A stretch of 64,000 bases of DNA from Cyanophora paradoxa CCMP329 (GCA_004431415.1 QPMI01000262.1:43823-107822), one strand, 5' to 3'. Shown: positions 1-64,000, counted from the first letter of the stretch. Program-made: numbers and translations. Notes: generated by a model from the letters alone, not told the origin.

Positions 1-128
1 ATGGGGCCCGGTGGAGGCGACGGAATGCAGATCATCGGATCGCTAGCTGATAAATGAGATCGATCATCATCATGCCATGGCATGATGGGAGCCTCGATTG
101 CAAGGCTTGTGATGACGATGCGAGATTG

Positions 129-2775
129 CTAGCGGCCAAGGAGGGAGACCTGGGGGCGGGGGCGGGCGTTGGGGGCAGGAGTCGAGGGGCGCGGGGCGCT
201 GAGAGACGGGGCGGGGAGCTGCGAGGGGGCGCTGCGGACCTTGCCGAGGTCGGCGGCGATGCGCCAGCCGCACGCGAAGCCGGAGAAGGCGACGGCGTTG
301 AGGCCCTGGCCGGGGAAGGTGCTGCGGTGGGCCCGCGTGAGGCGCGCCCGGCGCGGGGCGGGGCGGGGCGGGGCGGGGCGGGGCGGGGCGGGCCTGTCTC
401 CGACGCAGTAGAGGTTGGGGATCGGGGTGCGGTTGAAGGGCATCCCCAGGAGGCCCGGCAGCACCTTCGACGGGATCGGCCCGTACGTCCCGTCCGCCCG
501 CCCCAGGTACCGCCGGTGCGTGCGCGGGGAGCCGACCTGCCGGCGAGGCTCGGGGGCGGGGCGCGGGGCGCGGGGCGCGGGGCGCGGGGCGCGGGGCGGG
601 CCTCCTTGAACTCGACGGCGGCGCCGAGGCCCGGGAGGACGCGCTCCAGGCGGGCGATCAGCCGCCCGCGAACTCCTCCTTCGCCCGCTCGTACTCCGCC
701 GGGCCCAGGCCCTGCGCACCCGCCCGCCCCCGGTCACCCCGCCCGCGCCGCGCTGCGCCGGGGTGCGGGGCGGGGCGGGGCGGGACGGGGCGCGCTGGAA
801 GTCGTCGATGGAGGCGGGGGCGAAGGCGTGGACGATGTGGCGGCCCGGGGGCGCGAGGGAGGGGTCGAGGAGGGTGGGGATGGAGACGAAGAGCGTGCCG
901 GTGCCGTCCGTGGCCTCCAGGCGCGCCCAGTCCTCCAGGAGGATGTGGTGGCACTCCGTCCCCGCGGGCAGCGCCTCCGCCCGCACCCCCAGGTGCATCG
1001 ACAGGAAGCTCGGGCTCTTCTCGTACCGGCCCCGCCACCTGCCCCCCGCGCCCCGCCCCCGAGCCTCGGCATCCGGCGCCGCACGGCGGGGCCGGGCCGG
1101 GCGGGGCGGGGCGGACCACTTCTCGGTGATGGGCGTGCGCTCCTCGGGCAGCAGCTTCCCGAACGTGTCCCACCTGCGCCGCCCCCGCCCCCGCCTTCAC
1201 ACGCCGCACAGAGGCGCGCCCCGGGCCGCCCCGGCGCACCGCGTGGCGTTCGAGACGATGCGCTTCCCGCGGAACGTCCGCCCGTCCGCCGTCTCGACGC
1301 CTGCGGCCGCCCCCGCCGCGTCGTCGCGCTGAGGCGGGGGCGGGGCGGGGGCGGGGGCGGGGGCGGACCGACGGCGGCGCCGGCCTCGGTGAGGATGCGG
1401 GTGGCGCGGGAGCGGTAGCGGAGGCGGCCGAGGCCGGTCGCCTCGATGCCGCGGGCGAGCTTGGCGGCGATCTGGCCGACGCCGCCGCGCGGGTAGTTGA
1501 TGCCGCCGAAGTGGCGGTCGGAGAAGACCATGCCGGCGTTGATCATGGGGGTGCGCTCGGCGGGGACGACGCTCCAGCAGTAGCACTCCATGTCGATGAA
1601 GCGGAGCAGCTCCTCGTCGCGGATGTGCTTGCGGGCGATGGCGCCGACGTTGAGGGGCAGGTACTTGACGAGGCCGAGGCAGGCGAGCGGGTGCTCGAAG
1701 AAGACCCGCGCCAGGTACCGCGGCTCCTCCAGCGACAGCAGGTCCATCGCGTTCAGGCAGTTGAACACCGCCCAGCACTCGTCGTAGAACGCCCGGATCC
1801 CCGCCGCTGCCCGACGGTTCGGCGCCGAGGGCGGGGCGGGCGGGGCGGGGCGGGGCGCGCCTTCGTGGGGGAAGCGGGCGGAGAGCTCCGCGATGAACTT
1901 CTCGTAGTCCCGGTGCACCTGCCGCCCCTCACTCAGCGTTGGCGGCCGGCGCTGGGCGCTGGGCGGGGGGCCGGGCGCCTGGATGTCGAGGTCGTTGGGG
2001 AGGTGGTAGTCGATCTGCACGGGGTCCGGGATCGTCTCGATCTTCTCCCCCACCTGTGCACGCCCCGCTCGCTCACGGCCCGGGCGGCGCGCGGGGCGGG
2101 GCCGGGGGCGCACGAGGGCGAGGGCGCGGGTGAGGAGGTTCGTGGTGCCCTTGTCTCCGAACCCGAAGATCATCGAGGCGCCAACATCGAACGTGTAACC
2201 GTCCCGTTCGAAGTACGCCGAGCTCCCCCCGGGCACCACGTAGCTGGCCGATTGGGCGGTGTCGGCGCGCGGCGGGGACAGCGGGGGCGGGGGGCATCAC
2301 CTCTCGAGCACGAGCGTCTTCAGGCCCTTGGCGACGGTTTGGGCCGCTGTCGTGAGCCCGCCGATGCCGGAGCCGATCACAATCACGTCCCAGCCGTCGG
2401 ACTCCACATCCTCAGCAGCGCTCGCGGCGGGGGATTCCGTAGCGAGCGCAGCGGAGGTGAAAGCCGGGCCTGCGGAAGCGCACGCCGTGCAGGTCAGCCC
2501 CGCGCTGTCGGCCCTGAGCACGCGCACGGGCCGCCGAGGAGATTCTTGCACGCGCGCTCACCCTGGAAGGAGCGGGGAGCCCGCTTCCTGCTGGCAGCCA
2601 GCCTATTGGCATGAGCGAGTCCTTCGAACGACCGGAACTGCTGAGCGCGCCGCGCGCCGGGCTGGGCGATGCTCGCCCTGTGAACGCCGCTCGGGCCTTG
2701 AGCGCACCGCGCAGACGTTTCCTGCACCGCCGCGCGTGCGGGGGCCACGACGGGGGGCGCTACTGCGAAGGCCAT
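129..2775 (-). CDS. crtISO: Carotenoid (prolycopene) isomerase CrtH/CRTISO, plastid-targeted, multi-exon
   Basis: Exons join to MAFAVAPPVV (transit peptide)...WDVIVIGSGIGGLT (FAD-binding)...PGGSSAYFERDGYTFDVGASMIFGFG...FIDMECYCWSVVPAERTPMINAGMVFSDRHFGGINYPRGGVGQIA...YCVGD|STFPGQGLNAVAFSG. These are characteristic CrtH/CRTISO motifs. Last exon boundary is approximate. Confidence 0.93.
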
Positions 2776-2890
2776 TCGAACTTTTGTGTAACCCCCCGTG
2801 CAGAGTAAACTGAGAGTTGAAGAAGAGCTGTGCTCCCTTTAACGCATCTCAGGCGCTGCGGATTACAGTGTTCGACGTCTGGTTAAGGAT

Positions 2891-4522
2891 ATGAGCGCGG
2901 GCCCACCGGCATGGCTCGCCGAGGCCCGCAAAGCAGCCGCCAAAGCCGGGCACGCCACCTCGGCCGTAAGCCATTTGGACCTGTCGGGGAAAGGCATCAC
3001 ATCCACAGCGGGCATCGAGGGTGATCCCAAGCAGCCGGCCAAGCGGCCGCACTAGCTAACTTGTTAGCTTTCGGCAGAGTTCCGGAGCGTCGTCGCGCTC
3101 TTCCTATTGGACAATCAGCTCGAGACGTGCGTTAGGCAGCCTGCGGCGCAGCTCTCTGCGTCGAGCGCAATCCTAACGTCCCGAAGGTTGCAAGGATTGC
3201 ATGTCATGACGCGCCTCAAGCACCTTTACATACAAACGAATCTGATACGCTACCTGCGCGGGCTGGAGAACTGCAGGGCGCTTGAGAAACTGTATGCGGT
3301 GCGCGGTTCACGCGCCGTCCCCTCAAGCTCGCGGCACGGCCGACGCCGGAACCCAGAACAACAACTTCATCTCTAGGCTGGAGGGGCTGCAGAACTGCAG
3401 CAGCTTGGTGGTGCGGGGGCGCGGCGCGCGCGCTGTCCTCCGCCCCCGACGCGGCGGCGGCGCAGGAGCTGCACCTCCAGTCGCAACAGATCCCCCCCGG
3501 CGAGCCCTTCAGCTTCGACCCGCTCAGCATCCAGGCCCTCTCCGTGCGCTCCCTGGCGCCCGCGGCGGGGCGGGGGCGGGGGCGGGGGCCGAGGCAGGGC
3601 GCAGGGGAGCCTGACGGTGTTGAACCTCTCGGGGTGCGGCGTGGCGGAGTGCGCGCCGCTCGGCGCCCTGCGCGCCCTCGAGCGCCTCAACCTCTCCTCC
3701 AACGCTCTCGCCTCCTTCGCCGTGCGCCGCGCCCCGCCGCGCCCCGCCGCGCCGCCGGCCGCGCTTTGCCGAGCGCGCGGGGCGGCGCAGGACGTCGCGC
3801 AGATGCTCGAGGGGGCCCGCTCCCTGCAGGCGCCCCTCGCCCCGCCCGCCCCGCCAGGCCCCGCCCGCCCGCCGGGCCGCCGACCGAGCGCCGTGCAGGA
3901 GCTGGACGCGCGCTTCAACCCGGTGGCGGGGCACCGGCGGTGGCGGCGGGAGGCCCTCGGGCGCGGCGCGGCGCTGCGCGTGCTCGACGAGAAGGCCGTG
4001 ACGCCGATGGAGCGGGTGCGTCCCCGCGCACGTGCGGGCTGGCCTTCTGGGTCGAACCGGTGCGCTGCTGCTCCAGGACAACGTGGCCGTGACGACTGCC
4101 CTTCGGCCGGGCCCCATGGACGATCTCGACGCCCTCGACCTCCGCGGCTCCAAAGCCTCCTTCCGCGCCCCCGCCCCGCCCCCGCCGCCCCGCCCAGGGC
4201 CCCGCGCCTCCTTTGGGCCCCCGGAGCCGCGGGCGCCGCCGGCCGCTGCGCACGGGCACGGGCACCCGCCGCAGCACGGGCAGGCGGCGGGGCAGGGGCA
4301 CGCGCCGGGGCACTCGCACGCGCGAGCCGAGGCGGGGCGGCGCTGGCGGTGGAGGCGCGGGCCGCCCCGCTGGACGCCCTCGGCGGCGTCTTCCCCGCCG
4401 ACGCCCACTCCAAGGGCGACCGCGCAGCCGCCCTCGCCGCCCGCAGCGCCAGCGGCGGGCCCCGCCCCGCCCCCGCCCCCTCCAGCCCCCCGCCCCGCCC
4501 CTCCCGCTCCCATCCTGCCTGA
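2891..4522 (+). CDS. Leucine-rich repeat protein, PPP1R42/LRRC67-like (SDS22-type LRR)
   Basis: ATG at 2891: MSAGPPAW...HLDLSGKGIT. Further exons LKHLYIQTNLIRYLRGLENCRALEKLY, NNFISRLEGLQNCSSL, ELHLQSQQIPPGEPFSFDPLSIQALS and ELDARFNPV...LRVLDEKAVT (LRR cap). The PxGExxxFDP segment resembles PPP1R42. 3' end is approximate. Confidence 0.75.
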
Positions 4523-4876
4523 TCGATCGATACCGCCAGCTCAATCGCACAGCCGCGCAGTCCAGTTTCATGATCGAGAGGCGCGCAGAGCAAGGAGCCA
4601 GGAACAACAGCTGTGTGCGGGGTGTTTTCATTGTGGTGCCGGTACTAAGATACACGTCGACGCTCGCGAGGGCTGCCCATGCGGCGCCCACGAACTGCCA
4701 AACTGATCTGTTGCTTGAAAGAGGTCGCGAAAGATCGAAAGGAGGCCGCCGGCTGGCCGAGGACCCGACACGGCCGAGCTGCTGTGGCAGGGAGAGCGCG
4801 GGGCGCGGGGGCCGCGGGCAGCCGGCACAGGGGGGCGGGGCGGGGCGGGGCGAAGGGACGGGGAGGGGGGGCGGGG

Positions 4877-6254
4877 TCACTGGACGAGGTCGCCGGTGTC
4901 CTTGCGGGGCTTGGAGCCCGGGACGAGCTCGCGCACCTCGCAGTTCCCCACCCAGTACTCCCTGCCCGGCGCGCGTGTCGGCGGGTCCGGCGGGGCGGGG
5001 CGGGGCGGGGCGGGGCGGGGCGGGCGGGGCGGGGCGGGGCGGGGCGGGTGCGGACAGGAAGTTGCGGAGGTCCTCGCCGGCGAAGGCGCACTGGAGGATC
5101 TTGATGGGGTCGCCGTGCGAGACGAGGGCCACGCAGCTCGGCGCCGGCAGCTCCGCCTCCAGCCGCGCGATCAGCCGCATCATCCGCTCCTGCACCTGCC
5201 CCGCCCCGCCCCGCCCTCACCTCCCCGCCCGGACACGGCCCGGCGCGGCGCGGCGGGACAGGCGCGCCTCGCAGACGGACTCGGCCCCGGCGAACTTGTT
5301 CGAGGGGTCCTCCCTGTCGGCATCCCACACGTCCTGCGCCCCGCCGAGTCGGCAAGGGCGGGGCGCAGCGGCGCGGCGGGCGCGAGGGGCGGGGCGGGGC
5401 GCACATCGACGGGGAGGCGCTGGCCGGAGGGCCGCCGCTCGAGCACGCTCTGCTTCGGCAGGCCCGTCCCCGCCTTCCCCTGCCCCTGCCCCTTCTCCTT
5501 CTCCGTCGCGTCCGTCGTCGGCCGCCCCGCGTGCTCCCCGCTCTCTTGCGCCCGGATCAGATTGGAGCCCTCGATGTCCCCTGCGTGCCGCGCCGCCGCC
5601 TGGGTCAGCTGCCGAAGCCACGCGCGCGGGCGGGCGAGAAGGCGCGGCGGGCACCGAAGAAGCGCTCGCGGAGCTCCGGGGCGATCATGAACGAGGAGGC
5701 GCGCAGGGTCCCGTTGAGGCCCTCCGCCGTCTCCCGTGCCCGCGTGAAGTCCGACGTCGCCACCACCCACGGCCGCCCCTCAGTCGGGACCGCTTTCAGC
5801 AGCTCGCCCGCCGCGCGCGCTTGCGCGTGGCCCTTCTCTGCAAGAGGGCGCGGCGTCAGGAAACGAGCCGCCCTCCGCGCACTCGGCAGCGAGGGACGCG
5901 GGGACGGCAGCGAGGGATGCGCTCGGCAGCGAGGGGCGCACCTGTGAGACCATACAGAGGCCCACAGCCCTCTTCAACGTTCGAGACGAGGATGCCCGCA
6001 ACGTTGGCCTTTTTCATGCGCGAGAGCGCGACCACATTACGTCAGCGGCGATTGGTGCGCAGGCCACGAACTCGTGGGCATGCGCCTAGGTATGCGCGCC
6101 ATAGCTAGGCATCAATTGCAATGCGCACCTTCGACTGGCCGTGGCGAACTGTAAAGTAGGTGTGGCGCAGCGGCGCGCGCAGGAGCTCGATCGGGTGCTG
6201 GGCGAGGTTCTTGATGATGATCTGCCGCGCTGCAGGAGGCACGATGGGCGCCAT
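4877..6254 (-). CDS. Histidine phosphatase / phosphoglycerate mutase family protein
   Basis: Motifs VRHGQS, SDFTRARETA, ELRERFFGDIEG, AESV, VALVSHGDPI and GNCEVREL across exons. Confidence 0.88.
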
Positions 6255-6780
6255 TTTGTCTGCCGCACGTGCTGCGACAGCGAACGAGAGAGCGCGTTGC
6301 GAACGAAGTAAAGCTCTACCCAAGCGCCAGCAGAGCAATGCGAATTCACATCAGTTACGTTATCGATATCCGGACTCGGTGATGATCGCCGAGTCTGATC
6401 TAGATCTAGATCGCTCTGTGTGGTACTCTAGCTTGTACGTACGCGCGGCTGCGTGCGTACGCGTATTTATTCAGCCTGCAGCTGGCAGACTTTCGATTCG
6501 GCTGCTTGTACGTTTTCGGCTGCGGCTGCTTGTACGTTTTCAAGTTTAATTTTTCAGCGTATGCGCATGCATGCGCATGTGCACGTGCACGTGCATGTGC
6601 AGCGCAGCCGCGCGCTGATCATGATCGATATCATGATCATGAGCTGACCGGATATCCGACCACGGCCGAACGTTCACTACATGTATACATACGCGCGCTC
6701 TACATGTACATCTGGATCGCTATAAACCTCTGATAATAAGCGCCATCTATAGCTGAAGAAGTCATCGGATCGGATCGCGC

Positions 6781-7635
6781 TTAGGCTTTGGGATCGATAT
6801 CCGGGTCGGAGGAGGGGAGGGGCAGCTCGTCGCGGACCGCCTCGAAGAGGATCTGCCCCAGGTGGTCGTAGCCCGCCGGCGTGCAGTGCACCCCGTCCTC
6901 TGCGCGCGCAATGGACGTCGACCATTACGATCCGGGGCCGGCCGCGGTCGCGGAGGGCGCGCGCGCGTGACGGCGCGCGGCTGCAGGGACGGGGGAGCTC
7001 GAGATGGGCAGACGCACGCTCCCACCAGCGGGCCTGGACGGCGTTCGGCTTGACGACGGGCATGTGTGAGGCGAAGTCGACGTAGGGCCACCGCTGCCTC
7101 GCAGCGAGCTCCCGCAGCCTCCTGTTCGCCTCCTGCCGCTCCTCCCGGAAGCCCCCGTCGGACGCCTCCCAGCTCGCCTCGGGGATGTTGATGAGAACGG
7201 GGCGCGCGCCGTGCGCGGCCGCCGCCGTCGCCATCTGCTCCAGCGACGCGAAGATCTCATCCCCCGGCACTTGGGAGAATAGATCGTTCGTTCCTGCCAG
7301 CTCCGTCACCTCAGCTGAACTGCGGCAGCTGCCCGGTGGCCACTGGCCAGCTGCAGTGCATGCGCACCGCCCAGCAGGGAGACCCAGCCGTAGGGCCGCG
7401 AAGCCTTGGCGGCATCCTCGAGGATGCGGGTCAGTCGCGGTACCATGGTTTCCGTCGCCATCTCGCCCGGGATGCCCGCCTCGTCGATGTCGATGGCAGC
7501 GCTCTCGCCGAGCCGTTGCCGCAGCAGCATTGAGAGCCGTTTGATGTAAGGGTGAAATCGCATTCCTCCATCGTGAAAGCCAGCCGTCAACGAATCCCCA
7601 AAGGCGAGCCAGCGCAGCGGGCGAGCCGCCGACAT
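6781..7635 (-). CDS. SGNH/GDSL hydrolase (TesA/lipase GDSL_2-like)
   Basis: Block I FGDSLTAG, block II AGIPGE, block III LG|GTNDL and block V DGVH in three exons. Confidence 0.9.
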
Positions 7636-7849
7636 GGCGCCGACGTGCGACTCGATCGACACCACACCGGCTCAATCAACACGGGACTCAACTGGCTTAG
7701 CTTGAAATCGGCGCAGCGCCGGGGGCGTTCTTGAGAAACGTACGCGAGACCAGCGGCCAAACACTTACCCCCCTGGGCCTCGCCGCCGAGTCGCCAAGCC
7801 CTCGGTTAACCAGCACGAGCCAGCAGCGCCTGCGATTGCGCGGGATCGC

Positions 7850-9592
7850 ATGGAGCTCGCGCTCGTGGGGCAGAGCGCTCCCCGGCGCAGCGCCGTGTCT
7901 GCACGTCGGCGGGGCTCGAGCGACCCGTTCGCGTGCCAGTGCCCAGCAGAGCCAGTGCGGCCACCTGCGGCGTTCTCGATTACGGCTTGGAGCTCGATAC
8001 GTTGGAATGCGGCCCCGCTGGGCCTCGGTGGAGCGCTGCAGCTGCATTCGGCGCTCCGAACGTCCTCACCAATGCAGCGGCAGGCGGGGATTGCGTTTCA
8101 ATGGAAGCTGCTCAGCTCTTCAGGCGTGGGGCGGCCATCGGCGTTCAGGGCGTTGCGAAGAAAGCGGCATACGGGCGCCGCGGTACAGACGACGCCGGCG
8201 CCGACCATGGCGAGCGATGCGCAGCAGAGCAGGCGGCAGACGCGAAAAGAGGTCCCAGAGATCCCCACAGAGCCTCCACCGGGCGCGGCAGACGAGGAGG
8301 AGCCGCTGCGGTGGGGCCCGGGCGAGGAGATCGAGGACTGGTCCCTCGCGGGCGTGCGGCCCGACCTAATGGCCGAGTGGGACCACGAGATCAACTCCGC
8401 CGCCGATCTTAACCCTCTCCTGCTCTTCCCCGGCAGGTGCGCCCCCCTTCAGCTTCGGGGCCCGTCGAACCGCGGGGCCGCCGACCGCTCGCGCGCGCGC
8501 TCCGCAGCGGCAAGCGGGCGGCCTGGGTGTGCACCGAGAACCCCGAGCACCGCTGGTTCGCACGCATCTGCGACCGGAACCGGGGCCGCGGGTGTCCGGA
8601 GTGCGCGAAGGAGCGGCGGGCGGCGGCGGCGCGGCGGAAGGGGCGGGGCGTGGTGAGCGTGGCGGAGTTCGCGCCGGAGCTGCGGGAGGAGTGGGACGCG
8701 GGGGCGAACGGGGACCTCCGGCCTGAGGACGTCCCGGCCATGTCCAGCCGCTCCGTCGCCTGGCGCTGCGCGTGCGCCGGCCCCTCCCCTCCGCGCCCCG
8801 CCCCGCGGCGAGCGGGGCGCGCGGGCGGGCGGGGCGCAGGGAGTGCGGGCACCGGTGGAGGCGCGGGTGTCGAACCGGACGGCGCTGGGGACGGGGTGCC
8901 CGAGCTGCGCGGGGCGCGTGCCCGGGGAGGGCGAGAGCCTCGCCGAGGCCGAGCCGGGCCTTGCCGCCGAGTGGCACCCCCGCCGCAACGCCCCGCTCCG
9001 CCCCGCAGCGCGCCCCGTCCCCTCCCCTCCCGCCCCGCCCCAGAGGGCGCTGCTGATCGCACGGGAGCGCAGGAGGTGCTGCCGGGGTCGGCGCGGGCTG
9101 TGTGGTGGCGGTGCATCGCGTGCGAGCACGAGTGGCGGGCGCGAGTGGCCTCGCGGGCCGGCGAGCAGCGCGCCGGCTGCCCCGCCTGCGCCGGCGCCCT
9201 CCTCACCTCCGACAACTCCCTCGCCGTGCCCGCCCTGCCCCCCCGCCCGGCCCCGCCCCGGGGCCTGCGGCCTGCGATGCGAGGCGGGCGGGGCAGGCGC
9301 TCTTCCCGCACGTGGCGGCCGAGTGGCACGCCGAGCGCAACGGCGACCTCCGGCCCAACGACGTCTTCCCCATGCGCGCCCCGCCCCGCCCCGCCGGCCG
9401 GCACCGCCGCGGCCGCAGCTGAAGGAGCGGGGCGGGGCCGGCAGGACGAACCGGAGCTTCTGGTGGGCGTGCCCACGGTGCGGGCACGAGTACCGGGCGC
9501 GCGCCTCGAGCCGCACCTACGCCGGCTCCGGCTGCCGCCTCTGCGCCGACAAGCGCAAGCGCCTCGACTCGCGCTACTGGCTCCCCGCCTAG
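7850..9592 (+). CDS. Protein with four treble-clef zinc-ribbon (DUF4379-like) repeats
   Basis: Four copies of P.L..EW....N....P..V...S....WW.C..C.H.W.A.V..R....GCP.CA at about 8350-9555. The N-terminal extension is Ser/Ala/Arg-rich. Start is uncertain. Confidence 0.82.
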
Positions 9593-9773
9593 CCCCCCGC
9601 CGCAACGCAACCCCGACCCTTGCCCCGTGCCGCCCATCCTCCCCGTGCCCTGCCCTCGCCGCGCCCCATCCCGCCAGGAGAGTGAAAGAGACGGCTGAAA
9701 GGTGGTATTATGCAGGAGGACCCAAAAAGTCGGGCGCTCGGTCTAGCGCTACCTAGGGGCGAGCCGTGAGAGC

Positions 9774-11503
9774 TCAGTTCTTCTTCGAGGGGACCTGCGC
9801 GCCGGCGGGTCAGGCGGGGCGGCGGCGGGCGGGGCGGGGCGGGCGGACCTTCTTGAGGTAGTCGCCGTCGATCTCGGGGAGGACGTACCGGAGCTGCTTG
9901 ATGCTGTAGCCGAGCGACTTGGCGACGGTGATCCACTTGAAGGGCGAGCCCTCCTCCGCCGCCACGCGCGTCGACGCCGCGCGCTTGGCGATCGCCGTCT
10001 CCGCAGCGCTGCCACCCGCCCTTAGTGAACAGGGCCGCCCGACCGCGGCGAAGCGTGGGCGCGGGCGCGCGCACCGGGGGAAGCCGAGCTTGCGGGCCCA
10101 GTCGGTGCCGTAGCGGGGGGTGGCGAGGCGGAAGGGGGTCTGGCCGATGGCGCGGCCCGAGAGGACGCGGTCACGCTGGAACGGCACGACGAAGTCTGCG
10201 GGGCTGGTTGGGAGGCGCGGCGCCGGCGGGGTGGGGCGACGAGGCGCGGGGGCGCCGGGCCGCCGGCGCACCGCCGAAGTTCTCCATGTACTCCTGCGAG
10301 TCCTGGAGGGCCTGGACGAAGCCAGCGACGCCCTCGTTCACTGCGAGCGCGTCAGCGGCGGCGGCGGGCGGGGGAGCGGGGCGGAGGGGGGCGGACCGAT
10401 GACGATGGACCAGGCGATGCACTCGAGCTCCGAGTAGACGTCGCGGCCGAGCACGCGCTGGATCACGATCTTCGCGAAGCTGCGCCGCCAGGCTCGGCGA
10501 GGGCGCGGCGCGGCGCGGCGAGGGGCCCGCACCGGTAGTTGTTGTTCGGCTGGAAGTTGAGCTCGAGGAAGGCGTTCGAAGTCACCTGCGGCGAGCCGTC
10601 AGGCTCGGACGAGCGCCAGGAGGGCCGGAGACGACGCACGAGGCCGAAGATGAAGTCCTTCACGGTGATCTCGCCGTTGCGGAACTGTCGGCGCGTGTCA
10701 GGCCGGTCGTCTGAATCTGTGCGCGCGGCTGTGGCGGCTATCACCTGGCTCTCGAGCGCCGGCTGCTTGGTGTACTTGATGCTCTGGTGCTACGCGGCGC
10801 AAAGGATATGGCGTCAGCTTTCGCGAGCAGATGACCAGACCTGCCAACCTCGGAGAAGATCTGGCGGTACGCGGCGTAGACGATCTCCTGCAAATGCTCG
10901 TCGTAAACAAAATGAAACAGAAAGCAAACAAATTAACTGGATAGCCAGGCACGCACATCGAGGTCGTCCGGGTTGGTGGTCTTCTCGATGCTGAAGTCCT
11001 TGGCCTTCTCATCGCTGATGGCCTGGCCGATCGCCGCCACACGGTTGTTCTGGCAGTTCGGCTTGTAGGCGATGAGCGGGAGCGCGGCCTTCACCTGCGA
11101 ATGCGCGCGACCATTAATTGGCAACCGCCGCCATAGACGCCCGCGGCGCCGCCGTCCGACTCCGCAATGCTCTCAGTCAACCGACTGATGCTATGCTGGA
11201 TGTAACACCTACGATTCGCCGGAATCCGACGGCCGCGCGAACCTCGAAGGTGCGGGCAGCCTGGAACGAGGCCGCCGGCTGGGCAACCGCCGCGCCGGAA
11301 AGCTCCTTACGGATGCCAGTCGACACAAAGTCGCTCTTCAGGACCCTGCGCGCGGCGCTCCGGCTGGTGAGAGGTCCGTGCCGATGCGTCGCGCGCAAGT
11401 TCCAATCCAGGGCTAAAGCGCTCGGGGGCTGGATTTCGCACTTGGTCGTCGGGGCGACGACGCCGGCCGAGGCGAGAACGGGGGCAGCGGTGACGAACGC
11501 CAT
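9774..11503 (-). CDS. cpcG: Phycobilisome rod-core linker polypeptide CpcG, nuclear-encoded with plastid transit peptide
   Basis: MAFVTAAPV...ARTFE|VKA transit peptide, then ALPLIAYKPNCQNNRV (CpcG N-terminus). Also AAYRQIFSE, LESQ|FRNGEITVKDFIFGL, NNNYR|F....IQRVLGRDVY, AWSIVI, EYMENFG, VPFQRDRVLSGRAIGQTPF..TPRY. Confidence 0.93.
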
Positions 11504-12069
11504 CTTTTCGGCTGCGAACTGAATCCTAGGGGGGGGTAGGGGGAGGGGTATGGCAGATCTTGGACGGGCATCGGCAGCGCTGGCGCGTCGCTCTCTGAGG
11601 CGTTAGCGACAGTGTCATGGGATTGCGTGAGCGACTTTCAGCCACGACGAGTAACTGCCCGCACTTTGTGTGTAACTGCCGGCGCGGGGTAACAGCCCAC
11701 TTCGTTCGCAGCCTGCCCCCCATCCCCTTCCGATCCTGCTTTGCGTCGCGTCACATATCCCGTCAGGCAACCGGCTGACCCAGCAAGCACAGCACACATA
11801 GGAATAGACTTCGTCAGTCGCCAGCAAGACAGATCGGCGCAGGATCGCTGCGAGAAGAGCCGGTACGGTGACGTACGCAAGTGATCGGGACCCCTGACCT
11901 TCGGGCTCCCGATCGGGCGAGACCGGCTCGGCAGAGGACGCCGGCGGGCCTTGAAGACGTCTTGAAGTGAGGACGCGTGCTAGCGCACAGCGCCCGGAGG
12001 AGTACGCCCTAGGCCTGTGGCCGAACCTCGAACCCTCGTCATCGATATCAAGCGCCTCCTCTGGCAGCC

Positions 12070-15000
12070 ATGGAGGCCTTCCTGCGGGTTTTCAACATCA
12101 ACTTGAACTGCTTCGACTGGGGGCGCAGCGATGACTCGGGGCCCCCGACTCCGATCCCGGAGCGCCCCCTGTGCGCGCCTTCGAAATCGGGGGTGCGGGC
12201 GCGCCCTGCCAGGCTGACCCGTCCCGTCCCGCGCAGGACGCCGCGGGAGAAGGAGCCGCCGGCGTCATGCCCGGAGCTGGCGGGCGCCCCGGGGCTCCCC
12301 GCCGAGAGCCCTAGCGCGGCCCCCGCGCCGGCCGAGCTGCCGCACAGCGCCTCGCTCGCCCGTTCCTCCTCGTTCCCCGTCGCGAGGCCCCACGTGCGCG
12401 GGGGCCCCTCCTCCAGGCGGCGGGCGGGGCGGGGCTGACGCGGGGCGGGGGCAGCACGAGGAGGAGAAGGACCGGGTGCGGCCGGGGTCGGGCTCCAGCG
12501 GCGGCGCCTCCTTCCCCGTGCTCGCCCTCACCGAGGAGCCGCCCGCCCCGCCGGCGGCCCCCGCCGCCCCGGCTGCGGCGAAGGCGGCGCCGGGGGCGAC
12601 CCTGGCGGCGCCGCCGGCGTCGGCGCCGCGGCTGTCGCCGGTGCCGGAGGAGGCGGCGGGGGGCGGGCACGCGGAGGCCCACCCGCGCTTCCGCGCCCGC
12701 GTCGTCTCCTGCCCCGGCGAGGTCCCCCGCCCCGCGCCCCGGCCCCGCCCGCCCCCGCCGACCCCGCGCAGCCCGAGGCCGTCGCTGCTGCCGCCGCTGC
12801 GGCCGCGGGGCCGGGGTGCTGCCGCGGGCGCCGGAGCTCGGGCTGGCGATCCGGACGGGGAGCCCGCACACGCCGGGGCCCGAGGCCTCGCCGGCCGGCA
12901 GGGAGGCGGCGACGCCCAAGGGCGAGGGCGAGGCCCCGGGCTCGCCGGCCGGCGTCGCGCGCAAGGAGCGCCGCCCGTCGTCGATCGCGTCGCTCGCGGC
13001 GGCGCAGAAGAGCTCGTTCCACTTCGCCTCGCGGTGCGCCCCGCGGGGCCGCCGCCCCGGCGGCGCGGGCTGACGGAGGGCGGCGGGGCGCAGGGCGTCG
13101 AAGGCGCCGGAGGCGGGCAAGCCGCCCGGCGAGGAGCGCATGAAGCGCCTCATCGACGTCGTCATGGCCGGTCCGCCCCGCCCCCGTCCCCCCCCCCGCC
13201 CGGCGCGGCGGGGCCTGGCGGGGGCCGACGGGGCGCGGCAGCGATCCCGAAGGCGATGGCGGAGGGGGCGGGGGACGACGAGGCGGCGATCGCGGCTCTG
13301 GTGAGCAACATCAAGACGTCGGTGCTGGAGGCGCGCGGGGCGGAGGAGCAGCGGCCGTCGAGCCGCGTCAAGAAGGACGCCCAGGTCGTCCTGAAGCGCA
13401 TCGAAGAGAAGCGCCTCGAGCACAAGGCCCGCCCCCGCCCCCGGCCCCGCCCCCGGGAGCCACCCGCCAGAAGCCCCGCCTTGGCTGACGCCTGCGGGTG
13501 CGGGGGGCCGCGCAGGTGCACTGCGCGCAGATCGCGCCGGCGGTGTTCGTGTCGATCGCGGAGGAGTTCGGGCTCGCCCCCGGCACCCTCAAGCCCTCGC
13601 AGCTCGTCCAGGCCCTCAAGCGCATCGGCTTCGACCACGGTGCGGCCCCCCGCCCCCCGGCCCTCGAGCCGGGCCGAGGCGGGGCGGGGCGGGCAGTGTT
13701 CGACCTGCGGTACGCGGCGGACGTGACGATCATGGAGGAGGGCAGCGAGCTCCTCGCCCGGTGCCCCCGCGCCCCCCCGGCCCGCCCCCGCTCCCCCGCC
13801 CCCCCTCACGCCCCGCCCCGGGCTCGGGCGCGCAGGCTCAAGTCGGGGGGCCCCTTCCCGATGTTCACGTCGTGCTGCGCCGGCTGGCTGCGCTCCGCGG
13901 AGGAGGAGTACCCGTGCGGCGGCCCGTCCCCTCCCCGTCCGCGCAGGGGGCCGAGGGGGCGGGCAGGGACCTGCTCAAGCACCTCTCCTCCTGCAAGTCG
14001 CCCATGACGATGAACACCAGCCTCGTCCGCCCGCCCCGCCCCGCCCCGCCCCGGCCCCCGCCGCCCCGCCCTCCGCGCCCCGCTGAGGCGGCCCCCGCCA
14101 GATCAAGTCCTTCTTCGCGAAGAGCATCGAGGCGGACCCCGCGACCGTCGTCGTCACCTCCATCATGCCCTGGTCCCCGCCCGAGGCCCCTCGCCGGGGG
14201 CGCCCCGGCCCGCCTGACGCTGCGGGGGGCGGGGCAGCACAATCAAGAAGGTGGAGGCGCAGCGGCCGCAGCTGCTGGAGGCGGTGCACCACACGGACCA
14301 CGTGATCACGACGCGCGAGCTGGCGGCCATCTTCCGCGCGATGGACCTCAACTGGGACGACCTCGACGGCGCCGGGCCCTCCTCCGAGTTGTCCGCCACG
14401 CTTCCCCACACGTTCCTCCACGTCTGCTCGCCCCGCTCCCGCCTCGCCGACCCGCGCCGGCAGCTCGTCGTGGATGGGCCCGGGCTCGGGGGCCGGCGGC
14501 ATCTTCGGCGTGACGGGCGGCGTGATGGAGGCGCTTTAACTCTCTCTTCTTTCGAGCTTGGACGAGCTTGGCCTGACGCAGCGGCAGGCGGCGCTGCGGA
14601 CGGCGTACGAGCTGGCGACGGGGAAGCCGCTGGAGAACGTGAAGATCGAGGAGCCGCGCGGGCTCTTCGGCCTCAAGGAGGGCGCCCTCGAGGTCGCGGG
14701 CGTCGGCGAGCTCAAGTTCTGCGTCGTCGACGGCCTCACCAACATCAAGCCCGCCCCGCCCCCCGCCCCCGCCCCGGCTCCTCGAGGCGCTTCCCGCTGA
14801 CCCCGCCCCGCCCTGCGGCAGGCGCGTGATGGAGCAGACGCGCGCCGGCGAGTGCCCCTACCACTTCGTTGAGATCAGTGCGCGCGCCCCGCCGCGTCGA
14901 ACCCGCCTGCACCGCGTCGGCGTCGGCGTGACGGCCTCCCCTCACTCCCTCGCTCGCGCGCGCAGTGATGTGCACGAACGGGTGCATCAGCGGCCCCGGG

Positions 15001-18000
15001 CAGCCGCGGAGCAAGGACAAGAGCATCGCGAAGCAGCGTATGAACGCGCTGTACACGGCGGACGAGCGGGCGGTCATCCGCAAGTCGCACGAGAACCCCG
15101 CCGTCAAGCGCCTCTACGACGAGGTCCGGCCCCCGCCCCCGCCCCGCGCCCGCCCCGCCATTGCCCGCCGCCTCCGCTGAGGCCCTCTCTCTGGGGCAGT
15201 TCCTGGGGCAGCCCCTCTCCCACGTCCGCGCCCCCCGCCCCGCCCCTCGGTCGCGCCGGGGCCGACGGTGCGGGGCGCGCAGCTCTCGCACGAGCTGCTG
15301 CACGTGGAGCACTGGCCGCACCACAAGCGGCCCGAGGGCGCCGCCAACGGCCACGGCCACGGCGCCGAGGGGATGGACAAGCACCAGCTCCAGGCGGGCA
15401 CCGCGGGCCGCGCAGCCGTTGCGCCGGCTGACGGGGCGGCAGGCGAGCTTCGGGGCGCTGGAAAAGGGCCTCGAGGCGGGGGCGGCGGCGGCGGAGCCCG
15501 AGGTGGTCTACGGCGAGGGGGAGGCCCCCGAGCCAGTCGCCTGGGCCCTGCCCCCGCCCGCCGCGCGCGTCGTCTACGGCTCGGAGACGGGCAACGCGGA
15601 GACGCTGGCGCGGGTGGTGGCGAAGGAGCTGGCGGGGCGAGGCGTGGCGGTGAAGTGCTCGGAGGCGGACGAGCTGGAGATGGACGAGCTGCAGGGCGTG
15701 ACGACGCTGCTCCTCGTCGTCTCGACGGCCGGGCAGGGCGAGCTCCCCGACAACTGCAAGGACTTCTACAGCGGCCTCAACCCCTCCAAGCACCCCAAGA
15801 ACTGGCTCCGCAACCTCCACTACTCGGTGATGGGGATCGGGGACTCGAGCTACGCCTTCTTCAACCGGGCGGCGGTGATGTTCGATGAGCGGCTCGCGCT
15901 GCTCGGGGCGCAGCGCTTCCGCGACCGCGGCGTCGGCGACGACCAGGACGAGGAGCGCTTCGAGACCGGCTTCGAGAAGTGGGCCCCCGGTGCGCCCGCC
16001 CCCGCCCCGGCCCGCTCCGGCGGGCCTCACCGCGGCTGCAGCGGTCTACAAGGCGCTCAAGCTGCCGCCCATGAAGGAGGACAGCACCGGTGCGCCCCGC
16101 CGCCACTCGCCCCGTGCCGCGCACTGACGGGGCGCCGACGGCAGTCGGCCCGCCCTCGCACAAGGTCATCCTCACGACGGGCCCCAACGTCACCCGCAAG
16201 TTCGAGGCGCGCCCCGCCCCCCCGGCGCCCGCCGGCCGGCCGCCGGCCTGACGTGCGGGCGCGCAGGAGGGGTGGCGGCCGATCCTGGCGGACGGCTCGG
16301 CGCAGCTGATCCGCCTCGACTCGAACGTGCGCATCACGCCCGAGGGCTACGACCGCGACATCCGCCACCTCACCTTGTCCGCCGCCCGCCGCCCGCCGCC
16401 GCCTGCCGGACCCGCCGCGGGCGGGGCTGAGGGTGCGGGGCCCCCGGGGGCACAGCGAGGTGCGGGACGTGCCGGAGCAGCTGAAGTACACGGTGGGGGA
16501 CGCCCTCGCCATCTTCCCCCGCAACGACCCGGGGGAGACGGCGGCCTTCCTCAAGTGGTTCGGCCTCGAGCCGACGGACCTCGTCTCCTTCAAGGTCAAC
16601 GAGAACTACAAGGGCGACGCCAAGCCGCGGCCCCCGCTGCCCCCGGGGACCACCCTCCTCGACTACGTCTGCGACTGCGTCGACCTCTTCGGCCGTCCCA
16701 ACGCCCGCTTCTTCGCCGCCCTCGTCCGCCCCGCCCCGCCCCGCCCCGCCACCTCGAGGGCGCGCGCGACGCGGGGCGGGGCAGGCGAAGTTCGCGACGG
16801 ACGTGCACCAGCGGGAGGAGCTGCTGGCGATGGCGGCCAAGTCGTGGCGCGGCACGGCGGCCTTCGCCGTCCTCCAGAAGGACGTCGGGCAGGTCACCTA
16901 CGCCAGCCTCATGTCCAGCTACCCCTCGGCCCGCCCCTCCCTCGCCCAGCTCCTCGACCTCATCCCCCCCATCAAGCCCCGCTACTACTCGATTGCCTCG
17001 TCCCCGCACGTCGTGCCGGGCAAGCTCGAGCTCTCCGTCGTCATCGTCGACTGGGAGAAGCCGGACAAGAGTGTCGGCTACGGCACCTGCACCGGCTACC
17101 TCCGCCAGCTCGTCGACGGCCCGCACTGGGGTCCGCCACCGCCGGCCCCGGGCCCGCCCTGGGCCGACCGGGCCTGACGCGGCGCCGCAGTTCCCGTGGC
17201 GCTCAAGCCCGGCGTCGGCATCTGCATGCCCCCGCACCCCAGCACGCCCATCGTCATGGCCGGCCTCGGCACCGGCCTCGCCCCCATGCGCGGTGCGCTC
17301 GCCGCTGCGGCGGCCTCCCCCTCGCCTCGCGGGGCGGGGGGCGAGCGGGGCCTGCTCGCTGGCGCAGCGATGGTGCAGGAGCGGTGGTGGCAGGTGGTGC
17401 ACGGGAAGCGCGTCGGGCCCTCCGTCCTCTTCTTCGGCTGCCGCCACTCCAAGGCCCGCCCCGCCCCGCACCGCGGCCCCCCGCCCCCCCGCCCCCGCGC
17501 CCCTGAGGCCCCGCCCCGCAGGGCGACTACCTCTACTCCTCCAAGTGGTGCGCCCGCCGGCCGCGCGGGGCAGGGCGCGGGCGGCTGACGCGGGGGGCAG
17601 GGACGAGTACGTGCAGCAGGGCGCCCTCTCGCACCTCCGCGTCGCCTTCTCCCGCGACGGGCCCAAGAAGGCCCGCCCGCACGCCGCCTCCTCGCCGGCC
17701 CCGCTGCCCGCCTCGGGCCCCGCCCCTCACCCTCCCCCGCCCGCGCAGGTGTACATCCAGGACAAGATCGCGGCGGAGCCGGAGCTGCTGTACGACTGCT
17801 TCGTGAAGCGCGGGGGCTACTTCTTCTTCTGCGGGCCCGCGGGGCGCGTGCCGCAGGACATCCGCGCCGCCATCGAGACCGCCATGTCCGAGGCGAGCCG
17901 CGCCCCGCGGGGCGCGCGCGGCGCCTCGCTGGGCTGACCCCGGGGCCCGGGGCGGGGCGGACGGGCAGGCGGGCAAGGAGGAGGGCTTCACCAAGGAGAT

Positions 18001-18122
18001 GGCCTCCCAGTACATCGACAAGATGCGCCTCCAGGTGCGCCCCGCGCCCCGCAGCCCCCGCGGCACCCCGCCGAGGGCCCCGTCCCCCGCAGGGCCGCTA
18101 CATCATCGAGGCCTGGTCGTAG
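12070..18122 (+). CDS. hydA: [FeFe]-hydrogenase (H-domain) fused to C-terminal flavodoxin + FAD/NADPH-binding diflavin reductase module
   Basis: Spliced H-cluster motifs: [43 protein letters not shown]|[17 protein letters not shown]|AALRT, FVEI|[34 protein letters not shown]. Then flavodoxin YGSETGNAE...STAGQGELP...GIGDSSY..FN, and FNR-like [37 protein letters not shown]|[17 protein letters not shown]. One probable homopolymer frameshift near 12810 in the low-complexity N-terminus. Confidence 0.92.
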
Positions 18123-18999
18123 GCCGCGGCCGGCACCGGCCCCCGCCCTGCGGCCTCCAGGCCGCCGCTCGCTCCTTCGGGCAGCGGGCAGCTGCTCGTC
18201 AACGGTCGGCCTTCTCAAACTCTATATCTCTTTCTTTTTGGGATTGGGACAGTGCAGTTTATTTCGACGACTCAGCACGCTCTGCTTCTCTATTCCTTTA
18301 CTAGTTAGGCACATGCATAAGATTGATTTTAACTTGGATTTTGTTCCCTAGATTTTGTTTACTAGGATTGTGAAAATAGGTATGTCGCCGAGTCAGTCAT
18401 AAATCAACTTAGTGTGATCATCGGATGTCAAGAGTGTACCGTAGTGCCGTAGTCTCAGAGTTGGGTTGCCGTAGTGCATATCATTCGTAGTGCCGTAGTG
18501 CATATCATTCGCTAGGCCGGCGCCACCACTAGGCTAGGCCGCGATGTGCGGCGTGTACTGCGGCGGCGAGCGGGGCCAGCTGCAGATCTAGATGGAGGCG
18601 CCAGATATAGCGGCAGCGCCTGGGGAATGCGACGCGCTCGAGCGTTTCGCACACCGGGCGATGTGTGGCTGGATCCGGAGCAGGTGCCTTGTAACGCTGC
18701 CCCCCCCCCGGTTTTGGGCAGCCCCAAAACCGGCGCTGGCGCCGCGGCGGCAGCGCGGAGGACCCGAAGCGGTACACAGCGCAATCGTTGCTCTGTACCG
18801 CGCATGCATAACGCGACCAGAGCGCTAGCACCGCGGACTGCATGACGGAATCGCTGTCCCCCCCCTCCGCAAGCGGGCGCGCGGGACCTTGGCGCGCGGG
18901 CGCGCAGCGGGGATCCGCTAGCAAAAAGGACCTATGCGCGCCGATTCCCTAGCACTCGTGTAGCTGTCTTGCCGATCGCGCGCCGGGATCCGGAAGCCC

Positions 19000-21900
19000 G
19001 CGCCCGCAGTGGTCGAAAACCGATGGTAACGGGGCTAGACGCCACCACTTGCGAACTGCTCTATGTAAGGGTCTCTTTATTTATGCCAGCTATCGTGTAG
19101 CGCGCTGCCCCCCTCGCCCCGCCATGCCACAACGTTAACACACACTCCCCAACCGAGTGGTGCAATTATCTTTCTAGTAGAATGCGCTCTTGTGTCCCTG
19201 ATAGGTGCCACGGTGTCCGTAAAGTGTCAAGTCGAAAGATGAGCCTACTGGTTGCGCCGGGTAGGGAACCTATCAGCCATCGGACGGGGTGGAGCTAATC
19301 AAGGAGACGTAAACTAAAGCAAAGCTAACCCAGAGCAGAGAGCTAACTACCTATACATCTAGCCTAGCGTAGGACTAGTCTCCAGGGAGGACTACCCAGG
19401 GGTCTACGAGAGGGAGGTAAATCAAAACACTGCTACTGCTAGTGCTGCCTGCCTAGGGACCGTCGGGACGTCCGGGGCTCGCGGGCTGTTCTACTGTACG
19501 GTAGGAAAGCCAGGACGGACCCGCGGTCTAATCTGCCTACTCTCGACGCGGCCGCGACTACAGCTAGCGCGGCGGGCTCCGCGTCGAGGGGGCCGCTCGC
19601 CCGAGGCGCGGGTGGAAGCACGTCGGCGTAGAGGGGCCGAGGGGAATGAGGCGAGGGGGGATGTTGCGGGAAAGAAGTGGGGCGGGATGGAGAAGGTCGG
19701 CGCCGGCCGGGGCGGGGAGGGGGAGGGTCAGACTTCTCGGTCAGCAGGGCTTCCAGCCTCGAACCAGCCGCCGCACCCCCGCCGCGGGCAATTGCGAGCC
19801 CCCCTCCGCGGCGGTCCTTCAACCCACGGTCCTGGCGCGATGGCCGGGGTATCTGGTGGGTGCAACGACCAGCCGAAGCCTTCCGCCAAGCCTTCCGGTC
19901 CATCGTTCCCTCCCTGTCGAGGCGCGAGGAGCGTGGGCGAGGTCGTGAGTGGGAGGCAGGGCCAAGAGAGCGAGCGGGAGAGCAGAGCGGGAGAAGGAGG
20001 CAAGGCAGGCGCTCGCTTCGGCGGGGGGGCCCAGCGAGTCGGTCGGGGCGGCTATATCTAGTGTGTGCGAGGCTAAGAGTAGATCAGGGAAGTTTCTCGA
20101 GTAGGTAGGTGGTGTCGAGAGTCTCCTCCCGACGTAGGCCCCCCCCCCCCCCTTTCGCGCGACTCGGGGTACCGTTTAGAGCGGGCTAGGATGTGACTCC
20201 CAAGGGCGTACCTTGACGCAATCGTAGAGCTCTTGGGCGCGGAGCGCCGCCTTCCAGCCCGCGTACTCCGGTGGGCAGTCTGCATTCCGAGCGGCGTTGA
20301 GTAGATTGTGAAGGCGAATCGGCCCGTCGCAGGCGGCGCAGACTTCTTTACAGGTCCGGGGGCCGCGGGCCCGCTCTCGGGCGCGGGCGCCCGTGCGGGG
20401 CGGGCGCGGTCGCTTCTTTGAGGCCTGGGAGATGCGGCAGTCGCGTTCCCACTCCGCGTTGATTTCGCAGCGGCGTGACCAGAGGCGTCGTGCCCGCTCC
20501 AGAAGCGTCTGCCGAAGTGCGAAGCATAGGCGTCGTGCAGTCTGCCGAAGTGCGAAGCATAGGCGGGGCTCGCGGGGGCGGGGCGGGGCGAGGGGGCACC
20601 GTGTGATGGGGGGGATCTCGCGGCCGGCGACGTCGGCCCAGATGCGGCGGATGGCGCCTTCGATGTGGCCCATGATCGAGTCCCGCGTCGCGAAGCTCAT
20701 CTCCACGTCGATCTGTTTTCCGAGGAAGCGAGGGGGTGAGCGGAGGGCGGTACGCGAAGGACCGCCGGGCCACGCGTGCGCGCGCCTGCGTGAATTCGGG
20801 CTGCCTATCCGCTCGCAGGTCCTCGTCACGGAAGCAGCGCGTGATCTGCCGGCCAGCACAGCCCTCAGGAGGGGTTGCGCAGGAGCGGAGTGGGGTACGG
20901 CGCGCCTGGAAGTAGCGGTCCATCCCGCCGACCATGAGGAGCTGCTTGAAGAGCTGCGGGCTCTGCGGCAGAGCGTACCTGCACGTACCCCTCGGCGCTC
21001 GGGGATTGCCTGATCGCCAACCCCTGGTCTCCGCGTGCCGCGTACCGGGGTGCGAGGTTCAGGCAGCGTGCGAGGGCGCTTTCTAGATTCTGCGGAGCGA
21101 GGCCCTGGAGCACCCAGAGGCGCGGATACGCGTACGGCCTACCATCGTAGCTGCGCGCCTCGGCGTCGTCGTCCGCGACGCGGAGGAAGATTGGGACCAG
21201 GTCGGGGGCAAGGAGGGCTCCTGCCGGCGGCGCTGTGAGGCCGTGGGCCTCTCTGTATGCGCAGAGCAGAAGTCGGTTCAGTTCACGAGCAGTCTCCGCG
21301 CGGTGCGCGACCGCATGCGGACCCGGCCACAGGAAGACGTGCGGGAAAGTTTCAGTCGGGCCTGCGGTAAGAGCCGTCGGTGCCCGGTTCGGGCGGCTGG
21401 GGCCCGCTGCTGGTTGGACATGCGAGGCTGCGGGTGCAGTCTGGTTGTTCTGTGAGGCCGTCGGGCCGCTAGTCTCTGCACGAGGGAGCGGCGTTCTGGT
21501 GGCGCAGCCCGCACAGCGTCCCCCTGGGTTGTAGGCGGTGTAGAGTTCCTTCTGGTCACGTACCCGGATTTCGTTCGCTGGTAGCGAGCTACAGAGCAGC
21601 TGCGTCCGAAACTTGAATAGCGCGTTGCGGGCACCATTGGCGCCTTGGAATCGGGAGCCTACGTTCGTTTCCGCATATAGCCCCGCTATGTCTGCGCCGT
21701 CGGCGCCTCGGCGCAGGAGCGCGCCAGCCAGCGGTTGTTGGGTCCAGGCAAAGTGCGTCTGGTGCTCGTGAAGTGCGTCCATGTGTGTGCGTCCGTCGTG
21801 TGCGCCCGTCGGGGTCGCTGATGGTGAGCACCGCAGGCATGCTGAAGGCCGGCGGCAGAAAGAGAGGTTCATGCCGGTTTTCGTCCGCCAGCTCCAGGTC

Positions 21901-22330
21901 GGCCGCCAGGGGTCGCGGGCGTCGCCCTTCGCGTGCGCTTTGACTTTGACGAGCTTGAGCGGCCGCCCGCGCTCCTCTAGCATTGTCCTGAGCTTGCTCC
22001 ATGCGTACAGTTCCGCGGAGCAGGCGTGCCGGATGTATTCCCGCGGGCTGCGGCAGCTTGCGTGCTGGACGAAATCGGAGTACCAGCGGATCGCGTTCAT
22101 GTTGTCGACGTGTAGAACCGCTCCGAAAGGCGAGAGCAGGTCAGCCATGAGCGCCGCCTGGAGTTCCGCACCTAGGCCACCCCTAGGCCTTTTGTTCAAC
22201 GGTTCAGGTCCGGTGGCCCACTCGACCTCCCGGAGTCCGAGACTCAGTGTGCGCGTGACTGCAAGCCGAATTCCCGAAGCCGTTGTCCTGGGCCCCGAGG
22301 CCCACCGCCGGGAGGGGCTCCGTGGGTGGT
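19000..22330 (-). mobile_element. Degenerate 3' portion of an RNase H-containing non-LTR (LINE-like) retrotransposon
   Basis: Intronless ORF 20865-22199 has RNase H motifs (AELQAAL, HVDN, LVKVKAHAKG; AD in a shifted frame). These are followed by FRTQLLCSSLP, C..C...ETFPHVF and, after an insertion, [13 protein letters not shown]. No RT is seen in the window. Element ends are not defined. Confidence 0.65.
20600..20978 (-). pseudogene. aspS: Three-exon internal fragment of a bacterial-type (organellar) aspartyl-tRNA synthetase embedded in the retroelement
   Basis: Exons 20978-20906 ([24 protein letters not shown]), 20845-20786 ([20 protein letters not shown]) and 20712-20600 ([19 protein letters not shown]) form the AspRS motif-2 region. 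Two GC-AG introns are retained, and no other AspRS exons are seen nearby. Confidence 0.88.
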
Positions 22331-22495
22331 CCCCGCGATCTCGGACTCAGCTAGCACGCGTACGTGCACGCTCCAATCGCGAGGCTCTGCTGCTCGACCA
22401 TGATCATGATCGTGGTCACCGTGGCACATGTACCGTAGTACAGCACATGTACCGTAGTACAGCATATATGGCACCCGGAAGCAGCCGCATATATA

Positions 22496-23335
22496 TTGGA
22501 AACGGGGTAGGGCCCCCGTTTTCGGTTACTTACAAAATGACGAGTCTGCTCATCTCCCGATCCAGCTCCGAGCTCTTAATATAACCACGTGTTAGTGCAT
22601 GCATGAGAGCCCGGAATTTGTTGTCAGAACCCGGAAAGAGCGGAATGCTGCGCGGAAAAAAGGACCGGACCCTTTCCTGGACTATCCCTTGCAGCGCCTG
22701 ATCCTGTGGTCGTATAGAGGCCGGACCAAGTGCATAAGAAAGCTCTTGCGATGCTCGACAGAGCATGTCATACATGCCAGCGCTCGGGAAGCAGCGCGTG
22801 GCGCGCTAGGCCGCATCAAGTACCTGTTGTACCGAACGCGGAAAAAAAGAGCTCCTGCGAGTTTGGCGCCGATTGCTGGGTACAAGCGCACAATTTAGCC
22901 GTCAACCTAGCCGACAGGCTCGCTAGCTGGCCAGCGTAGCTAGCTATAGCTGAGCTCCGGCTAGCGGCTCCGACCAGCGCGCTAGCAGTGCTGCCAGTGC
23001 AGGCGCTATAGCTAGGCGCCGGCAGTGCGGGCGCGGCGCCGCGCCGGCCGGCGGCAGTTGGCAGGCGCGGCGCCGGCATGCGCATGCATACGTATACTAC
23101 TAGTATAGCGCTATAGCTAGCTATGATTTGCGCATGCGCAGCGCTATACTATGATAGCTAGCTGCAGGCTGCAGCTGCACTGCGGCGCGGCAGGCGCGGG
23201 GCCGCGCCGGCACTGCCCAGCAGTGCGCGCGCGCGCGCATGCGCAGGCGCGGGCCCGCGCCGCACGTGCCCGCCCCGTGCGCCGGCGCGCCGCCGCTGGC
23301 CGCGGCGCGGTCCTCACACTCTACCCCGTTTCCAA
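22496..23335. mobile_element. Candidate non-autonomous TIR DNA element (840 bp)
   Basis: Perfect 15-bp inverted repeat: TTGGAAACGGGGTAG (22496-22510) and CTACCCCGTTTCCAA (23321-23335). No clear TSD and no recognisable transposase. Confidence 0.45.
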
Positions 23336-23949
23336 CCGGCGGCCGGCCCAGTCAGAGCCCGAGCAGAGGCCGCCGGCGTGCTATATATATAGCTCACTAT
23401 ATATAGCTAGATAGGCTGATCGATGATCGCGATCGCGATGTGTCTGCGATGGTGTCTGCAATGATATCGATCGTGATGTGTCTGTGATGGAGCGCACGGT
23501 GCACCATCCAACGAGCTCCGACGTCGACGTTTGTAGGCTTAGGCCTAGCCTAGTAGGGTAGGCAGATAGCATTAGCTGTTTGTCAACTTGGGGCATCAGT
23601 CCCCTAATATATACACTAGGGATTATAATTACCAAACAAAAAACGCGCATCGAGCTGGGAGGCACGGTGGGAGCTCCGGGATCCGATGCGCATCCAAACA
23701 TCTCAATCGTAGATGTAGTTGATGCGCATGCCCGATCGCGACATGCTCAAAGACGCCCCCACCACGCGCAAGAAGCTATAGAGAAGCGACTGTGCATGTG
23801 ATCGCGAAAGACGGGTACAGCAAGCGATTGTTAGTAACAAGCGTCGAATTCAAGCTCAAGCTCATGCTTGTTGGCTTAGAGTCAAGCTTGGTCAGCATAT
23901 TTAGGCCATGCATTTGTCAAAGGCCACACATATGTCAAATTAAAGGCCA

Positions 23950-26900
23950 CAAATTGCACGTAATTTCAGATTGAAACAGCGCAATGAAGGAGACAGATTG
24001 ATTGACACAGTACGCTTAGAACTTGAAAAGATAGTGAGCAGAAGATGCGAAATTGGAAAGCGAGGCCTTGAGCTCCGCAAGACTGGCTTCAAGCTTCTCC
24101 TGGCCAGCCTTAAGATTCTGGAGCTCTTCTTTGCTCTGCTCCTGGAAAGCTTCCAGATTGCGAGGCAAGTTCTCCACAGTGAGCGCCAGCTATGCGTGTG
24201 TCAGCTTTGAGAAGGGGAATTCTCGAGAGTTCCAAGAGTTCTGCACCTTCAGCGGACCAGGTGGCAGAGGATCAGGTCTTTCTGTCGCTTTGTTGTATGC
24301 AAGGGGGTACTTCAACACGAGGAAATCCGGATCCGGTTCATCATGATCAGTGGAATTTGAAGGATTTGCAAGCCGGGCTTTGCGATGGAATTCAATGGCC
24401 TTCAGCCAGGAAGTGAGGGCCTTCAGCTGCGCAGTACTCTGCTTCTCCTTTTTCTTGTCCGGGGCAGATCGGGAGAGGTACGAGATTCCAAGGGCGAAAA
24501 GCAAGAACGGAAGAAAAACAACGGCCGAGATCACATTGACAAATGCTTGAGCGAGACGTGGTGTTGGACTCAAAAGAAGCCAAATCAGGTTCAGTGGAGC
24601 AACCAGGCGGCGGTCCATTCGATGATACCGCAGAATGATCTGAAGGAGCAAATGTCTGCACAGGGCTTGAATGAAGCAGCAAACTAAAGGCACACCTTTG
24701 CGCGCCCAAATGCATGCACATGCTTTGAGTTTGTAAAGATGTCTGTGAAGGTGAAACTGGCAGCTCAATCAGCATAATCAGCTCAATCAGCTCAATCAGT
24801 GAGTACGGACCTGAACAGACCAGTGAGTACGTTTAGGAGCAGGATGACCTGCGCTAAAAATTAATATATTGAGGTAGAACCATTTGCTGTGTTCACCGTC
24901 ATGATCTGGTAGATCGAGAAAAATGCTGGACCTGGTAAATTGATTTGTTATGTCACAACAGAGAAAATCAACAGAGAAAGGGAACCAATGGACCAACGAA
25001 AGGGACGTGTGTACGCATTAGATCATAGTCACTCTCTCCTAGAATAGCATAGTAAAGCGAGCCACTGTGTGAGAGCAGGTTAGAGTCAAGTGAGCCACTG
25101 TTTGAGATGGGTGCGACAAGAACTAACGCACGCAGTCTCAAGCAAAGTAATTGGCGTTGGCATGTCGGAGTTTTCAACATTGGAATGGTCCACAAATGAG
25201 GTGGACCAACCCCAGACTGCAAACATAAAAGACACGAAGACGACAACAAATACAATGAGGACTGAGAAAACGTTTTGGACCATCTAATTGAAGATTAGAA
25301 AAAAAGGCATAAAAGGGACCAGCATTTTTTGGAAGCGCACGCGGCCAAAGACAACCAGCATAGGGCCTGAATTGTGTTTAAGAAAAGGTGAGAGCAAACG
25401 TTTGAGCTCCAAACAGCAGGAACACACCAAACATAGGATTGACATATCCGAATTCGAGAAGTCGGAGAGAAGCTGGAATAAAAACTGTGTTCAAAGCTGT
25501 CAGTTATTATAAGGTGCAGCTTCTGCAATAACCACACCAAGGGCGAGAATGGGGATAACTGTATCTGCAACATGCCTCCAGGATGAGACTACCTGCACGT
25601 GGGCAGTGGTCACGACACAAAGAAAAGAAAACTGAAAGTTTGATGAAGACCTCTGCAACGATTCCCAGGATGGCAAGAAGCGGAGTAGAAAGGAAAAGGG
25701 CGAGGTCGAAGAGATTGAAGATGTCACTGAAGTAATCGTGGATGCCTTCCTCCCGTGCCTAGTGAAGAGCGAGATGAGATGTGCCTGGAAGATTTACAGG
25801 TATAAAATACACCTGGGAGAATTCTCTTAAAAGCATGCAAAAAGCCTGAATTGCAAGGAGGGCAAGAACAAGAAGCCGTGCACTCGACTTGCCATGCTCC
25901 CCATGGCCAGCTAGATCTAAATTCGAGACAGCTGCTTGCAATCAAAAAAGCGATTAGGAACTTTGAGGGGACTGGGAATACCACCAAGGGCAATGAGTAA
26001 GAGGAAAATAATATATGTCGTCAAATCAGCCGCGAACTTGCCCTTCCAGCTGTTCAGAGGGTGTCCAGGCATCTCCCACCACAGCTTTCCCACATTATTA
26101 TCATGCGGTTCGAGTGCTGTATCTTGCTCCTTGTCATTGACGTTGTTCAAACTCTTGTCTGTCAACATCTTGTCATCTGAACAAGAAGAGAACACCTTCT
26201 GAACAAGCGACACGAGCACACTGGGAAGCAGTGAAACAGCCTACAGGACAATTAAACAGGAAGAAGCTTCAAGTGGCAAATTTAAATGCATACCTGCATC
26301 TCGGATGCACTCTCAGATATGCGTTGTATGTAGCGGTGGACGAAAGGATGGCCCTGTGCATCAGTTGTTTTGGGTTGGGCCCGGTTTGGGTGACATTCGG
26401 GTACCATAAAGGAGTAGAGATTCAGCTCAATAGCAATATCGAGAGGGCTTCCAATGCCAGGTAGGCGATGCTCAAGAATCTAAGAGATAGGCCTTCAGGA
26501 TGATTACTGCAAGATACAGTAGAACGATTACGCACATCAACAGAGTCGAATAAGGGACCCTCCTGGTCTAAAGCTTTCGAAAAGGCCGGCTCCTGTTCGA
26601 TTTTCTTCATTTGCCTTTCATACACCTGTTATGCCAACTCAGATCAGATGAAATCGAAGGCTCAGATCAACTCAGATCAACCAAATGAAATCGAAGGCTG
26701 ATCCAGATTCAGCCCACCTGTTCAGCATGCCAGGTATCAAGAACATCATTTTTGGTTAACTCTGTGCACTTGTGCAAGCGGTCTGGCAGTTTCTTCTCAT
26801 CCGCCTCAATCCTGCGACATGATTCCATTATTGAGATCTGCAACAAGATCGCATGGCAGGTGGTTTGCACGAGAGAGACCGCATAGCCCCCACCCAAGGG

Positions 26901-28163
26901 GCCATGCGACCTTCTCCTTCGAGCAACAGTGCTCGACGCTGAAGCCGGTCCACAAAAAGCTGTCCCATTGCGTCCAGCAGCTGAGGTCGGGATGTCGTCC
27001 AACAGCTCAGAACCAGTGAGTGATGTATTTACCTGATTGGCGGTCTCGATAGCTTCATCTCGATGTTCAAGAATAAGAGATGCCTGATCTGGATTCACCT
27101 TGGCTGATTCCTGCATGGCATCCATGAAATTTAAAGGTGTCACCATGCAAACAAAAAGGCAAAGCAGACGGACCTCAAGAAGGCGAGCAAGGTGCAGGGC
27201 GCAGTGAAGTTTGAAGGAGGGAAACTTCGAGACCACAAGTGCAGGCCGACATTCAGGCCCAACTGCATCAACAATGCGACCACAAATGGCGGCAAGCCGA
27301 CTTGGCGAGAAGAGAACATGCGGGCATTCGAGGAAAGGGTCCAAGAGGGCGCTTTGCTGCCAGCTGAGGGCATGTTCAAAGGCAGTTCCGCCATCTTTGT
27401 CCTTTAAATCCCATGCAGCACCCTTCTCCAGCAGGAGCTTTGCTGCATCTGGCTCCCCTGCCCAACAGGCTTGAAAGAAAGCAGTTCGACCAGAACCATC
27501 CAGCGCCTCCAGATCCACTCCTCGTTCAAGAGCCTCCCTGCACTCTCCCTTCATCGATAGCCAGGACAGGTCGGCATGTACAAGTTGCACACCGCATAAC
27601 CGAGACCTGACCATAACAGGCGCTCAAATGTAGTATAGTGCCGTTCGCAATGTTGGTGCTGAGGTATCCAGCACGTGCATCGATCGGGCACCCGAGCTCG
27701 AGTAGATGCCTGCTTTTTGAAGTTCAATTTGCCAAGCAGGTTGAATGCAGGTTACATCAGAAACACAGCACCAGAAGATCTGTGATCCGGAGCAGGCAGC
27801 TGCATGGATGGGCAGCTGGCCGCGGTCATCCATCTGCATGGGGTCTGCCCCGCGCTGAAGCAGCAGCCGCGCAATGGCATCGTGGCCTTTGAAGCACGCT
27901 CTAAAGAGCGGCGCTTGACCGAAAGGAGCACCGTCAACTTTAGCATTCACAGGCTGTCCCTGGTCGAGCATTTTCCTAATCGCTGCATTCGCTTGTGCGA
28001 AAAAAAGAGCTAATCATGAAGAGCACCGGACAGCGTTGATGTCTCCTTTATTGAGAGCATCGAACAAGCTCGCGGTCGAGTTCGCGGCGCCGGCTGGGGC
28101 GCCGGCCACAGATGCTGGATTTGGAGCTGCCGAAAGAAGGGGCACACGGTCTTCGTTGGCCAT
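23950..28163 (-). CDS. Ankyrin-repeat transient receptor potential (TRP)-like cation channel
   Basis: MANEDRVPLL... then ankyrin repeats (GQAPLFRACFKGHDAIARLLLQRGADP; GRTAFFQACWAGEPDAAKLLLEKGA). TM region: DYFSDIFNLFDL (S2-S3), LLRLLEF...FG|PMLVVFGR|MVQNVFSVLIVFVVVFVSF (S4-S5), SLYYAILGE (pore helix), VILLLNVL (S6), then a C-terminal coiled coil. 3' end is approximate. Confidence 0.82.
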
Positions 28164-29024
28164 GAGCGAAGGCCCCTCTGATCAGCGTCAGTTCCGATCG
28201 AAAGCGTGCGCAGTTCCGATCGAAAGCGAGCGCACCGGTCTCGTACGCCGGAACGAAGGTGACGACGGGAGCACCTGCGCAAGGCATACAGCCGCTCAAT
28301 CGGCTGGTGAAAGGCACCGTCCGGTGAATGCGACGCACCTGGACGTGCGGATGACGAACCAGCCCGGACGAAGGAGTACTGGCCCGGTCGAACCAGGAAT
28401 CGGGCCAGGCCGCCAGAATGCCCATGATTCCTCGACATGGAGGGCAAGCTGCTGTACAGCCAGGAACTGTACTCAGGGTTCTGTTTGCCTTGAGTCTGCC
28501 TACCCCTTGAGTGATCGAGGGGTAGGGGCAAACACAGCTCGACTCACTGCGGCTAACGTTAACGGCAGCGCTCTCCTCCAAGAGGCGGCAGCGCCGGCGT
28601 GGCGCCGTCGATTAGAGGCATGAGCGACAGCGCTGCGGGCGCCAACAGGACGCACGCGCGTCGTAGACATGCGGTGCGCTCGACGGGCGGTGGCCTCCGG
28701 TCCTCCGCGCGGTGCAAGCTGTCAACACTTCGACGCGCAGCGCCATTGGACGGACGAAGAGGCTGTGGCTGCATTCGAGAGGACGTCTAATTTCTTGAGG
28801 AAACGAAGCTTTAGCGAAGGTAATTGAGAAGCTTTTGATCGAAAAAGCGCCAAACTTGGCTGATACTCTCCGCAGTCAATGTTCGGCGACATCCCCGCAG
28901 ACCGCTATCCCCGTCCAGCGAGCCCCATCGAGCTCAGAAAGCCGTGACCATCCGCAACGGGCGGCAGCGGAGGCCCGTCCCGGTCCTGCGCCAGCCCCAG
29001 CGCCGCCCTCGCAGCCAATCTGAT

Positions 29025-30236
29025 GTCACCTACGCCAACCTCATGTCCAGCTACCCCTCGGCCCGCCCCTCCCTCGCCCAGCTTCTCGACCTCATCCCCC
29101 CCATCAAGCCCCGCTACTACTCGATTGCGTCGTCCCCGCACGTCGTGCCGGGCGAGCTCGAGCTCTCCGTCGTCATCGTCGACTGGGAGAAGCCGGATAA
29201 GAGCTTCGGCTACGGGACCTGCACGGGCTACCTTCCGCCAGCTCGTCGACGGGCCCCACTGGGGTCCGCCGGCCCCGGCCCCGGCCCCGCCCTGGGCCGC
29301 CCTTGCCTGACGCGGCGCCGCAGTGCCGGTGGCGCTCAAGCCCGGCGTCGGCATCTGCATGCCCCCGCACCCCAGCACGCCCATCGTCATGGCCGGCCTC
29401 GGCACCGGCCTCGCCCCCATGCGCGGTGCGCCCGCCGCCGCGGCCTCCCCCTCGCCTGGCGCCGCGGGGGGCGAGCGGGGCGTGCTCGGTGGCGCAGCGA
29501 TGGTGCAGGAGCGGTGGTGGCAGGTGGTGCACGGCAAGCGCGTCGGGCCCTCAGTCCTCTTCTTCGGATGCCGCCACTCCAAGGCCCGCCCCGCCCCGCA
29601 CCGCGGCCCCGCCCCCCTGAGGCCCCGCCCCGCAGGGCGACTACCTCTACTCCTCCAAGTGGTGCGCCCTCCGGCCCCGCGGGGCAGGGCGCCGGCGGCT
29701 GACGCGCGGGGCAGGGACGAGTACGTGCAGCAGGGCGCCCTCTACCACCTCCGCGTCGCCTTCTCCCGCGACGGGCCCAAGAAGGCCCGCCCGCACGCCG
29801 CCTCCTCGCCGGCCCCGCTGCCCGCCTCGGGCCCCGCCCCTCACCCTCCCCCGCCCGCGCAGGTGTACATCCAGGACAAGATCGCGGCGGAGCCGGAGCT
29901 GCTGTACGACTGCTTCGTGAAGAGCGGGGGCTACTTCTTCTTCTGCGGGCCCGCGGGGCGCGTGCCGCAGGACATCCGCGCCGCCATCGAGACCGCCATG
30001 TCCGAGGCGAGCCGCGCCCCGCGGGGCGCGCGCGGCGCCTCGCTGGGCTGACCCCGGGGCCCGGGGCGGGGCGGGCGGGCAGGCGGGCAAGGAGGAGGGC
30101 TTCACCAAGGAGATGGCCTCCCAGTACATCGACAAGATGCGCCTCCAGGTGCGCCCCGCGCCCCGCAGCCCCCGCGGCACCCCGCCGAGGGCCCCGTCCC
30201 CCGCAGGGCCGCTACATCATCGAGGCCTGGTCGTAG
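29025..30236 (+). pseudogene. 5'-truncated, frameshifted duplicate of the hydrogenase-fusion 3' end (FNR/NADPH-binding exons)
   Basis: Colinear with 16893-18122, including introns and stop codon. A +1 T (TACCTTCCG vs TACCTCCG, about 29233) shifts the frame. No upstream exons or start. Confidence 0.85.
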
Positions 30237-30930
30237 GCCGGCCCCGGCCCCGGCACCGCGGCCGCCAGGCCGCCGCTCGCTCCTTCGGGCAGCGGGCAGC
30301 GAGACGACGGGACTCTCGGGGGCAGATAGGGTGGGCAGGCTGTGGGTTTCATCATTTAGGCTCCAGGCATCGACACACAGCGGGTCCCTCGCGGATTCTC
30401 CAAGCCCGGCGGCCTTGGAGGCTTTCTCTTCTGGCAGCTGCCCGTTAACGGTCGGCCTGCTTACACTCTCTATCTCTTTCGTATTGGGTTGGGGTTGGAA
30501 CAGTGCTGTCTATTTCGGCGACTCAGCTAGCGCGCTCTGCTCGATCACATGATCAGATCCAATGATTCGTACTACCTGATTCACTTAGGACGGTTGATTT
30601 TCTCTCGAGTTCACGCTCAGCTCCAGTCTTAGGTTAGCCTAGTTGCGGCCCACGGTGAGATTAGAGGATTCAAGGGCTTGCCTGTTGTGAACATGAAGCC
30701 TTGAAGCCTTGAAGACCGGCCGCCGATGCAGGGTCTCTAAGGTTCCAGGCCTAGGCTTTTCCTTTCCGAATTCGGGACGCATAAATCCATTCGAATTAAT
30801 TTTTGTTTACTAGTTCTAAAGAATCGATGTATACGTACATGTGAAGATAGATATATCGCCGAGTACGAGTCAGCCTGCAGTCATGGATTTGAACCTTCAA
30901 GCTTAGTGTGAAGTTGACAGTGTAACGTGG
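29025..30930 (+). repeat. Direct segmental duplication, copy B (copy A about 16893-18440)
   Basis: Shared exons, introns and 3' flank blocks (AACGGTCGGCCT..CTCT.TATCTCTTTC; TTTTGTTTACTAG; TCGCCGAGT; CTTAGTGTGA). Confidence 0.9.
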
Positions 30931-31542
30931 CCTGAAGCTCATGGCCTAGCGGTTTGTACATATTCAGTGCATCGAGTCGGCGTATTTATATTCAATTTGC
31001 AAGCTTGCAATTGCCCGAAACCTGGAATTCGAACCTTTGAACTTCGGAACCTACTACTGGCTAGGTCTTGGCCAAGCTTTACTAAGTTAAGACCCGGTGA
31101 CCGTCGGACCCAGGCGGGGCCCCCGGGCCCCGGGCCCAGGCCTTGGCCGCAGGGACGTCGACCGTCGGACAGCTCGCGACTGCCGGACCGAACGGGTCGG
31201 ACCGTCGGACCGCCCGACGGTCGTAATTTAATGCTTTGCCATGTTGTGTACACGTGAATTCGAAGGACCGGGATATCGATAGTGCGGATAACGGCGGAAT
31301 GGGGGTACCTCGGTAGCTATAGGAGGGCCGGGGCTACTAGCTATAGCTATAGGCCACGCATGGCACGGGGCCGCGGGGCCTGGGCGGGCGGGGAGCAGCC
31401 CCGCAGGCAGACTCTGGGAGGGGCCCCGGGGCCCGAGCTCGAAGGCCGTCGCGAGCGGTCTGGTCTGGAGGATGGGGAGACGGCGATGGCCCTGATCATG
31501 AGGGGGAGGCGCCGGCCGCGGGTGCCGGCGCTGCGGCTGTGC

Positions 31543-32833
31543 TCAGTGGTGATACGGCTCGCCGCGCAGGATCGTCCACGCTGCGCCCTGCGGTGAGCTC
31601 GAGGCCCGACGCGCGCCCAGGCTCGGGCCACGGCGGGCGTGGGGGGGCTGAGGGGGCGGCACCGCGGTAGATCTGTTCTAGCAGGAGGATGCGGGCCACC
31701 TGCGCAGTCGCACGCGCGCGGACCGGCGGGTCGGCCCGGCCCGGGGCAGCGGGGGCGGGCGGGGCGGGGCGGGCTCGCCTGGTGGTTGAGGACGCAGGCG
31801 GAGAGGGAGACGACGCGGTCCGCCGCCTCCCGCACCCGCCCCCCGTGCCCGAACGGGCCCCCTGCCCCGCCCCGCCCCGCCTCGAGCCCGCCCCCTTGCG
31901 TCGCCCGGCGGCCGGCGGCCGGGCGGGGCGCACCGATGCTAAAGGTGACGCCCTCGTAGCCGTTCTCAGCGGCCTCGCGCAGGATCTGCCGCAGCGCGTG
32001 GGCCCCCGGGCGGGGGGCGGGGGGCGGCGGCGGGGCGGGCGTCGGCGAGGCCCTCGGAGGAGAGCGCGCGGCCGCGCTCGTCCAGCGCCACCAGAAAGTC
32101 CTGCCCGCCCCCGCCCCCGCCCCGCGTCGGGCCCGCCCGACCCGCCGCTTCCCTCGACGTCCACCCCCGCACCTTCCCTGGGGTCACTGCCCCGCGCGCC
32201 CGCCCGGCGGGGTGAGAGGGGGCGGCGGAGGGGGCAGAGGAGGGCGGGGCGGGGGGGCACCGAGCTTGAGGACGCGGTCGGCGTCCTCGGCCTGGGCCTT
32301 GGCGAGCTCCTTGCCGGCCGTCACCGCCGCCGGCTTCAGCAGCACCTCCTCGAACGCCGTGTAGTGCCCGATGCGCCCGCCCCAGTGCCCCGCCGCCGCC
32401 TCCGACCACGCCTCCTTCTTCCCGAAGAGCACCACGCGGCACCGCACGCGCCGGATGTCGCTCTGCCCGGGCACCGAGAGCCGCTTCGCGCACTCGACGC
32501 CCCCGCCGGCCCCCGCCGGGCCGCTGCCGGGCCCCTCCCGCCCTGCGATCTGCGCGTACGTCGTCAGAAAAGCCCGCATTACGAGAAAGAATGCAGCGCG
32601 CGTCATACCGGTGCTAGAGAGCGCGTGCTGGGCAGCGATCGCCCCATCCACGCGTACGAGGTCCCGAGCCAGGCGGTTCGGCGGCGCCTGCTCGAAGCTG
32701 GCGCCGGCGGGTCTCTCAGCCTGCAGCTAGCCGGCGCCGTGCTGCACGCGCTCGGCGTCCAGGTCGATATCGGCTGCCCGACTCGCAGCTGCGCTGGTAC
32801 GGGCGGCACGAAGGTACTGCGGCCTTGTTGCAT
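31543..32833 (-). CDS. rlmH: RlmH-family SPOUT rRNA methyltransferase (23S pseudouridine1915 N3-MTase-like), probably organellar
   Basis: VALDERGRALSSEGLA, VTFSI|GGPFGH, VSLS..VLNHQ|VARILLLEQIYR|AWTILRGEPYHH*. Has an N-terminal extension. Start is uncertain. Confidence 0.88.
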
Positions 32834-33082
32834 GCGCGTTGAACGTGTGCTTCGAGGCTCGAGCCTGCAATTGCTGATTGCAGTCGGGTTGCAGACAGCT
32901 GGGGGTAGAGCGCACTTCGTTCGCGTTAAAAGTCAGCTGCAGATTGCGCAGCGCGGCCTCGCGTGCTTCCTGAAAGGTGCGCAGATGAGAGCTAGCACCT
33001 CCCCCAGATCGCCCGATTGTAACCCGCGGCTCAGCGCGCCCAACCGCAGCTGCGCGCGCGGGTGCGATCAGCCGCAGTAAGT

Positions 33083-35523
33083 ATGGAGGTCGAGCTCAGG
33101 CAGCCCAGCGGCGATTCACACTACGCGCGGATCTGTACGGGATGCGCAGACGCGCTCAGCTCATCGGCCGCAGCGAGGCACCGGTGAGCTGCGGGGCAGG
33201 TCATATCCGCTTGCGCGCGCACGAGACCGGACCCGCGGCGGGCGGGCGTGGGCGATCAGCCTGCGGTCTAACGAAATTAGTTCTATTCTCTCTCTTTTGC
33301 GTCTAATCTTGGCCTGTACGCAGCTGCCTCTGCTGCAGGCGGTCACTCCGGGCCTCGGGGCCTTCTAGCCCCGGCTCTGCGCTGCGGGCCGGCAAGCGGG
33401 TGTTCATTCGGTTAAAGTTCACCCCGGCCAAGCGGCGGCACGCATCGCGCGGGGCGGGGCGCGACGGGGCCGCCTCGACTGGCGACTCGTCCGTGGACAC
33501 GGGCGATGTCGAGCGCGGGGATCTCGCGGGGGGCGCTGCGGGCGGGCGCGGGGAGGAGGGATCGTGCGGGGTATCGATTGCGCAGCTCCCCGAGGACGTG
33601 CTCCTCCACATCCTCTCCTTCCTCGTCCGCCCCCGCCCCCGCCCGCTCCAGCGCGCCGGCCCCGCGGCGAGCGGCGCGGCGCGCAGGATAAGCGCGAGCT
33701 CATCATCTCGGTCTCTCTCGTGTGCCACGCCTGGCGCGAGCTCGCAGCGTGCGCCGCCGCCCCGCCGCGCGTCTCGGGCGGGGACCGACGCGGGGTGGAC
33801 GGGCAGGGAGCCGTGCCTGTGGCGGGAGCTGCAACTGACGAAGTACGGGGAGCGGGTGACGGACGGGCTGCTGCAGCGCGTCGCCGACCACTGCCCCGAG
33901 CTCACCGTCCTCGACCTCTCCCGCTGCCCAGGCCCGCCACCCCCCGCCCCGCCCCGTCCCTCTTCGGGCGCTCACGCCGCCCCGCAGGCTTCGGGCTGGC
34001 CGGCCTGCAGGCCCTCGCCGCCGTCGGCCCGACGCTGCGCCGCCTCGACCTCACCGGGTGCGCCCCTTGCTTTCCTTTTCCCTCCTTTGGGGCCGGGGCG
34101 AGCGGGGCGGGGCAGGTGCGGCGGGGTGAAGATGGAGTGCCTGGCGGGGCTGGCGCACCTGCCGTGCCTGGAGGAGCTCGCCGTCAGCAACACCGAGATC
34201 CTCCGCCGCGCCACCGACCGCACCATCCCCCGCCTCCCCCGGTCCGCCCCCGCCCCCCCGCAGCCCGCCCCTGGCCTCCTCCCGGCCGAGCCCCCGCCGC
34301 AGGCTCTCGTCGCTGAACATCTCGGGGATCGCGCTGGACGGGGCGCTGCTGGGGGCCGTGGCGGCCGCGTGGGGCCGCTCCCTCACGCGCCTCGTGGCGC
34401 GGGAGATCTACAACCTCACCCCGGACACCGTCTTTGCCTTCTGCGCCACCCCGCGCCTCGTCGAGCTCGAGTTCCAGATCTCCCGCGGGTCCGCCCCGCC
34501 CCGCCCCGCCCCGCCCGCCCCGCCCCGCCCGCCTGCCGGGGCTGAGGGCGGGGCAGGGCGTGCTGGACGACGGCGGCGCCGCTGGGGCGGCTGACGGCGC
34601 TGGAGCGGCTCTCGATCCCGGACGCCCTCGACGACGAGGCGCGCGAGGCGTGCGCCGACCTCGCCTGGCTCGCCCCCCTCGCCCGCCTCCAGGAGCTCCG
34701 CGTCGGCGCCTGCCGCCCCTCCCCGGAGGGCCTCGCCGCCCTCGCCTCCCTCCCCGCCCTCTCCCGCCTCCGCCTCACCCTCGCCTCCGCCCCCGGCCCG
34801 CCCCTCGCCGCCGCCCTCCACCGCCTCCCGCGCCTCACGGCGCTGCACCTGCGGGACAGCGCGGGGAGCCCGTTCCCGGGGCCTTCTGGGACGCGCTGCC
34901 GGCGCTCCCCGCGCTGCGCTCCTTCAAGGCCCGCATCTCCGCCCTCCACGACGCCGCCCCCGCCGCCCCGCCCCGCCCCACGCCCCCGCCCCGGGCGTCC
35001 CCGCCGCCGTCGCCGCCGCCGAGGCCCTCGCCTCCGCCGCCCGCGACGAGGACGAGGCCGGGCGCGACGAGGCCGGCGCGGGGCCGCACGGGGCCGGCGG
35101 GCGGGAGCGGTGCGGGACAGAGCGGCTGGCGGGGCGCTGCTGCGGCAGCCGGCCCTCTCGAGCGTGACCCTCAAGCTCCTCAACGCCGTCTCCTTCCGCC
35201 CGGGGCCCCTCGCCCCGTCGTCGCCCGCCTCTCCTCCTTCCACCTCCGCCTCAACGACTCCTGCCTCGTCGTCGGCGACCGCAGGCCCGCCCCCGCCCCC
35301 GCGCCCCGCCCGCCCCGCCCGGCCCGCCCCGCCCCGCCCGCCCTGACGCCGCCCGCAGCTGCCTGTACGAGAAGCACGTCTCCGTGCACCTCCTCACCTT
35401 TGCGGGCGCCCCCGCCCCGGGGCCCGCCCCGCCCCGCTCCCCGCCCCGGCCCCGGGCCCCGCCCCCGGTCCCGTCCCTGCGGCGCCGGCCCCGCACGGCG
35501 TGGCGGACGTGACCTTCCTCTGA
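33083..35523 (+). CDS. F-box/LRR protein
   Basis: F-box IAQLPEDVLLHILSFL|...VSLVCHAWRELA..LWREL, followed by Cys-containing LRRs (CPELTVLDLSRC, LRRLDLT, LEELAVSN). Both ends are approximate. Confidence 0.8.
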
Positions 35524-35994
35524 GCCCGCCGCCCCCGGCCTCGGCCTCGGCCTCCCGGACACCTGCCGCCCTCCGGCACTCTTTCGCCCCCGCCGCCAGT
35601 CCCGCGGCTCTATCTACCGGATCTGGGCCCCGAGCTCAGCTTTAATTTTCCACTTTGTATTTGTAGGTTAATGGCTCGGCACACTTGCGTGCTCGCCTCA
35701 ATTTTGTCCTTGGATCTTAGCCGCACGGTTTCGATCCAGTTTTCGTTGAACTTGCAGCCGCTGAGCCGAGCAGCTTACTCGTCTCGAGCTCTCGGCTATA
35801 GCTAGCGCTTAGCTTCGTCTGGGAATATATATCGTTATGGACGTTGACCACCATGCCAAGATGTGTCAATCTGTTTTTGGATGATGCTGCGTGCATTGCA
35901 GTAGTCGTAGTGGCAATCCAGTCAGGGCATACGTAGGGATTACAAGTTATAATTAGCTTCAGTGTTATGTAAGCAGAGCGCTAGCGATGTGCTT

Positions 35995-37533
35995 TCACAT
36001 GGGTAATATAATTGCGTAGCGAATGGTAGTAATTGTGGTTTCGATTGAAGCAGAGGTGGCCTGATGGCGTCCGCCAGTTCCAGAACATCCGCCCGCAACG
36101 ATTTGCATTAGCACACAACAACAACTACTAGGAGTTTCACATCGCCCAATTTATCTCTCCGACTAGATAACACTGAGGACCGTCGAGTGCTGTGCTCTGT
36201 CTAAGTGGTGGGAAATTCTATCTACGTCCTATATCTACAAATGGGGCGAGAGGCCGAAAGATACACCTGCAGAAAAAGCCCAGCGCCCTACGCAGACCGA
36301 TGAAGGCAAACAGAGCGCGCAAACACCCTCCAGACGTGGAAGTCCGCCCTAGGGAAGACCCACGTATAGCGAAGGGCAGGAAAGGCACTACGCCTGACAA
36401 GCCAAAGTCGACGGAAAGACCTGAGCTTCCCTGCATGTGGAAAAGAACCGCCATCTAGCGACTCGACTGCGAGGAGATGAGGAGCGGAACGAAATGAGAG
36501 AGCGCCGATGAGCCCCAGCTGCCAAGCAAGGGAGCGGGGGCCGCCAGAACATCCGCCCGCGTCTCGGCGCTGCACGCGGGGCGCGCCACAGCGGAATGCC
36601 TTCCTGAATTGATCGACGAGACTCCGTCCGCGAGCTCGAGCTGTGCAAGCGGGATTCTTCCGCCCGCGACCCCTCGCCGGTGGCCTCCAGAGGTGCCGGC
36701 CGCAGCCTCGGGCTGCTGCTGGTCCAAGACGTTGAAGCTGAGGGTCTCGACTCCCCCGAGGCTGAATGGACCGACACACATCAGAAAGAAGACGAACGCG
36801 GAATCTTCTTGCGGCTTCTTCGGTTGCCGACGACCGACGGAGCGGAAGCGGGGAGGTGGGTGCCGCGCGAGTAGTTGCGATTGCTGATCGACGAACTCAG
36901 CGCCTCTCGCGCCTCTCCTTCTCCTTGCGCCTCAACTCCTCGGCCTTGGTCGCGAGATGGTATCTTAGGCCGACGAGGTGCTTCGTGTGCTTGGCGAGCG
37001 CGGCCTTGGCCTCCTCTGGCGAGATCCCGCGGGCCACCTGCGGAGCTCGAGCCTGTCAAACAAGGGCAGACACGCACAGCGCACACAATCGTACGTGATG
37101 AGATATGTAAACTGGATCTTTGATCTGCGCGAGCAGATTCGGGTCGCGCTGCTTCGCTTTCTTGCCTGCGGAGGGCATTGGCGTTCTGCATGCAGGGTTT
37201 GAGAACAGCCCGCGCACCGGCGAGCTTTTCACGAATCGAGAGAACTGTTCCAGAAAGCTTCTCCTGGTCGGCAGGCGATGCTGCAGCGGCGTTCGCTGCC
37301 CGCGGCGCCGGCCGAGAGCTCGACTCGCTCGGGGCGCTCGAGCTGGCCGCTGCGGTTGTCGGCGGCGGCGCTAATGCCGCTGCGGGGTTCGCCGAAGGCG
37401 CGCTCTCGGCGCTGGAAGACGCCGCCTGCGCGGCGGCCTCGGCTGCAGCGGCGGCGCGCTTCGCTTTCGAGATGTAGGGTTTCAGCGGCGGGTTCGCGCC
37501 ATCCGCAGCCGGGCCGCCCGCGCGGGAGGCCAT
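35995..37533 (-). CDS. Hypothetical protein (Ala/Ser/Pro-rich N-terminus, short coiled coil)
   Basis: ATG at 37533 is divergent from the DUF155 gene. Protein-like exons (KLSGTVLSIREKL; EEAKAALAKHTKHLVGLRYHLATKAEELRRKEKE). Downstream exon structure is unresolved. Confidence 0.45.
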
Positions 37534-37614
37534 GCAGGGGACGCCAACGAGCCGGGAGGATGCAGAGGACTCTGAAAGTTAGTTGGCAGAAGTTATTCGG
37601 TAGCCCGCAAAAAA

Positions 37615-39667
37615 ATGGCGTTCGCGGTCGGCCTCTGCCGGGCCCTCGCGTCCCAGCGTTCTCTCTTGCCCGATGAGTCCGTATCGCCATTGCTATCGCA
37701 GCAGGCTCCGCCGGCGTGCTGGCGACCGAACCGCGCCGACTTGCGCGGCCGTGTGTGGAGCGCGGTCCAGTCTTCGCGGTTCTTCGGAGAACGCGTGAAG
37801 ACGCCGATCTTTCAGGCTCGCACCCAGCAGCCGATCGTTCAGCCTGGCGTCGTGTGCGAGCAGGGCGGAAGCCTCCGCGGCGCGAAGGGAGCGTCGGACG
37901 AGGACCTCCTGGAGCTGCTCGAGTACGAGGAGGACGAGTTCGACGAGGACGACGAGGGCGCCAGCATCCCCCAGCGGCCCGCTCGCAACTCGCGCTCGGC
38001 GGCTGGATCGAAGGACTCGCCGAAGCGAGCGCGCGGCCGGCAGCTCGGCAAGGGCCGCCGAGTCTACACCAACGAGGTCAAAAGCGTCCGGTGCGGGCTG
38101 GCGGGGCTGGCGCGGGCGTGGCGGCGGTGGCACTGAGGGGCTGCAGGTCGTACTGCGTGGCGACGTCGTTCAAGATGCGGGCGCTGCTGAGCTACCTGCA
38201 GCAGCAGGAGGACATGCCCATCCGCGTCTACCGCGACGTCATCTACGCCCGCCGCTTCACCGGTGCGAACCGCAGCCCCCGGGGGCCCCGGGCCGGCCTC
38301 ACGGGCGGGGCGCAGAGGGGTCGGAGGAGGACGGGGGGGACGTGTTCTACTTCCCCTACGGCGTGATCGTCTCCTGGGGCCTCCGCCGCTCCCAGGAGCA
38401 GCGCCTCCTCGACGAGATCCGCGAGTTCGCCGTGCGCCCCGCCCCGAGCCCGCTTCGGGCCGGCGGGGCGGGGGCCTCATGGGCGGGGCGGGGCGCAGGA
38501 GGAGCCGGTGCCGCGGGTGCAGCTGGACTCGATGGAGTACACGTACGGCGCCACCACCCGCATCCGCAACGACGAGGTCCCCCGCCCCGCCCGCCCGCCC
38601 GCCCCGCCCCGCCCCCGCCCACGCCCCGCCGCCGCAGATCGTGCTGCCGCGGAGCCCGTCCCTCTCCGAGGACTTGCTCGACAACAACGGGTGCCGCCGC
38701 CCCGCCTGGCGTCGCCCGGGGCGGGGCGTGGGGGGTGACGGGGCGGGGGCAGGTGGGCGGGGCGCGAGTGGGAGAAGGTCGTGCTCCTGAAGCTCAGCCA
38801 CTCGCACGGGATGGCCCAGGCGCGCCCCGCCCGCCTGCGCCGGCCGCCCGGGGCCCGCCGCCTGACGTGCCGCCAGAGCGTGAAGCTGATTGTGTTCGAG
38901 GACAAGGTCCAGTCCACCATCCGCAAGACCCGCTACATCCCCCAGGTGCCCCGCCCCGCCGCCCCCCGCCCGCCGGCGCGGGGACTGGGGCCGGGGAGTG
39001 ACGGGCGGGGCGGCAGGTGATGGCACAGACGGGCAAGATCAAGCTGACGAGCAAGGAGATGCACCGGTGCGCTCGCTCGCCCGCCCGCGCGCCCGGCCGC
39101 CTCGGGGAGGGAGGGGCGAGGCGGGGCGGGCGGGGGGTGACGGGGCGGGGGGCCCGGGCCAGGCGGGTGGGGGAGATCCTCTTCGAGCGGCACTCGATCA
39201 ACCTGCACTCGGACATCCTCGACGTCCCCGAGTTCTTCTGGCCCGCCCCCCCGCCCCGCCCCGGCGCGATCGGAGGAGGGGGCTGAGGGGCGGGGCAGGG
39301 AGTACACGGAGCTGGAGCCGGTGTACGAGATCACGGCGCGGTACCTGGACGTGGAGAAGCGCGTCGAGGTCCTCAACCGCCGCCTCGACATCGTCCGCGA
39401 GCTCTTCGACCTGTCCGCGCCCCCGCCCCGCCCCGCCTTGGCCCCCCCGCCCCGGGCCCCCGCCCCCGCCCCGCCGAGCCGCCGGGCAGGCTGAGCACGG
39501 AGCTGAACCACAAGTACTCCTCCCGCCTCGAGTGGATCATCATCATCCTCATCGTCATCGAGGTGCGCGCGCCGGCCGGGCGCGAGGCACGGGACGAGGC
39601 CCCAGCCTCAGGCCGCGCCCCGCAGGTCATCCTCTCCTTCTCCAAGGACGTCTTCCACATCCTCTAG
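37615..39667 (+). CDS. DUF155 (RMND1/Rmd1/Sif2/YagE family) protein with MAF-type plastid transit peptide
   Basis: SYCVATSF, VFYFPYGVIVSWG, SHGMAQ|SVKL..FE, INLHSDILDVPEFFW, YLDVEKRVEVLNRRL, RLEWIIIILIVIE. Confidence 0.9.
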
Positions 39668-40872
39668 CGCCCTCCATTCTCCGCGCCGGCCCGGCCCCCG
39701 CTCTGCCGCCCGCCGGGGCCCTTTCCGCACCTTTCGAGCTCCCACCGGTGGCACCGGAGCCCACCGTAGTACTTTCATCCAGGAGGACCCCTTTCGTAGA
39801 ACCAGTTTTGGCGCCTATGCGGCCAGGCCCGCCGGACCTCTTGTCGAGACCGGCCTCATAGTTGACGGACTTGGGTTTGGGTAGGCTGGGACATTGGTAG
39901 AGGCAACGCTTGACGTAGGCATAAGTATAGCTAGCGAGCATTTTGCTTTGGGTAGCGGCTGCTAGCGGGCAGTCGTTTCGGTGTGCAGCTGCTGATTGCG
40001 CTCGCAGCAATGGACCATGCCCATGGGCATCCCAAGTTCGGCCTCTTTCAAGTTTCTATGCGTATGCGTAGGCGGCTCGACATTCTTTGAATTTGAAGTA
40101 CTAGTAGTAGTCGTAACTTGTAACGATTGCTTACGTTCATTGCAATTGATCATGACCAGCTGAGCAGCCATGACCAGGCCCGCGTGCATGCGCGTATAAG
40201 GGATCCAGCCGGCCTGGCAGACCCCGGTTGCGATCGGCGTCGTCATGATCACTCTGTCACAGTGTTGACGTATACGTACGCGTTCACACGCGCGCCCAGC
40301 GCCCGTTGCGGGCCGGGCATGCGCATGCGCGCGCAGCGCTAGCTATCATAGTACTAGTATAGCTAGCGCGCGCGCTAGCGCTTGATCATGATCATGATCA
40401 TGAGCCGACCGCCGGGCGCCCCCGGCGCCGCGACGCGCCTGCGCCGATGACCATGAGCTTTCCGGCCACTAGTGCTGGGGCGGCTGATCATGACTGTGAG
40501 CAGCGCGTACGCCGTGACGGGCGTCGGGCCGACCAGCGGCCGGCGAAACGCTCGGACCTTATTGTCTTCTTCCCCCCCAACTTGGGGTACAGCGGGTCAG
40601 CAGCTCCCGAAGTAGGAGCAGGCGGCCGAAGACTTCCGCAGGGGCCGCGGGGCAGAATTCAGGCACCGGCACAGTGTAGAAGCACCGGTCCAGCGTCAGA
40701 GAGCGTGTGGCTAGCACGCCCGCGCTCCCAGCTGCTAACTCGGAGCTTACCAGCTCGGCTCCTTTGGCGGCGGTCATACCGGCTAGCATAGACTGGTCCG
40801 GTCGAGGCAGGCGACCTTCGCTGTTGAGAGCTAAGCCTTGGGGCGAGAGCGCGAACAACATCATTTAGCAAG

Positions 40873-43347
40873 ATGGCGCAGAAGGAGCAGGTCTATGCTG
40901 CTGTTCTTTCCAATCTGGTGGTAGCGAAGAAGGTACGCTGGCGCACTTAGCCCTATGGGGGCTGGTCGCTGCGGTCCGACAACCTGCCCGCGCAGGAAAT
41001 AACAACAACGACAAACAAGCCGAAAAGATGTAAGCCTGATCAAAGCTCTTTTAGCTCTTGCCAGCTGTAAGCACTCCGCGCTGATCTCCCGCTTGCAGTG
41101 TCGCGCCCCGATATGACCCAGGTTTGTGCCAGTCTGTTCTGCGCGAACCCACGCAGCAGAGAGGGATCGCTTGTCATTGAGGGATAAACATCGATCCTTC
41201 TGTCCTGAGTGCGGGCAAAGGCGCTTAATAGTCGCGCGGACAGGATGTCAAGCAGGCGTTGGAGAACCCGGTCCCGATACAGGAGGTCTCCGTCGAGGAG
41301 AGGAAGAAAGCCTTTCGTTTCGTCGAATCTCCAGAGGTGATCCGCGGCTTGCCTGGAAGCGAACGGAGCGGCGGCGGCTTAAGCGCCCGGGTCGCAGGTC
41401 TATGCCCGCCCCGCCGATGCAGACCCTCCGGAGGACCCCGCAGAGAAGAACCGGAAAGCGATCGACGTCGAGGTGCGTGTGATGTGCGCTGCGGCGGGGC
41501 CTGGGAGCCGACAAGGCGGCAGGAACTGCTGCGGCCGCTCTTCGACGAGCTGCTGGAGGCGGGGAAGACGGAGAAGGAGATGGTCCAGGCTCTGCAGGTG
41601 CAGCCGCCCACCGGCGCGGGCGCTCGGCGGCGGGGCCGGCTGACGCGGCAGGGCGGCGGCAGGGCTATATGGACGAGCAGATGAAAACGCTCACCGAGGA
41701 GAACAAGGGCATCGTCGTTCCGATCGTGGACGGGCTCTTCGGCAAAGCGCAGGCGCGCCCGCCGACGGGGCGGGGTGGCGGGCGGCGCGGCGGGGCGGGC
41801 GGTGACGGGGCGGGGCGCGGGTGTGCAGGAGGAGCTGGAGCGTGCGACGGCGTTCGAGAAGGAGCGGAACGACAAGCTTTTCAACGAGATCAAGGACCAG
41901 GTCGAGGAGGAGGCCGACGTCCTCAAGAAGAAGGCACGCCCCCGCGCCGCCCCGCCCGGCGCGCCCGGCGCGGCCCGGCGCGGCCCGGCGGGGCCCGGCG
42001 GGGCGGCCAGCTGAGGCGGCCTCGCGCAGCTCTCTAGCGGGTCCTTCCGTCAGAACTTCGCCCGCCTCGCGGCGCACAAGCAACGAGAGCGGGACGAGGC
42101 CGAGTGGAAGGAGAAGGTCCGCGCCACTCCAGGACGCGCCCCAGGGCTGCGCCTGAGGGCCCCCTCCCGCCGCGCAGTTCAACGTGCAGAACGCCGAAAT
42201 AAAGGCGCTGAAGGAGCAATTAGACAAGGAGAAGAAGGCGCGGAGCACGGACGCGAAGAGGTGCGCGGGGGGCCGCCCCGGAGGCGGCGCGGGGCGGGCG
42301 GGGGCTGAGGCGCTGGCGGCGGGGCGCAGCTTTGAGGAGCGGCTGGCGAAGGAGAAGGCCGAGTGGGAGAAGCAGCGGGCGAGCGCGGCGCCGACGGCCA
42401 AGGAGAAGCCCGACCCGGCAGCGGGCAAGTGGAAGCAGGAGAAGACGGAGCTGGAGGACAAGCTGCGGCGGCTCGCCAAGGAGAACGAGGACCTCACCAA
42501 GGTCGTCACGGAGCTCCGCCACTTCCGCGTTCGCCCCGCCCCGCCCCGCCCCGCCCCGCCCGCCGAGCCCGGCCCGGACCGACGCGGCGGCGGCAGGCGA
42601 AGATGCAGCAGATGCACGCACAGCACCGGATGGAGCAGCAGAACGGCTTCCGCAGGTCCGCCGCGCCCCCGCCGCCGCGCGCCGCCCGCGGGCCGGGGCG
42701 CGGCGCTGAGCGCGGCGGGGCGCAGCGGGAGCAACTCGAACATGTCGCCGGGGGCGCTGGCTGCGGCGGCGGCGATGGACGCGATGGGCGAGGACGGCGA
42801 CGGCGCCCTCGAGGGCGAGGACGGCGACGCGCCCCAGGCCCAGTCCTTCGTCAACGGTCCGCCCCGCCCCCGCCCGCCCCGCCCCCGCCCGCGCCCCTGC
42901 CCACAGGCCGCCCCTGCAGGCTCGTTCGGCGGCGTGAAGAAGGCGTACGGGGCGCCGAAGCCGGGGACGAAGAAGCCGCTGGCGGCGGGGCCCCCCGTGG
43001 GGCGCCCCGCGATGTCCCCCGGGGTCTACAAGGCGAGCGGGGCGGGCGGGGCGGGGCGGGCCGGGGCTGACGGGGCGGGGCGGCAGATGAACGGGCAGGC
43101 GACGCTGGGCCCGCCGGGGCTGGGGGCGAAGCCGAAGGCGCGCTCGCAGGGGAGCCTGCACGGGGCGGCCGGCCCCGGCGGCACCGCCGACGAGATGATG
43201 GCCGCCTACGCCGGCCACGCCGGCGCCGCCCTCCGCCAGAACCTCCGCTCCGGCGGCGGCGTCGGCACCGGGCCCCTCCGCGCCACCCCCGCCGCCAGCC
43301 CGCCCGCCAACGGCATACGGCACGTCGCCAGCACGCCGCAGGTCTAG
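40873..43347 (+). CDS. Hypothetical coiled-coil protein
   Basis: Spliceable E/K-rich exons (EELERATAFEKERNDKLFNEIKDQVEEE; ELEDKLRRLAKENEDLTKVVTEL) and a Gly/Pro-rich tail ending at 43347. Start is uncertain. Confidence 0.6.
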
Positions 43348-43684
43348 CACCCTTTCCCTCGCCTGTAAAGTCCTCCACGGCCGTCCCTCTCTCTCGGGGC
43401 GACTAGCTAGTGCGCCAGTATTTACGTATACCGTAGGTATCTCAGCTAGGTCGGAATGTTTGAATGCCATTTCTTTCTTCCCAGCGCGCACTCGCTGCCG
43501 CCCCCCGCTACTAGAGAGAGCGAAGAGCGAAAGGATCAGTACTTGGAAAGTACGTAGAACATGGACGGGAGATTCTCAAAGAAACGCTGCCTACACTGGC
43601 TGAGGTCTGCGCGGGAAGAGGCCAGGTGGGGTGAGGTGGGCAAGGAAGGGCGAGAATGAATGCAAAAGCTGACAGACCACTTGT

Positions 43685-44283
43685 CTATACGGGCAGGCGG
43701 CGAGTGACGAACAGCTTGTCGATGGCCTGCTTGACGCCGGGCATGCTGAGGATGGGACCGATAACAGGGAGCCTCCGCATGAAGGCGACGGCGATGGGGA
43801 AGAAGTCGCTGCGGGACGGCTAAGCGGAGGGCGAGCGGGCGGCGCCGCTGCTGCGAGTCGCACCCGAAGAGGTTAAGAAAACCGAACATCTCCAGGCACA
43901 TGCCGAAGAAGGTCCAGCCCAAGAGGACGAGAGAGATGCCGCCGAAGAAGCATATCGAGCCACGCAGCTTGCGCTTCTGGAAGAAGAACTTGCCGGTTTT
44001 CTTCATGCCGATAACAAGCGTAACACCGGAGAGGAAAAGGAGCTGCGCACAGCGAGACAGTCAGCTGGCCGTAGCGCCCCCAACACGCCACCAAGCGCAC
44101 ATTGCCCATGGCCAGCAGCGCTCGGTCGAAGAAGAAAAGGATTCCGATCATCGTGAACAGGATGCCGAAGCCTGTCAGACCTATCCCAATCTCTGAACCG
44201 CAACGAAGCTTCAGACGCCGCTCCGTGCATGCGCGCCGGCCATTCACGCAAGGCGTACTCTTATAATCATCGAGCAGCACCAT
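43685..44283 (-). CDS. GOT1: Got1/GOLT1 vesicle transport protein
   Basis: MVLLDDYK|.IGIGLTGFGILFTMIGILFFFDRALLAMGN|LLFLSGVTLVIG...FFF...EMFGFLNLFG|DFFPIAVAFMRRLPVIGPILSMPGV...RLPV*. Confidence 0.93.
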
Positions 44284-44476
44284 GGTTGCTTATTTGACCG
44301 CCTCCCGCCGCAGTGCTCGAATACTGGTGGCGTCGTTCAAACCGGCGAAACGCGCGGGGTCAGGCGGAGGGCGACGTACCTGGATAAGCTTGTGGAACTC
44401 GCTCTGACGTGTCCTTCTGGCCCTCGGATGAAGCGCCGGGAGCGGGCTTGGGGGGATACTGCAGCAGTTTAACGAC

Positions 44477-46622
44477 ATGGCCGACGCCGCCCCCAAGGAG
44501 TCCACAGACGCTCCTGCGGCACCCGCAGAGGCTGCAGAAGCGAAGCCGACGGCACCGGACGCGAAGCCCAGCGCGCCCGCCGAGCCCGCCCCCGCTCCGG
44601 CCGCCACTCCGGCCGCTGCGCCGGCTGCTGCGCCGGCTGAGGCTGCAGCTCCAACGACAGCGACGCCGACGCTCTCAGATGCCGAGAAGAAGGAGAAGAT
44701 TGGTGAGCCGGTTGTGTGTGACGACTTGATGTTCTTGTGTGACGAGCGCTGGCCCGCAGCGTCATTCTGCGGCCTCACAGGCGCGGATGATGCTGTTGCG
44801 CAAGTGTTCTTGGAAATGGCGGACTGGCTTATCGAGGTGCGCCCTGCCGGCCCGTTTCCGCCGTGCAGCCCGTGCGCTGCGTTGCGTCTGAAACATGTCC
44901 GCGCCCGCGCTCGATAAGGACGCTGTGAACTCGTGCGTTCCACCGCCCTGGATCGGGCGCACCGCGTGCTCATTGCATGCGGCAGGTACTTCGAGCACGC
45001 GAACCAGGAGCGCGCCGCGCGCGAGGCCCTCGGCGTGGCCGCGGGAGCGAAGAAGCAGTACGATCCCGGTGCGTGACGCACTCTGCATCGCAGCCAGCGC
45101 GCCGCTCTAACCACTTACGCAGATGACCCCGACCAGTTCCTGGTGCGCCTCTCCCGCGCCGGCGCTCGCGCTGCCTGAAGCGCGCGCGCGGCGGCGGCGG
45201 GGGCGGGGCGCAGGAGGACATCAAGGAGAAGAGCAAGGAGGTGCTGGACAAGGCGACGGAGTACACGTCGGCGGCGGCGAAGGCGGCGAAGGAGTCGATG
45301 GCGGCCTTCGTGCCGGAGGTCACCAAGGCGCAGAAGCTCGTGGAGGAGAACCTCAACCAGCTCACCTCCAACCTCGCCACCACCTTCACCGCAAGCAACG
45401 TGCGCCCGCCCCGGCCCCCGGCCCCGCGCGAGGCGGGGCGTCGACGCGCCGGCGCAGCTCACACAGAACGTGAACAAGCTTTGGGGGTGGCTCAGCGCCC
45501 CCGAGGAGTCCCCCGCGGTCCGCCCCGCCCTGCACCCCCAGCGGGCGCCCGGCGGCTGACGCGGGCGGCGGTGGTGGTAGCCGGCGCCGGCCGCCTCCTC
45601 TTCGTCCTCCCGCACCGCCCCGCAGCCCGTCACCGTCGTGCGCGCCCCGCCATCCCCGCCCGCCGCGGGGCACCCGCCCTCGCTCACCGCGCTCCCAGCA
45701 GCAGCAGCAGCAGCCGGCACAGCCCGCGCGGGTGCGCCGCAAGGGCCGGCCGGGGGCAGAGGCGGCGGGGGGGCGCGGGGCGGCTGAGGGATCGCTGCGC
45801 AGGCCCCGGCGGCGCTCTTCACGGACGCGGCCTTCCACGGCTTCTTCCCCGACATGTCCGCCCCGCCCGCCCGCCCGCCCGCCCGGCCCGGCCGGCGCCC
45901 CCGCCCACGCCGGCCCCGCCCCGCAGCCCCAAGGACGAGAAGCTCATCGAGGGCGCGCTCTCCCCCCGCCCGTGGGGCCGGCGGGGCAGGGCGGGGCGGG
46001 GGGGCGGCGCTGAGGCGGGCGGGGGGGGGCGGGCAGGGCGGGAGTGCACGCTGCAGCAGACGTACCGGTGCGTGAACAACTCGGCGACGCCGGAGCTGCC
46101 CCTCTCCTTCCGCGGCTACCTCTACATCACCGAGCACTTCGGCCCGCCCCGCCCCGCCCGCCCCGCCCCGCCCCGCCCAGGGCGCCCCCTCACGGGGTGC
46201 GCAGCCTGCTTCTACGTCGACGACTCCCAGTTCAAGCTCAAGATGCCGGTGCGCTGGCGCCCCGCCCGGCCGGCCCCCGGCGGGGCGGGGCTGAGGGGCG
46301 GGAGCCCGGGGCCAGATCGTGGTGTCGCTGGCGGCGGTGAAGACGATCCAGCACAGCAAGAAGAACGAGAACAAGATCCGTGTGGTGGTGGGCGAGGGCC
46401 AGGCCTACATCTTCAAGGACTTCACCGGCCCCGACTTCGACCGCATCCTCGCCACCGTCAAGGCCCGCCCGCCCCGCCCCTGGCCCCTTCCCCCGCACCG
46501 CCCCGGCCTGGCCCCTGACGCCCGGGGGCGCGCAGACGATGTGGGAGAACCTCGCCGCCGCGCAGGGCCCGCCGGCCTCCCCGTCCCCGCCCCCGGCCCC
46601 CGCCGCCCCCGCCGACCACTAG
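44477..46622 (+). CDS. UBA-like + GRAM (PH-like) domain protein
   Basis: SFCGLTGADDAVAQVFLEMADWLIE|DAVNS|YFE resembles a UBA-like domain. FHGFFPDM|PKDEKLIE..ECTL...FRGYLYITEHF|ACFY resembles GRAM. Confidence 0.72.
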
Positions 46623-46695
46623 CCCCCGCCCTCCCCCGCGCTCCCGCTCCCTCTCCAGCGAACTCGCGACCGTCTTGCCGCCGGCGAGGGGGCGC

Positions 46696-48448
46696 TCAGG
46701 GGGGCGGGGCGGGGGCGGGGAAGGGCGGGAGGGAGATGCCGGCGAGGCGGGCGCACTCGCCCCAGAGGGCGTCGGCGTCGGCCCGGCTGCTCTCCGTGAA
46801 GGCCAGCGGCATGTGCCGCCACCGCTCCTGCGCATGCCGCCCCCGCCCTGCCCCTCAGCCCGCCCGCGTAGCGCAGAGAGTGGAAGGGGCGGGGGCCGCG
46901 GCGCGCCTTCCGATCGAAGAAGAGGCGCCCGGAGCGGCCGGCGGGGGCGGCGCCGGCGGCGAGCCACACGATGGTGTCGGCCCCCTGCGCCGGCGTCCGG
47001 AAGTTGCGCTCCTGCGCCCTGTAGCTCGGCGCCTGCTCGAACAGCGGCCGCAGCCCCGGCGTCTGCACCCAGCCTGCCCCGGCGACGCCCGTCAGAGGGC
47101 GGGGCCGGCAGGGTGGGCGGGGCGGGGCGGGCCGGGGTGCATGGCGTTGACGTCGACGCCGGAGCCGGCGAGGCGCTCTGCCCAGCGCTCCGTGAGCACC
47201 ATCTGCGCCCGCTTCTGCTGCGCGTACACCCGCACCTGCGGCCCCGCCCCCGCCCCTCGCCGCCCGCCGCGCGGGCCGGGGGCGGGGCGCGGGGTCGGAC
47301 CCCGTCGAAGGGCGGCTGGGAGCTCTGGAGGTCGGAGACGTCGAGGCGTTGCGTGTACATGCCCGCCGACGTCACGTTGATCACCCGCGACGGCGCGCTC
47401 CGCCGCAGCAGCTGCCGCCCCGTCACGCGCGCTAGGCCCGCGCCCGCGCCAGGCGCGGTCTCCTCGGGGCGGGCGGACGCACGTCCTCGAGGCCAGCGGT
47501 GAGGGCGAAGCCGGAGAGCACGTTCGTCGCGAAGCTCTTCTCGATCCCCTCCTGCGGGAGGCCTCAGCGGGGCGGGGGGCGCGGAAGGCGGGGCGCGGGG
47601 CGCGCGGGGGTCTCCTCGCGGGCGGTGGGCATGTAGCCGGCGTTGAGGACGAGCACGTCGAGCCGCTTGCGCTTCGAGAACTCCCGCGCGAACTCCCGCG
47701 TCTCCTTCATCACGCTGCGCCCCCGCGCCCCGCTCGACCCGCCCCACGCGCCGCCTCGCAGGGCCGCAGCCGGCAGCTCTCACCTCAGGTCGGCGATGTG
47801 CAGGTGGATCTGTAGCGGTCTCAGGCGAGGACGCGCCGTAGAGTGAGAGAGCGCGCACGTTGTCGTTCCCCGTGTCCTTCTTCAGCTTCTCGAGCGCCTC
47901 GCGCCCCCGCTGCGGGCTCCTGCAGAGGATGTGGACCTCCGCGCCCTTCCGCGCGAGCTCCTCCGCGGCCGCGTAGCCGATGCCGCTGTTTGCGCCTGTG
48001 ATGAGCATCGATTTCCCGCGCAGGTCCACGTTCAGCGCCGCCGGGTCCCTGCACGTGCACGTGCGTGTCAGCGCAGCGCCCGGGCGTGCGCGGGCCCGCG
48101 CGCAGGGTGCTTGACCGACGCGAGTCAGTGCAGTATACGTGAACGCTTAGCTATGATGCGCGGCGATTCCAGGCGCATCGTGGCACAATAGCTAGAGTGC
48201 GCGGTCTGGTCATGATGGCATGCTCGACGTCATGAACGCCCGAAGCAGCCCCTTCGCTTAGCTGGAGCGCGCGCGACGCGTACCATCCTCTTGCTCGCCA
48301 CTCAAATCCTGCGTGAGAGGTCGGCGTGCGCTGCGAGGGGCGCGCATGCGCGAATCGGCGCCGGCGCATGCGCACCGAAACGCATGAAGTTCGGCGCCTG
48401 CATTAGCTGCCCGAACACGGTGCCGGCAACGCTGTAGCTCTGCCCCAT
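46696..48448 (-). CDS. Short-chain dehydrogenase/reductase, DHRS12-like
   Basis: DLRGKSMLITGANSGIG, LDVLVLNAG, SFATNVL, RVINVTSAGMYTQRLDVSDLQ, YAQQKRAQMVLTERWA (YxxxK), AMHP, FRTPAQGADTIVWLA. Confidence 0.88.
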
Positions 48449-48586
48449 CTCGTCAAGCTCGCTCTTGGGCTGGATTCGGCAGTTCGAATCCAGGCGGAAG
48501 GATTACATCTGGCGTTAGCTTAGCAAGCTCCAGCCGGCGAGGTCGGGCCCCGGGCACTGACGGCACACGGCGGCACATAGGCAGAG

Positions 48587-49683
48587 ATGATGCGAATGCA
48601 GTTTCTCGCCAGAGGCCTGCGGCAGCGGCACTGCTCGGCAGCACTAGCGGCCCAGCGGCACAAGCGGTTGCTCGCGACGCAAGCCTCACAGCTGCCGTCG
48701 CCCGAAGCGCACTCGTTGCTGCTCGATGCGCGTGTCCCGCCCGTCCCCTCAATCTCGCCGGCGTTGCGTGTCGTCACGTTCCTCGTCGGGCACACAGCGT
48801 GCGGCGGTGAGCGTGTACAGGCCAGTCCATGTCATGCGCTGTACGGTTTAGCTAAACCTCGTCCACCTCACGTCCGGGCGCGGCGCGCTCGCCGGGGCGC
48901 TGCGCTGCAATCGCGCGATCGATGACGTGCGAGGGCGGGGCGCAGACACGGCCGGCGTGGCCGACGACTGGCGGCACCTGATGTCCTCGCCGGCGACGCG
49001 CGCCCTCGCGTACGAGGCCGTCCTCCAGACGCACCTGTGAGCGCCCTCGAGCTCGCGCGCGCAGCTTCCCGTCCCCGGCCCCTTCGCTGCGCCGCTGACC
49101 TCGGGGCCTGCGGCAGCTTCATCGGAGTGCCGCGGACGCTGAACGCCTTCGGTGAGCAGGCACCGCCCGGCCCTCGCCGGCATGTGTCGAGCGGGGGGGG
49201 GGGCGGGCCCGGGCCCGCGGGCGCGCAGCGGCGATAGCGCAGCTGGAGGACTCGCTCGGGGGGCCGTGGGAGGCGTGCGGCTCGACGGAGCCGCTGCCCG
49301 AGCCGGCGGTGGGCTGGCGGCGGGCCGGCGAGGAGGCGCTGCAGGCCGTCTACGGGGGCCAGTACGAGCGGCTGCGGCGGAACATGCGGCGGCTGAGCCC
49401 GGACCTGGACGCCTTCATCGTGGAGCACGGGTACGGGCGCGTGCTGGCGCGCCCCGGGATGACGATGCGGGAGCGCGAGCTCTGCGTCGTCGCGGCGCTG
49501 GCGGGGCAGAACGTCGCGCCGCAGCTCTACTCCCACATCCGCGGCGCGCTGCTCGTTGGAGGCACGAAGGAGGAGGTGGCGGGCGTCCTCGCCCAGACCG
49601 GCCTCGTCTGGGGCCGCCCCGAGGCCCAGGAGGAGGTGGACGCCGTCTGGGCCACCTTCGAGCGCGCCCGCTACTCCCTCTGA
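48587..49683 (+). CDS. Carboxymuconolactone decarboxylase / AhpD-like protein with mitochondrial-type presequence
   Basis: FIGVPRTLNAF; PDLDAFIVEHGYGRVLARPGMTMRERELCVVAALAGQNVAPQLYSHIRGALLVG. Arg-rich, acid-free N-terminus. Confidence 0.85.
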
Positions 49684-50134
49684 GCCCGGCCCCCCGCTCG
49701 AACTCCCCCGCTCCGGCTGCACCCGTCGACGTCACGCATGTATTCCAGACTGTATGTACACTACCTCGAACTCAAGATCTAGCAAAATTGTACGATTGGC
49801 TTCGCGCCTTCAGGCTTACAACTACTATACACTAGCATTTAATGCCGCACTGCGGCGGACATAAACTAACGGTGGCAAAACTGATACGAATGTACTACAG
49901 TGTAATCGGCGCTGCGGGTGCACGCGCAGTCGCTGTCGAGGCGTCCACAGGGGCGGGCCTAGGGGCCCGTAGATCTGCCGGACTGGGGATCGGTGGCGGG
50001 GCGCGGGGCGCGGGGCGGGGGCCTCGCGCTCAGTCGAGCTCGGGGGGGTCGAGCAAGGGCCGGAGGCGGCTCGTGGCGGCCTCGAGCACGACGAAGAAGG
50101 CCTGCCCCGAGGCGCCCCGAGGCGGCGCCCGCGA

Positions 50135-51866
50135 TCAGCGGCCGGGCGGGGCGGGGGGCGGGGCGGGTCCCGGCGGCTTAAGCTTCGTGCGCACGGCGGA
50201 GTAGACGAATCCCATGCCGATGCGGAGGAGGCCGCCGGCGAAGAGGGCCCCCGGGCCGCCCGCGGCGAGCGTCGCCTTGAGGGCCGCCCCGGGCGACGCG
50301 CACGTCCCCAGCATCGTCAGCGTCTTCGCCAGGTCCAGCGGGGTCGTCAGGAACTGCGCGCAGGCCCCCGCCAGGCCCCCGCACAGCAGGCTCTCCACCG
50401 GCGCCAGCTCCCCGCCCTCGCGGGAGGCCGCGCGCAGCCACCAGGCGCGCAGCTGCGCGCGCGCGCGCGCGTGGGCGCCGGGCCGGGCGGGGAGGCGGGG
50501 CGGGGGGAGGGGGAGGGGGGGGGGAGTGGGGGGGGGGGGGGGGCGGACGGCGAAGTAGAGGGGCAGCTCGATGCAGGTCGTGGCGCAGTCGCGCCCCAGC
50601 GTCGCCCTGCCCCGCCCCCCGCCCCCGTCACGCCTGGGCTGGGCCGGCGGGGCGGGGCGGGGCGGGGCGGGGCGGGGGCGGGCCCGAGGCCGCGGTAGAG
50701 GCCGGCGAGGCCGTCGGCGTCGAGCACGTGGGCGACCGCCTGCAGCGCCCCGCCCTCCGCCCCCGCCTGCACCCGCTGCTTCACCTGCGCCCGCCCCCGC
50801 CGCTCGCCCCGTCCGCGCGGTCCCCGCCGGCCCGCTCGCTCCGTCGCACCATCTCGCTCGGCACGTAGCTGCCGAGAGGTCAGCTGGGCACGGCGCTTCA
50901 GCTGCATGGGCGGCGCGGGGCCGCCGGCGCACAAGACGGAGTTGGCGACGCCGGCGGCGATGCCGGCGGCGAGCGGGGCGAGGGCGCGGACGAGGCCCGA
51001 GCGGTGGCGCTCCATCCGCCCGCTGACCGCCGCGTACGCCGTCATGCGCATCGCGCTCGCCGGCGCCGCCCCCACTGCCCTCCGGGAAATTAGATCGACG
51101 GGAGCAGCGGACGGCGCAGTCCCGAGGGGGCACCGAGCGCCGGCGTAATGCCCCACAGAAGCTAGATGTGTGTCAGCCATTCTCCTCGGTCTGGCGGGGA
51201 CGGCAGCGCGTGCGCACGCGGCTCGCGGCGAAGCTCGGAGGCAGTCCGCCGGCGGACTGGACCTGCGGGCCGCTCATTCGACCGGACTGCATCTAGTCTC
51301 CATCCTTAACATCGAAGCGCGCCAGCGTACGAGCCGTATCGATGGGGTGAATCAGAGCGATGGCGGCCAGCGCGGCAATGCTCCCGGCTGCCGCAGTCCT
51401 GCGCTGGATAAGAATCGGAACCATTCGCTTCCGGTTCTCCTCAGCTTCCAGAAATCTATAGGCGCTAAATAGCCAGGATCGCGCGCGCGCAGCCGCTCGT
51501 GCCGGACTTGGCAGGTGCGCACAGGATCGGCGAGGGGCGGTGGTGCTTGGGTTCGTCGTCGACGACGCTGGCAGTGGCGCATAGCACCTCGCATTTGCGG
51601 TATTCGAAGACTCGGCGCGCGGAGGGCCTGCGCCCGAGGAAAACAGAGCTGCGCTTCGAGCTGCACGTGGAGGCTCTCGGCAAAAGAGGCGCATCGGGAA
51701 AAGCGATGCGCAGCGCTTGCGCTGCCGGGGGAGCGTCGGCGAAGGAGTCGGCGCCCCGCTGCATCGCTCGGGGAGCTGGCGGCGTGCAAACGAACGCGGG
51801 GCGCTGAGCGATCGGCGCCTTTCCCCCTCCGGAGCGCGCCGGCTGCTCCGCGGGTGAACGCGGCAT
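50135..51866 (-). CDS. Mitochondrial carrier family (SLC25) protein, SAM-carrier-like, with N-terminal extension
   Basis: Px[DE]xx[KR] signatures HPIDTART and TPLDLAKT. Also VKQRVQAG...GLAGLYRG, ATLGRD and GALFAG. Start is uncertain. Confidence 0.78.
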
Positions 51867-52032
51867 TTTGACAAGATTACGACTGTACCCCCTGTCAGCA
51901 CTTCCCGGTGACTTCCGGGCCGAGTTCCGGCTTCCTACAGAAGCTACCCGGGCGCTCTCATCGTGCTTGCAGCACCTGGCTGACTTGCAGACGTTGCAAA
52001 CCGGCCCGATCGCCCGCTTGACCGACTTTCAG

Positions 52033-53268
52033 ATGATAGGCTTCGCGCAGCCGTGCGCGTGCGCACCGCTGGGATCGATTGAGGCCCGGCTGTCGCGATG
52101 CATTAGCCAGGCCAGCAGCTACACCTGCAAACCCGGCGCCAGTCGTTCGCCCCGGTTGGTCTCGAGGTTCAGCCCAGCGGCCGGCGCGCGGCTGTCCTTC
52201 AGTTCCAGTCTCTCACGATTCACGCTCACTGGCTTGGGCTTGCGCTTTTCATCGTCGCGCGCGAGGCCGCACGTGTCCGATCTGACCCTCGAGGCCGCCG
52301 CTCAAGATCCCGTGCCGCCCGGGACTGAGTTCGGCGGGCACGCTGCAACCCCGGACGTTGAGAACTTCGAGCTGAACGTTGTCTTCGTGCAACCTCAGGT
52401 CCGCGCTCGCAGCGTCACGGCGTGTTTTCGTGTGCTCGCGCTGAATCTCGCCGCTGCGCGTAGATCCCTTGGAATACGGGTAACGCCGGCAGGACCTGCC
52501 TGGGCCTCAACGCGCGCCTGCACCTCGTCGGGCCTCTGGCGCGTCACGCTTCGGCCCCGATCCGTCGCTGCGCTCGGCGGCTGACCTGCAGTTCTTCTCG
52601 CAGGGCTTCGACATCTCCGAGAAGGGCATCCGCCGCGCCGGTCCGCTCGCGCCCTGCGCCGCCCTGCGCTGCGCCGCTGACCGCCTCGTCCGCGAAGGCC
52701 TGGACTACTGGCAGTACCTGGACGTGACGGCCTACGAGAACTGGGAGGTCCGCCCCGCCCCGCGCCCCCCGCCCCCCTCCGGGCCCCTCCAGGCGCGCCT
52801 GCGCCGATGCAAGCGTGTGCCACGGGGCAGGAGTTCGCCCGGATGCTGCCGAGCCTGGGGCCGGCCTACTGGTTCACAAAGCACGGCTCGACGAGCCTCC
52901 TCGACGTCGAGGTCCGTGCCAGCGGCTCAAGCCGGCAAGCCGGGGCCACTGGGGCCGACGGGGCGGGGGCGGGCGGGGCGGGCAGTTCCCGCGGTGCGAG
53001 AAGATGGCGCTGGTGTTCGGGTCGGAGACGAACGGCTTCGAGGACATCGAGGGGCAGATCCCCCCCGACGCCCCCCGCATCAGCCTCCCCATGTACACCA
53101 CCGCCATCCGTCCGCCCCGCCCCACCCCGCCCCCTCCACATCCAGATCCCGCCCCGCGCTCATGCTCTCCCGCCCCCTGCGGCAGGATCGTTCAACCTGT
53201 CCACGTCCGCCGGTATCGCCGCCTTCGAGGCCCTGAAACAGCAGTACAGGCTCCGCAAGCAGGAGTAG
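52033..53268 (+). CDS. trmL: TrmL-family SpoU tRNA (wobble C/U34) 2'-O-methyltransferase, probably plastid-targeted
   Basis: VVFVQPQ|IPWNTGNAGRTC...LHLVGP|GFDI...RRAG|LDYW, LVFGSETNG, ISLPM, RSFNLSTSAGIAAFEA. Has a Ser-rich N-terminal extension. Confidence 0.9.
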
Positions 53269-53503
53269 CTCTGGCAGTCGCCCCCAGATCCCGCCCGCAC
53301 GCGTCACCGTGGCGACTGCAGCATACGCATGACGATATTGTTTCACGACGGGAAAAACAGAACTACAAAGACGATCTGCCGGGGCCGGCAGCTTGCTGTT
53401 TTGGTTTTGTTGATAGCTTGGAAAAACGGAGGGGGAGGTGCACACGCTATGATGGGGCTGGGGCGGAGTGGGAGGCGGGGGTCAAAGTGGGGGCGCGCCT
53501 AGT

Positions 53504-56500
53504 CTAGTAGCCGGACTCGGCGAGCCGCTTCTCGCGCTCGCGGAGTGCGGCCTCGAGGTCGTTCATGGAGACGATGCCGGAGCCCGAGTAGACGTTCGAG
53601 GCGGCCGGGGCCGGCGCGGCGCTGCCGAAGGTCGGCATGTCCCGCGACACGCTGCTGTACGTGTTGTACGTCGACGCCGGCTCGTACGGCGCCGGCGGCG
53701 CCATCGCCGGGGCGTACGAGACCGGCGCCGGGACCGGGTCGTAGCGGCCAGCGCTGAGCGCGGGGGCGAGGGGCGCCTGGTACGGGGCCGGAGCCGGGGC
53801 CGGGGCCGGGGGCGGCACGTAGGGGGCGGGGATGGCGCCCGGGGTGCGGCGGCCAGAGGGGATTGCGGCGTCGACGATCGGGATCGGGGCGGACATGCCG
53901 GGGTCCAGCGACGAGCCTGCAGGCGGCGGTGAGCGACGGCGGCAGCAGGGCGGGCGGGGCGAGGCGGCGGCGGCGGGCGGACCCTCCTCGGACGGCTTGA
54001 CGTTGGGGAGGGCGCGGAGGAGGAGGATGGCGGGAATGTGCGCGACGAACTGCGCGGGGGTGAGCAGCGGTGCAAAGCGGGGCGGGGCGGGGCGGGGCGG
54101 GGCGGGGCGGGGTGGGGCGGGCCTTGACGAAGATAGAGATGATGGCCATGGCGAAGGTGAACTGGATGGAGGGCTTGACGGGGGACCACTGGCCCTTGCT
54201 CGCCGCCAGCGCCATCGTCTTCAGGTCGTCCCCGTGCATCGAGAGCCACACGATGTCCAGGATGAACGACAGATCCATGAAGAGCAGGTACCTGCCCCCG
54301 CGCCCCGCTCAGGTCGCCGCGCGCGCCTGGGCGGCGGGGGCGGGGCGGGGCGGGCGGGGCGGACGCGAGGAGGGCGTTGCGGTCGCGCTCGTTGACGGCG
54401 TAGAAGAGGATGGGGATGACGATGCAGAAGGGGTCGAAGCGGTCGAGGCACTCGAAGAAGAAGAGGACGAGGTGCACGATGGCGAAGCCGAGCATCACGC
54501 GGCGCCACTTCTCCAGCTCCGGCAGCGACGTGAACTTGGACATCATACCCATCACCCGCTCCCGCCCCATCTGCGTGTCTGCACCACCGTTAGCCCCAGC
54601 CCCGCCGCCGCGAAGCGCGCGCGGCGGGACGCACGCTGCTCCGAGGGCTTGACGTCCGGGAGCTCGGTGTGGAAGCGGATCGCGGGGATGAGGATGCCGA
54701 GCTGCGCGGGGGTCGGCGAGGGCGAGGCGGGGGCCAGGGCGGAAGCCGGGGCGGGGCACCTTGAGGATCATGTTGAGGACGACGAGGATCATGGCGAAGG
54801 TGACGGTGGCGGAGGAGCCGGCCTGCCACGCGAACTTGGCGGCGTCCTGGTGCTCCGCGAGCCAGACGATGTCCATGATGAAGGAGGGGAGGAAGGAGGC
54901 CACGAAGTACGACTCGAGCGCGACCTTGTCCTTCTCGTTCACCGCGTACATGCCGATGACGAGCACCACGGAGAAGACGTCCAGGCGCGCCAGCGACTCG
55001 AAGAGCACGAAGACGAACTGGAGGGCGAGCATCACGATCGTCGCCCGCTCGTTCGAGCCGAGGGCGATGTGGGTGATGCGGCTGAAGCCGCTGCCGGGCA
55101 TGGCCTCCATCGACGGCTGCGACTCGGAGGGCTTCCGGTCCGGCATCTCGCGGAAGAGCTTCATCGTGACGAACGCGAAGATGATCTGCCGGCCCAGGCT
55201 CGGCCCCACCCGCGGCGGCTGCGCGACGCGGCGCGGGGCGGACCTTGATGAGGAGGTTGCAGATGGTGGTGCCGTAAACGAACGACTTGGGCTCCGTGGA
55301 AGCGAGGTTGTTCTGGCGGATGTTGTTGTACTCCTCCGAGCCGTGGAGCCCGAGGTAGATGATGTCAACCACGACGGTCACCGCGGTGAAGAAGTAGTAC
55401 TGCGCCCGGCGTCACGGCGGCGGCGGGGACGTCGAGGAGCGGGGCACGCACGGCCTTCATGGCGAACTTGTCGTTCTCGTGCACCGCGTACAGGCCGATC
55501 ATGATCACGACGGCATACAGGTCCGCGCGGGCGAGCGAGTTGAAGAAGCAGAAAGCCTGCCCAGTACGTGAGGAAACTACGGAGCCGCGAGGGTTCGGTG
55601 CGCACCAGCTGCAGCACGAAGAGACCATCCAGAACACGGACGAAGGGCGAGAGCGGCGGGCGGTTGCCGCGCTGCTCGCTCGGCTTGACGAGGGGCAGTG
55701 TCCGGAAAGTGGAGATCGCCGGGAAGAGAATGAGGATCTGCAGCTCGTCGATCAGGCAGTGAAGCCGCGAACCAAGAGCTAGGAGCTCGCCTTCAGCAGC
55801 ATGGCGATGAGGGTCATCGCGAAGACGAACTGCATCGTGCCCTCGAACGTCGCGGTCACGGCGAACATCGAGGTATCCGAGTGCTGCGACATCCAGACGA
55901 TGTCCATAATAATGGAGAAGACCATGAAGCCGAGGTACTGCAGCGGAGAATCGGATCAGCACAGAAAGAAGAGGCTCCGACTCGGCTTCATCATTTCGAA
56001 GCGCACGGCGGCCATGGCGAGTCTGTCCATCTCGTGCGTCGCATAGATTGCAACGATAACGACGGCGCAGAAGAGATCGAAGCGAGCAATGTTGGTCAGG
56101 TAGCACAGGAACTGCAGCACATCAGTTTCGTCCCTCCCGCGCGGAACGACTCAAACGCATGCACCAGCTGAGCCATCGCAATGTAGGTAACATAGCTGGC
56201 GAAAGAGAAGTTCTGGACAGCGCCCTTCACGTTCTGAATCGTCTCACGCACATCGAAGTTCGCCAGGGACCGTCCACCCTGTAGGGACGTGTCATGTCGG
56301 CATGATGTAGAAAGAACGCAATGCTATCTGCGTGGCGTCGCCGGGTGCGCACCAGGAGCTGCGCCTTCCGGTAGTCCGGCGTGAACCCCGAATCTCCGCG
56401 CCGGCCGAGCTCGGTCTCGAACATCTTCACCTTCGTTTTCAAGAACTACGCAAGAGGGTGACAAGCCGAATGTGAGAACGACGGAAAGGGGGCGGTGAAG

Positions 56501-56877
56501 GGCGGCGGGTGATTCGAATTTCCAGGGAAACCGACGAAGGCCCGGGGGCCTCTAGGACCATTCCTAGCATCATCAGAGAGGTGCGAACCGTGAGCTCGGC
56601 ATCCTTGCCACGCATGGCGTTGTCCTGCAGCCTGTGTCAGAATTCCGGGAGGCGTTGCTTCAACGTGCGCCAGAAGCCGGCAGCGCGAACCAGCCGGTCG
56701 GCGAATACCCGCTCCAGATTGCCCCGGACGCGACGCTCAATCGTCTGCTCGAGGCCATCGACCTGGGGTGGCGTTTGAGCGGGAACGGCCCAGCGTGCGA
56801 ATTCCAGCCAGCGGATTCCGACGGACCCTCTGCTGGAGCTCGGCATTCTGCCGAGCGATGTAATCGAGGTCCGACAT
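53504..56877 (-). CDS. Polytopic membrane protein with four tandem AGTRAP-like modules, N-terminal coiled coil and Pro/Tyr-rich tail
   Basis: Four repeats of (A/D)R.D...V.......YA..E.D..A...Y........DI.(W/Y)...H....F........(L/I).K......P. Confidence 0.75.
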
Positions 56878-57170
56878 CGTCGGACTTCGTCCCGCCTGGT
56901 CTCTTGGTGGACTTCCTGGACGTACCCCGGACGCTCTAAACAACTGTACCCCAAAAGAGTGAGTGCTTCGCGGCAAGCAGAGCACGCGCGGCCAGGCGAG
57001 GCGCGTAAACAGCTTGAAGAACGCCTTTATATAGTCATAGCGGCGGCTAGCGCCCTAGTCGAGGAGTCTGCCGCAGTGAAGCAGCCACGGTAGCCAAGAT
57101 CGTTAGCTAGGCGAGCGCGCGCTGTAGTTTAGATTCTCCGCCGGCTAGCTGCCTGGCGAGAGCAGCGCCA

Positions 57171-60100
57171 ATGTCGGAAGCCGGGCCGGCTAGCGCAGCC
57201 CCCTCTACGAGGGACTTTAAGGCGCAGCTGGATGAGGAGCGATTGCGGTCCGATGCTCTCATGAAGGTGAGCTCAATGGGCGAACCCCTTAGCTAGAGTG
57301 CTGGATTTGCATCTCGGTCTCCCAGCGCGACTCTGCAGCCGGGCTAGCTACCGGGGCTCCGTCTCACGCTCTGGGCGCAGGACATGCAGGGTCTCGAGGA
57401 AGAGAATCGGGCGCTGCGGCTGAGCGTGCACGGGGGGGCGGCGGCGGGAGAGCCGGCACCAGGTTCCTCGGCGGTGCAGGAGGCGCTGGTGCCGATCTAC
57501 ATGGCGCTCGCGAAGGCGCGGGCGAGCCTCTCGTACGAGTGGAACACGGTGGACAACCCCGGGGGCGGGCCGCGGCGGGCGAGCCCGCTGGAGGGGGCCG
57601 GCGAGCTGCCGGGGGACGGGGACGCGGTGGCGGCGACGATGGAGCTGATCCGCTCGCTGGGGGAGATGGTCAAGCAGAAGGCCCTCGACCTCGTGCGCGA
57701 CTACGCCAAGTACAAGCGCACCACCGAGCAGGCCCTCCGCGCCGGCGAGCACGAGGGGGGCGGGGGGCGCCCCTCGGGGGTGGACGCGGGGGCGGCGGCG
57801 AGCTTCAGCAGCCTGCAGCGGAGCTACGAGCAGGTGAAGCGGGAGGCGGACGAGCTGCGGCGGGCGAACATGCAGGCGGCGAGCGAGCGGGACCAGTACA
57901 TGCGGCAGCTGAGCGAGACGCGGCGGGAGCTCGAGGGGCGGGCGCGGGCCCTCGAGCGCGCCCTCGCCGAGCGCGACGAGGACCTCCGCAAGCGCTCCGC
58001 CCAGGTCGAGGCCTCCAGCCAGCAGGCCCGCCCCCCCGGCCCCGCCCCGGCCCCGCCCCGCCCCCCTGAGGCGCCCGGCAGGTGCTGAAGATGCAGGGCG
58101 CCGCGGACGACGCGACGAAGCGGGCCGAGCAGACGCGCGCCGCCGCCGAGCGCGCCGAGCGCGACCTCCGCGTGCGCCGGGGCGCGCGAGGTGCCCCGAA
58201 GGCCGGCGCTGAGGCGGGCGCAGGCGAAGAACGAGCAGCTGCACGTGAAGATCGAGGAGCTCATGGGCCAGCTGCGCGAGCGCGAGAACGACCGCATGGT
58301 CCGCCGGGGCGGCCGCCAGCTGGCGGCGGGGCGGGGGCTGAGGGCGGGGGGCGCAGGCGACGGAGCTGGGGCGGGCGCAGGGCGAGGAGGCGCGGGAGCG
58401 GGCCAAGCGGCTCGCCGAGGAGAACGAGGCCTGCAGGCAGAGGGTGCGCCGCTGCCGGGACGGAGCGGGGCGGGGCGGGGCGGGGCGGGGCGGGGGGGGG
58501 CCGAGCGGGGGCGGCAGGTGCAGCAGCTGCAGGAGGAGCTTCAGCAGGCCCACGAGCTCTCCCGCCAGAAGATCGCTGACCTCGCCGTCCGCCCGCCCCC
58601 GCCCCGCCCCGCCCCGCACGGCCTCGCTGAGCAGGGCGCAGGAGGAGCTGAAGAGCCGGACGGGGACGCTGCGGACGCAGAACGACGGCCTGCGGGTGCG
58701 CGTGGAGGAGCTCACCGAGGAGCTGGCGAAGCGGGCGGAGGGGGCGCGGCGGGGGTACGAGGACGCGACGTCGGAGCTGCGGCTGGAGGCCGACGTGCTG
58801 CGGGAGAAGCTGCGCAAGTGCCAGGAGGACCTCCGCGCCCGCGAGGCCGAGCTCGACCGCCTCCGCGTCCGCCCCGCCCCGCTCCGCCCCGCCCGCAGCT
58901 GCCTGGAGCGCTCGGGGCCTCAGCGGGCCGGGGCGGGGGGCAGGACGCGGACAAGGCGATCCGGGAGGAGCGGGTGCTGCGGGAGGCGGCCGAGGCGGCC
59001 CGCGTCCTCGCCGAGCGCGACCTCCGCGTCCGCCCCGCCCCGTCCCGCCCAAGCCCCGGCCCCCGGCGCGGCCGCTCGGGGCTCACGCGCGCCCCGCAGG
59101 CGCTGCAGGCGAAGACCGACACCACGCGCTGGAACCAGGAGGCCCGTCCCGCGCCCCGCCCCCGTCCCCCGCCCCCAGCGCCCCGCGCCCCGCCCCCGCC
59201 CCCGCGCCCCGCGGCGGCCGCCGACGGCCGCGCAGCTGATGGTCGTCGAGGAGCGCTTCCGCATGGAGCGCGTGCGCGTCGAGCGCGAGTGGCGGTGCGC
59301 CGGCCCCCGCCGCTCGCCGCGCCCGGGCGGAGCGGGGCCGAGCGGGGCGGGGCGGGGCGGGGCAGGGCGGAGACGGAGAAGGCGAAGGTGGAGCGGGCGG
59401 CGGCGGTGGCGGAGGTGCAGGAGGTGGAGGAGCGGCTGCGGCGGGCGGAGCGGGCGCTGCGCCAGCGGGACGAGCGGCTCGAGGGCGTCGAGGAGGAGCT
59501 GCGGCTCGCGCGGGAGCGCCTCTCCGCCGTCGAGGGCTGGCGCCAGGAGATGGAGAAGGTCCGCGCCCAGTACGAGACCCGCCTCCAGGAGCGCGCCGCC
59601 GGTCCGCCCGCCCCGCCCCGCCCCGCCCTCCCTACTCCCGCCCCGACGGCGCTGAAGGGGAGGGGCGGGGCGGGCAGAGGCGCGGCGGGTGAAGGAGGCG
59701 GCGGCGGTGGCGGAGGGCGGGCACACGCGGGAGATCATGCGGCTGCGGGAGGCGCTCGAGGGGGCGCAGGCGGAGCGCCAGCGCGCCGAGCGCGCCCTCG
59801 CCGACGCCACCGCCCGCGTCCGCCCCGCCCCGCCCCGCCCCGCCCCGCCGCCAGATCGGGCGGGCTCTGAGGGGGCGGCGGGGGCGGCAGCTCTCGGGGA
59901 TGCAGGGGGCGGTGCTCAACGCGGAGCAGGTGAAGTGGCAGGGGAGCGTGGAGGCGACGAAGCTGCGGGCGGAGCTCGAGTGGCGGGCCAAGCAGCTCGC
60001 CGAGCTGGAGGCCGTCTCGCGCCACAACGCCGACGAGCTCGAGCGCGCCCGCGCGCGCGTGCAGCGGCTGGAGGCGCGGCGCATGAAGACCGAGGAGGCC

Positions 60101-60609
60101 CTCGAGGACGCCATCGCCGAGCTGCGCGGCAAGACCGCCGAGGTCGACGCCGCCCGCCGCCAGGTCGACGCCCTCCTCGAGACCCTCGCCCGCCGCGGCC
60201 TCCCCGTCCCTCGGGCCCAGCCCCGGGCGGCCCCGCGAGCGCCCCGCGAACGGCTACGCGAGCGCGCGCCCCGCCTCGAACCCCGCCGGCCCCGGCGCCG
60301 GCGGCGTCGAGCGCTCCTCGAACGTCGTCGCGTGGGGCCCAGTCGCGAGCACGTGCGCCCCGAGCCCTCGCGCTCGCGCGCGCCGGCTGACGCGCGGCGC
60401 GGGGGCAGCTGGTGGTGGCGACGCCGCGGGCGAGCCAGGTGAGCCAGATCAGCAGCGTGCCGGCGCCGGCGCCGCTGCAGCCGGCGGCCGCCGCCGCCAG
60501 GCCGGCCATCGCCCGCACCGCCTCCTCCAAGCACGCGCAGGGCGTACCCCGCAACTCCTCCATCCCCCGGCCCCTCCAGCCCGCCCCCTCCGCCCCCAAG
60601 GCCCGCTGA
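57171..60609 (+). CDS. Large coiled-coil protein of unknown function
   Basis: MSEAGPAS...ALMK|DMQGLEEENRAL, followed by more than 10 spliceable heptad-rich exons. Stop at 60609. Confidence 0.75.
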
Positions 60610-61361
60610 CACCCGCCCCGCCCCACTCCAGCTCCCGGATCCTGCGCCTCCCCCATCACGCCCACCTTCCCAGCGCTAGCCTTCCGAAGTTCCCGTCCGA
60701 TCCGAGCCCCTGCTTTTGATCCCGCTGCCAGGCTGCCGTCCATCCAATTTCATCGATGCTGAGTCTCTATTGTGTCCGGGGAATACGCGCGGGGCCCGGG
60801 GGCGGATCATCGGATACTGGGGGAATGCAGGCGCGCACCGTGGCCCAGTGGCACGTGACGCAGTGAGGGGGTCTCATGATCAGCATCGATATCTTGGACA
60901 ACAGAGCACCCGGTGACCGACAAAGCAATTGCAAATAACCATGAAATGGGAAATTAAAAATTAAATATGTATACAAGATAAGGATGTACGATGGGAAAAC
61001 GATGGAAAGTCACTGAGAACTACTCTCACAGTGTAACAGAAGAGAAGCAGTGGAACTAGCCTAGTAGCCTAGTAAAAGATTTCAAATTTGCAAGTGGAGA
61101 GAAGCCCGTGGACCTAGTTAAAGCCTGAAGCCTATAGCCTAGTAGCCTAGTAGAAGAATTCAAATTTGCAAGTTGATATCTTGATAATCGCGTTTACTAT
61201 AGTTATAATTAGTAGAACCATCATGGCATTTAATTTCTACGTTTACCTAGGCCGGGCTGGCCTAGTGGCCACATGTACAGTGCCTGGCCAGTGCGAAATT
61301 GCGTTATATATATCGATAATATCATGATACGATAGGCTTGCATCGTCTCCTCTGATGATGA

Positions 61362-63608
61362 TTAGGAGACGGCGACGCTGCCGCCGCCGGAGACCGTGAT
61401 GGCCCCGGCCTGCACGCGCATCGTCGAATGCGGCTTCAGCGTCTTGCCCGTCGCTATCTTGTAGATCCTGCGCCCCGCCCCGCCACCCCGCGCGCGTCAC
61501 GTGGGCCCCGCCGCGGCGCGCTGCCGCGCGGGCGGGCGGGCGAGGGGCGGGCGGCCGCGGGGGCGGGGGCGGGCGGGCTGGGCCTCGCCTGCTCTCGGTG
61601 GAGACATAGATGTCGCCTGCGCGGCGCGCGCTCAGCCGGGGGAGAGAGGGGAGGGACGGGGTGCCGGGAGGGGGCCTCGCCTCGGGAGGAGTCCCAGGCG
61701 ACGGCGAGGGGCAATGGGATGCAGGCCGAGCTGCCCACTGCCGGCCGGCGAGCCTGAGGGGCGCTGCCGGCGAGTCCGGCAAGCGGGACGGGCACCTCCG
61801 TCGCTGTCGGCGGTGCAGGTCGTGGCGCTCGCCAGGGTCACCACCTCGTTGGTCTGCGGGGCGCGGTCCCTCGGGATCGGCCGCGGGGGCAGCAACCCCC
61901 GGGCCCCGGGGCTCGTCCAGGGGCCGCACCGCGAGGTTGACGCCCCGCACGACTTTGTTCCAGTACTCGCAAAAGAAGAACCACCCGCCGCCCACCCACC
62001 GCACGAGCGCCCCTGACTGCACCGCGGTGTCGGAGCCCGCGGGCGGGCGGGCGGGAGGGGGCCGAGGAAGGGGGTGCGGGCCGGGGGCGCACGCGAGGGG
62101 CGTAGAGCAGCGCGCTCGCGCACGGCCCGTCCGAAACCCCCGCGACTCCCGCGCTGCGCGGCGCCAGGGCCGAGTGAGGGGCGAGCGCCCGACGAGGGAG
62201 GGGGAGTTGGCGGGCAGCGCGCCCGCAGGCTGGATTCGGAGCGGAGAAGGTGCCCGTCGCGAGGTCGATGCGGTGTATGGTCGCCGACATGGCGAACTGG
62301 TGGCGAGTCGGAAGGGAAAGGGGAGGGGGGGGGGGGATGGGGGTGGGGGGGAGGGGGTCGCGGGGGCGCGGGGCGCACGGTGAGCCACATGCAGTCGTTC
62401 TCCCTATCGTAGGTGAGCCCGTTGGACGTGTGGCCCCCATTCATCATGGCTGCGTGGAGACGTGTGTGATCAGTGGCTGCGGGGGGGCCGGGGCGAGGGG
62501 GAAGGGGGAGGGGGAGCGAGGGGAAGGGGGAGGGGGGGCGGGGGGCGAGGGGGGAGGGGGGGACCCGGAGGGGGGAAGAGGGGGGGGGGGGGGGTCCGCA
62601 CCACGGAGGCCCCGCCGTCCATCGGGAGTCTGAAGATACCGTTACTGCACACGACCCAACTGCGTCGTAGCGATCAGGGCACGCGGGGCGTGCGCGCGGG
62701 GCCGGCGGCGCGGATGAACATGTGCCGCCTGACGGGGTCCAGCTCAATCGCGGCAGCGGTGCCCGCAGTTCCGCCGGATTGAGCCCAACAGACGTCGGTC
62801 GCAATTTCCTGCGGGCGGGACGGCGCGACGTCGGGCCCAGCCAGAGCTGTGCGCGATGGCGGGGGGTACCTGCACGGCGCCTCCGCGGGGCACCCTCAGG
62901 ATCTTGCTGGCCGCATCTGTGGAGACGTACCTGAGAGCGAGACCGGATCGGTCGGGGCCAGGGCAGAAGCAAAGGGCGGGGGAGCAGGCGGGTCCGGGAG
63001 GGCGCACGCGTTGAAGAGGTCGTCCAACGCGAGGCCAATGGTTTGGCTGGCACCGTACGTCGGCTTCAGGTCCGCCACCAGGCTCATCACGTGGTTCGGG
63101 TGCGTCGTCAGCCTCCGCAGGGCGCTCTGGTCATACTGTCCGGCCAGCGGCCTCGGCGTCATGCTGAAGCTTGGCGCGCGCATGCTCGGGGAGGGGCCGG
63201 GGGGAGGGCGGCGCGCGCGTTGAGGTAGTACAGGGATCGGTCGAGCCAGCAGTAGCGCAAACCCTGCGCGGCATAACCATCGTGAGAAGATGCGGAAATC
63301 GGGGCGGCTGGGATCGAACAAAGATGTCGCTTGATTGGGTTGCCGTCCCTGTACATGTGTGCGCATGCCCGCCCACGTCACGACGCCTTGCGGACCGTCC
63401 ACGGGGTGGCATGCTTTAGCTATATATACGCTATAGCTATATCTAGAGCGCGTGCACGAACCCAGCCCGCTCTGGTCCATGTCGTGTTTGCGGACCCCAG
63501 CACGGTTGTGACGGTCGGTGACGGGCTGAACATGATCACTTGTTGGCAGAGTGTCGCAGGTATCCACACCAGCAGCGTGACGAGCGCTACGTATATGTGC
63601 CTGTGCAT
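61362..63608 (-). CDS. Secreted beta-propeller (NHL/SMP-30-like repeat) protein
   Basis: Signal peptide MHRHIYVALVTLLVWIPATLC. Blade-like motifs GLALDDLFNA|YVST...KILR, AIELDPVRRHMFI, SNGLTYDRENDCMWLT, FFCEYWNKVVRGVNL and GDIYVSTES|RIYKI. Confidence 0.6.
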
Positions 63609-63727
63609 GGTGTGGTCGGGCCACTCGGCCGCAGCCTCCCAACTACCTCTGTCGGGCCCGGGTACGCGAAACGCAAAGCGCGGCTCTCCCGCGCGCGATC
63701 AATCGGGGCCCCGAACGCGCCGGCGCG

Positions 63728-64000
63728 ATGAAGATCAACATCGAGGTTCAGCTTGAGCCCGGCGAGGAGCAGCGCTTCGCCGAGATCCTCACCCTGCTGC
63801 GGGACCTGTCAAGCACCTTTCGGCTGCGCGAGGCCGCCCCGCAAGCCAACGGGCCCGCGGCGCACATCTCGCCGGCACCTCTGGCGATGACAGTGTCGCC
63901 GGCGCCAGCTCCGCTTGCGATCCAGTCGCCCCCGCCGCCCGCGGTAACCGCGCCATCGCCGGCGTACGCGGCGCCACCCGCCCCGGCATCGCCTCCTCCG
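63728..64000 (+). CDS. 5' part of a hypothetical protein, truncated by the window end
   Basis: ATG at 63728: MKINIEVQLEPGEEQRFAEILTLLRDL..., open to the window end and divergent from the preceding gene. Confidence 0.55.
   Translation, partial: MKINIEVQLEPGEEQRFAEILTLLRDLSSTFRLREAAPQANGPAAHISPAPLAMTVSPAPAPLAIQSPPPPAVTAPSPAYAAPPAPASPPP

Follow-up and report, generated by a model that had tools for sequence, protein, structure and literature searches.

Single-chain fusions of an [FeFe]-hydrogenase with a CysJ-like reductase have been described in Stygiella, Trichomonas, Pygsuia, Pelomyxa and Paratrimastix (PMC4989108; PMC10579272; PMC10703272), and the later of these papers, which contain no assay, define them as NuoG-HydA-CysJ proteins (PMC10579272; PMC10703272). 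In these long protist hydrogenases, the H-domain is followed on one chain by flavodoxin, FAD and NAD(P) modules, and the enzymes are predicted to be cytosolic and have been hypothesised to be linked to NAD(P)H. The databases also hold hydrogenase-CysJ fusions of the diatoms Nitzschia and Amphora (P0245, P0242 and related metagenome proteins), which bear an F-domain and are not described in the papers searched; the reductase of these diatom proteins lacks the NADP signature. A different design is represented by the M1 enzyme HydA1 of Chlamydomonas, a stand-alone plastid protein that consists of an H-domain only, with no F-domain, and is fed by the ferredoxin PetF. The M1 enzymes were held in 2023 to be chlorophycean only, the glaucophyte ones being larger (PMC10744039). 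For the glaucophyte Cyanophora paradoxa, HydA and the maturases HydE, HydF and HydG have been reported, the architecture not being given (PMC8003979), and the 2019 Cyanophora genome paper does not mention hydrogenase. In the literature searched, outside which lie several subscription papers including the 2012 genome paper, there is no description of a glaucophyte fusion protein, and H2 production is not reported for C. paradoxa.

The window analysed here, 64,000 nucleotides of DNA from this phycobilisome-bearing alga (a host type that the earlier note had named correctly), contains at positions 12070-18122, in a GC-rich and intron-dense locus on the plus strand, a gene of 31-32 exons that is delineated by an exon walk and by the public model tig00001095_g7031.t1 (EukProt P0155, 1330 aa). 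Domain searches were made with single exons, and the whole-protein alignment, tree and folding work with P0155, which was reached via a 1199-aa paralog that was itself matched in the exon 19 search. The HMM scan recovered Fe_hyd_lg_C, Fe_hyd_SSU, Flavodoxin_1 and FAD_binding_1 on single exons and, additionally, NAD_binding_1 in P0155, and all the motifs quoted in the earlier note (48 and 10 residues, the tail, the linker, SR..K.YIQD and EAWS) were found. Judged by its sequence, the enzyme is built like the protist fusions yet fails two of their defining features, the F-domain and the ancestry of the reductase. The earlier note treated a fusion in an oxygenic alga as surprising, which overstated the case, Nitzschia and Amphora already having versions with an F-domain; the idea of a hydrogenase-CysJ fusion is known, and what differs here is the absence of the F-domain, the PNO-type reductase and four substitutions in the H-domain.

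The first of these features is evident upstream of the H-domain. The N-terminal extension (aa 1-321; 12070..13426) is acidic and Ala/Pro-rich, has no Pfam match and no CxxC, and its final approximately 75 residues are similar to the paralog P0001. That the F-domain is missing, as had been proposed, is borne out by the presence of only 3 Cys in the 320 residues ahead of the H-domain, and this segment is free of CxxC in every glaucophyte copy, whereas it carries the CxxCxxC motifs of an F-domain in all non-glaucophyte fusions retrieved. P0163, considered as a second F-domain-free fusion, was discarded as a truncated gene call with CxxCxxC upstream.

The H-domain (Fe_hyd_lg_C; 13516..15006, exons 7-16) and the small-subunit-like tail (Fe_hyd_SSU; 15022..15303, exons 16-18) were both delineated with Pfam. 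All three H-cluster motifs and the four ligand Cys are present: P1, TSCCAGW (13867..13887), in which both Cys are retained; P2, MPCTIKKVE (14165..14262), interrupted by an intron at 14173-14237; and P3, of 16 residues (14871..15006), interrupted by an intron at 14878-14965. The proton-path residues Cys/Glu/Ser/Glu/Arg and the pocket residues Met, Lys, Phe and Met are retained in Cyanophora, Cyanoptyche and Gloeochaete, the H-domains of which are 60-64% identical to each other, the sole exception being an Arg-to-Lys change in paralog P0001; the catalytic residues also all align with those of HydA1. The closest solved relatives of the domain are hydrogenases (E 4e-105). With TIGR02512, the whole protein scores 347 bits against a cut-off of 406, and the match begins at model position 74 because the Fe-S part of the model is absent in the protein. 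Nar1/NARF proteins lack the TSCC double Cys and the di-iron pocket and have a Cys-rich N-terminal cluster. TSCC, the pocket Met and Lys and the small-subunit tail are all present here and an N-terminal CxxC is not, which agrees with the earlier assignment to a hydrogenase-type rather than Nar1-type core; by its ligand, proton-path and pocket residues, the H-domain is assignable to the group-A [FeFe] type.

Four positions around this conserved core, missed in the earlier note, set the glaucophyte enzymes apart. Phe332 (13546..13548) replaces the Arg of APAVR, which is found in 241 of 241 other H-domains; Ala399 in P1 replaces a Pro found in 239 of 239; Ile455 in P2 occupies the site of the Ala of MPCTAK (235 of 236 others; a ferredoxin-docking Arg in HydA1), which is Ile, Leu or Val across the glaucophyte copies; and Pro609 in P3 replaces the middle Gly of GGG, elsewhere 239 Gly and 4 Ala. 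Met600 of P3 is unusual as well, and the glaucophyte copies carry Met ahead of the third ligand. R332F, P399A, A455I and G609P occur in all glaucophyte copies; in 236-243 other H-domains, a comparison set in which bacterial A3/A6-type and protist enzymes are over-represented, these sites are 98-100% fixed. For three of the four, the nearest cubane ligand is two to four residues away. At such near-invariant sites, the substitutions could alter or weaken catalysis; they also offer ready natural probes of H-cluster tuning. Two of the sites correspond to HydA1 Arg96 and Arg171 (mature numbering) and are hydrophobic in the glaucophyte enzyme, which thus differs from HydA1 in the loss of two surface Arg as well as in being fused. 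Arg96 is presumably a ferredoxin-docking residue, like Arg171. The docking role of Arg171 has been reported (PMC12924338). The equivalent of a further ferredoxin-docking residue of HydA1, Lys396, is present in some copies only, being kept in P0155 and lost in Gloeochaete.

The H-domain is followed by a His/Gly-rich linker of about 65 residues (15304..15568), which spans an intron at 15394-15442 (GC-AG, phase 0) and is predicted to be disordered apart from one helix, the counterpart of the helix that links PFO and flavodoxin in PNO. The reductase comprises a flavodoxin (FMN) domain in exon 19 (15569..15982; Pfam E 2e-32), FAD-binding and connecting domains with the RYYSIASS and GTCT motifs (16267..17130), and an NADP(H)-binding domain with GxGxAP, SR..K.Y, the catalytic Cys (CGP) and the C-terminal E-A-W-S (17191..18122). 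Its alignment with cytochrome P450 reductase spans the full length (E 4e-76), and its predicted structure has the closed P450 reductase fold (TM 0.85 by target; mean pLDDT 89.8), the placement of the H-domain against it being left loose by the model (pTM 0.61, linker pLDDT <50). For the Cyanoptyche protein, the ESM Atlas yielded no usable match. The FMN, FAD and 2'-phosphate motifs are present as in PNO; the FMN loops, the FAD motif, the catalytic Ser/Cys/acid, the shielding aromatic and the fold all match a PNO-type diflavin reductase. The NADP-type signature recognised previously, SR..K.Y, is in place and aligns with that of P450 reductase, and this motif would point to a preference for NADP(H); the three other fusions checked have SHD at this position instead.

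The relationship to PNO was assessed in a tree with other diflavin reductases as the outgroup and with Met10 (no flavodoxin), Trichomonas and Pygsuia left out. Outside its own clade, the nearest relative of the reductase is the C. paradoxa PNO P0292 (tig00021621_g22964), with 588 bits as opposed to 476 for the next; the two are 55% identical in the flavodoxin and 46% in the FNR part. In the mixture-model tree, the glaucophyte modules group with P0292 and one metagenomic PNO with support of 100/100, within the PNO clade, and the reductases of the other hydrogenase fusions, with Trichomonas and Pygsuia outside the trees, form a clade of their own (99/93). A single clade of all fusion reductases was rejected (p-AU 0.00013, LG+G4). 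The resemblance to PNO on which the earlier note had remarked is therefore matched by the position of the module beside the Cyanophora PNO, which shares with it the linker helix and the EAWS end but has as its N-terminal partner PFO with its own Fe-S clusters and no H-domain. The reductase module is shown by these results to derive from PNO.

The history of the H-domain is less constrained. In trees that did not include Nar1, green M1, Trichomonas and Pygsuia sequences, the glaucophyte H-domains form one clade with support of 100. Enforcing a single clade of the H-domains of all fusions gave p 0.57, the constrained tree outscoring the free one, and uniting glaucophyte and green-algal H-domains gave p 0.38, the green members in the tree being M3 only. 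We do not claim a wholly independent fusion: the H-domain trees fit an independent event and, equally well, loss of the F-domain from an older fusion together with replacement of its reductase. No stand-alone H-domain of the glaucophyte clade was found among the best 120 matches in a search of 8000 candidates (200-640 aa); these 120 were all bacterial and about 50% identical. As a tentative scenario, to which we give somewhat less than even weight, a PNO reductase would have been attached to a bare H-domain in a glaucophyte ancestor and the cubane surface reshaped, such that a swinging FMN feeds the H-cluster with neither relay nor ferredoxin.

We hold, with modest confidence, that the protein is an active [FeFe]-hydrogenase, linked to NADP(H) within one chain and probably located in the cytosol, that reoxidises PNO-made NADPH in dark hypoxia at low H2, a reading in which we infer the loading with cofactors, the activity, the location, the domain swing, the direction and the pairing with PNO. 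Hydride would pass from NADPH to FAD and single electrons from FAD to FMN; the tethered flavodoxin domain would swing out, as in cytochrome P450 reductase, and dock on the exposed [4Fe-4S] subcluster of the H-cluster, directly because no F-domain lies between. In P450 BM3 and nitric oxide synthase, too, a diflavin reductase of the same fold comes after a catalytic domain, and these proteins provide the model for the swinging FMN domain, but their acceptor is a high-potential haem whereas the H-cluster is a low-potential one. With an FMN couple near -270 mV, as in diflavin reductases, the step from FMN to the H-cluster would be uphill. The presence of HydE, HydF and HydG in C. paradoxa and of a PNO almost without an N-terminal extension (P0292) favours the proposed reading. 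A cytosolic location is probable from N-terminal composition only: each fusion begins with an acidic or a short N-terminus, in contrast to the neighbouring plastid protein; Phe at position 4, similar to glaucophyte plastid peptides, counts against this location. Reoxidation of the NADPH made by PNO would complete a ferredoxin-free route from pyruvate to acetyl-CoA, CO2 and H2, which would run only while H2 is low. The reaction is reversible in principle. If E0' is taken as -320 mV, H2 at equilibrium amounts to 67 Pa for an NADPH/NADP+ ratio of 1 and to about 2700 Pa for a ratio of 40, both above the 1-10 Pa quoted for methanogenic habitats (PMC6288185); since natural H2 is usually below the equilibrium value, slow H2 release would be the likelier job.

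The same wiring might instead serve uptake, turning H2 from neighbours in hypoxic water or a biofilm into NADPH. The module is of PNO descent, and in PNO it delivers to NADP+ the electrons of a [4Fe-4S] cluster of low potential, the downhill direction (PMC6732389). However, uptake would be favourable only at H2 above roughly 70-2700 Pa, which is rare around a freshwater alga, and a hypoxic photosynthetic cell is, we presume, usually rich in reductant; we regard an uptake function as unlikely. The same low probability attaches to a retuned H-domain that acts as a slow or sensory H2, O2 or redox unit, with the reductase serving as a diaphorase. The four clade-wide substitutions at otherwise 98-100% fixed sites (236-243 others) would be compatible with such a role, as would the more decayed motifs and missing C-terminal aromatic residue of paralogs P0157 and P0159 and a protein of the same clade with seven H-domains, P0003, which is hard to account for by flux; yet the catalytic and proton-path residues are all retained in three genera, the fusion has no signalling output domain, and the set against which the substitutions stand out is biased to A3/A6-type and protist enzymes. 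Less probable still, the joined halves could exchange electrons through a soluble carrier (ferredoxin or flavodoxin) or from one chain to another, given that green-algal bare H-domains are fed by soluble ferredoxin (PMC10744039), that the Lys396 equivalent is retained in P0155 and that the structure model shows the closed reductase only; against this stand the hydrophobic residues at the Arg96 and Arg171 equivalents, the loss of the Lys396 equivalent in Gloeochaete and the retention of the fused flavodoxin in every copy. H2 release fed by NADPH thus remains likelier than uptake or a retuned H-domain, which rank together, and these in turn likelier than transfer through a carrier.

The protein suggests a ferredoxin-free fermentation by PNO and hydrogenase in glaucophytes, and it shows that hydrogenase cores without an F-domain extend beyond green algae to a deep archaeplastid lineage that has been credited with larger enzymes. 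Nature offers no simpler system in which to ask if NADPH can be connected directly to the H-cluster by a flavin domain, a question that spans all hydrogenase-CysJ fusions, and, provided that the enzyme is active and its sensitivity to O2 can be managed, it would be a useful one-gene converter between H2 and NADPH for cofactor regeneration.

The gene is real, expressed and conserved across three glaucophyte genera. It starts with ATG at 12070, with an in-frame stop 60 bases upstream, and ends with TAG at 18122. An exon-by-exon frame walk showed a single open frame of 1096 codons in 27 exons from 13095 to the stop at 18122, with introns of 49-89 nt. All 30 introns in the walk end in AG, and they begin with GT (22) or GC (8); walked exons 1-3 and 5-31 are all contained in P0155. 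Exon 4 (12772-13033) shifts frame near 12815, where the public model excises an 86-nt GT-AG intron (12816-12901); this predicted intron lacks the C-rich tract of the neighbouring introns and encodes a plausible peptide in another frame, and the frame shift could instead stem from a 1-base assembly error within a run of G. Spliced contigs from three runs, presumed to be RNA, were mapped to the gene. They have at least ten intron joints spliced out, and contig edges fit six further exons. Exons 1-2 are covered by a contig, and 12726-13125 by none of those mapped. The first approximately 230 low-complexity residues are predicted to be joined to the rest of the chain, a join that is less sure because of the frame change in exon 4 and this interval with no contig.

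Further downstream, one RNA contig connects the flavodoxin with the FAD domain (15470-16936), and another covers 14966-15121 and continues for 80 letters, which would reach about 15340; the joint between H-domain and flavodoxin, 15340-15470, is bridged by no RNA contig among those listed, and the read depth in bin 15326-15525 is compatible with a bridged as well as an unbridged joint. Beyond what the earlier note recorded, the architecture recurs across three glaucophyte genera as well as in several paralogs within Cyanophora; the same chain is encoded by one ORF on intronless transcript contigs in Cyanoptyche gloeocystis (P0274/P0156) and in Gloeochaete wittrockiana (P0275/P0158). These orthologs, compact at 1011 aa (Cyanoptyche) and 1052 aa (Gloeochaete), settle the single-chain design, which the earlier note had proposed and with which the open frame at 13095-18122 agrees. 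A merger of two adjacent genes by gene prediction, to which the absence of a listed RNA contig across 15340-15470 and a Met in exon 18 could point, is very improbable given that no stop occurs near the end of the H-domain (unspliced read-through extends for 201 codons, in the wrong frame), that there is no intergenic gap and the joint intron is a phase 0 GC-AG intron, that exon 19 has no in-frame Met ahead of the FMN loop, and that in each ortholog one ORF on one transcript contig spans the whole chain.

At least four C. paradoxa paralogs, all in the glaucophyte clade, reside on other contigs. P0001 (tig00020995) looks intact; P0157 and P0159 (tig00021537) are adjacent and degenerate, with an altered P2 motif and models that lack the C-terminal aromatic; and P0003, of 4122 aa, has seven H-domains, three flavodoxins and one FAD domain. 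In the window itself, a reductase match at 29025-30236 on the plus strand is not another gene but a truncated duplicate of the 3' end that starts midway through exon 24, retains the introns and extends to the stop. It is 94.6% identical, has a 1-base insertion in exon 24 and contains no hydrogenase or flavodoxin part. Variants at 16952, 16997 and 17022 in run X7 agree with this duplicate. At 17405, RNA run X1 carries the base of the duplicate, which may reflect either transcription of the fragment or a polymorphism at this site.

The PNO-type module seems to be often reused as a plug-in NADPH adaptor. P0027, from another eukaryote, joins an FAD oxidoreductase to a reductase of the PNO type, and a hybrid cluster protein of C. 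paradoxa is reported to be fused to a sulfite-reductase-like part (PMC8003979).

Among the neighbouring genes, a phycobilisome linker gene with the plastid-type N-terminus MAFV (about 9780-11503, minus strand) lies head to head with the hydrogenase gene, the starts being 567 bases apart; its PBS_linker_poly match is weak (E 0.008, one exon piece). An intron-rich gene at about 230-2780 (minus strand) resembles by eye a carotenoid isomerase (CrtISO/CrtH); one of its exons gave no Pfam match. Immediately upstream of the truncated duplicate is a block of lower GC content (46-61%; about 23500-28600), which is possibly mobile or recently inserted and inside which ankyrin-like coding sequence is discernible by eye at about 27800-28160 on the minus strand.
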